A stretch of DNA of 64,000 nucleotides, from IMG/VR virus record IMGVR_UViG_3300021389_000018, positions 1,030 to 65,029 of that record. One strand, written 5' to 3'. A model generated the notes under the pieces. The model saw nothing but the letters and a program-made list of their open reading frames with translations. It was not told the DNA's origin and made no database searches. A program made the position numbers and the translations under genes. Positions within the stretch are counted from its first letter, which is position 1, and each line of letters opens with the position of its first letter. Source of the stretch: a virus (lineage: Duplodnaviria > Caudoviricetes). Of this stretch, positions 1-64,000 are shown one piece after another.

Positions 1-57
1 CAGGTGATAAGTTTACTGCTGCTCAGAAGAAAAAGCTAAAAGCTTTAGTGAAGTAAT

Positions 58-810
58 ATGGGGCGTATACACGAACCATTTAACGATGACTCACTGTATT
101 ATGCAGATAGAGAACACGTAAGTAACTCTATGCTTGGTAGACTTATGGAGTCGCCTCATCTATTTAATTTATGGATGAAAGGGCAGTATGACTATCCTAA
201 GAATCCTAATTTTACAATAGGTAGATACGTTCACACTATGATTCTAGAGCCTGAGAAAGTAGGTATGTTTCACATCTCAGATTTTAGAACTAGAACCTCT
301 GGTGGATTTAAAGAAGACATCAAGAAATACGGTTACGATTGGGTAGTTACTGCATCTGAACACGAGATGTCTGTAGCTATGCAAAAAGAAATAGATAAAA
401 GAGAGAAGCTGGCGGAGTTGCTTCTCTTTGCTGACAAAGAAATTCCATTCGTTAGCGAGTGGAATGGAATACCAATCAAAGGAAAGGTCGATGCGATCAC
501 AGAATTTGAGGGGATGAAGGTTATCGTGGATTTGAAGACAACGGGTAAAGAAGTGAGTAACTTCTCCAAGTCTGCACGATCTTTTGATTACGATAGGCAA
601 GCTTATTTTTACCTAAACCTAACAGGTGCTGACGCATTTATGTTTGTTCCGGTCGAAAAAAGCTTTCCATATACACCGGCTCTGTATACTGCATCAGATG
701 AGTTTGTGAATAGAGGAAAGTATAAATTCGAGCAGGCAATGAGTAGATACAAGCAGTTGTTTGTTGATGGTAATTATGATGACTCTTATCTGATTGAAGA
801 ATACCTATAG
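58..810 (+). CDS. PD-(D/E)XK exonuclease, RecE/ExoVIII-like (DUF3799-type)
   Basis: Motifs VSNSML, GRYVHTMILEPE, KGKVD, IVDLKTT and YDRQAYFY match the ExoVIII-like phage nuclease family. Confidence 0.85.
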   Translation: MGRIHEPFNDDSLYYADREHVSNSMLGRLMESPHLFNLWMKGQYDYPKNPNFTIGRYVHTMILEPEKVGMFHISDFRTRTSGGFKEDIKKYGYDWVVTASEHEMSVAMQKEIDKREKLAELLLFADKEIPFVSEWNGIPIKGKVDAITEFEGMKVIVDLKTTGKEVSNFSKSARSFDYDRQAYFYLNLTGADAFMFVPVEKSFPYTPALYTASDEFVNRGKYKFEQAMSRYKQLFVDGNYDDSYLIEEYL

Positions 811-871
811 TGTAACTACATTGTGGTTACAATTTTAGAGAAAAACGAACATTAATTTAAATGCATTTAAA

Positions 872-1162
872 ATGTCAGAAGTAAAATACGACAGTGTATT
901 GATGGGTTACGTAGAAGACCCACGTAAAGGTGAAAATGGTGAAATCCAATCTTGGGGTTTCTCTTTAAACCGTGAGCAGGTAGCAGACCTGACTAAGTAT
1001 CAAACAGAGAAAGGTAACGTATCGTTTACTATGTTCTTCTCTAAAGCAGGAAAGCCTATGTGTCGTGTATACGATCCAAATAGCGAAGCTGCTAAGGAAA
1101 ACAGAGCGAAGCGTGCTGCAAAGCCTCAGCTTCAATCTGAAGAAGATCCGTTCAACGACTAA
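872..1162 (+). CDS. putative single-stranded DNA-binding protein
   Basis: Small beta-rich protein with acidic C-terminal tail ending EEDPFND; located in the replication module next to the exonuclease. Confidence 0.55.
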   Translation: MSEVKYDSVLMGYVEDPRKGENGEIQSWGFSLNREQVADLTKYQTEKGNVSFTMFFSKAGKPMCRVYDPNSEAAKENRAKRAAKPQLQSEEDPFND

Positions 1163-1497
1163 TGAACGATTTTAAACTTAGTCAAACGCTAGGTTTATTG
1201 GTTGGTTTGGAATGGGGGGTCAAGGTCTACTTTGACTCCCCTCCTTATCTACAGGGTAAAAATAAAAACAAACCGTTTAAGATACTCTGTAAGTCAGTTG
1301 AACACGCACACGGATATTTACCTCGTGTTGGTGGCGATAACGATACAACCAATTTGATGCTATACATTTCAAATAAGTCCGGTAACAATCTCGTGCTTCT
1401 CAATACAGCTACTACCAAAAAGCTAATGAGAAATCCATTAAAGATGAGAGAGGTTGCTCAGGGAATACTTTACAAGAATGAAATCGAACTCAAATAG
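1162..1497 (+). CDS. hypothetical protein (start uncertain)
   Basis: ORF coupled to the upstream stop (TAATG); its 5' part overlaps a GC-rich hairpin, so the true start may lie downstream. Confidence 0.5.
   Translation: MNDFKLSQTLGLLVGLEWGVKVYFDSPPYLQGKNKNKPFKILCKSVEHAHGYLPRVGGDNDTTNLMLYISNKSGNNLVLLNTATTKKLMRNPLKMREVAQGILYKNEIELK
1214..1241 (+). terminator. 12-bp stem hairpin after the SSB-like gene (partial terminator or processing site)
   Basis: GGGGGGTCAAGG-TCTA-CTTTGACTCCCC followed by only a weak T tract. Confidence 0.45.
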
Positions 1498-1723
1498 TAC
1501 TATTTACCACGTAAAGGTTAACGTAGAGTATCAGCTTAGGAAAACTTGGATCAAGGAATCGGTATATATGACCGCCTTAACTACTAATGTCTTTAAATTT
1601 ATGAAGTTTCCGCATTCAATGGACTTCATAGAAAAGAAGCTTGGTAGTAATCGAAAGAACTTTAGATTTAGAATTAAATCTATTGATGCGATAAGTGAAT
1701 TAGGAAAATCATTTTACTACTAA
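1478..1723 (+). CDS. hypothetical protein
   Basis: ORF in the operon; ATG at 1478 preferred over the TTG at 1454. Confidence 0.6.
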   Translation: MKSNSNSTIYHVKVNVEYQLRKTWIKESVYMTALTTNVFKFMKFPHSMDFIEKKLGSNRKNFRFRIKSIDAISELGKSFYY

Positions 1724-2055
1724 TGGGAACAAAAGACAAAATAAAAAAAGTAGGTCAAGAAGTTATTGACTTACTATTGGAAAAGAACGAAAGCTATGGG
1801 GATTCAGCACTCAATCCTGCTGGTATATTCGCTTCAGGGAACGCTGTAGATAACCTTACAAGCCGTATTGATGATAAGTTGATGCGTATCAAGACACAAG
1901 GATTTAGAGGCTATGGAGAGGATAATGTAAAAGACTTAATTGGATATCTTATACTGCTAAAGGTTGCCTTAGAGAACGAATCAACTACACTCAGTTCTTG
2001 GCAAGAAGAAATTTTAGACAAGGAAGTAGTGAACTATTATCAAACAACTACATAG
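1723..2055 (+). CDS. nucleotide-modification-associated domain 1 (Nmad1/DUF1599-like) helical protein
   Basis: KNESYGDSA...RIDDKLMRI...EDNVKDLIGYLILL pattern typical of this family. Confidence 0.7.
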   Translation: MGTKDKIKKVGQEVIDLLLEKNESYGDSALNPAGIFASGNAVDNLTSRIDDKLMRIKTQGFRGYGEDNVKDLIGYLILLKVALENESTTLSSWQEEILDKEVVNYYQTTT

Positions 2056-2057
2056 TT

Positions 2058-3884
2058 ATGATGGTATCTATAGCAGAAACGCTATACACTAATGATATCC
2101 ATCATATTGGTGTTGATTATGCATTAGAACGTATAGCTACAGGTAAATCAAAGGATAAGGTTGAGGAACTAAGAAGCCTTGATAAGTCTGAAAGAGGTAG
2201 GGTAAAGAAAAACCTACCTATCGTTATGTTCTCAGGAACATTTACCGGCAGAAAAGATGAGTTGCTTAAGGACCACAGTGGATACATTGTGTTAGACTTT
2301 GACAACCTAGATAATCTCGACCAAGTAAAACAAAGTATTGGCTCTGACAAGTATGTATATTCTTGTTGGACTTCACCATCTGGAAATGGGTTAAAAGCTT
2401 TAGTGCGTGTGACTAATCCCGAACGTCACCGTGATCACTTCCGCTCTTTAACATCTTACTTTGAAAAGCAATATGGTATTGAGGTTGACCCTAGTGGTAT
2501 CAATGAGTCTCGTGCGTGTTTTGAATCCTACGATCCGGACATAATAGTTAATTCAAGCTACGATAAGTTTGGTGGTATGCTTTCTGAGAAGTCTCAGAAC
2601 CAAGTATTAGTACAAAAAGAAGAGGGTACTGATTACTACCGACTGAACCTAGCTGCTATTATGGTTCGTAACGCTGCCGATGGTGAACGTCATCCTACGT
2701 TATTTAAAGCTGCAAGACTTTGTGGTGGATACATAGCGGCAGGTCGTATTGAAGAGGATGAAGCTTACAGAGTGCTTCTAAGAGAGTTTCAGCGTAGAGA
2801 GTATGATGAGCATTACTCACCTGAATCAACGATTAGAGACGGTTTTGAAGTGGGTAGACAGATGCCTATCTCAGAGATTGTGCAGGACGAAAAGGATGCT
2901 CGTAGAAAGCTACAAATTTCTGAAGGCGATATGTCATTCATATCATCTGGCGATGAGGATTTTAAATGGATATCTGCATTTGCAAATGGTGAGATACAAG
3001 TAGGTCTTGATACCGGTAACAAAGAGTTAGACAAACACTTTAGATACAAGAAAGACTTTACCATTATAAACGGTCATAGTAACGTAGGTAAGACTACCCT
3101 AGCTATGTTTCTTATGGTTAATGCTTCAATCAGACACGGTTGGAAATGGGTTATATACTCCTCAGAGAACAGAACCGCCTCTATTAAAATGAAACTATTG
3201 CAGTTTCTTATTGACAAACCTGTCAGTCACATTGATTATCAAACAATGAAGCTCGCATACAAGTGGGTTGAAGAACACTTTGTAATTATTAGCAACAAGG
3301 AAGTTGTGAGTTACGCTGACTTAATTGTTTACGCAGAGATAATGATTGATAATGACGAGCATTTTGATGGATTCTTTATAGATCCGTACAACTCGTTACG
3401 TATTAATATATCTAATAACAATATTGGGGTGCATCAGTATCACTACGAAGCAGCTTCAGAGTTCTTAACTTTTACCACAGCTCACGATAAGGCAGTGTGG
3501 TTGAATACTCACGCTGTTACAGAGGCGCAAAGACGTAAAGGTACTGATGGGTTGCCTATGGCTCCATACGCTGAGGACACTGAAGGAGGGGGGCTTTTCG
3601 TCAACCGTGCAGATAATTTCTTGACATTCCATAGAAAAATTCAACACGAGGATCACGAGATGCGTAGAACAATGGAGTTCCACGTTAGAAAAATACGTGA
3701 GGTTGAAACCGGTGGGGGTCCAACAGCTTTAGAAAACCCTGTCTTATTTAAGATGAACACAAGTAATACAGGATTCTACTGCCTCAATGGTGATATGCAA
3801 TTATTTGAGCCTAAAGAATTTAAAGCGAAACCTGAAGACCAAATGGATGTTCCATTTACTATTGACTTAGAAGATATATTTTAA
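2058..3884 (+). CDS. primase-helicase: N-terminal BT4734/VirE-N-like AEP primase fused to an SF4 (DnaB-like) helicase
   Basis: HSGYIVLDFD and WTSPSGNGLK (BT4734-like primase); Walker A GHSNVGKT, Walker B FFIDPYN, and RKIR in the helicase part. Confidence 0.85.
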   Translation: MMVSIAETLYTNDIHHIGVDYALERIATGKSKDKVEELRSLDKSERGRVKKNLPIVMFSGTFTGRKDELLKDHSGYIVLDFDNLDNLDQVKQSIGSDKYVYSCWTSPSGNGLKALVRVTNPERHRDHFRSLTSYFEKQYGIEVDPSGINESRACFESYDPDIIVNSSYDKFGGMLSEKSQNQVLVQKEEGTDYYRLNLAAIMVRNAADGERHPTLFKAARLCGGYIAAGRIEEDEAYRVLLREFQRREYDEHYSPESTIRDGFEVGRQMPISEIVQDEKDARRKLQISEGDMSFISSGDEDFKWISAFANGEIQVGLDTGNKELDKHFRYKKDFTIINGHSNVGKTTLAMFLMVNASIRHGWKWVIYSSENRTASIKMKLLQFLIDKPVSHIDYQTMKLAYKWVEEHFVIISNKEVVSYADLIVYAEIMIDNDEHFDGFFIDPYNSLRINISNNNIGVHQYHYEAASEFLTFTTAHDKAVWLNTHAVTEAQRRKGTDGLPMAPYAEDTEGGGLFVNRADNFLTFHRKIQHEDHEMRRTMEFHVRKIREVETGGGPTALENPVLFKMNTSNTGFYCLNGDMQLFEPKEFKAKPEDQMDVPFTIDLEDIF

Positions 3885-4279
3885 TGAAGTCTGGATTAGA
3901 AAAGTACTGCTACAAAAGATTAGAAGAAGAAGGATTTGAGTTTGGTTACGAGACTCAGACATTTACAGTGATTGAAGAGTTTTATTACGAGGGAACTTAT
4001 CGTTCTATGACTAACGGAAGCGGTAATCTTCTAGACAAAACAGGTAAAAAAGTTCGGGGTATCAAGTATACTCCGGACTTTATCCTACCAAATGACAAAA
4101 TAATCATAGAAACTAAGGGTTATATACGAAGTCAACACAGTTTTCCTTTGAGATTTAAATTATTTTTATCATATTTGAATAGAAACGGTATGGGCGATTG
4201 GGGAATTTTTCTTATAAAGAACCAAAAGCAGGTAAATGAGGCTATTCAAATTATAAAAAATGACCAGAGAGGAACTTAG
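3884..4279 (+). CDS. T7 endonuclease I-like PD-(D/E)XK nuclease (possible Holliday junction resolvase)
   Basis: MKSGLE...YTPDFIL...IIETKG motif. Confidence 0.8.
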   Translation: MKSGLEKYCYKRLEEEGFEFGYETQTFTVIEEFYYEGTYRSMTNGSGNLLDKTGKKVRGIKYTPDFILPNDKIIIETKGYIRSQHSFPLRFKLFLSYLNRNGMGDWGIFLIKNQKQVNEAIQIIKNDQRGT

Positions 4280-4475
4280 TAGATTATACTGTATATCTAC
4301 ATCAAATGCTCATAACGCATTAAATGAACTGTACGAGGCGGTACACGATTACAGTGGTAATCCTATTGATGACCCGGCTCATATTAAATCCATAAAGCAA
4401 TCTTTTATATTTAAGATCAGACAAGAATTAGATCTTATACAGACAGCTTGTGATGAGTTTTCAGAGTTGTTATGA
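4260..4475 (+). CDS. hypothetical protein
   Basis: ORF overlapping both neighbours in the operon. Confidence 0.6.
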   Translation: MTREELSRLYCISTSNAHNALNELYEAVHDYSGNPIDDPAHIKSIKQSFIFKIRQELDLIQTACDEFSELL

Positions 4476-4870
4476 GCTGGAAGAAAAGAGAGATTGATCT
4501 TTTTGATCATTTAAAATCAAACTATATAGAAGATCTCTCTTGGTCTGAAGGCAATTACTCTCATCACGATTGTTACTCATTAGATTTAAAATGCGACATA
4601 GAACTCAAGTGCAGAAACAAGCATTATGACGACCTAGTTATTGAGCGATACAAATACGAAAAACTTATTTCAAGAGCAGATAAGTATGATACGATACCTG
4701 TGTACCTGTGTCAGACCCCGAAAGGCATATACGGATTTAATTTAAGTCTATTAAGTGAACCAGAGTGGTTTATAAAAGGGATGCCTAAAACATCACACTT
4801 TTCCAGAAGAGAATTCGTAGACAAAGAAGTAGGTATGCTCCACATTAATCACGCAAAGCTTTATAAATAA
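4472..4870 (+). CDS. PD-(D/E)XK family nuclease-like protein
   Basis: HDC...DIELKCR...IERYKY motif. Confidence 0.65.
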   Translation: MSWKKREIDLFDHLKSNYIEDLSWSEGNYSHHDCYSLDLKCDIELKCRNKHYDDLVIERYKYEKLISRADKYDTIPVYLCQTPKGIYGFNLSLLSEPEWFIKGMPKTSHFSRREFVDKEVGMLHINHAKLYK

Positions 4871-4901
4871 AAAAGAGGGCTAACAGCCCCCTTTCTTTTT
4901 T
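4869..4901. terminator. bidirectional intrinsic terminator between the convergent replication and late blocks
   Basis: A-tract, AAAGAGGGC-TAACA-GCCCCCTTT, T-tract. Confidence 0.7.
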
Positions 4902-4999
4902 CCTTTTGCGTATCTGCAAGATCCATCACATTCAACAGGTCTCACCTCGCAGTACTGACGTGATACATTAGTACTTTTCATCATTTTCTTTTTCGGCAT
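4880..4999 (-). CDS. unannotated 39-aa basic Cys-rich micro-ORF
   Basis: Translates to MPKKKMMKSTNVSRQYCEVRPVECDGSCRYAKGKKKGGC; ATG lies 3 nt after the stop of the 2763-aa gene. Confidence 0.45.
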   Translation of the reverse strand: MPKKKMMKSTNVSRQYCEVRPVECDGSCRYAKGKKKGGC

Positions 5000-5002
5000 T
5001 GG

Positions 5003-8000
5003 CTATTTATATGTTTTAAGTTGTGCCATAAATCTACTTGAAGGCTTGAATCCAAGTGTCTTCTCCATATATTTTAATTGTTCTATAGTAGGTCTAAGTG
5101 TTTCTTTAGACGTAAAGTCAGGCTCGCCAAAGTAGTGTACAAAGATCTTAGCCTGTGCCTCTGGATCTCTGGCGTACATCACATCTAAGATGTAAGAAGC
5201 TTTCTTCACTTGACTTAGGTCGGTTGTCGATATCTTCATATATCTATCGATAGCATACTTAACATCAGCAGGGTTATCTACAGTCTTTAAAAACTCTTTA
5301 AACTCTTCTTTATCTTTCTCTTTAGCAAATTGATCAGTAATCTTTTTGATGCGGTATCTTACACTACCCTCAGTCATCTCAATATCAGCGGCTTTATCCA
5401 TAGAGGTATCCTTCCAATTAGGTCGTACACTTCTAATAACTCTTCGTTGAGCAGATTCTTTTATACCTGTAAGCGCTTCCATAACGCTACCATTATACAT
5501 AGATTCCTGCTTGTCACTAGGCTTGTATAACATATTAGCAACAAAATCACCAATACTGTATCCTACAGCTACCAACCCATTGGTAGAGGGTGAAGTTACA
5601 ATTGTTTCAGTAGCTGCTTTTAATCTTCTAGGAGAAGCCCCCGTGACCTGTCCGATAGCCTTAAAGAAATAAGGTATAGACTTGTCATACAATCCTTCGT
5701 CTTTAGGTAAAATCTTTTCAAACTCAGTGTCTGGTGAAATTACTGATCTTCTGTAGGAATCGTAGTTTGTTATATACTTGTTAGCTCCGGAAATACTAGG
5801 AGGCATTCTATTTAGTATATCTCTAATGCTTAATCCAACAGGAAGCGCATCTTTCATTGATTCGTAAACTCTAGATATCTTCTCTTCAGTAAGCATCGGG
5901 TCTTTTTTACCCATTGCATTGTAGTAAACAGATCTTGCTACCATCTCAGCTGCATTAATAAATGGAGCAAGCTGAGGGGACTTTCTAAGTCTAAAGTATC
6001 TTCTGTTACCTTCTTCATCCTTAAAAGGTAGTAAGAAAATAAAGTAAGCATCTTTCTCATAGTCTGGAATCTGATCGTACTCTTCCTCATCATCCCCAGC
6101 AGTAAGGTTGTACATCATTAAACCACCTACAAATACTGATACTTGAGCAAGCTTAGTCCCGAACTTAGCAGCGCCTCCCTTACTCATTAAGTACTCTCTA
6201 GATATTCTAAAACCTTGAACACCTGCATTGAGGTAGGGAATCCATCTATCTAACTTCTTAGCCGTTACACCACCTTGGTTAAAGTCCATTGTCTTTCTAG
6301 CCTTAGATACTGCTATAGCTGCAATTTCAGCATCGGTAAATGAATTCTTACCAGCAGCACGTTCTTTGGTTAGCTTAGTCTTAACCTGACTATAAGATGA
6401 TAGACGCATTGCTAATTCAGTTTTCTCTCCCGTGTAGGCTATCTTCTGACCAGCTGCCCTTAGTATTTTCTTTGTTTTGCTATTGATTTTTGATTCTATA
6501 CCGGATCTTTCAGCAAGACCCTTGATACCTTCCTGTCCGTAAGTAGTAAAGAATTCCATCATACCACCGTTTTCTATGTACTCATCTAATAACTTAGATG
6601 CCTCTTCCGCCCTAGATGTTTTTAATCCAGCATCTGCTTCAACCAATCCTGCTGTGTACTTAGATATATTTCTAGTGACTTTGTAGAAACTTACAGGTAA
6701 CAGTAGATTGTCATCGTATATATCTGTAAAGAACAATACGTGTGCGACATCCATAGGGACGTTAGACAGGAAGAACATAGGGTTGTAACCTGTTGCGGCA
6801 GCCTTTAGTACAGTAGCTCCAGAAGCTAAGTTAATAGCATCTTCTAGTTGACTGTGCTGATTTATAGAACGTAAAGAATCAGTCCACTCGGAATGAAGCT
6901 CTTTGTTTAACTGGAACGCTCTTTTCTTACCGCCTTCTCTGTAGAATACATTTTCAAACCCACCGCTTGCGGGTTTAATTAAATAGTCTCCAAACTGATT
7001 TGTCTTAATATTACCTTCTTTGTCTGTATCGTAGTTTCCCTCACGATACCAAGGGATGGCATCCTTACCCTTGAGTTCGTTAGCCAAAGCATTGTTCATC
7101 TCGTTGGTTGCGGCTCTGTTACTTAAGGAAACGGTCATTTTTTCTAGTAAAAATCTAGAGTCCATAATTAATGCTCCCTCTGAACCACTACGCAATTGCT
7201 TTATCTGATCTGTACTTAGACCAGACTCTTTGTACATATCCCCAGCTTTGTAGTTTACTGCTACTATCTCACCGTTAGCGTCTGTTTCAATCTCAAATAT
7301 CTTATCTATAAAAGAACGGGTGATGTATTTGTCTTCAACAAATCTATTGTAAGTCTGCTCATCAATAAGCTCCTTATCATAAGCATACTTGAGCAAGTCA
7401 TTCGTAGCACTAAAGTATTTATCCGCAGCTTCCTTTGATGTAGAGTAGTAAGAGTACCTTGGTGCTTTATTTTCTAGCCACCATTTAGCGTAATCCTCTG
7501 TAACACCTTGGGGGTGTTTCATTACTCCATTATCTTCAATTCTTTTTTTGAGCTGAGAAATTTTATCGTCTATTTTCTTTAATACACTCTTAATCTCTTT
7601 AGTCTCATTAGATTTTAAACTGAGATTCAATCCTTCCTTAACAGCTTTTCTTTTTTCTTTAATACTTTCTAAAGAAGATTGAGCAGCGTTTCTTCTAGCT
7701 CTCCTGTTCTGCTCTATTTGAACTATACGTTCAAACTGTAATATCTTGTTAGTTAGCTTCTCCTGCTCACGAGTAAGACCATCATATATTTCATTCTCGT
7801 ACTTGTGGAAACGGTTTACACCTCTAGCCTTAGATCCTGCTTTGTTCGTCATCAAAGATTCCGATATCTCAAATCCAGAGTCGATTAACTTTTTTCTAAT
7901 ATTCCCTTGTCTGTCAGACCATTGATTTTTAAACCTTTCACCGAACTTACCCTTACGGTCTTTCTCAGCCTGGGCTAGTTCTTTTTCTGACTCATTGTAC

Positions 8001-11000
8001 ATCTCATCTGCTAGATCTGGCATAGACTCAAAGTCCATATCACTCTGAAAAAGAGGACCGCTATCTCCAATTTCTACAAACGCTCTTGCAGACTCCTCAT
8101 TTACAACAGTAGAAGCCTCCATCATCTCATCGTAGTACTTGTACTTATGTTCCCCTGCCTCTAATCCTTTATACTCAATGTATGACTCACCACCCAAACT
8201 TAGTCTTCCATTAGGTAGTTTTAGTGGATCGCCTGTTTCTTTTTTAGGTGCAGCTTTCTTCTTAGGAGCCGTTTTTGTTTTTGTGGGTGCTTTGGTTTTC
8301 TTAGCCATCTCTGCGGCTTCCTCAGCTTGTACAGCTTCTAATCTCTGTTTTATGCTTTCGTTTTCAGCAATCTGAGCCTTCTCAGCCTCAGTCATAAGCA
8401 TATTATCAAAGATGTTTCTAACTTCTGGAGTCAATTCTCTTTCAATAGATTTAAATCTTATAGCTGAATAGATTTGCTTCAACCACTTTCTTAGGTTGTC
8501 AAATATCTTTTGTAGTGCAGGAACTGGCGCTTTACCATCGTGCAAGTATCTTTCAAATCCTCTGGCAAAAGCCTCCGACATATCAACAGTACCGTTTTTA
8601 TATCCAGACCATTTTTCTACAACTTTGATTTCATCGTCAGTCAAGTATCTTTCGTATACGTGAGCAAACTCGTGAAGCGGTGTTGTTACATCTGGGTTGG
8701 TTAACGCATAAATCATAAACGCACCATCCTCGATAGCCATAGCGCCTTTTATATTGTACTTCTGATTCTTATCACGTATTGCCTTGATCTTGTACTCACC
8801 CTTGTACTTATAAACTTTTAAATTCATAAGCTTGTAGCGATCACGAAGCTCTTTAGCTTTCTTATCAGCGGCAGATTTATCTTTTGACTTAAAGCTCTTT
8901 ATCTCTTTAGAAAGTTCTGATACTTGAAATAGTACATCTATTTCGTTACCGGAAATCCAGTAGTCTTCAAATTTAATTTTTGATCCAGGACCCAAATCTG
9001 TATGTGAGATTTGTTTTGGTTTAAAGAATCCTAGCGATAGTCCGGTGTCTGTTTTTTCTGTTTCAAAAATATCTCCATACATAGCATAAAGAGAAGCTGG
9101 TGTTTCAACACCGTATGATTGTGTAGTACCGGTTCTGTTTATATAACCTCCATCTAAAACCTCTACATTCCATATACCATTCTTTGTTTTTACGTGAAGA
9201 GTGCTATCTATCTTACCACTAACTTTAATGTTTGTAGTAGATATGAGGTTGTCCCAATCACTTTGCGTGCCATTTGGAAAAATAGATATTACAGAAGTGC
9301 CAGATAAATCTGAGTCTTCATCTATGTATTCTTTATTAAAAACCTCAGATACATCTCCTATATTGACATCGTATACCTCTGTATTTGGAAGTTCTATGTT
9401 AATACGTTCTCTTTCCCTTAAATATACTTTTTCAATATTTACATCACTATCTCTGTATACTATATAAGGCTCTGGACCATCTGTATCTAAATTGAGTATT
9501 ACTTTTATGTCGCTCTCTGGATAATAGTAAGTAGTGTCAGCTTCCAGATCAAATTTTATATTTAAATTACCGATCTCCTGCAGATAATTATTATGCTCAT
9601 AAGTATCTTCAAATGGACTGATCAACATAACTTGCTCAGGAGTAACGCCTAGCATTTCCCATCCGCCTTTCTCGTTAAATTCTCTGATGAAATCATCACC
9701 ATTAATTGGATTTCCACCTTGAAGGAATGATTTTATAGTTTGATCAGCTTTATCCTTGCTGTTAATTTCAGCAGGCATAGAGAATTCAGACTCAGCTAAT
9801 AAAAGCTCTCTCTGAACAAATTTTGCTCCGTTATTTATTTCCCCAGAATTCTGTATAAAATCGTGTTCAACATCTTTATATTTTGCTATTCTGCTTTGAG
9901 TAGGTGTTTCTCCCTTTATTTGATTAATAGCTCTGGTTTCATTGTCAATATTGATAGCAGTTACAACCTTACCGTCTTTTGTTAATAAATAGAAATCACC
10001 TCTATTTAGATGCTGTTTAGCATTGTATTTAGTACAAAAAATTGTGTCTTGAGTCATAATAACAAGATCATCAATCTCTTGTGCTGCTGCTACTCCAAAA
10101 GTGTCTTCACTAATACCACTGAACTTGTACACTTTAAACCCGTCTTTATTGTATACAACCCTTTCGCTTTGATTTAAAACCTCCTGCTTGGATTCACCAA
10201 GCATCTTGATATATGATTTTAGTGGATGCTCTTCTGATTTTTCAGAGATTACCCATTGCAAAGCAACTTTTTGTACCATAGGGGTGAAGTTTGCTGTACT
10301 TTTCTTGTCTCTTTTGTAATCCTTATTTGTGTTTAGGTCGTATCTAAAAGAGATTAGTTTTTCAAACAAGGTTAAGGCTCTTAGCTTTTGTTTGGGATCT
10401 GATAGCTTTTTTATAAGATTTGACCAAGCGTAAATTGTTGTATCTTGATCTGATTTTATATGGTTAGCGACAGTTAACTTTGAGTTTTCAACAGAGTCTT
10501 GGTAATGTTCTTCAATCTGTAAGTCAGAAACCTGCTCAGACAAAGGCTTACCTTTTTCTAGATTTATACCAAGTCCACTAGCAGCTTCCAGCCTTACTAA
10601 AGAGTCTAAACTTTTGTTTTTTAATAAATCATCAAAATCGGTAGATATTGTTTTGTTTTGAGTTAACATTTCAAAAAATTCATTCTTTTCAAGAACTTCG
10701 TTTACAGCTTTTGAAAAGCTAATGCCCTCTTTTCTTCTAAGAATGTTTTTGCCAGTAACTCTATTTAAAATATTAATTCCTTCTACGACTATCGGGTCAT
10801 CAATACCTTCCTTGGTATGCTTTTCTACAATCTTATGTTCGATAGGATTAAGCTGTGCAAGGGTCATAGATTCATCGTGAATATCATTACTGTCCATAGC
10901 GCTATGCTTAGACTGCTTCAATAATCTTTCAGCATCACTCTGTGTGCCTTTCACGTACTTTATACCTTTGGCTACATCAGCCATAGGTATGCCTTTACGT

Positions 11001-13294
11001 GCTGCAAGAGTCTTCATACCTCTGTATATAATCTCTGTAGCAGCTTCTGATTGACTGTCTTTCAGACCAAAAGCCTTAGACATAGCATATCTTAAGCCTT
11101 TCTTACTCTTAGGTGTAAATATCTTTTGCTCTTTCTTAGTCTTGGTTTCTTTCTTAGTTTCAACCTCAACCATTTCTTTTTTAGCAACTTCTTTGAATCG
11201 GTTGTAACTGGCTTTTTTCTTCTTCTTGAATACGTCAATCAAGCCTTTCGCATTACGTATAGTAACTGGCTTTCCGTTCTCAATAGTAGCTGTATAGTTA
11301 CGCTTCTTATTTCCTTTGCTGTCAATTAGAGAAAACGCAACACGTTTCTTGTTACCCTCTTCAGTTACAGATTGAACCACATAGTTTGCTCTGTCTATAC
11401 TGAACCCATCACCTTGCTTTCCGTAGTTGCCTATGAATTCAGTAAGGGATGTTGCGTTATCTAAAGATTTTTTAAACTCGTCTGTGAGCTTTTTATTTGC
11501 CTTTGATTTTGTAGGCTCTGGTGATGTTTCCGTAACAGAGTCAGCTGCCGCTAAGTCAAATGCCTTAGTTGGCTTTACCACAGGTTGTGCAGGTAATTCT
11601 TCAGAAGGTTTTTCTAATGTAGTCTGAGGTTCTTGTACTTCAGATAGCTTTTCTTCTAGGACTTGAATTCTTTGATCTGCTTCGGTAGTGTCTTCTCCTT
11701 GCTCCGCCATTTGATCACGGAACTGTTTTGTAGTAGCAATAGCTTCACGAAGAGGCTGTACTATTTTTTCCGCACCAGCAGCAATAGCTTGACCTGTCTC
11801 TCCGGCTACTTTTTCTTTCTCAGCAAATTCTTTGAGTTTAGACTCAATCTCTTGTGATTTGTCTTGATATATGTCCTGCTCTTGAGGAGCTAACTCCTCA
11901 CCTTGTTTAATCTTTGTAGCAACCTCTTCAACAACTTCTGCTGACACTTCTCCAGTTTCTACAAACGCTTCACTATCATCAGCTACGTATTTCTTTTCAA
12001 CAGCTTTCTTCTTTTCTAAAAGTTTATCAGCTTCTTTCTCTAATACTTTTTTACCGTCTTCAGATTTGAAGCGGTCTATTTTGGTAAGCACACTGCCGAT
12101 TTCAGCATCTAAGTCTTTTACCTCGTTGTAATCCTCATCGCTAAATTTATCGTAAAACTCTGTTTCTTTTTTCTGTACTTCTTTGTATTGCTCTACTTTT
12201 TGATCACGAATAGCCTTGTACTCAGCTCTTTCTTGTTCGTCTAACTCTTTGTCTTTAGAAAGCTCATCAACTTTAAAAATTTCTTTCTTAAGTTCTGACT
12301 TAGCCTCTATATTTTCCGTACTTCCTATATTTGAGTGTCTGTTCAGCGCCTTACCGGCTCCAGTAACAATCCCACCACCAAATACGCCTAATAAAAAACT
12401 TTCAAATCCAGGCTTAGAAAAAATAAACTCTGCTTGTTTTTTAACAATTTCAAAACCTTCTGCCCCATTAGCAATAGCTCTGTTTGCTTCTTCCATACTG
12501 GATTGAAGAATTTCAGTAAACCCTTCTTTAAAACCAGCTTCAGCCATCGCCTTTGCTATTTCTTTTGTGCCTGTTTTTGCAAGCTGCTGATTTATAGCCT
12601 TTCCTATGCCTTTAAAGCCAATTTTTTCTAAAACACCTGCGGCAGCTCCTATTGTAGCAGGTACGAAGAACTCATCTTCATCATCAAGATATAGTTGTTC
12701 TAAACTTTTTCCCTTTTGTTTTGCTATCTCTGAATTGTAATCCTGAAGGGCATAACCCATCATATCTGTGTATACACCAATTCCTCCGGTCATCCCTCCT
12801 GCCAATGCTGTAGGTATTAACTGCATAACACCTCCAGATACAGTTGATGCTGCTTTGGCTACACTGTTGTAGCTCTCTATTTCAGCAACACTATTAACCG
12901 GCTTAAACTCTTCATCTATTTTTTTAAGTTCTTCAGCAGTTTGAGCTAATAGGAAATCTTGAGAATTCTCAAGAGCAGCCATACCAGATGTGATAGGATT
13001 TGAGCTATATATAGCATCAGTGACGAACTCACCAATCTCACGACCTAGTGTGTTTTTAGCCGTAGACACAATTGTAGATGCGAATCTAGAGGGAATACCC
13101 TGGATTTGCAGACCTACATTAATAGCATTGTTTACAAAGTTCTCACCAGCTGATAGAGACGGTGATTCCGAAACAGCTGAAGGTTCTGGATCTTCTTTTT
13201 TTTTTACGTATGTACTGTAAATGTTGTCTAGCTGTTCAACGGTTGCTCCATTGGCTCTTGCCTCGTCAAGTAGTTGTTGAAGTTCTTTGTCCAT
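5003..13294 (-). CDS. giant internal virion/ejection protein, polyvalent type (zincin HExxH metallopeptidase-like domain plus C-terminal LPD38-like domain)
   Basis: 2763 aa; last of three genes after the tail gene; TPLHEFAHVY; C-terminal MDFNQGG...IPYLNAGVQG...YDQIPDYEKDAYFIF resembles LPD38. Confidence 0.7.
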   Translation of the reverse strand: MDKELQQLLDEARANGATVEQLDNIYSTYVKKKEDPEPSAVSESPSLSAGENFVNNAINVGLQIQGIPSRFASTIVSTAKNTLGREIGEFVTDAIYSSNPITSGMAALENSQDFLLAQTAEELKKIDEEFKPVNSVAEIESYNSVAKAASTVSGGVMQLIPTALAGGMTGGIGVYTDMMGYALQDYNSEIAKQKGKSLEQLYLDDEDEFFVPATIGAAAGVLEKIGFKGIGKAINQQLAKTGTKEIAKAMAEAGFKEGFTEILQSSMEEANRAIANGAEGFEIVKKQAEFIFSKPGFESFLLGVFGGGIVTGAGKALNRHSNIGSTENIEAKSELKKEIFKVDELSKDKELDEQERAEYKAIRDQKVEQYKEVQKKETEFYDKFSDEDYNEVKDLDAEIGSVLTKIDRFKSEDGKKVLEKEADKLLEKKKAVEKKYVADDSEAFVETGEVSAEVVEEVATKIKQGEELAPQEQDIYQDKSQEIESKLKEFAEKEKVAGETGQAIAAGAEKIVQPLREAIATTKQFRDQMAEQGEDTTEADQRIQVLEEKLSEVQEPQTTLEKPSEELPAQPVVKPTKAFDLAAADSVTETSPEPTKSKANKKLTDEFKKSLDNATSLTEFIGNYGKQGDGFSIDRANYVVQSVTEEGNKKRVAFSLIDSKGNKKRNYTATIENGKPVTIRNAKGLIDVFKKKKKASYNRFKEVAKKEMVEVETKKETKTKKEQKIFTPKSKKGLRYAMSKAFGLKDSQSEAATEIIYRGMKTLAARKGIPMADVAKGIKYVKGTQSDAERLLKQSKHSAMDSNDIHDESMTLAQLNPIEHKIVEKHTKEGIDDPIVVEGINILNRVTGKNILRRKEGISFSKAVNEVLEKNEFFEMLTQNKTISTDFDDLLKNKSLDSLVRLEAASGLGINLEKGKPLSEQVSDLQIEEHYQDSVENSKLTVANHIKSDQDTTIYAWSNLIKKLSDPKQKLRALTLFEKLISFRYDLNTNKDYKRDKKSTANFTPMVQKVALQWVISEKSEEHPLKSYIKMLGESKQEVLNQSERVVYNKDGFKVYKFSGISEDTFGVAAAQEIDDLVIMTQDTIFCTKYNAKQHLNRGDFYLLTKDGKVVTAINIDNETRAINQIKGETPTQSRIAKYKDVEHDFIQNSGEINNGAKFVQRELLLAESEFSMPAEINSKDKADQTIKSFLQGGNPINGDDFIREFNEKGGWEMLGVTPEQVMLISPFEDTYEHNNYLQEIGNLNIKFDLEADTTYYYPESDIKVILNLDTDGPEPYIVYRDSDVNIEKVYLRERERINIELPNTEVYDVNIGDVSEVFNKEYIDEDSDLSGTSVISIFPNGTQSDWDNLISTTNIKVSGKIDSTLHVKTKNGIWNVEVLDGGYINRTGTTQSYGVETPASLYAMYGDIFETEKTDTGLSLGFFKPKQISHTDLGPGSKIKFEDYWISGNEIDVLFQVSELSKEIKSFKSKDKSAADKKAKELRDRYKLMNLKVYKYKGEYKIKAIRDKNQKYNIKGAMAIEDGAFMIYALTNPDVTTPLHEFAHVYERYLTDDEIKVVEKWSGYKNGTVDMSEAFARGFERYLHDGKAPVPALQKIFDNLRKWLKQIYSAIRFKSIERELTPEVRNIFDNMLMTEAEKAQIAENESIKQRLEAVQAEEAAEMAKKTKAPTKTKTAPKKKAAPKKETGDPLKLPNGRLSLGGESYIEYKGLEAGEHKYKYYDEMMEASTVVNEESARAFVEIGDSGPLFQSDMDFESMPDLADEMYNESEKELAQAEKDRKGKFGERFKNQWSDRQGNIRKKLIDSGFEISESLMTNKAGSKARGVNRFHKYENEIYDGLTREQEKLTNKILQFERIVQIEQNRRARRNAAQSSLESIKEKRKAVKEGLNLSLKSNETKEIKSVLKKIDDKISQLKKRIEDNGVMKHPQGVTEDYAKWWLENKAPRYSYYSTSKEAADKYFSATNDLLKYAYDKELIDEQTYNRFVEDKYITRSFIDKIFEIETDANGEIVAVNYKAGDMYKESGLSTDQIKQLRSGSEGALIMDSRFLLEKMTVSLSNRAATNEMNNALANELKGKDAIPWYREGNYDTDKEGNIKTNQFGDYLIKPASGGFENVFYREGGKKRAFQLNKELHSEWTDSLRSINQHSQLEDAINLASGATVLKAAATGYNPMFFLSNVPMDVAHVLFFTDIYDDNLLLPVSFYKVTRNISKYTAGLVEADAGLKTSRAEEASKLLDEYIENGGMMEFFTTYGQEGIKGLAERSGIESKINSKTKKILRAAGQKIAYTGEKTELAMRLSSYSQVKTKLTKERAAGKNSFTDAEIAAIAVSKARKTMDFNQGGVTAKKLDRWIPYLNAGVQGFRISREYLMSKGGAAKFGTKLAQVSVFVGGLMMYNLTAGDDEEEYDQIPDYEKDAYFIFLLPFKDEEGNRRYFRLRKSPQLAPFINAAEMVARSVYYNAMGKKDPMLTEEKISRVYESMKDALPVGLSIRDILNRMPPSISGANKYITNYDSYRRSVISPDTEFEKILPKDEGLYDKSIPYFFKAIGQVTGASPRRLKAATETIVTSPSTNGLVAVGYSIGDFVANMLYKPSDKQESMYNGSVMEALTGIKESAQRRVIRSVRPNWKDTSMDKAADIEMTEGSVRYRIKKITDQFAKEKDKEEFKEFLKTVDNPADVKYAIDRYMKISTTDLSQVKKASYILDVMYARDPEAQAKIFVHYFGEPDFTSKETLRPTIEQLKYMEKTLGFKPSSRFMAQLKTYK

Positions 13295-14919
13295 TATTTT
13301 AGACCTTTAGATTGTAACCAGTTTTGATATTGTTCATCAGTCATAACTGGTCCTTTTGGTTCTTGCGAAGATACAGAATTTTTAGACCCCATATCGTATA
13401 TGCTTGATATGATGGAAGATAGAGTTTTCTCGTAGTTAGTGTCAGCAGCATATCTATTACCGTCATTATTTACGAACTCTTCAAGAAGTTTATTCCAATC
13501 TCCATCGCTTGGGCGATACTTTCTAGCCATTAAATCTGCGTAAGATTCTAGACCATTTACCCAGTCACCCATATCACGACTAAATTTCTTTTGCTCTGTA
13601 GAGTCTTTAGCCATAGTATCACCAGCGGTGACATTACCTACATTATAAATGTTTTTAGTTCTAGCTCCTCTACCCTTAGTCCCGAAGTTAGACTCTAGTC
13701 TGCCCTGAGCCAATATAAATTCAACAGGAACTCCATATTTAGTAGATACATCCATTACATCTTGTGCTGTAATAGGTGATTTACCATCTGAGTATTTATC
13801 AATAAAACCCTGTATGGTTGACTGATCCATAGAGAAGTTTTTATTCATAGACACTGGCGCTTGATTTAAAGCACCGTCCATATCTATTCTCCTCTCCTGT
13901 TCTAATATGTTTTCGGGAGTTATCTCGATAGGCTGTGTTTCTATTTGAGGTTCTGTGGTTTCTTCACCTGTGTCTGCACTTGACTCATCGCTATCACTCA
14001 TAAACGCAGCGTATGGATCTTGGGATATGTACTCTGAGTAAACGCCATTAACTCTTTCGCCTACTGCTTGTTTGTAAACATTTATAGCATTTTGCAATTC
14101 CTCTGGTTCTTGTATTTTCAACATAGCCTCAGACACCTGTTTTCTTGATATAGGTTCTGTACCCTGTATATGACCATTTGAAATTTCGTAGTAAACAGCA
14201 ACGTCTTCTAAAAAATCTTTATCTGATTTTATTTTAAAATCAATTTGTTTATTGTATTTATCAATAGCATCGTTTACATTGGTAGACCTAGTCAATACAC
14301 CAATGTTTTGGGAATCGGTAATGAATGATGTGGGAACTACGTACTTGCCTGTCTTTGCCTCTCTAGGGATTAAAAATGAGTTGTCTTGATTTACCTTATC
14401 AGAGAACATAGTGTGCTGGTCAAAACGAACATACCCTTCACCGCTTTGTAATAAAATGGTTCCATTTTGTATTTTATACGGAACTTTTTTATTCATTGCA
14501 GCATCAAAGTTAGCGTCTACCCAATCTGAGTTTACTGCGTACCCTTCACCCTCTTTGCTGTAGAAACCTTTGTATTCCCCCACCATTTCTTGAGAAGCAT
14601 TGACTCCAACGCTCACTATTTGATTTAGTTGTCTGCCCCAGTTTTCGTAATCTGCTTTTGCTTTAGAACTACCGGTTTGTTCGTATTCAATAGCGGCTTT
14701 TCTAAACTCATTAAAAGCAGCGTCAGCAGGCTCTCCGTATCCTGCCTTTAGTTTAAAGGCGTTTTTAGAATACAATCTTTCTGCTCCAGTTGAATCTACT
14801 TCTCTGGATCTCATTTGCTGTTGACGTTGATCTTTAACCTCTTGTCTCTCTCTAAGTTGTCTTTCAACCTTGCCTAGCTCTGGTACTTTAAATACTACGT
14901 TTCCTAATGGTTCAGCCAT
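13294..14919 (-). CDS. ejection/internal virion protein with C-terminal glucosaminidase (GH73-like, lysozyme-fold) domain
   Basis: YGVPVEFILAQGRLESNFG...KNIYNVG...RYAADTNY motif. Confidence 0.75.
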   Translation of the reverse strand: MAEPLGNVVFKVPELGKVERQLRERQEVKDQRQQQMRSREVDSTGAERLYSKNAFKLKAGYGEPADAAFNEFRKAAIEYEQTGSSKAKADYENWGRQLNQIVSVGVNASQEMVGEYKGFYSKEGEGYAVNSDWVDANFDAAMNKKVPYKIQNGTILLQSGEGYVRFDQHTMFSDKVNQDNSFLIPREAKTGKYVVPTSFITDSQNIGVLTRSTNVNDAIDKYNKQIDFKIKSDKDFLEDVAVYYEISNGHIQGTEPISRKQVSEAMLKIQEPEELQNAINVYKQAVGERVNGVYSEYISQDPYAAFMSDSDESSADTGEETTEPQIETQPIEITPENILEQERRIDMDGALNQAPVSMNKNFSMDQSTIQGFIDKYSDGKSPITAQDVMDVSTKYGVPVEFILAQGRLESNFGTKGRGARTKNIYNVGNVTAGDTMAKDSTEQKKFSRDMGDWVNGLESYADLMARKYRPSDGDWNKLLEEFVNNDGNRYAADTNYEKTLSSIISSIYDMGSKNSVSSQEPKGPVMTDEQYQNWLQSKGLK

Positions 14920-16139
14920 TATTTCTTCTTTTTAGCGTTCTTTTCAAATCTCTTAAACAATTTTTTAGCATAACTGCTTTCCTTAGCAATAGATGCTGCC
15001 TGTTTAGGATTTAATATATATTCCCCACCTGTAGCTTCTCCGACTTTCACACCGCCTTGAACTAAATTAATAGGGTTTGTATTGTGATTAAAAGAACCCT
15101 CGGTCATCATACCTCCTTGCTCAAACATCATTTTAGCTGCTGTGCCTAAAATATTTGACGGAGAGAACATATTTTGCACTCCCTTTCCAAGGTCTATGAG
15201 GTTTTCTTTTCTTTGATCGTACTCTTGTACTCTTGTTGATTCACTAGGTGGCGGAACTGCCGGATATTGTACGCTCATTACATTTGGATTGGTAGACCTA
15301 CCAAGTAACTCATCATACCTGCCTGGATCAGCAGACATACCCATTGCTTGTCTTTTAGCTGCTGGGAAATTCTGCATACCAAATCCTTTTTGAGGCTGGA
15401 TATCAAGAGCTGGAAGCGGTTTTTCTCTGAATATCTTAGAGTAATTATCTGCAAAGTCCATTTCCGGGGAAGAAGGTAATGGTGTAAAAGGGCTTATACT
15501 TCCCTTTTGAGTAATAGCAGGTGCTTCTACGGTAGCGCCCTGTAGCAATCCACCATCTATTGGTTCATCCTTTCCATCATCGTCTTCTGGATCTTTCTTT
15601 TTTCTGTCAGACAAGGCTTCAGTAAGACCACTGCCGATAGAACTGACTCCTGCACCAATATTACCTAAAGCAGCGTTGTAAGCCTGAGTAGCTCTGTTCA
15701 TATCCGCTTGACTTCTAGCTTCTTTTCTACCTAGAGATCTTTCTTCAGCTAAAGCTAATTGCTGACCAGTCTGTAGTCTAATGTTTCTTTCTTGAGCTAG
15801 CATTTGATTTCTCTGTGCCTGTGCCTGACCAGTAACTGCACCAAGACCTCCTACCAAAGCTCTGCCTCCTGCGCCTTGTAATGCTTGTACTGAAGTTGCG
15901 ATATTTCTATCAATACTCTCAGATTCCATTCTGGCAATTTCAGCATCATAAGAATTTCTGTAGTTCTCATAAAACTGAGCCGGTGTCTCCAATGAAGGTG
16001 CTGCTGCTCTAGCTGCTTCAAATTCAGCTCTAGCCCTGGGTAGTTGTGACATACCATAGATGGCTTGAACACCTCCTAGTGCAGCCTCTACGTAGCCCCC
16101 AACCGCATATTTTTTTGTATTATCCTTTTTTGCCTTCAT
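14919..16139 (-). CDS. internal virion/ejection protein
   Basis: Gly/Ala/Gln-rich helical N-terminal half and position immediately after the tail gene, as in podovirus ejection proteins. Confidence 0.6.
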   Translation of the reverse strand: MKAKKDNTKKYAVGGYVEAALGGVQAIYGMSQLPRARAEFEAARAAAPSLETPAQFYENYRNSYDAEIARMESESIDRNIATSVQALQGAGGRALVGGLGAVTGQAQAQRNQMLAQERNIRLQTGQQLALAEERSLGRKEARSQADMNRATQAYNAALGNIGAGVSSIGSGLTEALSDRKKKDPEDDDGKDEPIDGGLLQGATVEAPAITQKGSISPFTPLPSSPEMDFADNYSKIFREKPLPALDIQPQKGFGMQNFPAAKRQAMGMSADPGRYDELLGRSTNPNVMSVQYPAVPPPSESTRVQEYDQRKENLIDLGKGVQNMFSPSNILGTAAKMMFEQGGMMTEGSFNHNTNPINLVQGGVKVGEATGGEYILNPKQAASIAKESSYAKKLFKRFEKNAKKKK

Positions 16140-16143
16140 ATTG

Positions 16144-16151
16144 CAAATTTA
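16144..16151 (-). promoter_or_regulatory. Bacteroidota -7 promoter box TAAATTTG
   Basis: Matches TAnnTTTG, just upstream of the ATG at 16139. Confidence 0.65.
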
Positions 16152-16157
16152 CTGTTT

Positions 16158-19100
16158 TTAGTTCACTCTATCGTTGTGCAGCATTGACCTGTCGTAGCTC
16201 ACAGATAAAGCGTGAACTTCAAATGGCGATGTATCGCTGCTCTCCATTTTAATTTTAAGGAATACATCTCTCATTGGGTCACCGTCAACAGAAGCTGAAT
16301 GCTCTACTAATACGTGATCCCCAGCATTTACAGTTGGTGCAGACGTGCATTCAATAGTCTTTCTGTCCACAAGAGATGATACATCTACACCCAGTGACGT
16401 TATAGTACTTCCAGAAGCTGTTTTAAGTGTGTCTCCTACAACGAAAGGAAGTCTGTTTACAGGTGTGGTAAACTTTATGTTATTACCTGTTACAGATTCT
16501 ACTATACCGATAAATATCTTATGAGATGTTGATACAAGTGTATCTCTAGGAATCATAGCATATCTATTACCTTCTCTTACATCGTACTCAGAGATATTAG
16601 TTCTTTGATCAGATGTATTTACAACAGATGTCCAAGTACCATTACCCTCTATACCTATAGATTCAAAAACCTTAATCATAGAAGGATTGTAATTAGAAAC
16701 CGATTCAAACATTGAAGTATATTGTGTGCCGTAGAAGTTGTTTCTAGTATCGTTTGCGTTATGCTCCCATACAATACTGCCTCCATTTTCAAAGAAGCTA
16801 TACATAGTATTGTTTATATGGACATAGTTAGAAGGTACGAAACTATACTTACTTCCCCAAACTCCCTCTTTATGTTTATACGCTATAGTAGTGCTTCCTG
16901 AGCTAGAAGATGAACTTCCTATTGTAACTGCCGTCCCTGTACAAGTTGTAGAAGGAATTGTAAGAACCCCGGTAGACAAGTTTAACTGTGCGATTATCGT
17001 AAACGAGTAAGAAGAGTCAGTCAGAACGATATCTATAGTTGACGAGCTTCCTACAAAAGAAACATCTACCAGTACACCATTAGTCTGTAAAACGTTGTCT
17101 AAAAAGACAATACCATTACCTACATCGTCCCAATCACCACAGAATTCATCCCAGTTAGATCCGAACAAGTTCCATAATATTGTTTGAGATGTGTATGTCG
17201 GATTCAGCACAATGTTACCAGCTGAATCAGTAGGTAAGTCAAAATCGGTGTCGCCTACAGAAACTGTGGATGCATTAGTCCCCTCTATAGATACAATGTA
17301 CTCATCGTTGTCTGGATCAAAACCACCAATGACCATAGGATTAGTAGAATTCTCCAGTAAAGACTTAAATCTGTTCTCAAAGAAACTAGACATACCCTTC
17401 TCGCTAATAGGAGTTATTCCGTCAGCTGATATTCTAATCACCTTACCAGCCTTCGCATCAGTGTAATAAAGCACACCGAATCTCTCTACTACGGATTCTG
17501 GATTACCAGAACTACCATAATCTCCAGCATAATAGGAAGCGGTTCCTAACACGTTTGTAGATACTGAAACACCTTTCTGACCAGAAGAGTATTCTATTAA
17601 GTTTCTGCCTATAGGTAACTGTGAAGCTTTACTATCTTGTAAAACAGTTAATGCGTCCCCTCTAGGTACTAACGCATCAATCTGACCATAGGAAACATCC
17701 AAATCTGACCAGTTTGCTAGACTTAAGTTAAATGAGCTTAGACCAAGGTTGTCTGAGTCTGCTACAAATGCATCTGAATACGTCACAGAAGACAGCCTGC
17801 GCATTGTTTTAGCATCTGGTATGTACGAGTATGGCTTGCCTGTAGATCTGTTCTTAGAATTAAAGAAATCACAAATAGAGTAATCTTCGGTAAAGTCAAC
17901 CACAGAAGGGGTTGATCCTGCTCCCTTGTAAGATATGTTATCTATTTGCTTATTAGAAACATAAAGTATCCTAGGTCTAAGATATACGTCTCCCTCCACT
18001 AGTGACACAACGGTGTCAGGATTATCTACTGTGTAAGTTACGTTTAAGAAATCAGTTGCGTTTAAGGTTGATGTGGTCGTTCCGTAAGCTCTGTATTTAC
18101 CAGCCACAACATCCGACTCATATACATTCCCTACGGTTATTGACTTTCCGGACTGGGATATGACATCACCCTTGAATAGCTGCTTGCTTGAGTGAAAAAC
18201 TAATGGATTTATAGAATCTCCTGTTTCAAGAGTAAGCTGAACAGTGTTACCGTCTCTTTCCCCTACGTGGGAACCAGAGGTTACATCGTAAACCTTGCCC
18301 ATATCATAATAAATAGCCTCTGTAGTCTGCTTTAAAGGTCTAAATACCTCAACTATACATTTCTGAAACCATTTACTATTATTATTCAATACAGAAGAAT
18401 AGCTAAACGGGAACACTCCGTTATCCTCTACTATAATAAAGTCACCAGAAGTGATGCTTATAGCATCCTCGTTCACCTTGTCTAGTATTGGGTTTGAGGT
18501 AACATCTTTAGTTAACCTTTCAAATCCTATTACTTTAAATTCGTCTGTATATCTCTGATTACCTTCGTACGATATAACTCTAAGCCTATCGCCTTTTTCG
18601 TATTTGTACTCTAGGTCAGCGCCAAATGTCTTATTGTATCCGTTTTCCCCAAAAATAGAGTTTACAGATATGTAAATCTTGTTTTTATTATCTAAGCTGG
18701 TTGAACGCTCTACGTTATTTATAGGTACAAAAGCTCCGTTTACTCCGTACATAAACTTAAGCTCTTCACTTCCTATACCTGTGTATACCGGTAGCCATTT
18801 TTTAGCCCAGCTTGGAGCGCTATGCTTAAGTCGCATAACTACAGAAGAATGACCGTATAGATCATTCTCTCCACCTCTTTTATTTAGTTTTTCTATAAAA
18901 GCACTACCAAGTTCTTGAACTCCGGACGCTCGACCTCTATCATCTAAGTACGCAATACCCATCCTGTGAGAAGCTCCAGACTTAAATGATCTGTAACCGT
19001 CAAGGCTTTTAAAAACACCAACTGCTCCAGATACAATCTCTACATCGTTGAAATACGGTGTGGCTTGTCTTGTGCCTGAAAATACATCTAGTTTAAATCT

Positions 19101-20873
19101 GTTTGTAGATATAATGTTTGTAGGCTTTACCGCATCTTTAAAGAATTCAAAAGGCTCTAGTTCGACATACTGCATATCTAGCCTAAGATAGTCTTGAGTA
19201 TTAGTGGTAAAAAACTTCATTTTAGCTGTACCCTGGAAAGCCCCCTTTTCGCTAACTGCGTTGAGTAGCTGATGCTGTAAAATGCTTAACCTTCGAACAC
19301 CAGTAGTTGGATTTAAAAACAAATCAAATGTCTTGCTCGTAAGCCTGTTTTCTACTAGCGTTCTAATTCCAGCAACGTTGGTAGCGGTAGCTACATTTAT
19401 AGTCTCCCTGACATACAAACCTTCAGTACGCATAGTCATAGCAGGAGTCCAACCTAATGGGAAAGTCCAAAAACTATATTGATTTAAATAAGCATAAAGT
19501 ACTTGGCTAAAGAAACTTTGTCCTCTTATTCTTTCAACATTTATTGTATCTGTCTCTACAGTTCTTGTGTCGTCACGTCTTTCATACTCTATTTCTAACG
19601 TGCCATCATCTAGGTCTATATTTTCGTCACCGTAGTTAGCTCCTCCAATATGAACATCGTCCATATCTACTACAAAATTTAATAAAATCTTAGATCCAGC
19701 ATCTATAGTTGAAGGAAGGCTAGAGTAATCAAATATTAAAAAAGGTCTAGCTAATTCAGCTGTTGAAAGAGGCTCTCTTACAGTTACATCAATAGAATAT
19801 ATATCTTCTTTTTTGTGATAATTCGCTACAAGTTCAGCGTCCGTATCTACGTTTTCGTAACCTTCAGTATAGTTACCGTACATCAATCTTCCCCCTACAA
19901 AAGCCTGCGCTCTAGCCAGTTGAGGTACATTGTCATAAGTCTTGTTTAGCTCTGTATCAGATAACGCTTTACCAATCGTATCGTTTCTAAAATTAATTGT
20001 TCTAGAATTAGTATTAGCGTCATTATTCTCAATCTTTGCTACCTCATAAAAAGCTCCTTCATCTCCCTCTCTAGCGTATAGTAGGATGTGCTTTACATCA
20101 GCGACTGTATTCTTTACGAATACATTTATTTGGTTAAAAAAGTTTTTAGACCCATCATCAATAAACCCGTACTTAAGCTGATTTGATGCAAATGCAAGAG
20201 TACTATATGGGGATAGAGCTGAATGTTCACCATCACGATAAACATACTTGTAGGCAAACTGAAAACTTTTTTCATTTATCAAGTTGTACTTGTAAGATGG
20301 ATTATTCACCAAATTATAAGAAGGTGGTGAAAGAGGCGGTTGTTTTGCTGCTGTTAACGAGAGTAATTTTTCTTCGTTTGTACCTACATAAAAAGAAGCA
20401 GGGTAATCAAAAGTCTCCAACCTGTTTATGTTAACCTTCATCGGTGGATTGACATTGTCTGTAAAATAGAGCAAAGTCTCCTCGTCCTGGTTAACTACTA
20501 CATCGCACTTTACGTACGATTCTTTTTGAAAATTTAAAACAGAACCAAAGTGTAGTCTTCTAAACTTATTTGTAGTGAGATCTATCTTGTAGATTCCGTG
20601 GTTATTATTTGAATTCCATAATAAGAAAAGAACTTCTTTGTTTTTCTCATTTGCTACAGAACCTATAACTCTATTCTCTCCACTTGGTATAATATCAGCG
20701 CTTCCCTTGCCAGTGATTGCTGTAGTTCCTTTGACATTTTTAACTACACCGTAAGTACCCTCGTCATCGTTACTTATTCTAACGTTGAGGTTATCTGTCA
20801 TTTCAACAGACTTTATAAGCTTCTGGTCAGTATCTGAAGTTAAATACTGAGGTATGAGTTTGTCAATAGCCAT
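16158..20873 (-). CDS. tail stabilization/nozzle protein (crAss-like; P22 gp10/T7 gp12 analogue)
   Basis: 1571 aa, beta-rich; LYFTDNVNPPMKVNI, FQFAYKYVY, RLMYGNYTEGY, GSSGNPES and YYTDAKAGKVIRIS motifs of crAss-like tail proteins. Confidence 0.8.
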   Translation of the reverse strand: MAIDKLIPQYLTSDTDQKLIKSVEMTDNLNVRISNDDEGTYGVVKNVKGTTAITGKGSADIIPSGENRVIGSVANEKNKEVLFLLWNSNNNHGIYKIDLTTNKFRRLHFGSVLNFQKESYVKCDVVVNQDEETLLYFTDNVNPPMKVNINRLETFDYPASFYVGTNEEKLLSLTAAKQPPLSPPSYNLVNNPSYKYNLINEKSFQFAYKYVYRDGEHSALSPYSTLAFASNQLKYGFIDDGSKNFFNQINVFVKNTVADVKHILLYAREGDEGAFYEVAKIENNDANTNSRTINFRNDTIGKALSDTELNKTYDNVPQLARAQAFVGGRLMYGNYTEGYENVDTDAELVANYHKKEDIYSIDVTVREPLSTAELARPFLIFDYSSLPSTIDAGSKILLNFVVDMDDVHIGGANYGDENIDLDDGTLEIEYERRDDTRTVETDTINVERIRGQSFFSQVLYAYLNQYSFWTFPLGWTPAMTMRTEGLYVRETINVATATNVAGIRTLVENRLTSKTFDLFLNPTTGVRRLSILQHQLLNAVSEKGAFQGTAKMKFFTTNTQDYLRLDMQYVELEPFEFFKDAVKPTNIISTNRFKLDVFSGTRQATPYFNDVEIVSGAVGVFKSLDGYRSFKSGASHRMGIAYLDDRGRASGVQELGSAFIEKLNKRGGENDLYGHSSVVMRLKHSAPSWAKKWLPVYTGIGSEELKFMYGVNGAFVPINNVERSTSLDNKNKIYISVNSIFGENGYNKTFGADLEYKYEKGDRLRVISYEGNQRYTDEFKVIGFERLTKDVTSNPILDKVNEDAISITSGDFIIVEDNGVFPFSYSSVLNNNSKWFQKCIVEVFRPLKQTTEAIYYDMGKVYDVTSGSHVGERDGNTVQLTLETGDSINPLVFHSSKQLFKGDVISQSGKSITVGNVYESDVVAGKYRAYGTTTSTLNATDFLNVTYTVDNPDTVVSLVEGDVYLRPRILYVSNKQIDNISYKGAGSTPSVVDFTEDYSICDFFNSKNRSTGKPYSYIPDAKTMRRLSSVTYSDAFVADSDNLGLSSFNLSLANWSDLDVSYGQIDALVPRGDALTVLQDSKASQLPIGRNLIEYSSGQKGVSVSTNVLGTASYYAGDYGSSGNPESVVERFGVLYYTDAKAGKVIRISADGITPISEKGMSSFFENRFKSLLENSTNPMVIGGFDPDNDEYIVSIEGTNASTVSVGDTDFDLPTDSAGNIVLNPTYTSQTILWNLFGSNWDEFCGDWDDVGNGIVFLDNVLQTNGVLVDVSFVGSSSTIDIVLTDSSYSFTIIAQLNLSTGVLTIPSTTCTGTAVTIGSSSSSSGSTTIAYKHKEGVWGSKYSFVPSNYVHINNTMYSFFENGGSIVWEHNANDTRNNFYGTQYTSMFESVSNYNPSMIKVFESIGIEGNGTWTSVVNTSDQRTNISEYDVREGNRYAMIPRDTLVSTSHKIFIGIVESVTGNNIKFTTPVNRLPFVVGDTLKTASGSTITSLGVDVSSLVDRKTIECTSAPTVNAGDHVLVEHSASVDGDPMRDVFLKIKMESSDTSPFEVHALSVSYDRSMLHNDRVN

Positions 20874-20876
20874 ATA

Positions 20877-21689
20877 TTAACCTTTAGGGCTTTGCTTAAA
20901 GTTCTTTCTGATTGTCTTAAGTGCCTCCTCTTTAGTAAAGGATTTAAGTCTAGCATTAGCCAATCGTTTTTCATTGTAATACTCCTGTCTAGCTCTCATC
21001 TTCTCTGCCATAGGCACGTTAGATTTACGCTCAACAAGCCTATAGTATATGTATGATCTTAATGCGTTTTCCGCATATACGTGTACGCTTGGATTGTTGC
21101 TTCTCGCCTCATCAGCAATGTATTCAATAACCACTTCGGAATATCCAGCTGTGCTAAAAAGCTCAATTCTGTTTTGCTCGTAATTGATACGGAATTCACC
21201 AGAATACTTACCGCCTCCAATCCCATAAGCACGACCTATGTTCCCCTCGTATAAGAAGTTTCTAAATGTGTAGCTTTCGTAATCAGAAAGAGAGGCTCTT
21301 GCAGCGGCTCCTCCTTTAGCGTCTACACGATCAAATACTCCATCGTTATCAGAATCTATAGGATTGTTGTTAGCGTCTAATACGTACTTCATAGACATAT
21401 TCTGATTCTTGTTTTCTCCAAAAACATATATCAAACCGTCTCCACCAACAATACCTATTTTAGTGTAATCAACAAAGTCATCAGGAAGCTCAACGGTGTC
21501 GTTTGCAGTATCTACAGTAAGCTTTAGGGATTTGATTCTTTTCATCATATCAAAACCCATCTCACGAATACCTCTTAGAGCATAATTTCTAGCAACAACG
21601 CCATTTACATTGTTAACATAGTCGTCACCATCAGCGGTGAGCATAAAGTCGTTTACTATTTGTTCTACTGAAACTGTATCTCTAGCCAT
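20877..21689 (-). CDS. tail ring/adaptor structural protein
   Basis: VELPDDFVDYTKIG and VVIEYIAD motifs; position between capsid and tail genes. Confidence 0.7.
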   Translation of the reverse strand: MARDTVSVEQIVNDFMLTADGDDYVNNVNGVVARNYALRGIREMGFDMMKRIKSLKLTVDTANDTVELPDDFVDYTKIGIVGGDGLIYVFGENKNQNMSMKYVLDANNNPIDSDNDGVFDRVDAKGGAAARASLSDYESYTFRNFLYEGNIGRAYGIGGGKYSGEFRINYEQNRIELFSTAGYSEVVIEYIADEARSNNPSVHVYAENALRSYIYYRLVERKSNVPMAEKMRARQEYYNEKRLANARLKSFTKEEALKTIRKNFKQSPKG

Positions 21690-21692
21690 TTC

Positions 21693-22433
21693 TTACTGCT
21701 TTTGTTGTTGTGCCTCTCCGGTAGTATAAGCAAATACGTCTTGGTCACGAAGATTGATGCCAACCATCTTGCCAATCTCCAATACTAGAGTCGGTATGTA
21801 GTGGTCTGGAAGTTCAAAATCTACAGAAGTAGTAGGGTCAAACACCTCGTTTGATCCACCAAGGTTTGTAGCGTTATATCTAGGTGACGAAGGTGTTCTA
21901 GCGCCCGTGCTTACATTTCTCCCTTCAGGATACTTATAGTATTTTACTTTAATTCTTTTTACAGATGTAGGAAAGACCTCAATGTCATTTGTTACTATTC
22001 CTACAGGATGTGTCTGACTTGGAGCCGATAAATCAGATTGTAAAATATATTCAATCTTAGATTCATCATAAAGGACATCAATAACTGTTGATGTTGAAGT
22101 ACCAAAAACGTAAGAACCAGATGTTCTCATTGCTATAATTCTTGATAGATCATCAGGCTTTGCAAATACTCCGTTTGCTTGAGCGATAGTACTTTCTTTT
22201 GAGAAGTATGATAAATCCTCTTCTATACGCTTGATGTAGGATTGATGCGATTTTGCATCAACATTCCTAGCACGAAAAGTTTGCGCCTTAGTCAACTCAT
22301 TGAATAGGTCGTTAAATATCTTGTTCTGTGCGATTGTAGTAAAGGTGTTAAACACTTTTGGAGTGATAAAACCACGCTCATCTTTATTCGCCAGATTTTT
22401 TAGTGCTGAATAAACTTCGTTTACAGATGCCAT
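21693..22433 (-). CDS. tail ring/head-tail connector protein
   Basis: LANKDERGFITPKVFN...YYKYP...VDFELP motif; position. Confidence 0.7.
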   Translation of the reverse strand: MASVNEVYSALKNLANKDERGFITPKVFNTFTTIAQNKIFNDLFNELTKAQTFRARNVDAKSHQSYIKRIEEDLSYFSKESTIAQANGVFAKPDDLSRIIAMRTSGSYVFGTSTSTVIDVLYDESKIEYILQSDLSAPSQTHPVGIVTNDIEVFPTSVKRIKVKYYKYPEGRNVSTGARTPSSPRYNATNLGGSNEVFDPTTSVDFELPDHYIPTLVLEIGKMVGINLRDQDVFAYTTGEAQQQKQ

Positions 22434-22452
22434 AATAATTCTGTTCTATGCA

Positions 22453-22495
22453 CAAAGATACAAAAAAGAAGGGGCTGCATTTCTGCAACCCCCTC
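22453..22495 (-). promoter_or_regulatory. intrinsic terminator (GAAA loop) immediately followed by -7 box TATCTTTG
   Basis: Minus strand reads GGGGTTGCA-GAAA-TGCAGCCCC-TTCTTTTTTG-TATCTTTG. Confidence 0.7.
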
Positions 22496-22519
22496 TTACA
22501 TAGTAACTTATAAGTTACT

Positions 22520-23362
22520 CTAGATTTTTGATAACTGATTCTCTATTTCTTCAAGTACCAATGCTCCTTTTTCTGAGAGGCAGTATCTTGTTGCAATGTC
22601 AACAGTATCTTGTCCGGCTGGTGTAGCCACAATCAATCTATTGCTATCGTACCATTTTAATCCATCGTTATCAACTCGTAATATTTGGAAGTCTACAGCG
22701 CTTATAATCGTGCTTTTGACTTTAACTACAGGGTTGTCAAACATCTCAATAAATCTTTTTGGATTAGACTTAGCTTGCATTAAAAGCTCACGTTTAATCT
22801 CCATATTTCTTTGATTTGTATCGATGCCTAAGTACATAGCTACAGGAAGTAACTCATCAATAGACTTGTCACGAACCATACCTACAGCATCAAGCATAAT
22901 AAACTCCTTATCAAGCTCTACAGTAGCTTTCTTTTCTGTATCTACTAGGTTAAATACCTTGCCTCCATTAGCAACATTGTCTGGATGAAGATCTAAATAC
23001 TTCTGTAGATTCGGTTTAGTGTAGGGTACTAAAATGTTTTTTTGAATAAAAGCAACTTGCTCACGAATAATGTTTTCTCCCTGCTCGTCTGCCCATACAG
23101 ACATTTCATTTGGAGAATAACGTAGTTGACGCACTTTCTGTGTTTCCTGGTCAAATACAGTGATGTTGTTTTGCTTTAGTTTATACCAGATACCACCGCC
23201 TTTAGTAATAGTATATACTTTATCCTTTTTAGAGTCATCTACTAATTGTCTTTTTACTTTAGTAGAAGAGGAAGCTATAGTTGATACTGGTGCTGCTTTA
23301 GGTGCAGACTTTGGTGTGTTAGAACTGGTCGTGCCAGTTGTTTTTTTAGCAGTTGTTGCCAT
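22520..23362 (-). CDS. conserved protein downstream of the major capsid gene (function unknown)
   Basis: 280-aa ORF with low-complexity N-terminus and QLRYSPNE / LQKYLDLHP motifs; position. Confidence 0.65.
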   Translation of the reverse strand: MATTAKKTTGTTSSNTPKSAPKAAPVSTIASSSTKVKRQLVDDSKKDKVYTITKGGGIWYKLKQNNITVFDQETQKVRQLRYSPNEMSVWADEQGENIIREQVAFIQKNILVPYTKPNLQKYLDLHPDNVANGGKVFNLVDTEKKATVELDKEFIMLDAVGMVRDKSIDELLPVAMYLGIDTNQRNMEIKRELLMQAKSNPKRFIEMFDNPVVKVKSTIISAVDFQILRVDNDGLKWYDSNRLIVATPAGQDTVDIATRYCLSEKGALVLEEIENQLSKI

Positions 23363-23385
23363 TTTATTATGTATTAAATAGAATT

Positions 23386-23417
23386 AAAAAAAAAAGGAAG
23401 GGGGCGAACCCCCTCCC
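23386..23417 (-). terminator. intrinsic terminator after the major capsid gene
   Basis: GGGAGGGGG-TTCG-CCCCCTTCC followed by T10 on the minus strand. Confidence 0.85.
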
Positions 23418-23431
23418 AATATAAGCTATGC

Positions 23432-24784
23432 TTACGCCTTAATTAACATATGACGGTTAGCAGCACGAGTGATTAAGTTACACTCAGAACGGTAGTGGAA
23501 TTCCACGTTATCCTTAGTTGCGTTAGACGCACCAAGAACAGAACCGATCATCCAGTGTTCCATTTCACGAGAGTAGCCGTTAGCAGCTTTGTAGTTCATT
23601 TCCAAAGCTGGAGCTTTCTCACCAGTCTTAGCATCAGCGACCTGAGTCATTGGTACAGCAACACCGTAGAAGTCTGAATCAGCCAACAATGTTGGGTCAT
23701 TCAACAATTTCCAGTCGTGCTTGTGGAATGTGTAACCACCACGAGCGAATGAGCGGAATCCTAAAGTCAAAGCAGTATCTGAACTGTTGTTGAAGCTACC
23801 AAATGCAGCAGCACCGACAGTAGTCGCAGAAGTACCAGAAGCTAATTGACCAGCAGCCAACATATCATCGATAGCTAAGTCTTGCGCACGGTTTACGTAA
23901 AGAGCGTACTCAGAAGCAGCACCTTCTTTATCAAATACCTTAACGATGTCATCAACCTCACCGATTGTGTTGATAAGACCAGACTGTACGATACCACGGT
24001 CTTCGATAGCAGCGAAGTAACCTTCAGAACCATCAATATCAGTAATACCAGAAGCAGTTACTTTCTCACCCAATAACATCATCATTTCACGCTTGTCCAT
24101 AAAGCGCTGACGAGTATCACCTTCTGATTTCAAGTACCAGCGGTAGTCACCGTTACCCAAGTTGATCCAACCGATGTTGGTAGCTTGAGAACCAGTTACG
24201 CTGTATACCTCTTTCATAATCATAAAAGGATTCGTGCGCTTAGTGATACCGCTTTCGATGAACTCACCTGGTTGATCAGAACCTTGAGAGTACAAGTTAC
24301 CAATAACCGGTACAGAAGCAGAAGCGTTCAATGAAGCAGCAGAGAAACCGTCAGAGCTTAATGCAGTAAGAGTGATAGCAGCACTAGAGATGCCTGTTAC
24401 CAAAGCACGCTCAGAACCATTAACCAATACTACGTCTTGTAAGCGAACGATTACAGCAGCAGCAGAAGCAGCAGTTAAAACTACAGTTGCGTCAGCAGCA
24501 GTGATAGCAGCCATAGAACCAGCTTGCTTCTTGTGTAGACGCTCTTCTTCCCAGTACTGTACTTCATCGTTAGTAGCAACTGCTTTAGTAGCACCTACTA
24601 ATTGAAGAAATCCAGTGATACCTTGATTTCCGTAAGTCTTAATAAGAGCATCACGGTTGTCTGGTTTGTTAACCAAGTCATACAACGAAATATATTTCGC
24701 TGCGTCTAATTTTTGCAACTCAAAGTTGTTGCCAGCAGGGTTAGAACCAGCCAACCCATACGTTACATTTCCTAATGTAGCCAT
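23432..24784 (-). CDS. major capsid protein (HK97 fold, crAss-related flavophage type)
   Basis: 450 aa; YGNQGITGFLQLVGA, WEEERLH, GSEGYFAAIEDRG, LGFRSFARGGYTFHKHDWKLLNDPT; follows an acidic scaffold gene and precedes a strong terminator. Confidence 0.85.
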   Translation of the reverse strand: MATLGNVTYGLAGSNPAGNNFELQKLDAAKYISLYDLVNKPDNRDALIKTYGNQGITGFLQLVGATKAVATNDEVQYWEEERLHKKQAGSMAAITAADATVVLTAASAAAVIVRLQDVVLVNGSERALVTGISSAAITLTALSSDGFSAASLNASASVPVIGNLYSQGSDQPGEFIESGITKRTNPFMIMKEVYSVTGSQATNIGWINLGNGDYRWYLKSEGDTRQRFMDKREMMMLLGEKVTASGITDIDGSEGYFAAIEDRGIVQSGLINTIGEVDDIVKVFDKEGAASEYALYVNRAQDLAIDDMLAAGQLASGTSATTVGAAAFGSFNNSSDTALTLGFRSFARGGYTFHKHDWKLLNDPTLLADSDFYGVAVPMTQVADAKTGEKAPALEMNYKAANGYSREMEHWMIGSVLGASNATKDNVEFHYRSECNLITRAANRHMLIKA

Positions 24785-24797
24785 TTTGTTTTATTTT

Positions 24798-25895
24798 TTA
24801 AATCTTGAACGTAAGTCCGTTATCGTTTAATCCGAGAGCTTGACGTACTTGATCTTCTATACTTGGAACATTACCATTACCATCCGTGTTCTGACTTGGT
24901 TGCGATGCTTGCACATTAGCAGCCTTGTTTACTAGTCCACGCTGTCCTTCTCCAATGCCTTGCTGATAAGCTGTCTTAACAATCGTTTCGATGTTATCTA
25001 AAACAGCTTGATGCATATTCCATTTTTCAAAGTCCCAGTTTCCGGTGGTGTCCACGTAAGAAGAGAAAAAGTCTTCAATATTCTCGTTTTTAGACTTGAG
25101 CTGAGATCTGTAGCTATCTTCAAGTCCGAATGTAAACGCCTTGTCTTTTGCCACCTCAAACTCGATACCCTCCAGGGCATCAACTTCGGCAGACATATTG
25201 CTTAACCATTCTTCATTTACGATACCTTCTACTTCTTCTTGAGGCTGATCCTGTCTTACAGGGGCAGCATACTGAGAGCGTAGAGACTCAATATCTTGTC
25301 TAGCTTTGTCTGCATCCATTTTAAGCTGAATCTGCGCTAAACGAACTTCACTATCATCGTACAAATCTGCGTCCAGTTTGTATTTGTTATCAATGAGTAG
25401 ATTTAAATCGCTATCAGACAAATCACCATACTGACTCTTAAGTTGATTCTTGACCGCACTAACATCATCCATTTCGGATGGATTCATAGCTTGGTAAGCG
25501 AACCAGTCTTGAGGGTCACGACCTGTCTGTCTAACGAATTCGTTGATTGCAGCTACACGCTCATCAATTTCTACAGACGTATTTTGAGTTCCTCCGATTT
25601 CATCAAAACTACTTACTTCTCTACCCAGCCTTTCGCTTAAGTACTGAAGCATTGTAGATTCTAGTTCCTCATCGGAAATCTCTTCTTCTTGTAAAGAACT
25701 TTGAGGCGGTGTTTCTACAGGCGCCTCTTCCTGTTGTATTTCTTGTACAGCTTCCTCTACAGGAGCTTCTTGAGGTTGTTCTACTTCCTGCGTAGGCTGT
25801 TCCTCGTTTACGGTTTCTGCGGTTGGAGCTTCGTCTGAAATAGACATACCCATATCACCAACCAATGATTCTAAATCTCTGTTTAAATCGCTCAT
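24798..25895 (-). CDS. capsid scaffolding protein
   Basis: Highly acidic E/Q/P-rich N-terminus with helical core, directly upstream of the capsid gene. Confidence 0.7.
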   Translation of the reverse strand: MSDLNRDLESLVGDMGMSISDEAPTAETVNEEQPTQEVEQPQEAPVEEAVQEIQQEEAPVETPPQSSLQEEEISDEELESTMLQYLSERLGREVSSFDEIGGTQNTSVEIDERVAAINEFVRQTGRDPQDWFAYQAMNPSEMDDVSAVKNQLKSQYGDLSDSDLNLLIDNKYKLDADLYDDSEVRLAQIQLKMDADKARQDIESLRSQYAAPVRQDQPQEEVEGIVNEEWLSNMSAEVDALEGIEFEVAKDKAFTFGLEDSYRSQLKSKNENIEDFFSSYVDTTGNWDFEKWNMHQAVLDNIETIVKTAYQQGIGEGQRGLVNKAANVQASQPSQNTDGNGNVPSIEDQVRQALGLNDNGLTFKI

Positions 25896-25920
25896 TGTTA
25901 TATAAATTCAATTAATGTTA

Positions 25921-25962
25921 CAAAATTAAATAAAAAAGGGATACAGTTTCCCGTACCCCTTT
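25921..25962 (-). promoter_or_regulatory. terminator hairpin followed by -7 box TAATTTTG upstream of scaffold/capsid genes
   Basis: Imperfect hairpin plus T-tract at 25932-25962; plus strand CAAAATTA at 25921-25928. Confidence 0.6.
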
Positions 25963-25980
25963 GTAACACAGTGTGTTAAA

Positions 25981-26370
25981 CTACTTTCTGTAACGACTTA
26001 CTTTTTTAGCGATACTTTTAGGTTGTCTAACAAACTGTTTTCCTTTTTTGTTACCCGCTGCTTTAGCTCTATTAGTAGCTCTTTTCTCTGCCGGACTTAA
26101 CGCTTTCCAAGCTGCATCTGGTAAGTAACGCTTTTTGCCCTCTGACTTGCTTCCGTCTGAGGTTCTCCACTTTTGCTTACTCCATTTGCTTAGGCTGTTA
26201 GACGATTTCTTTGCCCCACTATAACCGCCTCCTGATTTTTTATAACGCTTAGTAGCAAGCTGTGCTTTACGAGCTGACCATTGCCCAGGTCTTCCTCCTT
26301 TTGACCCAGCCTTGACCGCTGCTACAATACGTTTCCACTTACCAGGATTTGATTTTTTTGCGCTACTCAT
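25981..26370 (-). CDS. highly basic protein (DUF5872-like), possible DNA-condensing/core protein
   Basis: GGRPGQWSARKAQL...KWSKQKWRT...RYLPDAAW; very K/R-rich. Confidence 0.7.
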   Translation of the reverse strand: MSSAKKSNPGKWKRIVAAVKAGSKGGRPGQWSARKAQLATKRYKKSGGGYSGAKKSSNSLSKWSKQKWRTSDGSKSEGKKRYLPDAAWKALSPAEKRATNRAKAAGNKKGKQFVRQPKSIAKKVSRYRK

Positions 26371-26379
26371 AATTTTTAT

Positions 26380-26481
26380 TTAGCTGCCACAGGCTTCACA
26401 ATCTTCGGGGTTCTCCATTGAACAGGTTGGCTGTTCTGCTGTTTCTAATTCGTTGACGAAATCTGCGAAACTGTCGCTCAT
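26380..26481 (-). CDS. unannotated 33-aa acidic peptide ending CSMENPEDCEACGS
   Basis: Translates to MSDSFADFVNELETAEQPTCSMENPEDCEACGS; AT-rich leader AAAAATT-ATG as for neighbouring genes; fills the intergenic gap. Confidence 0.7.
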   Translation of the reverse strand: MSDSFADFVNELETAEQPTCSMENPEDCEACGS

Positions 26482-26532
26482 AATTTTTGATGTAAAGAGT
26501 TAGTAAAAAAACGAACTGCTAAATTACAATTT

Positions 26533-27075
26533 TTATCTATGCTGATTAAAGTATCCTATGATCTCACTCTCCAATTTTGAGTCCATTAAATAATTACCAT
26601 CGTACTCTACACTAGTGAATGTATCCTCATCATCTTCTGTTATTTCAATCTTGTATTCTACATCATTGTAAACAACTTTAAAATACTCACTACGCTTTAT
26701 CATCTTGATATCTTCATTAGAATGAAAGACAGCCTCAACGTCTTTGTGGTCAAGCCCCGGTAAGTTTTTTAATCTACATACATAACGAGCGTAGTTATTG
26801 CCTTGAGTGTCCACTATGAAGTTTTCTTTTAACGTGGTCATTATGTAAAATTGCTGTTTCTTATCTAACCCCCCGTAATCAAATCTACCTGTAAATTTAA
26901 CTAGTGGGAAATCCATAATTACAGTTTTGACATCTTCGGATAACTCACCAAAGTCAACTTCTGATTTTACAGCTGAAGGCTTTGTGGGTTCTGAGTCGTA
27001 TGGCAACAACATAATGTCGTAATACAACTTTAGACCTATTTTGTCTTTTATATTTTTAGTCTTTGTCCGTTGCAT
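26533..27075 (-). CDS. hypothetical protein, last gene of the two-component operon
   Basis: 180-aa ORF overlapping the upstream gene; FIVDTQGNNYARY motif; start uncertain. Confidence 0.6.
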   Translation of the reverse strand: MQRTKTKNIKDKIGLKLYYDIMLLPYDSEPTKPSAVKSEVDFGELSEDVKTVIMDFPLVKFTGRFDYGGLDKKQQFYIMTTLKENFIVDTQGNNYARYVCRLKNLPGLDHKDVEAVFHSNEDIKMIKRSEYFKVVYNDVEYKIEITEDDEDTFTSVEYDGNYLMDSKLESEIIGYFNQHR

Positions 27076-27601
27076 ACTTTACACCCATAATTGTACCGAC
27101 TATACTAAAGGCATTAGTAAGCAGTATACCGAACATATTAGACCAAGTACTTCCTATGATTTGCGTATCTGTACCAGAGCCTATTGCCCAAGCGTACATA
27201 ACTGTAGTTAACACACCTACACCTACAATAACATATAAAGCAACCTTAACTATAGTGCTTATAAGCTCAAACTGTGTGCGCTTCTGCATTACCTCTAAAT
27301 CCTCTAATGCTTCGTCACGCAGCATCTTACTTTCTTCTAGTGAATTCTGAAGCTCTATAACTAAAGCTTCCTTAATTACAGCTGCCTCTTCAAGCTCTTT
27401 GTTTTGCTTCTGTACTTGCTTTGTTATCTGTAGTCTTTTCTTTCTAGAGGATATATCTTTACGCTTACACTCTTCAATGTATTCTTTAACAACAGGATCA
27501 GAGGTGTCTGAAAAAAGCTTAACGAAGTTTCCTTCTATATAAACCTTCTTAGCCTTAGCTTTTAGTATAGCCTCTTTTACTGTGTCCTTAGAACTTATCA
27601 T
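27056..27601 (-). CDS. coiled-coil protein with two C-terminal transmembrane helices
   Basis: Heptad-rich middle region; hydrophobic segments IVKVALYVIVGVGVLTTVMYAWAI and MFGILLTNAFSIVGTIMGV. Confidence 0.75.
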   Translation of the reverse strand: MISSKDTVKEAILKAKAKKVYIEGNFVKLFSDTSDPVVKEYIEECKRKDISSRKKRLQITKQVQKQNKELEEAAVIKEALVIELQNSLEESKMLRDEALEDLEVMQKRTQFELISTIVKVALYVIVGVGVLTTVMYAWAIGSGTDTQIIGSTWSNMFGILLTNAFSIVGTIMGVKYATDKD

Positions 27602-28038
27602 CTATATATTTTAAAGGAATTTGTTTTGTCTTTGTACCCCTTATAGTCTTCTTTAAATTCTTCTAAGCGTGGCTCAATGTCATCAGACTTAATAATCCAA
27701 AACTGTGCGCCTGCTTTCTTAGCTTTTTCTATTTCTTGTTTGTCATCAGAAGATGAGATAATACCAATGACACAGCCATTACCGTATTCAAAATTAATCT
27801 TGCGAATCATCTCAATACCATCAAAACTGCTGCCTATAATGTTGAGGTCTACGAATACACATTCGGGTTTCTCATCGTTAGGGTCATCGGGAAACCACTC
27901 TTTAAATTTTTTATCTGCTTCATCAGAAGAGTCTAGAGCCTCTAATGAAAGCGTTATATCAAGGATGCTACACGCATCTTCAAATACCAAGTGGAATAGG
28001 TCTTCATCGTCTATAAGTAGTATAGAGTTTATCATCAT
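27598..28038 (-). CDS. single-domain response regulator (CheY-like receiver)
   Basis: ILLIDDE acidic pocket, CVFVDLN phosphoacceptor Asp, FDGIEM, IISSS, GAQFWIIKS (conserved Lys); no output domain. Confidence 0.92.
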   Translation of the reverse strand: MMINSILLIDDEDLFHLVFEDACSILDITLSLEALDSSDEADKKFKEWFPDDPNDEKPECVFVDLNIIGSSFDGIEMIRKINFEYGNGCVIGIISSSDDKQEIEKAKKAGAQFWIIKSDDIEPRLEEFKEDYKGYKDKTNSFKIYR

Positions 28039-29261
28039 TTTATTTTTATAAGTAGTTTAGTTCCTTGTTGTTGTTTTTCAGCTCTAATTGTAAATCCGTG
28101 TTCTTTCAATATGGCAAGACAGATATTTAACCCAAGTCCAGTACCGCCTTCATCTTGATTTTGTTTTCTAGTGTAAGGCTTTGACAATTCTACAAACTCT
28201 TCTTGAGTAATTCCCCTCCCGTTATCTTCAACGCATAGGGTGTAATCATTCTGCATATATATAGATACAAATTTAGTGGAGCTATCGTTGTACTTTAAGC
28301 CATTGCGTATTAGGTTATCAATAGCTGTACAGAACAAGGGTTCATTAACTAATAATGATGGAAGCAGTCCTATTTGAACTTGTTTTATATATGATGTGCT
28401 TTTTAAATAATCGTTTAGTATTTCTGTGATGTTGCACTTTTCTTTGTCTAGCTGTGCATCTTCTTTTACAAGGTTAGTAAACTCTTTAACGCCAGCATAA
28501 ACTTTCTGTGTATGGCGCAGCCCCTCTTCAAGCATTCTTAATGGGGCTTGTATTTTTAGTTTTTTAATATCTTCTTCTGTAATCCTGCGTTTTAAGGAGC
28601 TTAAACCTCTAGGCATATATGTGTTGATGCCGCTATGCATATCGTGTCTTAGGATCTTTGCAGCGTGTTCTAGGTAAGAGTTTTTTTGATTTACTAGAGC
28701 TTCAGTCTCGTGTTGTAGCGTTACATCTGTTGCAATTTTTAGCACCCTAGTGTATTCTCCTTTTCTATTCTTTACTGGAGTGTAATGACCGAACAACCAA
28801 ATCTCACTACCGCTTTTTGACACACGCTCAAACTCACCACTTAACGTTTTACCGCTTTTAAGCTTTTGCCAAAAGTTATGATATTCTAAGCTTTCGCTAT
28901 AATCGGTAGGGACTAGCTTGCTGTGGTGTATACCTTTAGGGTTGTGGTAACCCATAAGATTACAAAACTTTTTATTCGCTGACTTGATAATACCATCCAT
29001 ATCCATAGTAACCACTATGTTAGAGCTGTCAATAGCTTTCATCTGCGTATTGATATTATCTTCTTTTATTTTTGCGGAGCTTATATAGCTGTAGACTACG
29101 TATCCAAATGGTGGCATAAACGCTATTACACAAGCGTACCCGAATTCAGCTAGTAAGTAAGAGGGTTCACAGAATCTAAATACAATACACGTTTGCACCG
29201 CAAAGAATGCAAACATTATTACAGCAGATACAGCTAGACATATTTTTGATATGCGATTCAT
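28035..29261 (-). CDS. membrane PAS-domain sensor histidine kinase
   Basis: Two N-terminal TM helices; PAS/PAC (ANKKFCNLMGY...FWQKLKSG...GEFERVSKSGSEIW); H-box LRHDMHS; N-box NLIRNGLKYN; G1 VEDNGRGI; G2 GGTGLGLNIC. Confidence 0.93.
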   Translation of the reverse strand: MNRISKICLAVSAVIMFAFFAVQTCIVFRFCEPSYLLAEFGYACVIAFMPPFGYVVYSYISSAKIKEDNINTQMKAIDSSNIVVTMDMDGIIKSANKKFCNLMGYHNPKGIHHSKLVPTDYSESLEYHNFWQKLKSGKTLSGEFERVSKSGSEIWLFGHYTPVKNRKGEYTRVLKIATDVTLQHETEALVNQKNSYLEHAAKILRHDMHSGINTYMPRGLSSLKRRITEEDIKKLKIQAPLRMLEEGLRHTQKVYAGVKEFTNLVKEDAQLDKEKCNITEILNDYLKSTSYIKQVQIGLLPSLLVNEPLFCTAIDNLIRNGLKYNDSSTKFVSIYMQNDYTLCVEDNGRGITQEEFVELSKPYTRKQNQDEGGTGLGLNICLAILKEHGFTIRAEKQQQGTKLLIKIK

Positions 29262-29413
29262 TCATTTTTCTTGCGAAGAAAATACCAGCGTTGTGCTGTA
29301 TATCCAATAGATATTATAATTAATAACAGCTTTAGAGCCGTTTCAACTTGAGACATAGAAATGCTAAGAGTTGTAGCGTTTAATAGTAGTACTTTGATAT
29401 CAGTTTCGTTCAT
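29258..29413 (-). CDS. unannotated 51-aa membrane protein, holin-like
   Basis: Translates to MNETDIKVLLLNATTLSISMSQVETALKLLLIIISIGYTAQRWYFLRKKNE; TAATG overlap upstream and ATGA overlap with the kinase start. Confidence 0.75.
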   Translation of the reverse strand: MNETDIKVLLLNATTLSISMSQVETALKLLLIIISIGYTAQRWYFLRKKNE

Positions 29414-29703
29414 TACCACTTAGCTTTATTTGCCCAATAAGCAGCAGACATTTTGCCTTTGGCGATATTCTTACGATGACGTGCTTTGAATGATGCACGT
29501 TTCTTCTTCATACGATCAGACTCACCTGCCTTTGGTTTACCAGCTGTGCTTGCACCTTGCTCTCCAAAGCGTATAGTCTTAATCTTGTCACCTACCTTAG
29601 CCACTACAATGTGTGACTTCTTAGGGTGATTGGGAGTACGCTTAGGTTTATTGAACCCGCTTACTCCTGCTCTTGCTAAACGTGAATCTTTCTTCGCTTT
29701 CAT
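29413..29703 (-). CDS. highly basic small protein (core/DNA-binding candidate)
   Basis: GFNKPKRTPNHPKKSH...RFGEQGA...SFKARH...SAAYWANKAKW; start moved to ATG 29703 because the -7 box occupies 29709-29716. Confidence 0.75.
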   Translation of the reverse strand: MKAKKDSRLARAGVSGFNKPKRTPNHPKKSHIVVAKVGDKIKTIRFGEQGASTAGKPKAGESDRMKKKRASFKARHRKNIAKGKMSAAYWANKAKW

Positions 29704-29708
29704 AGACA

Positions 29709-29749
29709 CAAAGATAAATAAAAAAGGGGCTACATTTCTGTAACCCCTT
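29709..29749 (-). promoter_or_regulatory. intrinsic terminator (GAAA loop) plus -7 box TATCTTTG driving the basic-protein/holin/kinase operon
   Basis: Minus strand reads GGGGTTACA-GAAA-TGTAGCCCC-TTTTTT-ATT-TATCTTTG. Confidence 0.7.
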
Positions 29750-29775
29750 AGTATTCAGTATAGTGTAAGCGAGTC

Positions 29776-30033
29776 CTACTCTTCTACTGTTTCAGCTTCT
29801 TCAACAACCTCTTCGTACTCACCTGTGGTAAGGTCTACAGAGATTGACCCGTATTTGTCTTCAAGTTCTTTCTGAGAAGTAGCCATAGCTTCTTCCATAG
29901 AGTTTACTTGGAGTTGAGCTTTGAAAGCTTGGTTAGTTGCATCACCAAGGATTGTCTTCGCTTGGTTTAGATTAGATACAGCAGTCTGGATAGACTTTAG
30001 TTCCTCTTCTGTGAGTTTAGCCTTGTCAGCCAT
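29776..30033 (-). CDS. small coiled-coil protein, possible tail-fibre assembly chaperone
   Basis: LTEEELKSIQ...LEDKYGSISVDLTTGEY; downstream of fibre genes; own TATCTTTG box at 30067-30074. Confidence 0.55.
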   Translation of the reverse strand: MADKAKLTEEELKSIQTAVSNLNQAKTILGDATNQAFKAQLQVNSMEEAMATSQKELEDKYGSISVDLTTGEYEEVVEEAETVEE

Positions 30034-30084
30034 AATGTTTAAATATTTAAGTTAATTAACGTATTGCAAAGATAATACAATTAT

Positions 30085-30450
30085 CTATTCTTCTGACTCT
30101 TCGGCAGCTTCTGGTTCTGCAATTGTCAATGTTACAGATGATGGGGTTACAAGCTCGGCAATTTGACTGTCTAAGCTCGCTTCCATTTCAGTAACACGCT
30201 CTGCTGTTAATGCTGCTTTAGTCCAAGCAATCATATTTTCGTGAGTTACCGCATCAAAAGCTGTAAAGCCAGACAGGTCAGAAACCTCTAAAGTTTGCGT
30301 ACCGATAGAGGTAGCACTGTGTGTTCCGTCTGTTCCTGTTACACGGTAGTGTACATTGTAGACAACTTGAGATTCGGTTACTCCGCTCTCATCTGTGTGT
30401 GTTGGATACGCATCTACTGTGCGACAATTCCAAGAATAAGTGTTAGCCAT
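30085..30450 (-). CDS. tail-fibre-associated conserved small protein
   Basis: YSWNCRTVDAYP...VVYNVHYRVTG...FTAFD...MIAWTKAAL pattern; own TATCTTTG box at 30477-30484. Confidence 0.6.
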   Translation of the reverse strand: MANTYSWNCRTVDAYPTHTDESGVTESQVVYNVHYRVTGTDGTHSATSIGTQTLEVSDLSGFTAFDAVTHENMIAWTKAALTAERVTEMEASLDSQIAELVTPSSVTLTIAEPEAAEESEE

Positions 30451-30490
30451 TTTAAATATTTTTTGTTATAACGTTACAAAGATAATTAAT

Positions 30491-30979
30491 TTAATCACAA
30501 GCTGATACGCTCTCTATTACGCATTCGTTGCTATTCCCTTCAAGAAGATAAATGGCGTAAGGTACATTACCGCCTGGGACATCTTCATACTTGTACCAAA
30601 CCCCAAAACCGTCCGCTGGAACTAAATTTGTAGATAGTCCTGAGTTTGTAAAAATATAATCTCCAGCAGCAGGAGTTGAAGAAGAGCCGTTCTTGTAAAC
30701 AGTTGTCTCTACCTCTAAACCTCCACAAGCTTCGTTTGAATTAGAACTTGACCTTCCTGAAATTGTTCCTTCGTATCCAGACGCTGAACTATGGTCATAG
30801 CTGTACCACTCGCTCATAGAGGCAGGCTGTGCATTGTTAGGATAAGAAGCGGAGGCGGTATTTATGGTGGCGTATACCCCAGACTCAGCATCATCAAGAG
30901 ATATGGTAGCGGTACTGGACCGCCCCAACTCTGTATTGATTTCACTCATCTTAATAGTTCCACTACTTTGTAAAGCCAT
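30491..30979 (-). CDS. tail-fibre tip/adhesin-like protein
   Basis: MALQSSGTIKMSEINTELG...ASMSEWYSY N-terminus of the kind found on proteins following S74-chaperone fibres. Confidence 0.6.
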   Translation of the reverse strand: MALQSSGTIKMSEINTELGRSSTATISLDDAESGVYATINTASASYPNNAQPASMSEWYSYDHSSASGYEGTISGRSSSNSNEACGGLEVETTVYKNGSSSTPAAGDYIFTNSGLSTNLVPADGFGVWYKYEDVPGGNVPYAIYLLEGNSNECVIESVSACD

Positions 30980-33900
30980 TGATGATTTCTTTTAGTTCGT
31001 CAATTTGTTTTTGCTGTTCCTTTACAGCTTCAATAAGTACAGCTGTTAGTCTAGCGTAGTTTACTGTCTTGTAGTCTTCACCGGTTCTGCTTGTTGCCTT
31101 ACCTTCTTCATCGCTACCGATATCAAACGGTGCTAGGTGTACTAGCTGTGGGAATACAGCTTCTACATCTTGAGCGATAACCCCTACGTCATTCGTCTTT
31201 GTTGATGGCTCAAAGCCAAGCTCCTGAGACTTCTCGTTCCAATCAAAGGTTACCCCCTTGAGTTGCTTGATCTTGTCTACAGCGTTCTCTATAGGCTTGA
31301 TATTTTCCTTGAGGCGCTCATCAGAGGAGTAAGCAACAACATCGCCTGTTGCACTAAGCTGTCCTGTCACCTTAACTCCACCTGTAGAGTCAGCCTCTAA
31401 TACTGTAGAGCCATTGTAGTGAATCTCAACCCCGCCAGCACCATCGTACAATGCAATACCGTTAGACTGCTGCGTGTTGTAGATAGCGTAATCACCAGTG
31501 CCGATGTTTTTAATCTGTATAGAATCAGAGTCACCTACAAATTCTGCTATTACAGCTGCGGTGCTACTATTAGGGTTTTTAACGTATAGTGCAGGATTGT
31601 TTGTATTTAAGTCATCATTATCTACAGTTAGCTTGTATCCAGGACTAGTAGTCCCGATACCTACGTTTCCAGCAGAGGTAATGACCATCTTGTCGGTGTT
31701 ATTGGTTCTAAATAATAACGAGCCAGCGCTTTGATTAGACAAATATGCACTTCCTCCAGAAAACTGAAGAAAACCAACATTAGTTCCGTTTTGAACAAAT
31801 CTTACATATGGGTTTGCGTCAGCCTCAACCTTTATTACCTCACTTGTGGTTCCACCTTCAATATGTAGAGGAGCGGTTGGGGTAGTCGTTCCAATACCTA
31901 AGTTACCACTACCGTCAAGAGTCATAACCTGACTTAGCGTTGCAGCAGAGTCTACAGCTGCTGTTTGGTAAGCACCTGTCCACCATTGATGTGTAGAGCC
32001 GTGCTGTACGTATGCTGACCTCTCTAAGTTCGTTAGAGCTGAAGAGCTTAGGAATGCACCTGCTGCTGTTGTAGATGGCTTGACACCGTATCCAATAACA
32101 GCACCACCAGCAGAATAACCACCACCGATAGTAATGATGTTCCCGTTGCTGTACTTTCCTACAAGAATTAGAGATCCTGAAGTACTGTTAGCTGTACCTG
32201 CGGAGATAGCTCCCTCAACCTCTAGCTTATATCCTGGACTAGTAGTACCGATACCTACGTTTCCGCCACCATCAAAGAACATTTCTGTTCTGTTATCAGT
32301 GAAGTTCTGTATTTGAAGACCTGTCCCGGCAGATTGCATAAAACCATAGTCATCGTATCCAGACCTAGACATTTTAATAGGAGTGCCGCCAGAGGTGATG
32401 TGCAGGTTAGCTGTAGGGCTAGCTGTGCCTATACTAATGTTTCCGCCAAAGTAACCACCGCCACTAGACATAGTGGTGAATTCATTTCTATTGCTATCGC
32501 TAATGTACAATACAGAGCTGCCTGTAGTTCCTGAAGGCTCTGTAGCTGTAGCTGACGCAGCGACATTCGTTGATGATTCAACAATAACGTTTGAACGATA
32601 TACAAAAGATCCGCTTCCAGAAGCAATACCAGCAAGCTTAACCCATACATCCTGTACAGCTCCACTTGAGTTGATTACTTTTATCCCCAACACCTTACTT
32701 GTATTGTACTTGCTTCCTGGGAGTCGGTATATATGCGTCTGCATACCATAGCTAGAATGAGAGATCAAGTACTCGTCATACATATTGGTGTTGTCTCCAC
32801 CGTGGTTTAGCCATAGGCGAATACGTCTAGGTCCGCCATTGTATGAAATTACTTTAACCCACTCATCACTAGAGCTTGTACCAGCATCTCTAGTCCAAGT
32901 TCCTGTACGTGCTAATGGAGCTATGTATTCAGTACCCGATATCTGGTTTATCTCACCTATATAGAATCCTGTAGCGTTTATATTTCCATTAACATCAAGA
33001 TTGTAAGATGGACTATTAGTCCCGATACCAACGTTGCCAGAACCAGTGGTTAGTGCGTAGTTAGTTCCAGCACCCGAAGCATAAAAGTGTCCACCAACGT
33101 TAGTACCTCCTGTACGAGTTCCAGTTGATATACCAATAATGCCATAGTTTGTTCCAGTGCCAGAGGTAGCATATCCGTTACCTAAAATTGCAGTACCGCT
33201 ATCATTATATCCATAACCTGCGATAGCGTTACTACCAGCTATACTACCGTCACTCCTTACATCAAGTCTTTTACCAGCTTGTGGAGCAGTAGTTCCGATA
33301 CCAACGTTGCCTGCGCTAGTGATGCGCATTCTTTCAGAACCATCGGTTCTAAAGGTTACATTACCATACGCAGAAGAGCCATTAGCATTTAGTTTAAGGT
33401 CATACCCACCACCGCTGCGTAGCTCTAATTCGTAATCATTCTCTAGAATAGTTACATTTGCAGTTGATTGATTTACTTTAAAGTTTCTACCTGTAGCTGT
33501 GTATATGTTTAGCTTTTCAGCTGGACTCGTAGTCCCAATACCTACGTCACTTCCAAAGTATGTTCCTGTAGCACCTATATATGCGTAAGTTTCATCTAGT
33601 GGAGCTGTGCTGCTATCAATTGCTGTAGACCTGTTACCGTGTCTACCAAAGAATGTTCTCCCTCCACTGCCATCTCCTATTAAAACAGTACCATTAGTTC
33701 CAGCCTGATTACCACTTGACTTCACCAATAAGTAATCCCCAGTCCCCGATGTCCAAGCATTGTATAATACATAATGGTTTTCATTACCTGTCCAACCACT
33801 TTGATAAATACTTAGCAACTGATTGTTATCGGTGGTGAAATGACTTGATGAAAATACACCTCCAGCTACATCCAGCGTGTAAGCTGGACTAGTAGTTCCG

Positions 33901-36623
33901 ATACCTACGTTGCCGTCAGACTTTCTAATAGTAAGTACGTCTGACGAAGTTCCGTAAGAGTATATTGCTAAAGCGTCTGTTGTTGAACGATATCTGATTT
34001 GCATATCGTTAACATCGCTAGTATTAAAGTCTAGTCCTGGATCTCCCCCAGATATAGCATTTAATCTAATCACACCCTGACCTCTTAATTCAAGCTGTCT
34101 GCTTGGACTCGTAGTACCAATTCCAACGTTTCCGCTAGAATCAATGACCATTCTTACAGCATCAGCTGTAGCAAAGCCCATACCCCCGTTAGAGTTAACC
34201 TCTTTGATACCTAGCTTCTGTGTATCGTCACTACGTCTCTTTTGGATTAACCAATCGTTATAGTTGTTATGCGTAACACGAATAGGGATTTGACTAGTGT
34301 GGTCTGTAGTGATATCTAACTTAGCCCCAGGACTAGTTGTCCCGATACCAACTCTAGGAGTCCCACTATTACCTTGAACAGTAAGACCAGTTTGAATGCC
34401 CCCAGAAGTAGATTTAACATTAAAATCTAAAGAACTACGGACTCCGCTTAGTGAGTTAGCGTACATATCAATGCTACCATAACTAATTGGTGAGCCTTGA
34501 TAGTCTGCATTAAACTGTATTGTTCCAATAGCTGTCCCTGCTGATAAATTTGTACCGCCTCTAGATATTGTTAAAACACTTTCGGCATCTTCATAGTTAA
34601 CGTGTAACTTAGAAGAAGGACTAGTCGTTCCAATACCAACGTTGCCATCGCTTTTAATATAGAAAGGCGTTGTGCTACCCTGTCTTATTCTATAAGCGTT
34701 ACTTGCTGTTAAATCTAAAGATGTTAAAGCTGTTGTTTGTCCAAAAGTGAAGTTACCAGAATTATTACCGAATCTAGCTATATCAGATACGGCTGCTGAA
34801 TTTACATCTAATTTCCTTATTGGACCAGTAGTCCCGATACCTACGTTGCCTGAGGTATCTATACGAACTTTCTCAGTACCGCTAGTATACAAGCCCATAT
34901 ATGCTGCCCCACCGTCAATACCCATTTGTCTAACAGTACCATAAGATCTAGCCCAAACGCCAAACTCTGCATTAATATGCTTGCCCTGAACCTTTAAGTC
35001 GTTTACTGCAAAGTCAATAATCTCACTGTTACTGTCTACAATGTAACCCGATAGTTTTATGTTGCCAGCTACTTCTAGCTTTGAGGCAGGACTAGTAGTC
35101 CCAATACCAACGTTGCCTGAACCATCAATACGCATAGCCTCTCCAGAATCATCTCTGAATATCAGCTCATCCATATTGGTAGCTCCTATAATGATGTTAT
35201 CTGTTGAGGTGTCCAGCATAATGGCGGATACAGGAGTACCATCATTACGTCTCATATAGAGTGTTGGGTCAGAAGTATCGTTAATAATTACACTTCCAGC
35301 AACATCTAGCTTTTGAGATGGACTAGCAGTCCCAATACCAACGTTGCCTCCATATCTTTGCAACGATAAAGGTATTACATTCACACCTCTTTCTACAGCT
35401 TGTATGAACGCAATACTGTTAGCTGTATCTACCCCAATGTTTAACATATCCCCAGTTGCTCCAGAAGCTGCTTTAACAACTAGTTGACCAAAAGTATCTA
35501 CAGAAGAAAATGTAATTGCACCATTTACTTCAAGCTTAGCATTAGGACTTGTAGTACCAATACCTACGTTACCTGTATTATTTACGTTAAGTCTCCAGGC
35601 TGAATTGCCCCTATCATATAAACCAAAATTATTTGCAGCATTGTCTAAATACCATTCGTATTTACTAACACCTGATTTTGCAAAAATCAATGAAACATCA
35701 GTTGAGTTATCTATTGACGCATTACCTCCAAAAATGTGTAACTTTTGTGCTGGACTCGTAGTCCCAATACCAACGTTGCCACCTGATTTAATATAAATAC
35801 CTTTAGCTGTTGTAGCGGTTATAGAAGATAGGGCTTCCGTTACAATTGCAATGTTTTGTTCTGCGTTCCAAGCACCTATTTGTATTAAATCTACAGAACC
35901 TCCATATGCAAATAAACTAGCGCTATTTTGACCTGCATTTACCCAGCGTTGTATTTCTTGCCTAGTCCCATTACTTGATGTTGGTATTTCTAAGTGTAAT
36001 TTTGAAGCTGGACCCGTAGTCCCAATACCAATGTTGCCACCTGAAGTGATAGCCATTTTAACACTAGAGTTCATCAAGAACCGAAGTGTATTCTTAGAGG
36101 TATTTATGTATGCGTAATTATCAGCGTTATTAGATACGCCTATATTTATGTACTTACCATCTTGAGATTGAGCTTGCCACCAAGCTTGATATGCGGTGTT
36201 TGTCTGAGATATCTTACCAACAAGATTAGAAGCCGATCCGCTAGATATTTCAAACTTTTCTGTTGGACTAGTCGTCCCGATACCTACGTTTCCCGTACCG
36301 GTAATCCTCATATACTCAGTAGCTGAATCATTACCAGTAAATAAGATTGCTGAACCGCTAGAAGAGTGTTGGCTATCAATTACTAAATAATTATTAGTAG
36401 AGTCCCACTTAATAGTAGCAGAGCTGTTATGCCAATCTCCAATAGTTATTGCAGGATTTGAAGACTCTCCTCCGTTTATTAATATACCATAGTATTGAGA
36501 TGTACTTGCGTTAACAGAAAAATCTCCTACAACGTGAAGTTTTCTTAATGGATCGGATGCACCGATACCCATTTTACCATCCTTTACGTATACCTGGTCG
36601 TTATGATTGAACGTGATTGCCAT
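30963..36623 (-). CDS. long tail fibre with about 19 NVGIGTTSP repeats and C-terminal intramolecular chaperone (peptidase S74)
   Basis: Repeats visible in the translation; AYSSDERLKENIKPI...GVTFDW...GVIAQDVEAVFP...VNYARLTAVLIEAVKEQ. Confidence 0.9.
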   Translation of the reverse strand: MAITFNHNDQVYVKDGKMGIGASDPLRKLHVVGDFSVNASTSQYYGILINGGESSNPAITIGDWHNSSATIKWDSTNNYLVIDSQHSSSGSAILFTGNDSATEYMRITGTGNVGIGTTSPTEKFEISSGSASNLVGKISQTNTAYQAWWQAQSQDGKYINIGVSNNADNYAYINTSKNTLRFLMNSSVKMAITSGGNIGIGTTGPASKLHLEIPTSSNGTRQEIQRWVNAGQNSASLFAYGGSVDLIQIGAWNAEQNIAIVTEALSSITATTAKGIYIKSGGNVGIGTTSPAQKLHIFGGNASIDNSTDVSLIFAKSGVSKYEWYLDNAANNFGLYDRGNSAWRLNVNNTGNVGIGTTSPNAKLEVNGAITFSSVDTFGQLVVKAASGATGDMLNIGVDTANSIAFIQAVERGVNVIPLSLQRYGGNVGIGTASPSQKLDVAGSVIINDTSDPTLYMRRNDGTPVSAIMLDTSTDNIIIGATNMDELIFRDDSGEAMRIDGSGNVGIGTTSPASKLEVAGNIKLSGYIVDSNSEIIDFAVNDLKVQGKHINAEFGVWARSYGTVRQMGIDGGAAYMGLYTSGTEKVRIDTSGNVGIGTTGPIRKLDVNSAAVSDIARFGNNSGNFTFGQTTALTSLDLTASNAYRIRQGSTTPFYIKSDGNVGIGTTSPSSKLHVNYEDAESVLTISRGGTNLSAGTAIGTIQFNADYQGSPISYGSIDMYANSLSGVRSSLDFNVKSTSGGIQTGLTVQGNSGTPRVGIGTTSPGAKLDITTDHTSQIPIRVTHNNYNDWLIQKRRSDDTQKLGIKEVNSNGGMGFATADAVRMVIDSSGNVGIGTTSPSRQLELRGQGVIRLNAISGGDPGLDFNTSDVNDMQIRYRSTTDALAIYSYGTSSDVLTIRKSDGNVGIGTTSPAYTLDVAGGVFSSSHFTTDNNQLLSIYQSGWTGNENHYVLYNAWTSGTGDYLLVKSSGNQAGTNGTVLIGDGSGGRTFFGRHGNRSTAIDSSTAPLDETYAYIGATGTYFGSDVGIGTTSPAEKLNIYTATGRNFKVNQSTANVTILENDYELELRSGGGYDLKLNANGSSAYGNVTFRTDGSERMRITSAGNVGIGTTAPQAGKRLDVRSDGSIAGSNAIAGYGYNDSGTAILGNGYATSGTGTNYGIIGISTGTRTGGTNVGGHFYASGAGTNYALTTGSGNVGIGTNSPSYNLDVNGNINATGFYIGEINQISGTEYIAPLARTGTWTRDAGTSSSDEWVKVISYNGGPRRIRLWLNHGGDNTNMYDEYLISHSSYGMQTHIYRLPGSKYNTSKVLGIKVINSSGAVQDVWVKLAGIASGSGSFVYRSNVIVESSTNVAASATATEPSGTTGSSVLYISDSNRNEFTTMSSGGGYFGGNISIGTASPTANLHITSGGTPIKMSRSGYDDYGFMQSAGTGLQIQNFTDNRTEMFFDGGGNVGIGTTSPGYKLEVEGAISAGTANSTSGSLILVGKYSNGNIITIGGGYSAGGAVIGYGVKPSTTAAGAFLSSSALTNLERSAYVQHGSTHQWWTGAYQTAAVDSAATLSQVMTLDGSGNLGIGTTTPTAPLHIEGGTTSEVIKVEADANPYVRFVQNGTNVGFLQFSGGSAYLSNQSAGSLLFRTNNTDKMVITSAGNVGIGTTSPGYKLTVDNDDLNTNNPALYVKNPNSSTAAVIAEFVGDSDSIQIKNIGTGDYAIYNTQQSNGIALYDGAGGVEIHYNGSTVLEADSTGGVKVTGQLSATGDVVAYSSDERLKENIKPIENAVDKIKQLKGVTFDWNEKSQELGFEPSTKTNDVGVIAQDVEAVFPQLVHLAPFDIGSDEEGKATSRTGEDYKTVNYARLTAVLIEAVKEQQKQIDELKEIINGFTK

Positions 36624-39600
36624 ATGTTATTTTATAAAGCTGTTACTGTTATTGCTGTTGGTGATCCTCCTAAGAAGACGGTTGTTACTATGTCTGCGTT
36701 GATAGTAGTAGAGTTGTTTGTGATGGTACAGATAATTTTTTTGTTGTTATTTGTAAGCCCACCCGCTTCAGTTGCAAAGCTTGCATCAAAGTCGTGATTT
36801 CCAAAAGCACCTGTATCTACTACTTTAAAGAACACAGGGTCTGTTCCAAATGCGTGTACCACTTCAAATGTCTTGGCTACAGAATAACTAGTTGTACTAC
36901 ATACAAAGGTAACTCTAAATGCTTGCGCCCCGTGTTCGTTAGATATGCTAAAGATGTCTTCTGAAGAGCTTGCATCTACTGTATCGTTAAAGGTGTAGAT
37001 ACCTGCATCATTACCTCCAATGAAGTTATCTGCTTTTACATTACCGTTAACCTCTAGTTTTTCAGAAGGAGATGTTGTCCCAATACCTACGTTACCAGTG
37101 CTAGTGATACTTAATCTTTCAGAAGATTCTCCAACGTCATATATAGAAAATCTATCGTTCCCAGAAATAGCTAATCTATAAGTACCTACAGAAGTTCTAG
37201 TTAAATCAATTAAATCAGCACCAGAATCCTCTACATCTAACTTAGCACTAGGACTCGTAGTCCCAATACCTACGTTACCTAGGTAGTCAATCCCAAAGCG
37301 AGTTGTACTAGGGTCAAGTCCAACTCCTGTGGATGTTTTTATAGCTAAACCTCCCCAATTACCAGAACCAAAAGCGTTTGTATCAATACTCCAGTTTCTA
37401 TTGCTAGAGTAAGAATGGTCTGAATACAATCCAATGTTTGAATAAACAGCTCCGTGAACCTGAAGCTTTTTAACAGGACTAGTCGTGCCGATACCTACGT
37501 TTCCAGATGCGTCTATAGCTACTTTGTCTGTACCTGCGGTTTTAAATGTAAGATATGAACCAGTACCAAAAGCACCTATAGAGTGCTGAACAGCGCTATC
37601 CATACCAAACTCCATATATCTTGAAGTAAGACCAGTTGCACTTATTCTAATGTCTGGATAAGATGAACCACCGTTTACTTCTAATTTAGAACTAGGACTC
37701 GTAGTCCCAATACCAACATTACCTGATGAGGTGATGCGCATACGTTCAGCAGCATTAACTCCAAAGGTCATAAAGTCTCCGTTGTTATCGTATGCTAATG
37801 CACCTACGTTTCTATCGTCTGTATCACCAAAGAATATGGTAGAGCTACGGGTCGGATCAGTTATGATTTGAATTCTGGTATCTGATCCCAGTTGGTGGAT
37901 GTGAAGTGCTTCTTCTGGACTAGTAGTTCCAATACCAACGTTACCATAATTTGAAAAGTATGCGTGTCCCGTGCTTCCATCTAACGTAAAATATGATTCA
38001 TATCCACCAGCACCATCATCTGTTTGGAATACGATATCAGAATCATTAGCAAAGTTTCTTAGGTACATATGACCCGTATAGTTGTACATATACGTGTACG
38101 AACCTGTGTGTCCTATTTTAAAGTCACTGCTTGTCCCTAGTCTAAGCTCTACATTATCATCTAGTAATACATTTCCTGTATAGTGAGCTGTACCATTAAC
38201 ATCAAGCTTGTAAGCAGGACTCGTGGTCCCGATACCTACGTTACCTGCGTTATTAATACGCATACGTTCAGTAAGTGATTGACCCGTAGCATTAGCTGTA
38301 GTAAGCTGACTAAACATTAAGCTACCAGCCCCATCGGTAGTTATTACATTACCTTTAAATCCTCTAGTAGTAAATGTATTTACACTTGACTCACAGTCTG
38401 CACTTAACGCTATGTAAGGCATCCCATTATTGCCCTGTACACCTATAGTGCCGTAATATCCGCTAGTTCTATTTCCGTGTCCAAACTCTATGTTAGCACC
38501 ATTTCTGCGTACACTAAAGTCAGCAGATGTTTGTGGCACTACAGTTCCAACTCTTAGTTCACCGTTAACGTCTAGTGTATGAGAAGGACTTGTAGTCCCG
38601 ATACCAATATTACCACTACTCTCTGTAATAACAGAATCGGTTAATGTACTTGAAGTATCCCACTTAGTAAGCTTACCTGCTGTACCACTACCACCTGTAG
38701 GAGAGCCTTGTACAGCTGTTTCAATGACGTTACCGCTACTATCTACAGCTAGCGCATATGCAGCTGTGCCTGTTTCAGTACCCGACCCATATGTAGTAAA
38801 CTGAACACTTGTCTCTGCCGCAAATAAACCATTTGTAACATAAGCCGAAGAATCTCCATCAACTTGGAAAACTATACGGCTAGAGCTTACAGTGTCTCCG
38901 TGGTCAGCAGTTAAGTAAACAAAGCTGTTAGCGGCTCTAAGTCTACCCACCAAATTATTAGTAGTATCTCTTACAGAAACGGTAGGTGTGTTTTCGGACT
39001 CAACCATAACATCGCCCCTAACGTCTAATGTAGTCGTTGGATTCGTAGTACCTAGACCAACATTACCACCGTCTTCAATGTAGAACACGCTAGTACCATC
39101 GTCCTGCACATCCATAATGTCCTGCGCACCTGTCTGATTGATAGTTACAGCTGGACCAGTACCATCGTTGGTTACGTTCCACTGCTCTGTAGTGTTTACA
39201 TCTGTATCAATCTGTGTGTATGATCCGTTGACTGTAAGGTCACCTTCAATGCGTACATTGCCTACAACGTGTAGTTTCTCTGATGGGGAAGCAGTTCCTA
39301 TACCAACGTTGCTACTAAAGTAAGCTGTCTTCAGGGTACTGATTAGGTTGTTAGCAATAGTAAACGCATTTGTTGTACCACCGTCTGCTCTAAATCTATG
39401 TTCCCCAGATTGAGATTTATGGTATATATTACCGCTTGAATCTCCATCTATTTGGTAATTACCAGAGGAGACTGATACGTGAAGTTTGTCAGCAGGAGAT
39501 GTAGTACCAATCCCTACATTACCAGCTACATACAAATCACTTGAACCTGTCTCTCCAATTGATACTGGATTAGATTTTCCGTACTGCAAGTACAAAGTAC

Positions 39601-41780
39601 CGTTGTTAGTTGAATTGTTTGCAGCACCCGATAAAAACCTGGTTTTGATACCGTCTACATCTGTACTAGTACTATACAGATTATCTGTAAACCTACCTGT
39701 ACCAGCAACGTGCAAGGTTCTTGTAGGGTTTGTAGTTCCAATACCTACGTTACCACTACTGTCAATACGCATACGTTCGGTACTACTTCCTGTTGCAAAT
39801 AACATATTACCAGCATTAGCACGTACAGCAAGATCACCAACAGCAGAGTTAGAAATCATTTCGCCTGTGTTTAAGACGTGCTGAATACCTGATCTAAATG
39901 TATCACCCTCGTAAAACCTTAATCTAAGACTATCCGTTGAGCTTTCAATGTCAATACCAGAACCAGCTACCTTTAATCTAGCGTTAGTTCCTGGGTCTGT
40001 CGTTCCAATCCCAACATTACCTGTATGAGCAATACGCATTTTTTCAGAACCGTCTACAGAAAACTCAATAGTAGAGCTTCCGCTGATACTTTCTGAATCA
40101 GACATTATTTTAAGATTGTCAGAACTACCATCAATCTTGTTCTGACCGATTGTAACAACTCCAGAGGTAGAGGTTATATTTCCTACTGTAATATTATTAG
40201 TCGTAGTATTTCCTCTATCAGTAACCGAGTCTAGTGTATCCTCAATAGTATCTGAGTCTACTGTAATGTTACCGCTAGCATCTGACTTTAGGTATCCCGT
40301 TCCGTATGCATTTAACTGAATGGTTTGGTCGTTCTTAACCGTCAATGCAGCAATGCTATTTGTAGCTAATGTGATTTCTCCATTACCAGAAGAAGCATTA
40401 ATCTTATGACCTGCGTGGTCACTTACAGTATTATAAGAAGATAGTCTAAGCTGTCTTGTTGAACCTGATCCAAAGTAAGCGTACTCCCCAACAGCGGAAT
40501 TGTTTACATCAAGTTTTGCGTTAGGAGAGGTTGTACCAATACCGACATCACCAGAGCTAGTGATACGCATATGCTCATCTAGGGAGTCAGTACCATCGTA
40601 TGTTTTAAAGACTAGGTTGTAACCACTGTTGATGATTTCAACGTCACCAGAACCCCATCTCAACGGCTGTGCAGAGGCGATGTTTACACTACCGTTAATG
40701 TCTAGCTTGTAGCCAGGACTGGTTGTGCCAATACCAACATTCCCTGTATTGGTAATACGCATTCTCTCGGTATTGTTTGTACCTAAGAGTAAGCTTGTAT
40801 CGTTAATGGCGTATATATATCTATTGTTGCCTGCAAGCTGTAAGCTCCCTGTTAGTCTTGCAAATCCAGCTACTTCAAATTTTACAGATGGAGAGGTTGT
40901 ACCGATACCAACATTACCATCGGCAGCAACAATCATACTTGTACTGCTAGCAGCTCCATTAAAACCAATGAACTTAATAGTACCGTTAGAAGTGCCGTTC
41001 TGAGAAGTAAAGTTTAGACTGCCTTCTATCTCATCAATAAAGGCTAGTTGATTCGTACCGTCCGAATCTTTCATAGCAATACGAGCGTAGTTACCCGTAG
41101 CGCCTACAATCTGTAAATCAGCCGATCCGTGGATTGAGGAGGCAGTACCTATTAAAACCTTACCTCCCGTAAAATATGAGTCTTGGTATGAGCTGAGGTA
41201 CAGCTTAACTGTTCCTCCAGACTTAGCGGACATCAACCCACCAGTACCGTTAGACTCTAGTTCACTATAGTTGTCTGTATCGTATTGACTGCGAACTACA
41301 TTACCCCCGTTAGTGCGGATGTAGCTGTCGCCTATTATTTCGTTGGAAACTCTTAGGTTTCCGTTTACATCTAATTTATAAGCAGGTGAAGTAGTGCCGA
41401 TACCGACATCGCCCCCGTTAAAGTAAGTATCACCGGCTCCATCAATTATAACAGCATCTGACTGACCCGCACCACGAACTCTTAGTTTATCATCAGTAGT
41501 AATTAAGCTAGGAGAGTGTATTGTGCCATTTACGTGTAGTCTTGCCCAAGACAATGGTGTTGCTGTTCCAATACCAACATTGCCACTATCATTCAAGAAT
41601 ATTCTCGTAGATGCATCAGCTGTATTGATATCTAAGAATCCTATCTCATCAACCCCGTCAACATCACCTATCGTTACAGTGTTGTTACTCTTGTCAATAA
41701 GGGCTGCTCCGTCTACAGCAATAATGCCGTGTACATCAAGCTTGTCGCTTGGAGTGCCTGTTCCGATACCGACATTACCG
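31642..41780. repeat. dispersed ~27-bp coding repeat, plus-strand consensus GGACTnGTnGTnCCRATACCWACRTT
   Basis: Encodes the NVGIGTTSP linkers on the minus strand; more than 30 copies; nine carry a perfect GGACT-N3-AGTCC dyad. Confidence 0.85.
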
Positions 41781-42799
41781 TCTTCATCCTGACGCATATA
41801 CGGAGCGATAGGGAATCCACTAGGTTGTGGGTCTGTAACCGTTACCGTAGAGTCTGAAGCACGTACACGTGTCAATATATTAGTATCCGCACCGTCATCG
41901 CTGAGGTTACCAACGAAGAAGAAATGGTTTACCGATCCTCCACCGCTAGCTCTAGCTTTGAGTGCAAGGTACTTAGTGCCGTCAATGTCAATCTCCTCAA
42001 TCTGTGTGAAGAACAAGCTGTCGCCAACAATCTTAAATTCGCTAAGGTCAAAGTTGTTTACATTACCTGAGTCTTTAGACACCTGAGCAACGATATCTAT
42101 ATATCCGTTGTTGTTGAAAGACCCTGCGCTTCCTCGTGAGAAGTATATCCTACCTGTAACACCTGTGGCATCTTGGTAATAGTCTGATTGGCTTTCGCCC
42201 TCACCTAGCTCTTCTACAGCCGGTATAGCTACCACCTGCTTGCAAATAACAAGGTATTCATCATTGACGCCACCAGCTCCCATACTAAATGACGGTAAGC
42301 TTTTAGTGATGTAGTTTCCGTTTAAGAAATCAGAGTCTCCAGAGAACTTAGTATCCCCTGTTACGTCTAGCTCTACAGAAGGGCTGGTATTATTAATACC
42401 TACGTTAGTGCCGTCATCAGTAATTACCGTGTCTACTAACTGTCCATTAGTATCATCCCACTTAACTACTGTGTCGTCTGTGAGGCTGTCTGCATTCTTG
42501 AGTTTAATCTCGTCTGCATTTACAGTAATACCTGTACCCTGACCAATATCTAAAGTTACAGCTCCATCAGTGCCACCGCCTGTAAGACCAGCACCAGCAG
42601 TAACAGACTCAATGTCGCCACCCATACTCTCCCAGGTAGGAGCGGCAGCATCCACACAAACATAAATCTCATTGTCTGTGGTGTTGAAATACAATTGACC
42701 CAATACGGGATCAGAAGGAGCTGCGGCTAGATTCTCAATAGCAGCATTCTGTAACTCGTTCTTTTTAAGATTTATATCGGTATAGAACTTTTTAGCCAT
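36632..42799 (-). CDS. long tail fibre with about 20 NVGIGT repeats
   Basis: 2055 aa; repeats visible in the translation; N-terminal LENLAAAP-like/GQLYFNTT motif. Confidence 0.85.
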   Translation of the reverse strand: MAKKFYTDINLKKNELQNAAIENLAAAPSDPVLGQLYFNTTDNEIYVCVDAAAPTWESMGGDIESVTAGAGLTGGGTDGAVTLDIGQGTGITVNADEIKLKNADSLTDDTVVKWDDTNGQLVDTVITDDGTNVGINNTSPSVELDVTGDTKFSGDSDFLNGNYITKSLPSFSMGAGGVNDEYLVICKQVVAIPAVEELGEGESQSDYYQDATGVTGRIYFSRGSAGSFNNNGYIDIVAQVSKDSGNVNNFDLSEFKIVGDSLFFTQIEEIDIDGTKYLALKARASGGGSVNHFFFVGNLSDDGADTNILTRVRASDSTVTVTDPQPSGFPIAPYMRQDEDGNVGIGTGTPSDKLDVHGIIAVDGAALIDKSNNTVTIGDVDGVDEIGFLDINTADASTRIFLNDSGNVGIGTATPLSWARLHVNGTIHSPSLITTDDKLRVRGAGQSDAVIIDGAGDTYFNGGDVGIGTTSPAYKLDVNGNLRVSNEIIGDSYIRTNGGNVVRSQYDTDNYSELESNGTGGLMSAKSGGTVKLYLSSYQDSYFTGGKVLIGTASSIHGSADLQIVGATGNYARIAMKDSDGTNQLAFIDEIEGSLNFTSQNGTSNGTIKFIGFNGAASSTSMIVAADGNVGIGTTSPSVKFEVAGFARLTGSLQLAGNNRYIYAINDTSLLLGTNNTERMRITNTGNVGIGTTSPGYKLDINGSVNIASAQPLRWGSGDVEIINSGYNLVFKTYDGTDSLDEHMRITSSGDVGIGTTSPNAKLDVNNSAVGEYAYFGSGSTRQLRLSSYNTVSDHAGHKINASSGNGEITLATNSIAALTVKNDQTIQLNAYGTGYLKSDASGNITVDSDTIEDTLDSVTDRGNTTTNNITVGNITSTSGVVTIGQNKIDGSSDNLKIMSDSESISGSSTIEFSVDGSEKMRIAHTGNVGIGTTDPGTNARLKVAGSGIDIESSTDSLRLRFYEGDTFRSGIQHVLNTGEMISNSAVGDLAVRANAGNMLFATGSSTERMRIDSSGNVGIGTTNPTRTLHVAGTGRFTDNLYSTSTDVDGIKTRFLSGAANNSTNNGTLYLQYGKSNPVSIGETGSSDLYVAGNVGIGTTSPADKLHVSVSSGNYQIDGDSSGNIYHKSQSGEHRFRADGGTTNAFTIANNLISTLKTAYFSSNVGIGTASPSEKLHVVGNVRIEGDLTVNGSYTQIDTDVNTTEQWNVTNDGTGPAVTINQTGAQDIMDVQDDGTSVFYIEDGGNVGLGTTNPTTTLDVRGDVMVESENTPTVSVRDTTNNLVGRLRAANSFVYLTADHGDTVSSSRIVFQVDGDSSAYVTNGLFAAETSVQFTTYGSGTETGTAAYALAVDSSGNVIETAVQGSPTGGSGTAGKLTKWDTSSTLTDSVITESSGNIGIGTTSPSHTLDVNGELRVGTVVPQTSADFSVRRNGANIEFGHGNRTSGYYGTIGVQGNNGMPYIALSADCESSVNTFTTRGFKGNVITTDGAGSLMFSQLTTANATGQSLTERMRINNAGNVGIGTTSPAYKLDVNGTAHYTGNVLLDDNVELRLGTSSDFKIGHTGSYTYMYNYTGHMYLRNFANDSDIVFQTDDGAGGYESYFTLDGSTGHAYFSNYGNVGIGTTSPEEALHIHQLGSDTRIQIITDPTRSSTIFFGDTDDRNVGALAYDNNGDFMTFGVNAAERMRITSSGNVGIGTTSPSSKLEVNGGSSYPDIRISATGLTSRYMEFGMDSAVQHSIGAFGTGSYLTFKTAGTDKVAIDASGNVGIGTTSPVKKLQVHGAVYSNIGLYSDHSYSSNRNWSIDTNAFGSGNWGGLAIKTSTGVGLDPSTTRFGIDYLGNVGIGTTSPSAKLDVEDSGADLIDLTRTSVGTYRLAISGNDRFSIYDVGESSERLSITSTGNVGIGTTSPSEKLEVNGNVKADNFIGGNDAGIYTFNDTVDASSSEDIFSISNEHGAQAFRVTFVCSTTSYSVAKTFEVVHAFGTDPVFFKVVDTGAFGNHDFDASFATEAGGLTNNNKKIICTITNNSTTINADIVTTVFLGGSPTAITVTAL

Positions 42800-42807
42800 C
42801 TGTAATA

Positions 42808-43137
42808 TTAGTTAAAGTGGGCAGACCCTGTGATTGCCTCACTAAATGTTATTGTTACTGAGTTGTCAGACAAATGCTCAATATCAGCCTCTATCTCAAA
42901 TCCATCGTCATCTATAATGGTGACAGCTGGCTTCTTAGTTAAACTATGAGTTACATTCCATACCGAAGCAGCAGTGGTCTGGTTATGTACATAACTAAGA
43001 TCACCACCTCCTTTTAATCCGGAAATGTCAATAGTATTTTTAACAGGTTGATTTACAACAGTTGATTTGTTATACCCTGTCTGCTTTACCGATATGCTAG
43101 TAGTAGCACCGCTCTGTATTTCTATAGTATTACTCAC
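42808..43137 (-). CDS. tail-associated small structural protein
   Basis: YVHNQTTAASVWNVTHSLTKKPAVTI motif, upstream of the fibre genes. Confidence 0.6.
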   Translation of the reverse strand: MSNTIEIQSGATTSISVKQTGYNKSTVVNQPVKNTIDISGLKGGGDLSYVHNQTTAASVWNVTHSLTKKPAVTIIDDDGFEIEADIEHLSDNSVTITFSEAITGSAHFN

Positions 43138-43513
43138 TGACGTCTTCGTTTACTTTAAACACTCCATACATCCAAGTCACAATAGTTGAACCTTGAACGG
43201 ACTGTAAATCGTAAACGTAGATGCCACCATCTATAGTTGCCATAATAGACGCTGGAGAAGAAATCGTAAGCACGCCATTGGCATCACTTACAAAACCAAA
43301 GTCGTTATCAGCTTCATCATTAGAGTCACCACTAAGAGCGAATGTTGTTGAGGTGTCAGACTCACGAACTTGCATCACCCAGTCATAACCGGTAGATAAA
43401 TCAATAACCACTCCGTCTTCATCTTTAAATGTAAGCTCTAAGGTAAATGTATCGCCCTTTCTACAGGTTATATCTACTCTTGATGCTATGTCTAAGTTTA
43501 CGCTGGTTGCCAT
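43130..43513 (-). CDS. tail-fibre adaptor-like protein (Ig-like/BppU-like)
   Basis: RKGDTF...VIDLSTGY..MQVR...YVYDLQ pattern; TACCTTTG box at 43518-43525. Confidence 0.55.
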   Translation of the reverse strand: MATSVNLDIASRVDITCRKGDTFTLELTFKDEDGVVIDLSTGYDWVMQVRESDTSTTFALSGDSNDEADNDFGFVSDANGVLTISSPASIMATIDGGIYVYDLQSVQGSTIVTWMYGVFKVNEDVSE

Positions 43514-43530
43514 ATTACAAAGGTACTAAT

Positions 43531-45975
43531 TTACTGGTTATCAAGAAGTTGACTTAAACCCGTATCACTATCATCAGTAAGCTCACCACGCTTGCCTTGG
43601 CGTTGAGAGATCATCTTAGATTGCTGGGCTGCTTGCTTCTCTGTTCTCTTGTCTTTTCTGTCCTCTTTTTTCATTTCAAGAGACTCTTTGAAGTTCATAT
43701 CCTGCGAGCGCTGATCCTGACCGGTCATCCCCTTTATAGATTCTAATTGAGACTTAAGTTGATATTCTAATTGTAGCAACTGAGCCTTAGCTTGAGCGTC
43801 AGCTTGAATCTCAGCGATTTTACTTTGAGACTGCATTTGAATCTCTTGCATCTTGCCTTGCGAACTTGCCTGAGCTGTTGCTTGATTCATCTGAGCCTGC
43901 ATCTGAGAGTTTTGCTGGGCAATCTCTTGTTGCTGACGCATACGTTTTTTGCGTCTAATAATTAGCAGTCTTTCGGCTTGATCAACATCTTTTAGTTGTC
44001 TTACAGCCATTGCATCTTCAAGATCTATTTCTTTTTGAGATAATGCAATTTGAATGTTTTGCTCTAGATATGACTTTTCTGTGTCATCCATTTCTGTCTG
44101 AACCTTGACTCCGAAGTTATACATCGGTAAGTCTCCAAACGAAGAAAGAACATCCATATTATTCTTGCCTATAGCCTTAGCATACACTTGATACAGTACG
44201 GATTCGGTAGGTAATATCTGTAGACATTTTACTATGTCTTCACATACTTTTGAGTATAGGTATATAGAAGCGTTTGTAATATCGTAGATTGCATTATTAC
44301 CAGCAGCCATAGCTTGCTGACGAACGCCTACCAACTGCTCTCCTTTTGGAGAAGTCCCATCCATTACTTCATTAATACCTGTCGTGTCACGAATGAGACG
44401 AAGATTATGATTGTAAATGCTAATAAGCTCGTTGATGTTTCTAATACTGTTATCTAAACTCCTGATTGGAGGATTTTGGAATCCACCTTCTGGGTTTTTA
44501 CTGCGATAATAAAAAACACCGGTTTGCTCATAAATATCTTGGATGTCTAATGGCTGTAGCTCTCCGCCTTTACCTAGCTGTACGTTTTCCAAACCTTCAA
44601 TATCTACAATTAGACCATCTGGTTTAGCTTTAGCAATAGACTGCTGAAGCTTCAAATGAGACAATTGCAACTGGTCAGCAAAACCTATTACAGACCCTAC
44701 AAGAGACTTAGGCATCATTCTGCGCAGGTTTGTGGAAACCACAGAGTATGACAGTTTAGCTTTTGTTAAATCGTGAATGTTTTTAGGAACGTTCTTTTTA
44801 AGACCGTAGTCATACATATAATCACATCCTACTATATAGTTACCACCGTAAACAGTGGCTACATTCATTGATGAGGGTTTTCTATCAAATACCGATTCCT
44901 TTGGAGGAGTGTATTCAAATCCTTTGTAGTAGAAGTTGCTATTACCGAATCTAGACCCTTTCTCCTCAAACATCATATCGTCTACAGATAAGAACTCAAA
45001 GCTCATAACCTCAACAATAAACTCATCGTATCCGTATGTAGTGCGGTCTAAGGTTTCATCGTAGTACTTGTAAGAAAGCTTGTCTGCTCTGTTCTGATAT
45101 TTGTTTTTTACAGATTGGGCTATTTTAGAATACTGCTCTTCTGTAAACTCATCACGAGCAATACGCTTAAGCTCAGAGATGCTAATCTTTTTGACGTGTC
45201 CTGCGTATATGAGGTCACTAAAAGTAGGGTCTTCGGTGTAGCTATGGAAGAAGAATGCTGGGTCAATGTACTCTTCTGTGATTCCATAGTTTGGATCGTT
45301 GTTTCTTTTTATAACACCAATACCACAAGTAACTAAATCGTTTACTGCTCTACGGTATATGCGCTGATCAAAATCATTCCACTCTAGAGTTAAATTTGTA
45401 CCAATCTGCGCAGCGATTTCAGCAGCTGTCTTAATATTGGCATCCATAAAGATTTCAGCTTCTTCTGGTGTTTCCGGTATGTCCTCTTCAGATATACCTG
45501 TGTTTACACCAGCTTGATTCATCTCTTGAATCATCTGCTTGTTTTTTACCTCAAACATTTTCTCTGCTCTCTTTCTGTCTTTTTCAGACTGAGACAGAGG
45601 GTCAATTGCAGCAACGTTTGGATACGGTTTTTTTGATAGAATGTTGTTTACAACAATCTTTACAAATTTAGGAATGATAGGAACTGGTGACCAGTCAAGA
45701 TTTAATAACGTTCCGTCACCACTGTTCGGATCTAAAGAGTTTAATATTTGTTTATAGATAGAAGTATCTTGTGTACCGTTTGCGTAATCACGATTTGTCT
45801 CAAAGTCCTTAAGCCTGCGTCTGAACAAACTTCGTTCATCATCAGAATGACCCCATTGCTTCTCAATAGCTTTGGCGTATTTTAGACCGTAAGGTTTGGA
45901 GGTTTTTTGACCGTGTATGGCAAATGGGTCTGGAAAATTACCATACTTTCCGTTTTCATTATCTTTATTGTACAT
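43531..45975 (-). CDS. portal protein
   Basis: 814 aa directly after TerL; LNLDWSPVPIIPKFVKIVVN, IRDTTGINEVMDG; Q-rich C-terminal coiled coil; TATATTTG box at 46002-46009. Confidence 0.85.
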   Translation of the reverse strand: MYNKDNENGKYGNFPDPFAIHGQKTSKPYGLKYAKAIEKQWGHSDDERSLFRRRLKDFETNRDYANGTQDTSIYKQILNSLDPNSGDGTLLNLDWSPVPIIPKFVKIVVNNILSKKPYPNVAAIDPLSQSEKDRKRAEKMFEVKNKQMIQEMNQAGVNTGISEEDIPETPEEAEIFMDANIKTAAEIAAQIGTNLTLEWNDFDQRIYRRAVNDLVTCGIGVIKRNNDPNYGITEEYIDPAFFFHSYTEDPTFSDLIYAGHVKKISISELKRIARDEFTEEQYSKIAQSVKNKYQNRADKLSYKYYDETLDRTTYGYDEFIVEVMSFEFLSVDDMMFEEKGSRFGNSNFYYKGFEYTPPKESVFDRKPSSMNVATVYGGNYIVGCDYMYDYGLKKNVPKNIHDLTKAKLSYSVVSTNLRRMMPKSLVGSVIGFADQLQLSHLKLQQSIAKAKPDGLIVDIEGLENVQLGKGGELQPLDIQDIYEQTGVFYYRSKNPEGGFQNPPIRSLDNSIRNINELISIYNHNLRLIRDTTGINEVMDGTSPKGEQLVGVRQQAMAAGNNAIYDITNASIYLYSKVCEDIVKCLQILPTESVLYQVYAKAIGKNNMDVLSSFGDLPMYNFGVKVQTEMDDTEKSYLEQNIQIALSQKEIDLEDAMAVRQLKDVDQAERLLIIRRKKRMRQQQEIAQQNSQMQAQMNQATAQASSQGKMQEIQMQSQSKIAEIQADAQAKAQLLQLEYQLKSQLESIKGMTGQDQRSQDMNFKESLEMKKEDRKDKRTEKQAAQQSKMISQRQGKRGELTDDSDTGLSQLLDNQ

Positions 45976-46029
45976 ATAGCGTTTCGCAAAATACTTCCTT
46001 GCAAATATACTAAATTAAACCACTGCCTA

Positions 46030-48156
46030 TCAACGCCTTAACTCTTTGGTATATCGTCTAAAAAACTTCTTATCATCAAAGCTAGATTCCTTCTTTTCTT
46101 TCTTAACTCTCTGAGCTGCAAGCAGAGCCAGCCCAGAGCTAATTGTAAGGTCAAACTTTGTACGATTATCTATTTTATACCCAATCCAATCTTCCAGTGT
46201 GCGGTCAAAATACATCTTGCCCATCTCGCCTGTCTCACTATTTATACCTACGTGTTCTTCTATGTAAGCTTCTATAGCGTGGGCGTGCGCCTGTATAACA
46301 TCTTGTGAGTTAGAGGGAATACCACGAGTCTTTGTGTTTACAGATCCAGGAGTCTTTAGATGCTCTGGTCTTTTCATAACATACTCTTCGTAACCTCTTG
46401 ATTCAAAGTATCTTACAATACCGTACTTATTGTTTTCAATTAATAGCGGATAGCCATAAAAAAACGAAGCCATAAGAACATCTTCATAGAATATTCTAGC
46501 CAGTGGCGGACGAGATGCATATTCAGCTACAAACATATTAGGTGGCGCTGCCATACTGAATTTGTTATAGAGATGACAAGCCCCCTTAGAACCCCTGTTG
46601 TCTGTAGTAGAATCTAAATCATAGCTATCGACTCCGCCAACGCCTATGTGGTCATTTCCTGGGTGCTTCTTGTTGTACTTAATTACGTACTTATTTCTAA
46701 GCTCATTTGGTGGCATCCAAGCTACCCTCCACCTACCTTGTGGGTTTGGACTGAAGACAACTTCTTTGTCGCTTACTCCGTCTTTCCATTGGAAGTTTCC
46801 ACGTACTACTGGATTAGGGTAAAGCTCTTGGTTAAACTCAACCTGCTCATATATTTTACCAATGTTGAATGTAGAACCCTCAATAGAGTCACGCATAGCT
46901 TCATCTATTGTAAATGGGAACTGACGTATAAACTCATTAAGCTCACGAGCATCGTGCTTTAAAGCGTCTCTTTCGTTCTTTAGATACGTCTTAGCCCCTA
47001 TATCTACATAATCTCCATCAATCGTTTGTACAGGATGTTCAGGGTCTTCAACAATAGGGTTTCCGTGCTTATCGAAGAATCCTTCAAGCGCTTCATAGGC
47101 GGGTATAAATAGTCTATAAAGACCAGTTTTTGTTCTTCCATTTGCGTTTCTATCTTCTGGATCTGAATCTCTCCAAAGTTCTTTGTATTGATTTCCTCCC
47201 TTGTCCATAGGGTTTACAGTAGATCCTACTAAAGCCTTGCCTATAATTCTCCTACCAACAATGAGACAGGTTTTTTCAATCCTCCAGGCTTCTCGTATAT
47301 CTGTAGGGCGCTCCCACTTACCGGCTTCATCTAAATACATAAGGTGAAGTTTCTCACCATCATATGCGTTATTAGTGGTGTTCTTCCAGTTAATAATAGT
47401 ATTGAGAGCTTCCCCTTTATTAGATGTTTTATTCTTCTTAGTGATACGCTTAGATGGCTCACGGAATGCTAATTCCATACGTGGATTCGTAGTACCGTCT
47501 TGTATAGGCTTAAAGAAGAATGGATAGCTTTTAAACATAGGGACTACCTTCTTCATAAAGATGTTTTCCTGCGCATCTTTACCCGTCTTAGACTGTATAC
47601 CCAGTAGCTTATCTTTTACTTGCGTACCTTCATCTACGAGTATAGCTGCTGACATATTAGTATATCCTGAGCGTCTACACTTAGTGTACATCTGTCCTAT
47701 AGATCTAGCGTCTGCTTCGCAGGCAGCAAAGTGTATAAAAAGTCTTCTTTGAAACTCTAGGTAGGAGGCGTATCCGATGTCCATTTTACTCCATTGGAGA
47801 AGCATATAGTGTCTCCCTGTAATGTAGACAGGCTCACCATTATTGTAGAACCAAACACCGTTACGCCTACGGTCAAACTCTTTTTCGATGTACGGAGAAA
47901 AACGCTTTTTGAAGTCGGATGGCATTTCATACCACTCATCCATAGAGCGAATCCTCTGCAATTCGATTGGCACAGGAAGTCTTTCCCACATTTGCATATT
48001 GCGCTCCCTTTCATTAAAGAGTATTTCTTTTTTCGTAGGAGTTTTGGGAAGTTGAATATCAACCCCACCGATGGTGACAACCTCACCCTCTGTATCGTTG
48101 GGGCATATGTTAATAACGTATTCATCGTACCCTTCAACTTTTTTAAGACCAGCCAT
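46030..48156 (-). CDS. terL: terminase large subunit
   Basis: YITGRHY, Walker A KCRRSGYT, Walker B LMYLDEAGKW, VGST, nuclease GGVDSYD, KFDLTISSGLAL. Confidence 0.9.
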   Translation of the reverse strand: MAGLKKVEGYDEYVINICPNDTEGEVVTIGGVDIQLPKTPTKKEILFNERERNMQMWERLPVPIELQRIRSMDEWYEMPSDFKKRFSPYIEKEFDRRRNGVWFYNNGEPVYITGRHYMLLQWSKMDIGYASYLEFQRRLFIHFAACEADARSIGQMYTKCRRSGYTNMSAAILVDEGTQVKDKLLGIQSKTGKDAQENIFMKKVVPMFKSYPFFFKPIQDGTTNPRMELAFREPSKRITKKNKTSNKGEALNTIINWKNTTNNAYDGEKLHLMYLDEAGKWERPTDIREAWRIEKTCLIVGRRIIGKALVGSTVNPMDKGGNQYKELWRDSDPEDRNANGRTKTGLYRLFIPAYEALEGFFDKHGNPIVEDPEHPVQTIDGDYVDIGAKTYLKNERDALKHDARELNEFIRQFPFTIDEAMRDSIEGSTFNIGKIYEQVEFNQELYPNPVVRGNFQWKDGVSDKEVVFSPNPQGRWRVAWMPPNELRNKYVIKYNKKHPGNDHIGVGGVDSYDLDSTTDNRGSKGACHLYNKFSMAAPPNMFVAEYASRPPLARIFYEDVLMASFFYGYPLLIENNKYGIVRYFESRGYEEYVMKRPEHLKTPGSVNTKTRGIPSNSQDVIQAHAHAIEAYIEEHVGINSETGEMGKMYFDRTLEDWIGYKIDNRTKFDLTISSGLALLAAQRVKKEKKESSFDDKKFFRRYTKELRR

Positions 48157-48193
48157 TTCATTTAATTAATAATCCCAGTAACAGAATATCTGA

Positions 48194-48487
48194 TTACTTT
48201 GAGAACTTTTCTGCGAATCCTCCAGAGTAATCTTGTTCAGCTTCGAGTCCTCCTGTTTCTCTGAGTTCTCTAACCATTTGTTCAAGTCTTTGGTATTCAA
48301 TAAGAAGTTCTTTTGCATCTGTTGCTGTTTGCTTAATACTTTGTAACTCAGCCTTTCTTTGAGATCCAGATAGATCACTGTCTACAGGCTTTCTAATTTC
48401 GTCAATCATATTGTTGATTGCTACCTCCATTGAAGACAGTAATCTTGTTGATGCCTCTACTGTGGTGAATTTATGCTTCTTTGACAT
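48194..48487 (-). CDS. putative terminase small subunit
   Basis: Small helical protein ending GGFAEKFSK directly upstream of terL. Confidence 0.5.
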   Translation of the reverse strand: MSKKHKFTTVEASTRLLSSMEVAINNMIDEIRKPVDSDLSGSQRKAELQSIKQTATDAKELLIEYQRLEQMVRELRETGGLEAEQDYSGGFAEKFSK

Positions 48488-49061
48488 ACACCAACTCTGT
48501 TGTTCTCATACGATACACTTTTTCCCCATTTAAAAGCTCCATTTCGTATTCTGAATTTTTTGTGTAGCCCACCAAATCACCAGGCTTCGCTCCAATCCAC
48601 TCTGAATCCTGGGGTATCGTGAGTAGTTCTCCTTCCAGTTCTGGTTCTTTCTTGAGAGTAAGAATGATACCAGAATTACTTGTTTCCTCTTCCTTCTCAA
48701 TAGGGGGTGTAACGAAACACCAATCCCCAAGCATAGCAATATCACCATCTTCGCCTTCAACTGCGATGGCGTGGTTTGAATATCCTCCAAGAGGCTCATA
48801 GTTGACGAGGTAAAGATCTTCTCCGATATCATACATTTGCTCCATTACTACGTGGTGATGGAAGTAAAGAGTTTTACCTGTACAATTATCTATTGGACAG
48901 TCTACAGGACATCCTACAATCTCTCCATAATTAAACCTATGCTCAAACTCGTTAAACTTCGTAACAAGCTTTAAAGTGGTTTTATCACCAAGTTTTATTT
49001 CTTCTTTAAACTTATTAGGTAATCTTACTATAAAATGATGAAGTGGTTTCATATCAATCAA
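48471..49061 (-). CDS. GroES-like co-chaperonin (apparently two tandem GroES-like domains)
   Basis: MKPLHHFIV...GEIVGCP and WCFVTP...ETSNSGIILT...KPGDLVGY...YEMELLNGEKVYRMR. Confidence 0.65.
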   Translation of the reverse strand: MIDMKPLHHFIVRLPNKFKEEIKLGDKTTLKLVTKFNEFEHRFNYGEIVGCPVDCPIDNCTGKTLYFHHHVVMEQMYDIGEDLYLVNYEPLGGYSNHAIAVEGEDGDIAMLGDWCFVTPPIEKEEETSNSGIILTLKKEPELEGELLTIPQDSEWIGAKPGDLVGYTKNSEYEMELLNGEKVYRMRTTELVYVKEA

Positions 49062-49284
49062 AGTTTAGATCATACTCAAGAATACAAGGCATAGAATCTA
49101 CTGCTTTCCAAAGCATTGTTCCATCCCCGTTCTCTATGTATATAAGATACCGCTTTTGATTGTATTTGTGTAAATGCGCCTCATCTAGAAGGATTGCGCT
49201 CACTTTTCCGGTTCCTGCTCGCATACCGACATAGTACGCCATAGCGTCTTTCGGGTCACGCCCGATTACAATTTTTCTGATCAT
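49054..49284 (-). CDS. conserved hypothetical protein
   Basis: IRKIVIGRDPKDAMAYYVG...LWK...EYDLNF; coupled in the operon. Confidence 0.7.
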   Translation of the reverse strand: MIRKIVIGRDPKDAMAYYVGMRAGTGKVSAILLDEAHLHKYNQKRYLIYIENGDGTMLWKAVDSMPCILEYDLNFD

Positions 49285-49291
49285 TTTTTAT

Positions 49292-49618
49292 TTAATTAAT
49301 GTCCCCGTTTCTGCGGGATAAATTTAACCAGTAATCAATTTTAGATGTATCTGGCTTGTTTTCCTCTCTGTATGCTTCTACACAATAGGATAATAAGTCG
49401 TCTAATTCTTCTTCGTCTGAGACAGAAAAAGAAGATAGTAAACTCATATTTGCACGTTCAGCCCCTTCTTCGTCAACATAGGAGCTATCCATATCTAAAA
49501 AGCCCACTGCTAGACAAGCTATAAATTCGTCTTGAAGTTCGTGCTTCTTAACTATTTCATTTATAGCCAGTAGCATATCCTGTATCTCAAGAATGCAGTC
49601 TTTTTGTCTTTCGTTCAT
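49292..49618 (-). CDS. acidic hypothetical protein
   Basis: ORF coupled to the upstream gene. Confidence 0.65.
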   Translation of the reverse strand: MNERQKDCILEIQDMLLAINEIVKKHELQDEFIACLAVGFLDMDSSYVDEEGAERANMSLLSSFSVSDEEELDDLLSYCVEAYREENKPDTSKIDYWLNLSRRNGDIN

Positions 49619-50349
49619 TAGTCAAGTTTAGTTAAAATAAATGTAGATGTGGTTAATAATCCTGCACCACCTCCAGCGTTTCTAATGGTGTAGTAAAGAT
49701 CTGTATCTGCCGCAACGTGTCTAACTAGTGAGAACCCAATAGCTGTGTTTCCTGTTGATGCGTGAGATCTTGTTATAGACTGGATTATAGCCGCTGAACC
49801 ACCGCTGGGCTTTTCTGTAACATCTATAATTATATCGGTATTACCCGATGTAACCTCTAGCATAAAGTTGACATCTATTTTTACTAGCCCTTCTTGCTGA
49901 ACGGTAACAGCTCCTGTTGTTGTTGAGCTTGTCTGAAAATGATTAGCGGTGTCGTTTACCTCGTGAGAAGAGGAATTGCTGCTATTGCTAACACCTGACT
50001 GAGTAGGGGTAGCTGCGGAAGCGGTTAACGTATATGCTAAGGGTCTAAGCACCCACATAGGGTTTGCAAAAACAACAGTAGTTGAAGTAAACGCACTAGC
50101 GTCTAACTCACGTTTCACAACATTATTACTACCGTCTACAAGCAATACAGTAAGTTCTGCATCGTCTGTAGCCGGGGCGGAATTAAACGATAAAGCACCT
50201 ACACCAACAGTCGTTGTAGATAGCTTTAGAGCTGAGGTAGTCCCAGAACCGTCTTCTACATCTTTCAATGTAGTAGTTACGCTGTTTGAACTCAATTTTA
50301 ACAAAGATGAGTACGTGTCTTTTACTTTATTACCGCTTAGAGTAGCCAT
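49618..50349 (-). CDS. Ser/Thr-rich structural protein (head or tail fibre/decoration-like)
   Basis: MATLSGNKVKDTYSSLLK N-terminus; beta-rich C-terminal domain. Confidence 0.6.
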   Translation of the reverse strand: MATLSGNKVKDTYSSLLKLSSNSVTTTLKDVEDGSGTTSALKLSTTTVGVGALSFNSAPATDDAELTVLLVDGSNNVVKRELDASAFTSTTVVFANPMWVLRPLAYTLTASAATPTQSGVSNSSNSSSHEVNDTANHFQTSSTTTGAVTVQQEGLVKIDVNFMLEVTSGNTDIIIDVTEKPSGGSAAIIQSITRSHASTGNTAIGFSLVRHVAADTDLYYTIRNAGGGAGLLTTSTFILTKLD

Positions 50350-50355
50350 TTCCTG

Positions 50356-50382
50356 TATATTTGTGTATTATATGCAAATTTA
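50356..50382. promoter_or_regulatory. face-to-face -7 boxes: TATATTTG (+, 50356-50363) and TAAATTTG (-, 50375-50382)
   Basis: Both match TAnnTTTG within the 39-bp divergent gap. Confidence 0.65.
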
Positions 50383-50388
50383 GTAAAA

Positions 50389-50823
50389 ATGAGGAAGCGT
50401 AATATGAGGTCTAAGTTTCGTGATTTTAGAATGCGAGACGAAACGACTATAAACAAGTCTTACTTAAAGTATTTTACACTTGTTATGAGGGATGTCGTTG
50501 GAAACTACGATGTTACGGAGGCTCAAATGCGGTTTTTACTCTTTGCTTATGACTATCAGTTCTTCACTTTAGATCATATGTCTGAGTATTACTACTACAG
50601 CAAGGCTAAGTTAGGACAGCGCATTATATATCCACTTTCTCATAACGACTACGTATTCAAATACTTTGACAGACTGAGTCCTACTAACTACCAAGAGGCT
50701 ATATTTGACGAGAAGAAGTTTAACTACCGTGTTCGGTACGCTATAACGCAGAAAGCTAGGCTTTTAGTCCAGCGTTTCTATAGAAAATTAGAGGGGGAAG
50801 AGGAAATTAATGTGCCGACTTGA
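50389..50823 (+). CDS. putative winged-helix (MarR-like) DNA-binding protein, antisense to the late operon
   Basis: VTEAQMRFLLFAY...YAITQKARLLVQRFY pattern resembles MarR-type wHTH; has its own promoter. Confidence 0.55.
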   Translation: MRKRNMRSKFRDFRMRDETTINKSYLKYFTLVMRDVVGNYDVTEAQMRFLLFAYDYQFFTLDHMSEYYYYSKAKLGQRIIYPLSHNDYVFKYFDRLSPTNYQEAIFDEKKFNYRVRYAITQKARLLVQRFYRKLEGEEEINVPT

Positions 50824-50965
50824 TCTTGAAGGCAGCTTTTAGCGATGCACCTTTGTGCGGAACGAACTTTCCCTCGTGTTTCATAAGGAAATAACGCCCC
50901 CCTTCGGACATCCAGTGATATCCAGAGGGAGCGTCTACCATTACTTTCTTTTTTTGAGCTTTCAT
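50807..50965 (-). CDS. unannotated 52-aa basic protein
   Basis: Translates to MKAQKKKVMVDAPSGYHWMSEGGRYFLMKHEGKFVPHKGASLKAAFKIKSAH; TAATG-coupled to the upstream gene. Confidence 0.7.
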   Translation of the reverse strand: MKAQKKKVMVDAPSGYHWMSEGGRYFLMKHEGKFVPHKGASLKAAFKIKSAH

Positions 50966-52110
50966 TACTTCTTTTTAAGCATCTTGAAGTCTTGCCCGGT
51001 GATTTTACCGTCCTTGTTAGCATCAAGCTTTACTTGACCGCCTTTGAGGTACTTCTTTATCTTACCGCCCATTTTGTATCTAAAGGCTTGCCCTCTTTTA
51101 GCTCTTTTTCTTGTATCCTTCTTTAGTTTTTCTTCAGATTCAAAAGCACCTTCAATGTCTCCCCGAGATTGGATGCCTTTTTTTCTAGACTTGTTTCCCA
51201 CACTTTCTAACTGGTAGTACTGCTGCACAGCTGTATTAGGAAAGCCTAGCTTCAATTCACTTAGACCTTTGCTAAATTCCTTCGCTACCGCTTTTTCAGT
51301 TTTTGTTGGAGCCTTAGCTGTAACAGTAACCTCGTCAATCATTCCTCCCTTTTTAGGGGCTTTTGATTTTTTCAACATTGCTTTAATCTTCGGAGGAAAC
51401 TTACCACCTTTTTTAAAACGGGGGCTTGCTCCGCCTGGGAGATTCTTACCTACATCACGATAGTTTGGCTTACTGGTACTTTCACGCTTCTTACGCTTCT
51501 CAACGTCCTTAGCTAAAGCTTTAACAGCCTCTTTCTTCATTGGGAAACCATTGCTCTTCATACCGGTAGCAGCTTGTTTAGCTAACTTGTTTGTTACGTT
51601 AGCACTTTTGTCTAAATCACTACTGTGCTGCTTATCTACCATCTCCTTGGTAAGCTTCTTCCCTTTTGGTGGATCTACCTGCCCTCCTTTTTTATATTTC
51701 TTTGCTTTCATCTTTCCTCCGTTCTTAAAGAATTTATTTGCAGAAGCCTCAACCATATCACCCAAAGTTATAGGGTCTATGTTTTTAATCTTCTTACCTC
51801 CAGAGGTAAGATTCATATCTTTATCAAAGCTAATGTACTTGCCTTTTCCAACGTCACCGTAAGTACCACCTTCACCAGCTGTACTCTGCATTTGTCTTAG
51901 ACTCTGATTCCCCTTAGAATCTCTCTCATCTATAACTTTAGTATAACTAGGCTTACCTGTCTTTAGGTTTGTTACCTTAGCCTCAGATACACTCTCTATT
52001 TCGTTTCCGGACTCTCTGGTTCTAGTCTCCTGCTGTACACGAACGTCATCCAATTTTCGTTTCTTTTTTGACTTATATATAGTCTTCCCTAGTTTTCTTT
52101 TAGCTTTCAT
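50965..52110 (-). CDS. Lys-rich protein with repeated [YF]xxGG motifs and a C-terminal EF-hand-like loop
   Basis: KYKKGG, RFKKGG, RYKMGG, KYLKGG; LDANKDGKITGQDF. Confidence 0.7.
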   Translation of the reverse strand: MKAKRKLGKTIYKSKKKRKLDDVRVQQETRTRESGNEIESVSEAKVTNLKTGKPSYTKVIDERDSKGNQSLRQMQSTAGEGGTYGDVGKGKYISFDKDMNLTSGGKKIKNIDPITLGDMVEASANKFFKNGGKMKAKKYKKGGQVDPPKGKKLTKEMVDKQHSSDLDKSANVTNKLAKQAATGMKSNGFPMKKEAVKALAKDVEKRKKRESTSKPNYRDVGKNLPGGASPRFKKGGKFPPKIKAMLKKSKAPKKGGMIDEVTVTAKAPTKTEKAVAKEFSKGLSELKLGFPNTAVQQYYQLESVGNKSRKKGIQSRGDIEGAFESEEKLKKDTRKRAKRGQAFRYKMGGKIKKYLKGGQVKLDANKDGKITGQDFKMLKKK

Positions 52111-52331
52111 TTTTTAGCTCTGTTTCGTTTTGCGCTTATAAATCTTTTCTCTCCGTGGTCATAGTCCATACCGTCTCCATTACCGTACTTCCCTGCCTTA
52201 CGTCTCATCTTATTTAAAAAGGCACGGTACTTCTTACGCTCCTCCGTAGAGTGGTACTTCGTATCGTACTTCTTTTTCTTCGCCTTCGCCTCTGGGTTGC
52301 TGGCGTAAAACTTTGCCGTCTTACCCTTCAT
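52107..52331 (-). CDS. small basic protein with a minimal HNH-like remnant
   Basis: GDGMDYDH...SAKRNR; K/R-rich. Confidence 0.6.
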   Translation of the reverse strand: MKGKTAKFYASNPEAKAKKKKYDTKYHSTEERKKYRAFLNKMRRKAGKYGNGDGMDYDHGEKRFISAKRNRAKK

Positions 52332-52788
52332 ACGGTAGGTATCTTGTTTTTCCGTTTACACGTACCGCTTTCAATACTTGATGACGGTTTCTACTGTCTT
52401 TCTTATGAGATATATGCACCCAGTCTGGATTCTCATCCGTACCAAACTCCCAAATCAATTGATCAAAGTCTAGTCTATCTAAAGCATAGTGGAATATATC
52501 TGCATTGGTAATCACACCGTATACATCTGCATCTAGGTCCAGCGCTTCACCCTTACTATGCTGAGAAGTTTTACTTCCACCAATCGCCTCGTTAAGCGCT
52601 TCGCTTCTGTAGCCTGAGCTGACAAAGATCGGACACATAAACTCCTCACGAATGGGCTGGAATATATTCTCAGCTACCGCTTTTAGATTCTCCAAATGAT
52701 CCACTGTCGGCTCGTTGGCAATCCCTCGCCTCTTCGCAGTAGCAGACTTCGTCACTTCCGCAAGCGAAAGGTTCTTGGATAGATTCAT
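52321..52788 (-). CDS. endolysin, peptidase M15 family
   Basis: NLSLAEVTKSATA, VSSGYRS, SQHSKGEALDL, FDQLIWEF, WVHIS; TACCTTTG box at 52825-52832. Confidence 0.9.
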   Translation of the reverse strand: MNLSKNLSLAEVTKSATAKRRGIANEPTVDHLENLKAVAENIFQPIREEFMCPIFVSSGYRSEALNEAIGGSKTSQHSKGEALDLDADVYGVITNADIFHYALDRLDFDQLIWEFGTDENPDWVHISHKKDSRNRHQVLKAVRVNGKTRYLPYEG

Positions 52789-52848
52789 AGTTGTAATCGC
52801 TTAAGTAGTAATGTGTTACAAAAGCAAAGGTAATGAATAAAACTAGAA

Positions 52849-53265
52849 TTATGAGCGCCACCATCTCCCTACAATCAATATACACCCGAACAAAACACCG
52901 GCTGCTAGTATCAGATCCTTGAACTTATCCCAGAACGTTTTCTTCTCTACGTATACAATCTTATCGTAAGGAACCTCTACAATACTAATAATCGTATCCG
53001 AGTCGCAAATGGCGTCTATAGTAATCGTGTCGTTCACCTTTACTATCTTCACTCTCAGCCTGTCTTTCACTAGAGTAATAGTATCGTGTTGCTTCAAAGT
53101 CACAGTATCCGTGATAGCCACAGGTGGGCTGACAACCGTGTTCGTCACAACCAGCGTGTCTTTTACCAGAATCATAGGGTCTTTCTGCACCGCTTTCTTT
53201 AAGTGCCATTGAGCGCTGCAACTCGTTAATAACAGCACTAGAGTTAACTTTACCAGCCATTTCAT
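52849..53265 (-). CDS. lipoprotein with C-terminal TM helix, spanin candidate
   Basis: Lipobox LLTS-C; D-T-I/V beta-rich middle; C-terminal hydrophobic helix followed by RWWRS; lies between holin-like gene and endolysin. Confidence 0.6.
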   Translation of the reverse strand: MKWLVKLTLVLLLTSCSAQWHLKKAVQKDPMILVKDTLVVTNTVVSPPVAITDTVTLKQHDTITLVKDRLRVKIVKVNDTITIDAICDSDTIISIVEVPYDKIVYVEKKTFWDKFKDLILAAGVLFGCILIVGRWWRS

Positions 53266-53483
53266 TTCTTAGCAAACTTCTCCAACCCTGCAATACCAAA
53301 ACTCCCAAGAGTTACTATAACAAAGCTGTTATATGTAAACTCATTGATCGGTAAATCTTTACCCCAAAATCCACTCATCACATCTGCAATCATTACAATC
53401 ACCATAACAGCAAAAGAAAGAAAACCTATTACCGTCTTCTCATTGTAGCTATTGTCGTTTTTAAAAATCTCTAAGAAACTCAT
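53262..53483 (-). CDS. holin-like 2-TM protein
   Basis: NEKTVIGFLSFAVMVIVMIAD...FVIVTLGSFGIAGLEKF; start ATG 53483 lies downstream of TATCTTTG at 53503-53510. Confidence 0.6.
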   Translation of the reverse strand: MSFLEIFKNDNSYNEKTVIGFLSFAVMVIVMIADVMSGFWGKDLPINEFTYNSFVIVTLGSFGIAGLEKFAKK

Positions 53484-54270
53484 AATCTGTTGTTTAGTTA
53501 TACAAAGATACCTATTTCTCATATACCGATTCCCACTTAAAGTGATACTTTAAGGTTGACAATGTCAAAAAAAAGTTGTAACTTCGCTTTGTTCTAATAC
53601 CACCGGTAATCATCTCGATTAGCGCTTGTAAAACAAACAATCTTAACACTTGCGGTGGGCAGACAGCCCCATCCGCTCACTTCCAATCTTATCAGATTAA
53701 CAATATAGGCGCACTATACCCTATTCCGCTAGAAGCGGTCTTTTTTCTATCCGACTCCCTACAAAACACCGATTTGTCACAATAATTCGTATATTTTGTG
53801 ACATTAGATTAACTTAAAGCTTTACTTTAAGTATGAAACAATATGTTCCACGGTTAAAGTGATACTTTAAGCGAATGAATTCAATTGTCAGAATAGATGA
53901 GTAATACAGGAGTGGGGGATTATATACTATTACAGACGCATCAGTTCTCTAACCCAAATGGATTATCTAACCCTACCCCCTCTCTAGCTTAACGAAATTT
54001 GGTATACTTTTGGGATATTCTGTTGCTAGTTTATAGTGGTTAGTGAGTAGAGTAGTTTAGTAACCTCTATCAATCACTTCCCTGTAAAACCCTAAAAGCC
54101 CTTTCTACCCCTTTGGGGTAGGCAGTTTCCCCTCAAACCCGGCAAACACTTTCAGATATCTTTTTCCCCTAAAGGGAAAAAATATCTTCCTTCGACATTT
54201 GGATTTCAACTTTCTTTTTCCGTTGTTAGTTGCCGTTCGACACCGAAGTCGGACAGAAAATATATGTGTT
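53484..54270. other. divergent non-coding control region between late (-) and early (+) blocks; candidate genome terminus or origin
   Basis: About 790 bp with no credible ORF, multiple palindromes and hairpins, strand switch of coding. Confidence 0.6.
53537..53870. repeat. three copies of the palindrome TTAAAGY-N3-ACTTTAA (53537, 53814, 53854)
   Basis: Seen directly; fourth copy at 60823-60839. Confidence 0.85.
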
Positions 54271-54663
54271 ATGAAAGAATACTCTTTCCAAGATACTCTA
54301 GTGTTTAGAGTAAAGCAAATCGAAAATGCTGTTTCTACGAAACAAGCTCAGTTCTTCTACTACAAGAAGTTTAAGAACTTATTGTACTGGAACCCTGATG
54401 TCAGCGAAGCTGATATTAAGAGCTTCAAAGAAGCTGAGGAGGCTATCAAGTTACGTATCTTCGGAGAAGATACTAAGAAACCTTCGAAGAAGGTTGAGTA
54501 TAAGAAACCTACGGTTTCTAAGAAAGCCGTTTCGGAGCCTACCAAAGGTAGAAACGGAAGGTCTAACAATCAAGCTAAGCTTGATGCGATGCTGACCAAT
54601 CTAGAAAACTCAGCAGAGCTGATTCTCGCTAGTGTTAACATTGGTAAGTCAATGAAGTTCTAG
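54271..54663 (+). CDS. first early gene, hypothetical Lys-rich protein
   Basis: ATG at 54271 after an AT-rich leader; followed by a strong terminator. Confidence 0.7.
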   Translation: MKEYSFQDTLVFRVKQIENAVSTKQAQFFYYKKFKNLLYWNPDVSEADIKSFKEAEEAIKLRIFGEDTKKPSKKVEYKKPTVSKKAVSEPTKGRNGRSNNQAKLDAMLTNLENSAELILASVNIGKSMKF

Positions 54664-54666
54664 TCT

Positions 54667-54693
54667 AGAACCCCTTCGGGGGTTCTTTTTTTT
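54667..54693 (+). terminator. intrinsic terminator
   Basis: AGAACCCC-TTCG-GGGGTTCT followed by T-tract. Confidence 0.9.
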
Positions 54694-54711
54694 AACTCTA
54701 ATACGTAGTAT

Positions 54712-54984
54712 ATGATAGCTAATTGGAACAAGATTATTAACTCAGCGAGTTTATCTGAGGTTAATAAGACTCAGAACATACAAGAGTATGTTAAGCGTAA
54801 GGATTATAATAGGGATACTAAGTTGACTAAGGTAGCTTCACCTAGTATAGGTCATAAGACTAAGCAGGTTAAGAAGGCTAATGATACTCATCCTAGATGG
54901 AAGCAGTCTATTATAGCACCTCATAGTATAGAGGCTAAGGTAGATAGAATAGAGCGTTTGTGTTTAGAAATACTAAATAAATAG
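54712..54984 (+). CDS. early hypothetical protein
   Basis: ORF in the early operon. Confidence 0.6.
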   Translation: MIANWNKIINSASLSEVNKTQNIQEYVKRKDYNRDTKLTKVASPSIGHKTKQVKKANDTHPRWKQSIIAPHSIEAKVDRIERLCLEILNK

Positions 54985-54987
54985 GCT

Positions 54988-55290
54988 ATGAAGTTTAAGT
55001 TAAGTAAGGCACACGATGGTAGTCAGATAGTACTATCGTTAGATTGTTTTGATATAAGTATAGTGAGCCATAAGTATAGCTATGGTGGTAAGCAAGGTCT
55101 ATATGAGCTAGGTGTGTTTTGGACTGATGAACCTGTATACTATAATAGTAATGGTAATAGGACAGAGTTTGTTAATGATGTTAAAGGTTGGTTAGATGAG
55201 GATTCGGTAACTAACATAGTTGATAGACTAAGTTCATTAGATCAATCGAGTGATAGGTTAGTGTATAATATATTAGAAATACTGCAATGA
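54988..55290 (+). CDS. early hypothetical protein
   Basis: SYGGKQGLYELGV...DVKGWL motif of a common small phage family. Confidence 0.7.
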   Translation: MKFKLSKAHDGSQIVLSLDCFDISIVSHKYSYGGKQGLYELGVFWTDEPVYYNSNGNRTEFVNDVKGWLDEDSVTNIVDRLSSLDQSSDRLVYNILEILQ

Positions 55291-55595
55291 CAATAAGAGA
55301 TATTAATGAACTGCAACAGCAGTTTGAGGTAGACTATTATCAAGAGATAATAGAGAGCGGACTAGCTTGGAATATGCAAGGTAGAATAGGCAGAAGGTGT
55401 ATGGAATACCTTAAGTCTGGTGTATGTTATTTACCTCTAGTAGATCACTATGATTACTGGGGTAATGAAGTACCGAGTCGGTCTAAGGTGGCTAATGGTT
55501 CACCGGGTAGTTTATCATTGGCTAAGAGTTTTTGGTCTGATGATACTAAGTATGAGAGTTATTTTGATTTTGAAACACAATTATATAATGAATAG
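55287..55595 (+). CDS. early hypothetical protein
   Basis: QEIIESGLAWNMQGRIGR...DYWGNEVPSR motif. Confidence 0.7.
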   Translation: MTIRDINELQQQFEVDYYQEIIESGLAWNMQGRIGRRCMEYLKSGVCYLPLVDHYDYWGNEVPSRSKVANGSPGSLSLAKSFWSDDTKYESYFDFETQLYNE

Positions 55596-55598
55596 GTT

Positions 55599-55979
55599 AT
55601 GGGATTAGATATGTATTTAATGAAGCGAGTTAGAGTTAATAAGAATGAGGACTCGGTTGATACTGAATTGGTTTATTGGAGAAAAGCTAATGCTATACAT
55701 AATTTCTTTACTAGCTTAAAAGACCAACACGAAAGCTGTGAGTCTATTGAGGTTACTAAGGATATGTTAGGTATGTTATTAGATAGATGTACTATGGTAT
55801 TAGAAGATAGGAGTAGGGCTGATGAGTTATTACCTACTACTAGTGGGTTCTTCTTTGGTAGTACTCAGTATGATGAATGGTACTTTAATAAGTTAGAAGA
55901 TACAATAAGAGATATAACTCCTATACTATCTGATGGTGATATAAAAGATGGAGACCTGTACTACTTCGGTTGGTACTGA
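55599..55979 (+). CDS. early conserved phage protein (MGLDMYL/YWRKAN family)
   Basis: MGLDMYL...YWRKANAIHNFF...LLPTTSGFFFGSTQYDEWY. Confidence 0.8.
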   Translation: MGLDMYLMKRVRVNKNEDSVDTELVYWRKANAIHNFFTSLKDQHESCESIEVTKDMLGMLLDRCTMVLEDRSRADELLPTTSGFFFGSTQYDEWYFNKLEDTIRDITPILSDGDIKDGDLYYFGWY

Positions 55980-55984
55980 GAATC

Positions 55985-56039
55985 TACATTGAGAAGAATT
56001 TTGTTTGTACGTAGTACAAACTAAATTCTTTTCAATGTA
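55985..56039. repeat. 26-bp inverted repeat with 3-nt loop upstream of the radC-like gene
   Basis: TACATTGAGAAGAATTTTGTTTGTAC-GTA-GTACAAACTAAATTCTTTTCAATGTA, 24/26 Watson-Crick pairs. Confidence 0.9.
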
Positions 56040-56117
56040 AAAAGGGAAGAAAGTTTGCCCTACCTTGAATGGAGATGTCCGAGAGACGGACAACAATACA
56101 CAAATAAATTATATGTT

Positions 56118-56576
56118 ATGGAATTAAAGAAAGTATTTTTAGGTGAGTCGGTTGTTAAGTATGTAAAGGCTAAAGAGCCGGAAGATTATGCAGTTCGCAG
56201 TTCCCGTGATGCTTATCAAATGTTTAAAGATATTATTGGTAATGAAGTACACGAAAGAGAATTGTTCTGCGTTGCTTATCTAAACAGAGCTAATAAGGTA
56301 TTGTGGACTGAGATAATGTTTATGGGTGGTATCACAGGTACACTAGTTGATAAGAGATTGATTATAAAGAAGGCTTTAGCAGGTAATAGTACCTCTATTA
56401 TTGTATGCCACAATCATCCAAGTGGTGCTAAAAATCCTAGTGAGAATGATAGAAGGATGACTAAAGAACTCAAGGAAGCCTGTAAGTTATTAGATATATC
56501 ATTGCTCGACCACATAATAGTAACTGATGATGGTTACTATTCCTTCTCTGATCACGGAGAAAGAAGTTTATCATAA
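56118..56576 (+). CDS. radC: RadC-like JAB/MPN domain protein
   Basis: ERELFCVAYLNRANKV, GGITGTLVD, HNHPSG..NPSEND, LLDHIIV. Confidence 0.9.
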   Translation: MELKKVFLGESVVKYVKAKEPEDYAVRSSRDAYQMFKDIIGNEVHERELFCVAYLNRANKVLWTEIMFMGGITGTLVDKRLIIKKALAGNSTSIIVCHNHPSGAKNPSENDRRMTKELKEACKLLDISLLDHIIVTDDGYYSFSDHGERSLS

Positions 56577-56584
56577 TTAAGTAC

Positions 56585-56611
56585 AGCCTCACCATTTTGG
56601 TGGGGCTTTTT
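56585..56611 (+). terminator. intrinsic terminator
   Basis: AGCCTCACCA-TTT-TGGTGGGGCT followed by T-tract. Confidence 0.8.
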
Positions 56612-56634
56612 ATTAACCCTGTAAATTAAATTAT

Positions 56635-57510
56635 ATGACACAGCAGGAAAAAGTCTTTCAAGTGTTGGAAGCAACAGGATTGAATTGGACTGTTAACAAG
56701 AAAGAACTTGTATCAGTCGATGGATTAAACACTGACTCATTCGGTATCTTCCGTAATGATAACGACAAATGGTTAGGTACTGTTGGTAAAAGATACGAGC
56801 CGTATCAGAACCATCAGCTAGTATCTAATATGGTAGACATTACCAATGAGGTAGGTCTTGATGTAACTAGAGGCGGTACTCTAAATAGTGGTAGTAAGGT
56901 GTACTTACAAGCTAGTTTACCGGATGATATTGTAGGTAATAGTGGTATCAAGCGTTGGCTTACTACTACTAACAGCCACGATGGTACTAGTGCTATAACA
57001 CTAGGGTACTCTAATATGGTGATTGCTTGTAGTAATTCATTCCACGCTGCTAGTAAGGGTAGTAATAGATACCGGCATACTATCAATGCAGAGTCTAATA
57101 TACAGGAGAATGTCAAGCAGATTAAGATGACCTTAGCTAATGAGATGAGGCTTATTGAGACATTCAAAGCGATGCAGTCTACTGATATTAAAGATGAGGC
57201 TATTGATAAAACTGTTAGGGCTTTGTTCAGCATCGGGTTAGATACTATACAGGATGACATCAGTACTCGTAAGCGTAATCAAGTAGAGACCTTTAGTGAT
57301 AACCTTGTTACAGAGATTAATACTCACGGCAAGACTATGTGGTCGCTGTTCAATGCGGTTACTAGATATACTAATCACGAGGCTTCACCTATTGATGATG
57401 ATGCTAAGAATAACTACCTAATGAATGGTGGTGGGTTTAAACTTAATAACATTGGATACAATGAGATTATGAAATTTGTTGATGCTAATACCGAGGGCAT
57501 CTTAATCTAA
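56635..57510 (+). CDS. DUF932 family protein
   Basis: GLNWTV, LGTVGKRYEPYQN, NSHDGT, IACSNS, TMWSLFNAVTRYTNH. Confidence 0.85.
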   Translation: MTQQEKVFQVLEATGLNWTVNKKELVSVDGLNTDSFGIFRNDNDKWLGTVGKRYEPYQNHQLVSNMVDITNEVGLDVTRGGTLNSGSKVYLQASLPDDIVGNSGIKRWLTTTNSHDGTSAITLGYSNMVIACSNSFHAASKGSNRYRHTINAESNIQENVKQIKMTLANEMRLIETFKAMQSTDIKDEAIDKTVRALFSIGLDTIQDDISTRKRNQVETFSDNLVTEINTHGKTMWSLFNAVTRYTNHEASPIDDDAKNNYLMNGGGFKLNNIGYNEIMKFVDANTEGILI

Positions 57511-57530
57511 CTCGGTAATTGGTTTGGTTT

Positions 57531-57561
57531 GCCCTGTCCCCTTCGGGGGGCGGGGCTTTTT
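57531..57561 (+). terminator. intrinsic terminator
   Basis: GCCCTGTCCCC-TTCG-GGGGGCGGGGC followed by T-tract. Confidence 0.85.
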
Positions 57562-57575
57562 AATTTAAATGTTTT

Positions 57576-57929
57576 ATGAAAAAGATTTATACAGAGAAAG
57601 ACATAGTTCGTAAGTGGGCTAGGAAATGTAACATTACCGGTGAAGGTATGAATGAAGGTTGGTGTTGGGGTGATGGAAGCTTCTACACTAAGTATAAGAA
57701 AGATACCATAGAAGAAATAAGATATAGAGATACATCATTAGACCTAAACCTAGACTATAGTAAGATGAGTGATGATGAACTGCTTGATCTATACTTTGAG
57801 AATGATATATTTTATTGGACTGAATGGTATGATGATGAGTATATTATCTATGCTGAGATGAGTGATGGTAATGTAATAGAGATAAATGAAATAGAATCTG
57901 AACCAACGTATTTTAATTTAAATAAGTGA
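57576..57929 (+). CDS. early hypothetical protein
   Basis: ARKCNITGEGMNEGW...YWTEW motif; acidic. Confidence 0.7.
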   Translation: MKKIYTEKDIVRKWARKCNITGEGMNEGWCWGDGSFYTKYKKDTIEEIRYRDTSLDLNLDYSKMSDDELLDLYFENDIFYWTEWYDDEYIIYAEMSDGNVIEINEIESEPTYFNLNK

Positions 57930-57930
57930 T

Positions 57931-58110
57931 ATGAGTAAGAGAGATGAAGTAGCTGAGTGGTATATATCTAACATATACCCCGATGTAATGGACAAAGAGG
58001 CAGAGATTGAGTGGTTAATTACTCAATTAAAAGATGATGCCTTTACTACCATTGAGGAAATGTATGATGAACAAATGTCTAACCTAGAAGCTGATGGCTT
58101 CTTTAAATAA
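57931..58110 (+). CDS. unannotated 59-aa acidic early protein
   Basis: Translates to MSKRDEVAEWYISNIYPDVMDKEAEIEWLITQLKDDAFTTIEEMYDEQMSNLEADGFFK; fills the gap. Confidence 0.65.
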   Translation: MSKRDEVAEWYISNIYPDVMDKEAEIEWLITQLKDDAFTTIEEMYDEQMSNLEADGFFK

Positions 58111-58119
58111 ATAAGTGTA

Positions 58120-58683
58120 ATGAAACAATTTATTATCAAGTTCTTGGGTCTTGACAAAATCCAACAAGAGTTAGAGTCTGTGAAAGCACAGTCTTACAAG
58201 TTAGAACAACAACTAATAGATGTTGATTGGACCGATGAAGCTAGTAGAGGTATTGACTATGATACACTGTCTGGTTATATAGATGAGGGCGATGTTGCTA
58301 ATTGCTTTGATGCAAATGATATAGCTTCTAGAATTGATGTAAGTGATATAGCTTATGAGATTGACACTAGAGAGTTAGCACAAGGTATTGCCGATGAGCT
58401 TAGTTACTCTGATATAGCTGATAACATTAGCGAACAACACATTGCTGATTGTTTAGATATGGATGAGCCTATTACCAATATAATAAATGAATTGGATTGG
58501 GAAACTATACTATCTAATATCAATGTGGGTGATAGACTTGCTGAAACATCTAGTGATACTGAAGAAGATACTACTCGTAACATTAGTATGGATGCGGTTG
58601 AGTCTATGATAGATGCTAAGGTACAGCAGTTTGCTGATAGCCTTGAGGTAATGGTAAGTGCTAAATTAAATATCAATAAGTAA
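58120..58683 (+). CDS. very acidic early protein with ~9-residue internal repeats
   Basis: IDEGDVANC/FDANDIASR/IDVSDIAYE/IDTRELAQG...LSYSDIADN/ISEQHIADC. Confidence 0.7.
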   Translation: MKQFIIKFLGLDKIQQELESVKAQSYKLEQQLIDVDWTDEASRGIDYDTLSGYIDEGDVANCFDANDIASRIDVSDIAYEIDTRELAQGIADELSYSDIADNISEQHIADCLDMDEPITNIINELDWETILSNINVGDRLAETSSDTEEDTTRNISMDAVESMIDAKVQQFADSLEVMVSAKLNINK

Positions 58684-58877
58684 TGTTAGAGGTAAGTAAA
58701 GATATGCTAGATGCTTTAGCTTGGTTCAGAGATAATGATATCCCTGCAACTATAGATGATGGTAGCCTATTCATTGAAGTGAATAGCTATGAGATTATGG
58801 TAGACTCATCAGAGGTTTCGTACCGAGCTGAGTTATGGAAAGAGTATAACAACGAGGGGGCTGATAACCCCTCTTAA
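58683..58877 (+). CDS. early hypothetical protein
   Basis: Coupled ORF. Confidence 0.6.
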   Translation: MLEVSKDMLDALAWFRDNDIPATIDDGSLFIEVNSYEIMVDSSEVSYRAELWKEYNNEGADNPS

Positions 58878-58884
58878 ATTTTCA

Positions 58885-59271
58885 ATGACTATGAAAACAA
58901 AAGAATTAATACCTATGGAATTTATCAGTAGCCACGGCACTCTCTATGTTAACGAAGATGGAACTATCCATCCCGATACTGACATAGATGATGGTTGGCT
59001 ACTCGATGTAGAACGAGTAGACATAGAAGAACTAGATAACTATCTAAGCTACTATGACCTACCCCTCGCTCAAGGTGGCGATGTACTTGACTTTGCTTAT
59101 TGGGATAAAAAAGGTGTATACCATTTACCTTCTAGGCAATGGCGAGAGGATACCTTTCACAGAGTGAGTGTTGACTCTGACCCCGATGAAGCTAAGGCTT
59201 ATTGGACTAAGGAAAGAATCAATGAGTTTATTGATAAGAGTTTTGAATGGATTAAAAACAATAGACTATGA
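58885..59271 (+). CDS. early acidic hypothetical protein
   Basis: ORF in the operon. Confidence 0.65.
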   Translation: MTMKTKELIPMEFISSHGTLYVNEDGTIHPDTDIDDGWLLDVERVDIEELDNYLSYYDLPLAQGGDVLDFAYWDKKGVYHLPSRQWREDTFHRVSVDSDPDEAKAYWTKERINEFIDKSFEWIKNNRL

Positions 59272-59495
59272 AAAATGATTTAAAAGTTACAGGTGTTAGA
59301 TACTATGACACTCGTAGAGGTATTGGATATGAATGCACTACTAATGTAGATGGTGTAAGAATATGGAACGATGGTATGGGTGGTATTACTTTTATTGAAG
59401 GTACTTGGTCTCTTATCAAATCTTATCAGCACCTTAATGATAATGATTTAGAAAAATTAATAGACGCTTATGAAAATAGTTTGGTTACAGGATGA
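59268..59495 (+). CDS. early hypothetical protein
   Basis: VRYYDTRRGIGYEC...IWNDGMGG.T motif. Confidence 0.65.
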   Translation: MKNDLKVTGVRYYDTRRGIGYECTTNVDGVRIWNDGMGGITFIEGTWSLIKSYQHLNDNDLEKLIDAYENSLVTG

Positions 59496-60171
59496 CAACA
59501 TATTTGTTGTATCTAAATCTAAAACAACTAATAAGAAAATAAGTGATGGGTCTGCCTTAGTACAGACCTACACATTTAGTAAAGACCAATGGTTACTAGC
59601 TACTACTAGTAAGGGATTCGGTATGAAGAAGTTCTTTGCTATGGATGGTACTAATTGTTTGGACTGCCCTTACTCTGGTAATCAAGGTAAGGGTGGCTGT
59701 TATACCCATAAGTTCAATCAGTATGTAGGCTTTCTTAGTATGCTTAGATCTATTAAGTTCTCAGACCTTACACCGCTTGATGCTGATAAGTATCTTGATG
59801 TGGTATTAATGTGTAAAGATTCTTATGTAAGGTTCGGTACTTATGGCGAGCCAAGTCTACTGAACTTTAGTTTGGTAAAGAATATGGCTTATGCTTCTAA
59901 GTCTTGGACAGGTTACACTCATCAATGGAATAAAGAGTGGGCAGATGAGTATAGTAAATACTTTATGGCTAGCACTCACAACAAGGAGGAAACCTATAAG
60001 GCAAGACAAAAGAACTACCGCTCGTTCATTGCTAGTACTACCGGTACTGAAGAAGCGGTTACTTGTCCAGCTAGTGCTGAGGCAGGATTCAAATCAAACT
60101 GTGCAAGCTGTGGCTTGTGTAGTGGTACGTTAGGTAAAGGAAGTAAGGATGTTAAAATCTTAGAACATTAG
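59470..60171 (+). CDS. Cys-rich protein with degenerate radical-SAM/Fe-S-like features (gp88-like)
   Basis: CLDCPY...GCY, VRFGTYGEP, WTGYTHQW, CPAS...CASCGLC. Confidence 0.6.
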   Translation: MKIVWLQDDNIFVVSKSKTTNKKISDGSALVQTYTFSKDQWLLATTSKGFGMKKFFAMDGTNCLDCPYSGNQGKGGCYTHKFNQYVGFLSMLRSIKFSDLTPLDADKYLDVVLMCKDSYVRFGTYGEPSLLNFSLVKNMAYASKSWTGYTHQWNKEWADEYSKYFMASTHNKEETYKARQKNYRSFIASTTGTEEAVTCPASAEAGFKSNCASCGLCSGTLGKGSKDVKILEH

Positions 60172-60173
60172 TA

Positions 60174-60473
60174 ATGAAGACTAAATATACAGATGAGCAA
60201 CTGCGAGAGCATAGCCTAAAGAAAGCTAAGGCTCTAGAGCAGATATGGATTAACATACGAATGCTAGATGAGTATGATCGTATGATGTTGACCGAAGAGA
60301 TAGAAAGATTAAATACAAAAGAATTAGGTGGCGGACCTTATGACCACCTTGAATATGTAGAGGTGCAATACGGTAATGAGGTAGAGATATGGGAAGATCC
60401 TAATACAGGGGATGCTTATGAAGTACCCATTGATATAGACAGACACTTTCACATTGCTAAGAAACTAAATTAA
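60174..60473 (+). CDS. early hypothetical protein
   Basis: ORF in the operon. Confidence 0.6.
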   Translation: MKTKYTDEQLREHSLKKAKALEQIWINIRMLDEYDRMMLTEEIERLNTKELGGGPYDHLEYVEVQYGNEVEIWEDPNTGDAYEVPIDIDRHFHIAKKLN

Positions 60474-60479
60474 ATAATT

Positions 60480-60800
60480 ATGTCATCAATTTACAAGGAT
60501 CAGTACAAAGAAGGGGATCATTTTAAATCCTACAAAAAAGTAACAACATTAGATGAAGCATTAAAGCATCCGCTAGTCCATCGTGAGGGTATTGAATTTT
60601 ACGGACCCAGAGAGGGCTGGCAAGAAGATGGTTATATGTACCGAGTAAATCTGTCAAGCGAGGCAATGAATTATTGGGTTAGCTGTGAGATTGGCGAGCA
60701 TATGTCTGCTATAAATCTATATGGAGAAACAGAGAAAGAAGCAAGGGAGCAAGTCCTTTGGTTGCTCAACGATTCTTTTTCTTATATGGAATCACACTAA
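60480..60800 (+). CDS. early hypothetical protein
   Basis: ORF in the operon. Confidence 0.6.
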   Translation: MSSIYKDQYKEGDHFKSYKKVTTLDEALKHPLVHREGIEFYGPREGWQEDGYMYRVNLSSEAMNYWVSCEIGEHMSAINLYGETEKEAREQVLWLLNDSFSYMESH

Positions 60801-60801
60801 C

Positions 60802-60839
60802 GTGAAACAATTAGTTTCACACTTAAAGTAATACTTTAA
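60802..60839. repeat. double-palindrome element, second copy of 53834-53870
   Basis: 31/37 ungapped identity with 53834-53870. Confidence 0.8.
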
Positions 60840-60864
60840 CTAAACACACTTAAATTAAATAATT

Positions 60865-61089
60865 ATGCCTACTAAAAAATTCAGTACCCCGGAAACAGAA
60901 CTACTTGCTATGTACTTTAACTATGAGAAAAAAGGTTGGAAGACTACAGAGGAGGTAAAATCTTTTGTTGATAACTACCTGCAAGAGCAGTTAAGTAAAG
61001 CTAAAAGAGGCTATATGCAATTTGCTGTTAAACAAATGATTAAGCAAGCAGACAAAGTAATCAAGTACGAAGAGTTAGTCAGTGAATAA
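60865..61089 (+). CDS. hypothetical protein
   Basis: ORF with AT-rich leader. Confidence 0.6.
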   Translation: MPTKKFSTPETELLAMYFNYEKKGWKTTEEVKSFVDNYLQEQLSKAKRGYMQFAVKQMIKQADKVIKYEELVSE

Positions 61090-61095
61090 ATACAC

Positions 61096-61184
61096 TTGAT
61101 AGTATCAATGATATTGTCTAACTTCGGACTATCATCTTGATGCCTAGATGGGAGGGGCATCCCAAAGCCCCCTCCCTCGTTTTT
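61096..61184 (+). promoter_or_regulatory. putative promoter (TTG...TAACTTCG at 61119-61126) overlapped by an imperfect hairpin, followed by a GC hairpin and T-tract (61150-61184)
   Basis: Variant -7 box identical to that at 53579-53586; GGGAGGGGC-ATCCCAAA-GCCCCCTCCC. Confidence 0.45.
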
Positions 61185-61213
61185 CAATTAGGGCTAACTA
61201 TATTTAAAAAATT

Positions 61214-61570
61214 ATGTTACGTAGATTACTACTATGGTTTAGGAAACCAAGAGTGTCCTATCTTATTACAGATACAAATGTAGAAGAGATATGGTACAAC
61301 CGATTAGGTCTAAAGACTCAGCGTTCAGCTGATACAGGTATGGTCTTGATTATTAAGAAGGATGTAAGGGGAAGCGGTATAGTATATTACCGTTTCCATA
61401 ACCAACCATTTGATGGGTCAGAGATACTTAAGTATACCACTAGTAAACCTAATGGCGCTATATACATACACCAAGGATATGATACCAAGGTATTGCTAGA
61501 CAAAAAGTACCGTATCCTTTTTGGATACTACCCTTCAAGAATATATATAAAGAGATTGTATGACCAATGA
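61214..61570 (+). CDS. hypothetical protein
   Basis: ORF with AT-rich leader. Confidence 0.6.
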   Translation: MLRRLLLWFRKPRVSYLITDTNVEEIWYNRLGLKTQRSADTGMVLIIKKDVRGSGIVYYRFHNQPFDGSEILKYTTSKPNGAIYIHQGYDTKVLLDKKYRILFGYYPSRIYIKRLYDQ

Positions 61571-61907
61571 TTGTAATAGATGGCTGGAGCGCCTGCTTGA
61601 GGAAGGCGCACCTGCCAATGTGTTAAAAGAGTTTAAGATTCTTTACAGTGAGCTGATGCTAGGTATAGCAACCAACGATTCCTTTACAAAGGATGAGATA
61701 TTTGATGTGATAAAAAGTATTGGGGATTCAGATGCTGATGCTGTAGATGCTAAAATGTACTTAGCTTATGTTATAGGTAAGTTCCAAGCAGCTGATGCCT
61801 ATGCTACAACTATAGGTGGTATCCTTAATGAGGATGCTACTGAAGATACTATGCTATTCATAGATAAGCTAATGGATGAAGCAGTAAAAGAAATTATAAA
61901 TCGTTAA
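61560..61907 (+). CDS. hypothetical protein
   Basis: ORF overlapping the upstream gene. Confidence 0.6.
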   Translation: MTNDCNRWLERLLEEGAPANVLKEFKILYSELMLGIATNDSFTKDEIFDVIKSIGDSDADAVDAKMYLAYVIGKFQAADAYATTIGGILNEDATEDTMLFIDKLMDEAVKEIINR

Positions 61908-61910
61908 GCT

Positions 61911-62087
61911 ATGAAGTTATTAAGAGTTACAAAGCACAAGGTATATGTCAATAGATACCTAACAGATCTAAGATGGACTATGATAAATAATTGTCTGTCT
62001 TCAGTAGAAGATAATAAGAAAAAGATAACCGCTTCTGCTAAGTTAATTAAGAAGTACGAGCGTAGACTTAGACTATTAAAGTATTAA
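61911..62087 (+). CDS. unannotated 58-aa basic protein
   Basis: Translates to MKLLRVTKHKVYVNRYLTDLRWTMINNCLSSVEDNKKKITASAKLIKKYERRLRLLKY. Confidence 0.6.
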   Translation: MKLLRVTKHKVYVNRYLTDLRWTMINNCLSSVEDNKKKITASAKLIKKYERRLRLLKY

Positions 62088-62280
62088 AGATGGGGCTATA
62101 ACAGTTCTCCGAAGCCTTGGGGAATGAGGGAATACCTGCCGCATTCACTATCATCAGGTCAACACTACGCCCCACACCACACTTGGTTTATTCAGTAGTT
62201 AAGGTATTCAAAGGCATTGAAGTATAGTAGACATCACTCAACAAGCTATCTTGTCGGAAACATATTTTTTTATATGGGGC

Positions 62281-62311
62281 TTGGATGTCTGCTTTGCTTC
62301 TCTTATATTTG
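62281..62311 (+). promoter_or_regulatory. Bacteroidota promoter (TTG at about -33 and TATATTTG -7 box at 62304-62311)
   Basis: Consensus match 27 nt upstream of ATG 62338. Confidence 0.65.
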
Positions 62312-62337
62312 TTAACAGTAATTAACAATTCAATATA

Positions 62338-62544
62338 ATGGCTTATCACAACAACCCTGAACACAAGAAGGTTATTGACTGCGTGTTGAAACAAAATGCA
62401 GTTATGTTCGCTAACCTTGGATCTGATTGTTCTAAATCAGATTACGACAAAGCAAAGATAAAAGAGAGACAGAAGCTTCGTAAAATTCATCATTTAGATG
62501 AGGAAAAGATTAGCAGACTTATTAAGGATTCTTTAGATGACTAG
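62338..62544 (+). CDS. hypothetical protein
   Basis: ORF after a promoter; MFANLGSD motif. Confidence 0.65.
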   Translation: MAYHNNPEHKKVIDCVLKQNAVMFANLGSDCSKSDYDKAKIKERQKLRKIHHLDEEKISRLIKDSLDD

Positions 62545-62689
62545 TTCATCTAAAGCATTGTATTACTTAGAGAAATACAATGAATCCGAAGCAATTTTAC
62601 AAGCAACTCAATGTTTAATAATGGCTCCCCCCAGAGAAAAAGATTTCTGGTGGAATGTTATTGAAAAAATTAAGAATAATGGAAAATGA
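62537..62689 (+). CDS. unannotated 50-aa protein
   Basis: Translates to MTSSSKALYYLEKYNESEAILQATQCLIMAPPREKDFWWNVIEKIKNNGK; overlaps both neighbours. Confidence 0.55.
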   Translation: MTSSSKALYYLEKYNESEAILQATQCLIMAPPREKDFWWNVIEKIKNNGK

Positions 62690-62960
62690 TATGATTAGAT
62701 TCCGGAAAGCTGTTAAGTTAATCTTGTTGATGCAAGCTACTTTAGAGCAGATGGATGAATTAAAGACTACAGCTATCTATCAAAAGGATGTAAAGCATAT
62801 TATGAATAATCTAGAGCGTAAGCTAGAGAGATTTATAAAGCCTCACATTCATCAGCTTGCTCAGACCGAAGAGTTTATGATGATGCAAATATCAAGAGGT
62901 GTAGATAAAATAGTTAAATCAACATTAGAAGACATACACAACTACTCGGATGAAAAATAG
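62679..62960 (+). CDS. helical hypothetical protein
   Basis: LLMQATLEQMDELKTT.IYQKDVK; ATG 62679 preferred. Confidence 0.65.
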   Translation: MENDMIRFRKAVKLILLMQATLEQMDELKTTAIYQKDVKHIMNNLERKLERFIKPHIHQLAQTEEFMMMQISRGVDKIVKSTLEDIHNYSDEK

Positions 62961-63516
62961 ATTCGTAAAAGCACAATTAAGTCAGATTTCAGTAGAGTAT
63001 GCAGCTGTTTCTAATTATTGGAAGCGGTTTACTATGAAAAATAATTATATAGACAACAGGCAACGTTGTAACATAATAATAAAGCACGGATTTGCCGTAG
63101 CTTGTAGAAAGCATACAAAATTATCATTATCGGAAATAGGTGGTGTAGTAGATAAAGATCATTCTTTGATTGTTCACGCATTAAAGAATCACGATTCTAA
63201 TATGAAGTATTTACATAATTACCAGCGTGTATACAAAGAAATTTCTAGAGGCTTAATAAAGTCTTTAAACTATGAAGGAGATGTTGCTGATGCAAAAGAG
63301 TTGTCTACTATTTCTGAACTCAGAGAAAGGCTTGTTGACACTTCCAGAAGGCTTAGAATAAAAATTATGGAATTAAATCACGTCTATGAATCAAATGCTG
63401 CGATACCCATAAGACTAGAAGAAGAAAACCGATTTTTAAAGAAGCACAATCGTGATATACACAATAGAAATAAAAAATTAGAAAAAGAATTAGCAAGAGT
63501 AAAGAATTTAATATGA
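62950..63516 (+). CDS. DnaA domain IV-like (TrpR-type HTH) DNA-binding protein with C-terminal coiled coil
   Basis: TKLSLSEIGGVVDKDHSLIVHALK matches the DnaA C-terminal signature SLxxIGxxxxRDHSTVxHA. Confidence 0.75.
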   Translation: MKNRFVKAQLSQISVEYAAVSNYWKRFTMKNNYIDNRQRCNIIIKHGFAVACRKHTKLSLSEIGGVVDKDHSLIVHALKNHDSNMKYLHNYQRVYKEISRGLIKSLNYEGDVADAKELSTISELRERLVDTSRRLRIKIMELNHVYESNAAIPIRLEEENRFLKKHNRDIHNRNKKLEKELARVKNLI

Positions 63517-63647
63517 ACAAGATGAATCAATTCCTACGCATTGCAAATGCAAGACTAAAGAAAGTGTACCCAAACAAGCAACAGAGAAAGGCTTGGGTAG
63601 CGAAGATGTGGGCAAGGTATTGTGAGCGCAAATCCTCACAACGATGA
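63513..63647 (+). CDS. unannotated 44-aa basic protein
   Basis: Translates to MNKMNQFLRIANARLKKVYPNKQQRKAWVAKMWARYCERKSSQR; ATGA-coupled. Confidence 0.6.
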   Translation: MNKMNQFLRIANARLKKVYPNKQQRKAWVAKMWARYCERKSSQR

Positions 63648-63743
63648 ACCATAAATTGTCACAAATTAAGGGTAAAATTGTACGTTTAAACATACAAAAT
63701 AAGGGTAAATTGTTACATTATACGCACATACATATAACCAACG

Positions 63744-63875
63744 ATGTCAAGTAAACCGCACAAGATGCTTGACACCAACAAAAGGTGTAAGCATATCAAA
63801 ATAGAGGGTGAAAGTTGTAGACTAAACAACAACTGCACCTATCCAGATTGTGAAATAATAACCTTTAAAAAATAA
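63744..63875 (+). CDS. unannotated 43-aa four-Cys micro-protein
   Basis: Translates to MSSKPHKMLDTNKRCKHIKIEGESCRLNNNCTYPDCEIITFKK. Confidence 0.45.
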   Translation: MSSKPHKMLDTNKRCKHIKIEGESCRLNNNCTYPDCEIITFKK

Positions 63876-63880
63876 GAGAA

Positions 63881-64000
63881 ATGAAAACACAATTCAAAGT
63901 AACAGAATCTTTAAACGGATGGAGCAGATTAGAAACAACCTTTGTAGTTGAATCTTCACCTCGCTGGTGGCAGTTTTGGAAACCCAAAGTAATGCATCAA
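63881..64000 (+). CDS. hypothetical protein, truncated by the window end
   Basis: MKTQFKVTESLNGWSRLETTFVVESSPRWWQFWKPKVMHQ, open to the end of the window. Confidence 0.5.
   Translation, partial: MKTQFKVTESLNGWSRLETTFVVESSPRWWQFWKPKVMHQ

Follow-up and report, generated by a model that had tools for sequence, protein, structure and literature searches.

The window analysed here, a stretch of 64,000 nucleotides, derives from an uncultured phage whose hosts are probably marine flavobacteria and whose genome is apparently lytic. Six open reading frames, all on the minus strand, were confirmed in it, together with their flanks, as the first-pass annotation had placed them, namely with overlapping ends behind one promoter and between tail-fibre and capsid genes. 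From the promoter onward they encode a basic 96-aa protein (phrog_7595, E 2e-42; 29413–29703), a 51-aa small membrane protein named tm51 (29258–29413, reading from ATG), a sensor histidine kinase of 408 aa (28035–29261), a stand-alone receiver of 146 aa (27598–28038), a 181-aa coiled-coil protein with two transmembrane (TM) segments (27056–27601) and a soluble 180-aa protein (26533–27075). The stop of the basic gene overlaps tm51 by 1 nt, the next three junctions (tm51/kinase, kinase/receiver and receiver/181-aa gene) overlap by 4 nt each, and the 181-aa and 180-aa genes by 20 nt. Tail-fibre proteins (phrog_9942 and phrog_18345) and a capsid-type virion protein (phrog_13704) flank the block, which is of late type, as had been proposed; late timing of the module is suggested by this position and by a common promoter box. 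The kinase was found to be encoded by at least 597 viral contigs, and the counts out of 80 loci given below refer to the best 80 of these, many of them near-duplicates, so that the counts are not independent events.

An intrinsic-terminator-like hairpin with a T-run (29724–29749, minus strand; 11 pairs, 5 of them G-C) closes the upstream gene, and directly behind it lies a TATCTTTG box (29709–29716, minus strand), called a candidate promoter element on the basis of TAnnTTTG, which we take to be the Bacteroidota-type -7 consensus. A near-identical terminator/promoter cassette was found at about 22453–22500, and five of the six minus-strand copies of TATCTTTG were intergenic, 5–34 nt before minus-strand gene starts. 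The copy of the module, 5 nt before the ATG of the basic gene, was kept in all the window-like relatives with the basic gene upstream (n = 7/7; L002, L003, L004, L006, L007, L008 and L051). Neither TAnnTTTG (60 observed, 68 expected) nor TATCTTTG (7 observed, 4.2 expected; a count equalled or exceeded in 12 of 100 shuffles) occurred above chance; for these boxes the positions are informative and the counts are not. The open reading frame of the basic gene spans 29413–29709 (98 aa), its likely true start being the ATG at 29703, in agreement with the relatives. This gene was detected in 10 of the 80 loci, and in three of them (L031, L068 and L080) it follows the module; it is a lineage-specific neighbour under the common promoter, outside the conserved module.

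At the other end of the block, no terminator follows the 180-aa gene. Between 26533 and 26370 the minus strand held neither a terminator nor a TAnnTTTG box, and the next minus-strand terminator-like hairpin (25935–25962; 12 pairs, 5 G-C, then a T-run) probably ends the transcription unit, which therefore probably includes, as a co-transcribed gene, that of a 129-aa basic protein (25981–26370, minus strand; phrog_14910 and phrog_17747). Some stretches of the unit are represented among contigs of RNA-labelled libraries, such contigs being no proof of transcription.

The pair of kinase and receiver had been described as complete, intact and owned by the phage, and this was borne out, the catalytic residues being invariant in 27 aligned kinases and 37 receivers. 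Two TM helices with almost no periplasmic loop are followed in the kinase by a cytoplasmic PAS domain (PAS_9, residues 82–181; 39.8 bits against a Pfam cut-off of 27), a DHp domain with H206 and an ATP-binding domain (HATPase_c, residues 310–407; 60.9 bits against a Pfam cut-off of 26.4). No Pfam HisKA-type match was obtained for the kinase at E <= 0.1; alignments to PDB kinases, such as that of 8f71 over kinase residues 192–394, span both the DHp and the catalytic part. The invariant residues comprise the H box (R205-H206-D207 and the residues that follow), the N box (N316..N320), G1 (D346-x-G348-x-G350) and G2 (G373-x-G375-L-G377). Among solved structures, the sequences nearest to the PAS domain were those of a 'Sensor protein' (3ewk, E 3e-7) and the aerotaxis receptor (8dik, E 3.4e-5), both of which presumably bind FAD. 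The receiver belongs to Response_reg (PF00072; 32.3 bits against a cut-off of 30.2), with D9/D10, the predicted phospho-acceptor D63, S94-96 and K116 invariant, and its closest solved chain named as a regulator was 3ilh (E 9.5e-5). Pfam covered its residues 6–118 and nothing else was found, indicating a single-domain response regulator without an output domain.

The 181-aa protein, a virus-specific candidate effector, consists of a small N-domain and a long coiled-coil helix running into TM1, which forms a hairpin with TM2 (model pLDDT 77.8; helices 35–141 and 146–176). TM2 was invariant in the alignment and contains small and polar residues. The protein matched no Pfam or PHROG family, and its own family comprised 242 representatives at E <= 0.001. 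Four relatives (P0157, P0172, P0166 and P0150) keep the hairpin and carry PAS, 2xPAS or GAF in place of the N-domain; a receiver was present in none of the 80 2xPAS-hairpin loci, nor in the loci of the three full-length GAF-hairpin matches (L176–L178). The converse arrangement was found in a cellular Bacteroidetes contig (L086, with T9SS, CreD and HAD neighbours), where a 3xPAS kinase is followed by a receiver (66% identical) and then by a second kinase, whose first ~130 residues match the N-domain and coiled coil of the 181-aa protein (32% identity, E 7e-15) and continue into HisKA and HATPase_c instead of the hairpin. Taken with the domain-swap relatives, this contig suggests that the N-domain accompanies receivers of this type and that the hairpin is an exchangeable output.

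Complex prediction, which the first-pass annotation had named as a check, lent weak support to binding between the receiver and the N-domain of the 181-aa protein. With residues 1–112 of the latter, the score was 0.37, against 0.00 for the best of three controls, a value in the range where a pass is false more often than true if the pairing was not already likely. Among solved complexes 58 of 80 attained the mark used, and among mismatched pairs 2 of 110; at scores <= 0.60 it was attained by only 7 of the 80 solved complexes and by both mismatches, counts that hold roughly, own alignments having been used. The runs agreed in >=97% of contacts with partner pLDDT >=74, and one of the three scored 0.02. 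Action through protein contact on a membrane event, as first suggested, appears probable, and the hairpin protein is a better candidate for the effector than the 51-aa ORF, which had been described as holin-like. The remaining member of the block, the 180-aa protein, has no hydrophobic segment, and its model (pLDDT 84.2) gave no clear fold match; its gene was present in 39 of the 80 loci, as an accessory of the module.

The search for the gene neighbourhood revealed a conserved core formed by the kinase (80/80 loci, 57–90% identity), the receiver (80/80, 79–98% identity, thus more conserved than its own kinase) and the 181-aa gene (77/80, the three misses being contig ends). In 76 of a further 80 metagenome loci the receiver immediately preceded the 181-aa homologue, and among loci with room upstream this was so in 65 of 67. 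The dN/dS ratios that had been suggested for measurement, computed against 11 relatives of our own choosing, ranged from 0.015 to 0.27 across the module genes (kinase, 0.08–0.11; receiver, 0.015–0.043; 181-aa gene, 0.04–0.27; tm51, 0.02–0.15), indicating purifying selection. A microbial rhodopsin gene was observed between the receiver and the hairpin gene in four of the 80 loci (L039, L058, L065 and L067); its product has the rhodopsin fold (PF01036, 53.2 bits against a cut-off of 24.6), an invariant retinal-binding-type Lys in D-x-x-A-K-L-G of the last helix and R-Y-x-D-W in helix 3, and its closest solved relatives are proteorhodopsins (E 5.6e-13).

Such pairs had been considered rare in lytic phages, which holds for cultured phages, no match being found among 50,697 GenBank phage records, and does not hold for environmental ones, given the at least 597 contigs. 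No published account of a kinase/receiver/hairpin phage module was found in the literature searched. The module is not a passenger. Recent capture, a possibility raised at the outset, is rejected because the nearest cellular receiver was only 66–68% identical and its type was detected in one of 301 sampled genomes of that bacterium's order and one of 401 of its phylum, the bacterium itself each time; among 185,579 species genomes the receiver type was found in only seven loci. Chimeric assembly, also raised, is rejected because the same gene order recurs in about 10 independent viral contigs.

A second TATCTTTG box (53503–53510, minus strand) lies 20 nt before a minus-strand lysis cassette, so that the same box precedes both the module unit and the genes for a holin-like protein, a u-spanin-like protein and an endolysin. 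The first of these (53265–53483), holin-like by position, shows 53–81% identity to members of the tm82 family, which flanks endolysins in other phages and has no PHROG or Pfam name. The second (52849–53265; 138 aa) matched no family; its lipoprotein-type signal, with the Cys in an LTSC motif, and the hydrophobic segment near its C-terminus suggest a u-spanin. The third (52321–52788) is a peptidase M15-like endolysin (phrog_894, E 1e-36; 62–64% identity to an M15 cluster). An endolysin or holin-family gene lay within three genes of the kinase/receiver/2-TM core in 50 of the 80 triad loci (endolysin 41, holin-family 47). The receiver-less variants, with PAS or GAF joined to the hairpin, are found in lysis cassettes; of 80 loci with the 2xPAS-hairpin gene, 53 had an endolysin within two genes of it, and 69 had either an endolysin or a small-TM/holin-family gene at that distance. 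No lysis genes were found beside the module in the window-like (n = 0/10) or baseplate-type loci (n = 0/14), and the link to lysis is borrowed from other lineages rather than from the gene order of this window.

On these grounds we propose a phosphorylation-gated membrane effector that would tune phage lysis in response to a sensed signal, a reading that we hold to be evenly balanced between right and wrong. The membrane-anchored kinase would read a cytoplasmic or membrane-state signal through its PAS domain, perhaps redox, energy or membrane state or, in a few relatives, light. It would autophosphorylate at H206, and phosphotransfer to D63 of the receiver would follow; the parts needed for this chemistry are intact and conserved. 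The phosphorylated receiver would then bind the N-domain of the 181-aa protein, and the signal would run down the coiled coil into the hairpin, which in the inner membrane may be an antiholin or a holin under regulation, or may depolarise in partnership with the tm82-type holin, advancing or delaying lysis. The module would be transcribed with the virion genes from its TATCTTTG box and, since the same box heads the lysis cassette, both units would be expressed at the same time, late in infection. The 51-aa and 180-aa proteins would be accessory parts, and the former may modulate the kinase in the membrane.

Single-domain receivers that act by protein contact include CheY, with FliM, and DivK, with DivL and PleC. 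The module resembles such bacterial systems in its class I type kinase core (H, N, G1 and G2) and in its receiver without an output domain, and the cellular relative, in which a receiver precedes a kinase with the same N-domain, resembles receiver-controlled kinases. It differs from CheY/DivK-type systems in being phage-encoded and virtually absent from the cellular genomes searched, in a presumed target that is a coiled-coil/2-TM hairpin without a known family, and in a DHp domain below Pfam HisKA. The LytSR system of Staphylococcus, thought to respond to membrane state, likewise places holin- and antiholin-like small membrane proteins (Cid/Lrg) under two-component control, but LytR acts by transcription through a LytTR DNA-binding domain, which the phage receiver lacks, and the present system is viral. 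Lysis inhibition in T4, where the antiholins RI and RIII bind the holin T directly and without phosphorylation, would be similar in that membrane proteins acting on a holin set the lysis time according to a sensed signal; here a phosphorelay would be involved, and there is no homology to the parts, as far as the absence of a PHROG or Pfam name shows. Two-TM holins are of class II or pinholin type, and the C-terminal hairpin of the 181-aa protein is similar to them, with relatives beside endolysins, but the protein has in addition a cytoplasmic N-domain of ~110 residues and a coiled coil, and a profile comparison of its hairpin with the two holin-type families found in these phages revealed no similarity (hhalign probability 1.3% and 0.5%). 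Sensors by which phages read host or population signals, such as arbitrium and VqmA-type receptors, are the topic of PMC7790227. With such systems, too, a sensor owned by the virus informs a life-cycle decision, but they are one-component transcription regulators or peptide systems for lysis-lysogeny, whereas the present module would be a phosphorelay with a membrane output in an apparently lytic genome.

An unlikely alternative is that the relay reports host energy, redox or light and that the hairpin alters membrane physiology (ion leak, respiration, transport or motility) in favour of replication, lysis genes being frequent neighbours merely because membrane-protein genes cluster. The similarity of the PAS domain to 3ewk and the aerotaxis receptor, the rhodopsin inserted in some loci and the separation of the module from lysis genes in two lineages, including that of this window, are in agreement with it; loose clustering, however, explains poorly why the PAS-hairpin gene lies between a small membrane protein and an endolysin in most loci, and no metabolic or transport gene was consistently linked. 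Detection of superinfection, with the kinase sensing envelope disturbance by a second phage and the hairpin blocking DNA entry or delaying lysis, we consider quite unlikely. Its logic resembles T4 lysis inhibition, and the two-TM membrane anchor of the sensor, the apparently late-type expression, the ties to lysis cassettes in relatives and the variable small membrane proteins before the kinase (tm51 in 11, tm66 in 33 and tm77 in 9 of the 80 loci) would suit it, but with a cytoplasmic PAS domain and almost no periplasmic loop there is no evident outside-facing sensor; it is also a special case of lysis timing, from which the data do not separate it.

That the 51-aa ORF is itself a holin gated by the relay, in line with the coupling to a holin-like gene claimed in the first-pass annotation, is very unlikely. 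The ORF is translationally coupled to the kinase and under purifying selection, directly follows the tm82 gene in L005 and L011, and combines a hydrophobic segment with a basic C-tail; this segment, however, is the only one, and unrelated small proteins take the place of the ORF outside the 11 of 80 loci that have it. No Pfam or PHROG match was found, holin families being many and diverse, nor any profile likeness to the tm82 family (hhalign probability 0.1%). As the holin of this phage tm51 was rejected, since it is not beside an endolysin and the complete cassette (52321–53483) lies ~23 kb away; it is lineage-specific. Cross-talk by mimicry, in which the phage receiver or kinase would plug into a homologous host two-component system, is highly improbable, for even with the related kinase, receiver and second kinase of the cellular Bacteroidetes contig, and a receiver conserved as if held by several partners, the scarcity of this receiver type in the order, phylum and species genomes searched suggests that a look-alike partner is absent from most of the likely hosts. 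If the relay does tune lysis through the hairpin protein, the phage would own a sensor that times the lysis of its host.

The six overlapping minus-strand ORFs reported in the first-pass annotation from 29709 to 26533 were confirmed, and the window holding them covers 64,000 bases of a 65,029-base viral record rated complete by CheckV. The first ORF encodes a basic protein of 96 or 98 aa (ATG 29703 is the likely start), and is followed by a 51-aa ORF and by the genes for the 408-aa, 146-aa, 181-aa and 180-aa proteins. Upstream, a terminator-like hairpin (29724-29749) leads into the candidate promoter box TATCTTTG (29709-29716), with the ATG of the basic gene 5 nt on. No minus-strand terminator was found directly after the 180-aa gene, and the next one (25935-25962) lies behind a 129-aa basic gene; the transcription unit therefore probably comprises seven genes, including the latter. 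Tail-fibre proteins, the portal, the large terminase and virion proteins flank the module.

The placement of the TATCTTTG/TAnnTTTG boxes is informative, while their number is not: TAnnTTTG, which we take to be the Bacteroidota -7 promoter element, was not enriched over chance in the window, and the seven copies of TATCTTTG, for 4.2 expected, were not significant. Five of the six minus-strand copies were intergenic and lay 5-34 nt ahead of gene starts (22453, 29709, 30067, 30477 and 53503), and the copy ahead of the basic gene was kept in all seven window-like relatives that have this gene upstream. A capsid-type protein was 33.5% identical to its Flavobacterium and Cellulophaga phage counterparts, and this likeness and the type of promoter point to a probable flavobacterial host. 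Near-identical minus-strand terminator-plus-TATCTTTG cassettes were observed at about 22453-22500 and 29709-29749, with the pattern GGGG-T-T-R-C-A-G-A-A-A-T-G-Y-A-G-C-C-C-C, then a T-run, then the box; they precede a 246-aa virion protein gene and the signalling unit, respectively, and appear to be a reused punctuation element. At 90-99% identity, contigs from four RNA-labelled runs covered between 8 and 26 of the 30 bins, a coverage that does not equal transcription and carries no start sites.

Pfam placed a PAS domain at residues 82-181 and a HATPase_c domain at 310-407 of the 408-aa protein, which had no match to the Pfam HisKA model, and hydropathy showed two N-terminal hydrophobic segments separated by a short loop. 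The H-box with H206 and the N, G1 and G2 boxes were invariant in 27 aligned kinases, after four of the 30 non-redundant kinases (L024, L031, L041 and L061) had been excluded for N-terminally short ORF calls. Among solved structures, the PAS part was closest to a "Sensor protein" (3ewk) and the aerotaxis receptor (8dik), whose PAS domains bind FAD. As a receiver, the 146-aa protein scored slightly over the Pfam family cut-off; D9/D10, D63, S94-96 and K116 were invariant in 37 receivers (36 of 80 sequences taken, mutual identity under 97%). The dN/dS check called for by the first-pass annotation, run by the Nei-Gojobori method on 11 hand-chosen loci out of 80, gave low values for the receiver (0.015-0.043) and the kinase (0.08-0.11), refuting a passenger under relaxed selection; the 181-aa gene, the 180-aa gene and the 51-aa ORF gave 0.04-0.27, 0.08-0.25 and 0.02-0.15 with the same relatives.

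At least 597 confirmed relatives of the kinase were found in viral contigs, from which the best 80 (57-90% identity) were taken; the best 120 of 5,322 database matches all fell within 400-411 aa in length and 69-91% in identity. Presence in these 80 loci, many of which are near-duplicates and not independent, was counted from our own ORF calls and BLASTP clusters. Kinase and receiver were present in every locus, the receiver being conserved above the kinase level (79-98% identical), and the 181-aa gene in 77, the three misses being contig ends. The other genes were local: the 180-aa gene was found in 39 loci, the 51-aa ORF in 11 and the basic gene in 10, downstream of the module in three of them. 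Unrelated small membrane proteins stood ahead of the kinase in other lineages (tm66 in 33/80 loci, tm77 in 9/80). Genome backbones also varied, with about 10 loci carrying the window's virion genes, about 14 carrying baseplate-wedge genes downstream, and further loci in which the module was placed after ribonucleotide reductase, DnaB-like helicase and exonuclease. The kinase/receiver/hairpin triad is intact, under selection and virus-restricted.

Passenger capture was ruled out by this spread combined with the dN/dS values, and an assembly chimera by the recurrence of the gene order across relatives. Two further membrane proteins recurred in the module of other lineages: m165 (L033:8870-9367), a multi-TM protein of about 165 aa with a C-terminal coiled coil, encoded between the receiver and hairpin genes in 23/80 loci, and m370 (L037:8259-9371), a TM/coiled-coil/TM protein of about 370 aa encoded after the hairpin or holin gene in 27/80; neither had a family match or a homologue in the window. 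Among GenBank phages, the DNA of the unit gave no match, tblastn with the receiver and the 181-aa protein gave none either, and the kinase gave weak partial matches only, none of the 11 records reaching 80% query coverage. Literature searches, at the level of titles and abstract openings, turned up no description of a phage kinase/receiver/hairpin module.

The first-pass annotation had proposed searching for the kinase/receiver/2-TM neighbourhood and testing whether homologues are always linked to holin-like genes; the triad was kept together, and a link to lysis genes was present in part of the loci. An endolysin or holin-family gene lay within three genes of the module in 50 of the best 80 loci (again with many near-duplicates), distributed as 50 of the 56 loci classed as other, none of the 10 window-like and none of the 14 baseplate-type loci. 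The endolysins combined PG_binding_1 with Amidase_2, were of the M15 type or belonged to phrog_33083, and the holin-family genes were tm82 or hol140, the latter matching phrog_199 and, at 20.5 bits, slightly below the cut-off, Phage_holin_4_1. In two loci (L005 and L011) tm82 immediately preceded the 51-aa ORF and then the kinase, an order intermediate between the lysis-linked and window-type arrangements; L011 had a TATCTTTG box 19 nt upstream of tm82.

The 181-aa protein carries two C-terminal hydrophobic segments by hydropathy, and was modelled as two short N-terminal helices, a helix (35-141) continuing into TM1, and TM2. TM2 was almost invariant in 34 sequences (33 of 72 taken for the alignment), and so was the basic stretch K-R-L-x-x-T-K-Q-V-Q-x-Q-N with which the coiled coil begins. 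Searching 1.84 billion representatives by profile yielded 242 relatives, among which the hairpin was joined to GAF (P0150), 2xPAS (P0166) or PAS (P0157, P0172), and the small N-terminal domain (N-domain) to HisKA plus HATPase_c (P0243, P0260, P0261). None of 80 viral loci with the 2xPAS-hairpin gene had a receiver. In 53 of them an endolysin was no more than two genes away from the hairpin gene, a figure that rises to 69 when small-TM/holin-family genes are counted as well, and the usual order was tm82, hairpin, endolysin, hol140. N-domain-type genes had a receiver immediately upstream in 76 of 80 metagenome loci. The N-domain and this receiver type therefore go hand in hand, with the hairpin as an exchangeable output driven by sensor domains and located, in many phages, in lysis cassettes. 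By hhalign the 181-aa family was unrelated to the tm82 and hol140 families. The N-domain kinase P0243 had no relative in viral contigs, and a metagenome scan for such kinase fusions returned hairpin-type genes only.

Pairing of the receiver with the 181-aa protein (residues 1-112) was weakly supported by complex prediction: it scored 0.37 (best of three controls 0.00; one run 0.02), in a range, 0.60 or under, where the benchmark mark was reached by 7 of 80 solved complexes and by both mismatches, for 58/80 and 2/110 overall. Contact agreement between runs was at least 97% and partner pLDDT at least 74, and the predicted contact adds a little to the case made from gene context. The accessory 180-aa protein had no hydrophobic segment by hydropathy, no Foldseek match in the PDB at E <= 0.001, a best VIA-align wide Z of 5.2, within the noise band, and no usable Atlas match (16 of 39 sequences taken for its alignment).

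A microbial rhodopsin of 192-193 aa (PF01036, 53.2 bits) was encoded inside the module in 4/80 loci, with the receiver/m165 genes on one side and the hairpin gene on the other (L039:10165-10746, L058:10170-10751, L065:7547-8125 and L067:6529-7107). Both the R-Y-x-D-W motif of helix 3 and the retinal Lys are retained, and Gln occupies the position aligned with the proteorhodopsin proton donor, a feature of sensory, not pumping, rhodopsins. The closest solved relatives were proteorhodopsins (E 5.6e-13) and the viral rhodopsin OLPVRII (E 3.2e-9); further scans recovered the same four contigs and one distant giant-virus match only. Judged from gene context, this phage rhodopsin appears to be wired into a two-component and lysis setting.

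Gating of lysis by the module is, in our judgement, about evenly poised between true and false. It would involve phosphotransfer, binding of the receiver to the N-domain and an action on lysis timing. That the module instead senses the state of the host in the service of takeover is doubtful, and a superinfection-type role is unlikely.

A complete minus-strand lysis cassette was located in the window 23 kb from the module. Headed by a TATCTTTG box (53503), it encodes a small membrane protein (73 aa, tm82 family; 53265-53483), a 138-aa protein (52849-53265) and an endolysin (phrog_894; 52321-52788). The 138-aa protein had no family match; its architecture, a Cys-containing lipoprotein-type signal plus a hydrophobic segment at the C-terminus, looks like that of a unimolecular spanin (u-spanin). 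The 51-aa ORF, proposed in the first-pass annotation as a holin-like gene coupled to the kinase and receiver, does have one hydrophobic segment by hydropathy, but hhalign found no relation to the tm82 family and, since this cassette is complete, it is not needed as a holin; that wiring is decidedly unlikely. Under lysis gating by the module, the shared TATCTTTG box would give late co-expression of module and cassette.

Scanning 185,579 species, each represented by a single genome, with the receiver alignment returned seven loci, six of which hold kinase, receiver and 181-aa homologues; their MAG labels span five different phyla, and they share only the three module genes with the viral loci. 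Five are on MAG contigs (L082-L085 and L087) labelled Bdellovibrionota, Verrucomicrobia, Alphaproteobacteria and Gemmatimonadota, and because the neighbours in L082 are PHROG-type families, at least some of the five probably represent phage contigs, or prophages, that were binned together with bacteria. The sole clearly cellular case among those inspected is a Bacteroidetes MAG (G001, L086:5709-9090), with Por_Secre_tail/T9SS-sorted proteins, CreD, HD and HAD as neighbours. Here a soluble 3xPAS kinase is followed by a receiver 66-68% identical to the window's and by a 349-aa protein that matches the 181-aa protein over its first ~130 residues (32% identity, E 7e-15) and is a kinase in the remainder; this set may mark where the module came from, or may itself have been captured from phage. 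The receiver type was absent from 300 other genomes of this bacterium's order and 400 others of its phylum, so mimicry of a common host regulator is unlikely, and the same absence makes cross-talk with a host two-component system highly improbable.

The timing of lysis is the chief life-history trait of lytic phages, and the determinants known so far are, to our knowledge, holin clocks and, for T4, superinfection; LytSR, T4 RI/RIII, DivK, CheY and pinholins are the systems for comparison. More tentatively than for lysis gating itself, we suggest that in many uncultured aquatic phages a sensory kinase, a receiver and a phosphorylation-gated hairpin may set the moment of lysis, the hairpin being a new regulated holin/antiholin class whose input would be exchangeable between a receiver-binding N-domain, PAS or GAF. 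In a small sub-lineage the pathway would be coupled to the sensory-type rhodopsin, and lysis timing would track host energy, redox state or light. The family offers a compact modular part set (sensor domain, coiled coil, membrane hairpin) for study and engineering, and defines a candidate receiver-binding N-domain, present on cellular kinases too; as no cultured phage in GenBank has the module, it also points to isolation targets. If the proposal is true, environmental phages would compute the lysis decision from a sensed signal through a widespread, virus-restricted phosphorelay and a membrane effector, which would bear on models of burst timing, diel viral lysis and aquatic carbon release.
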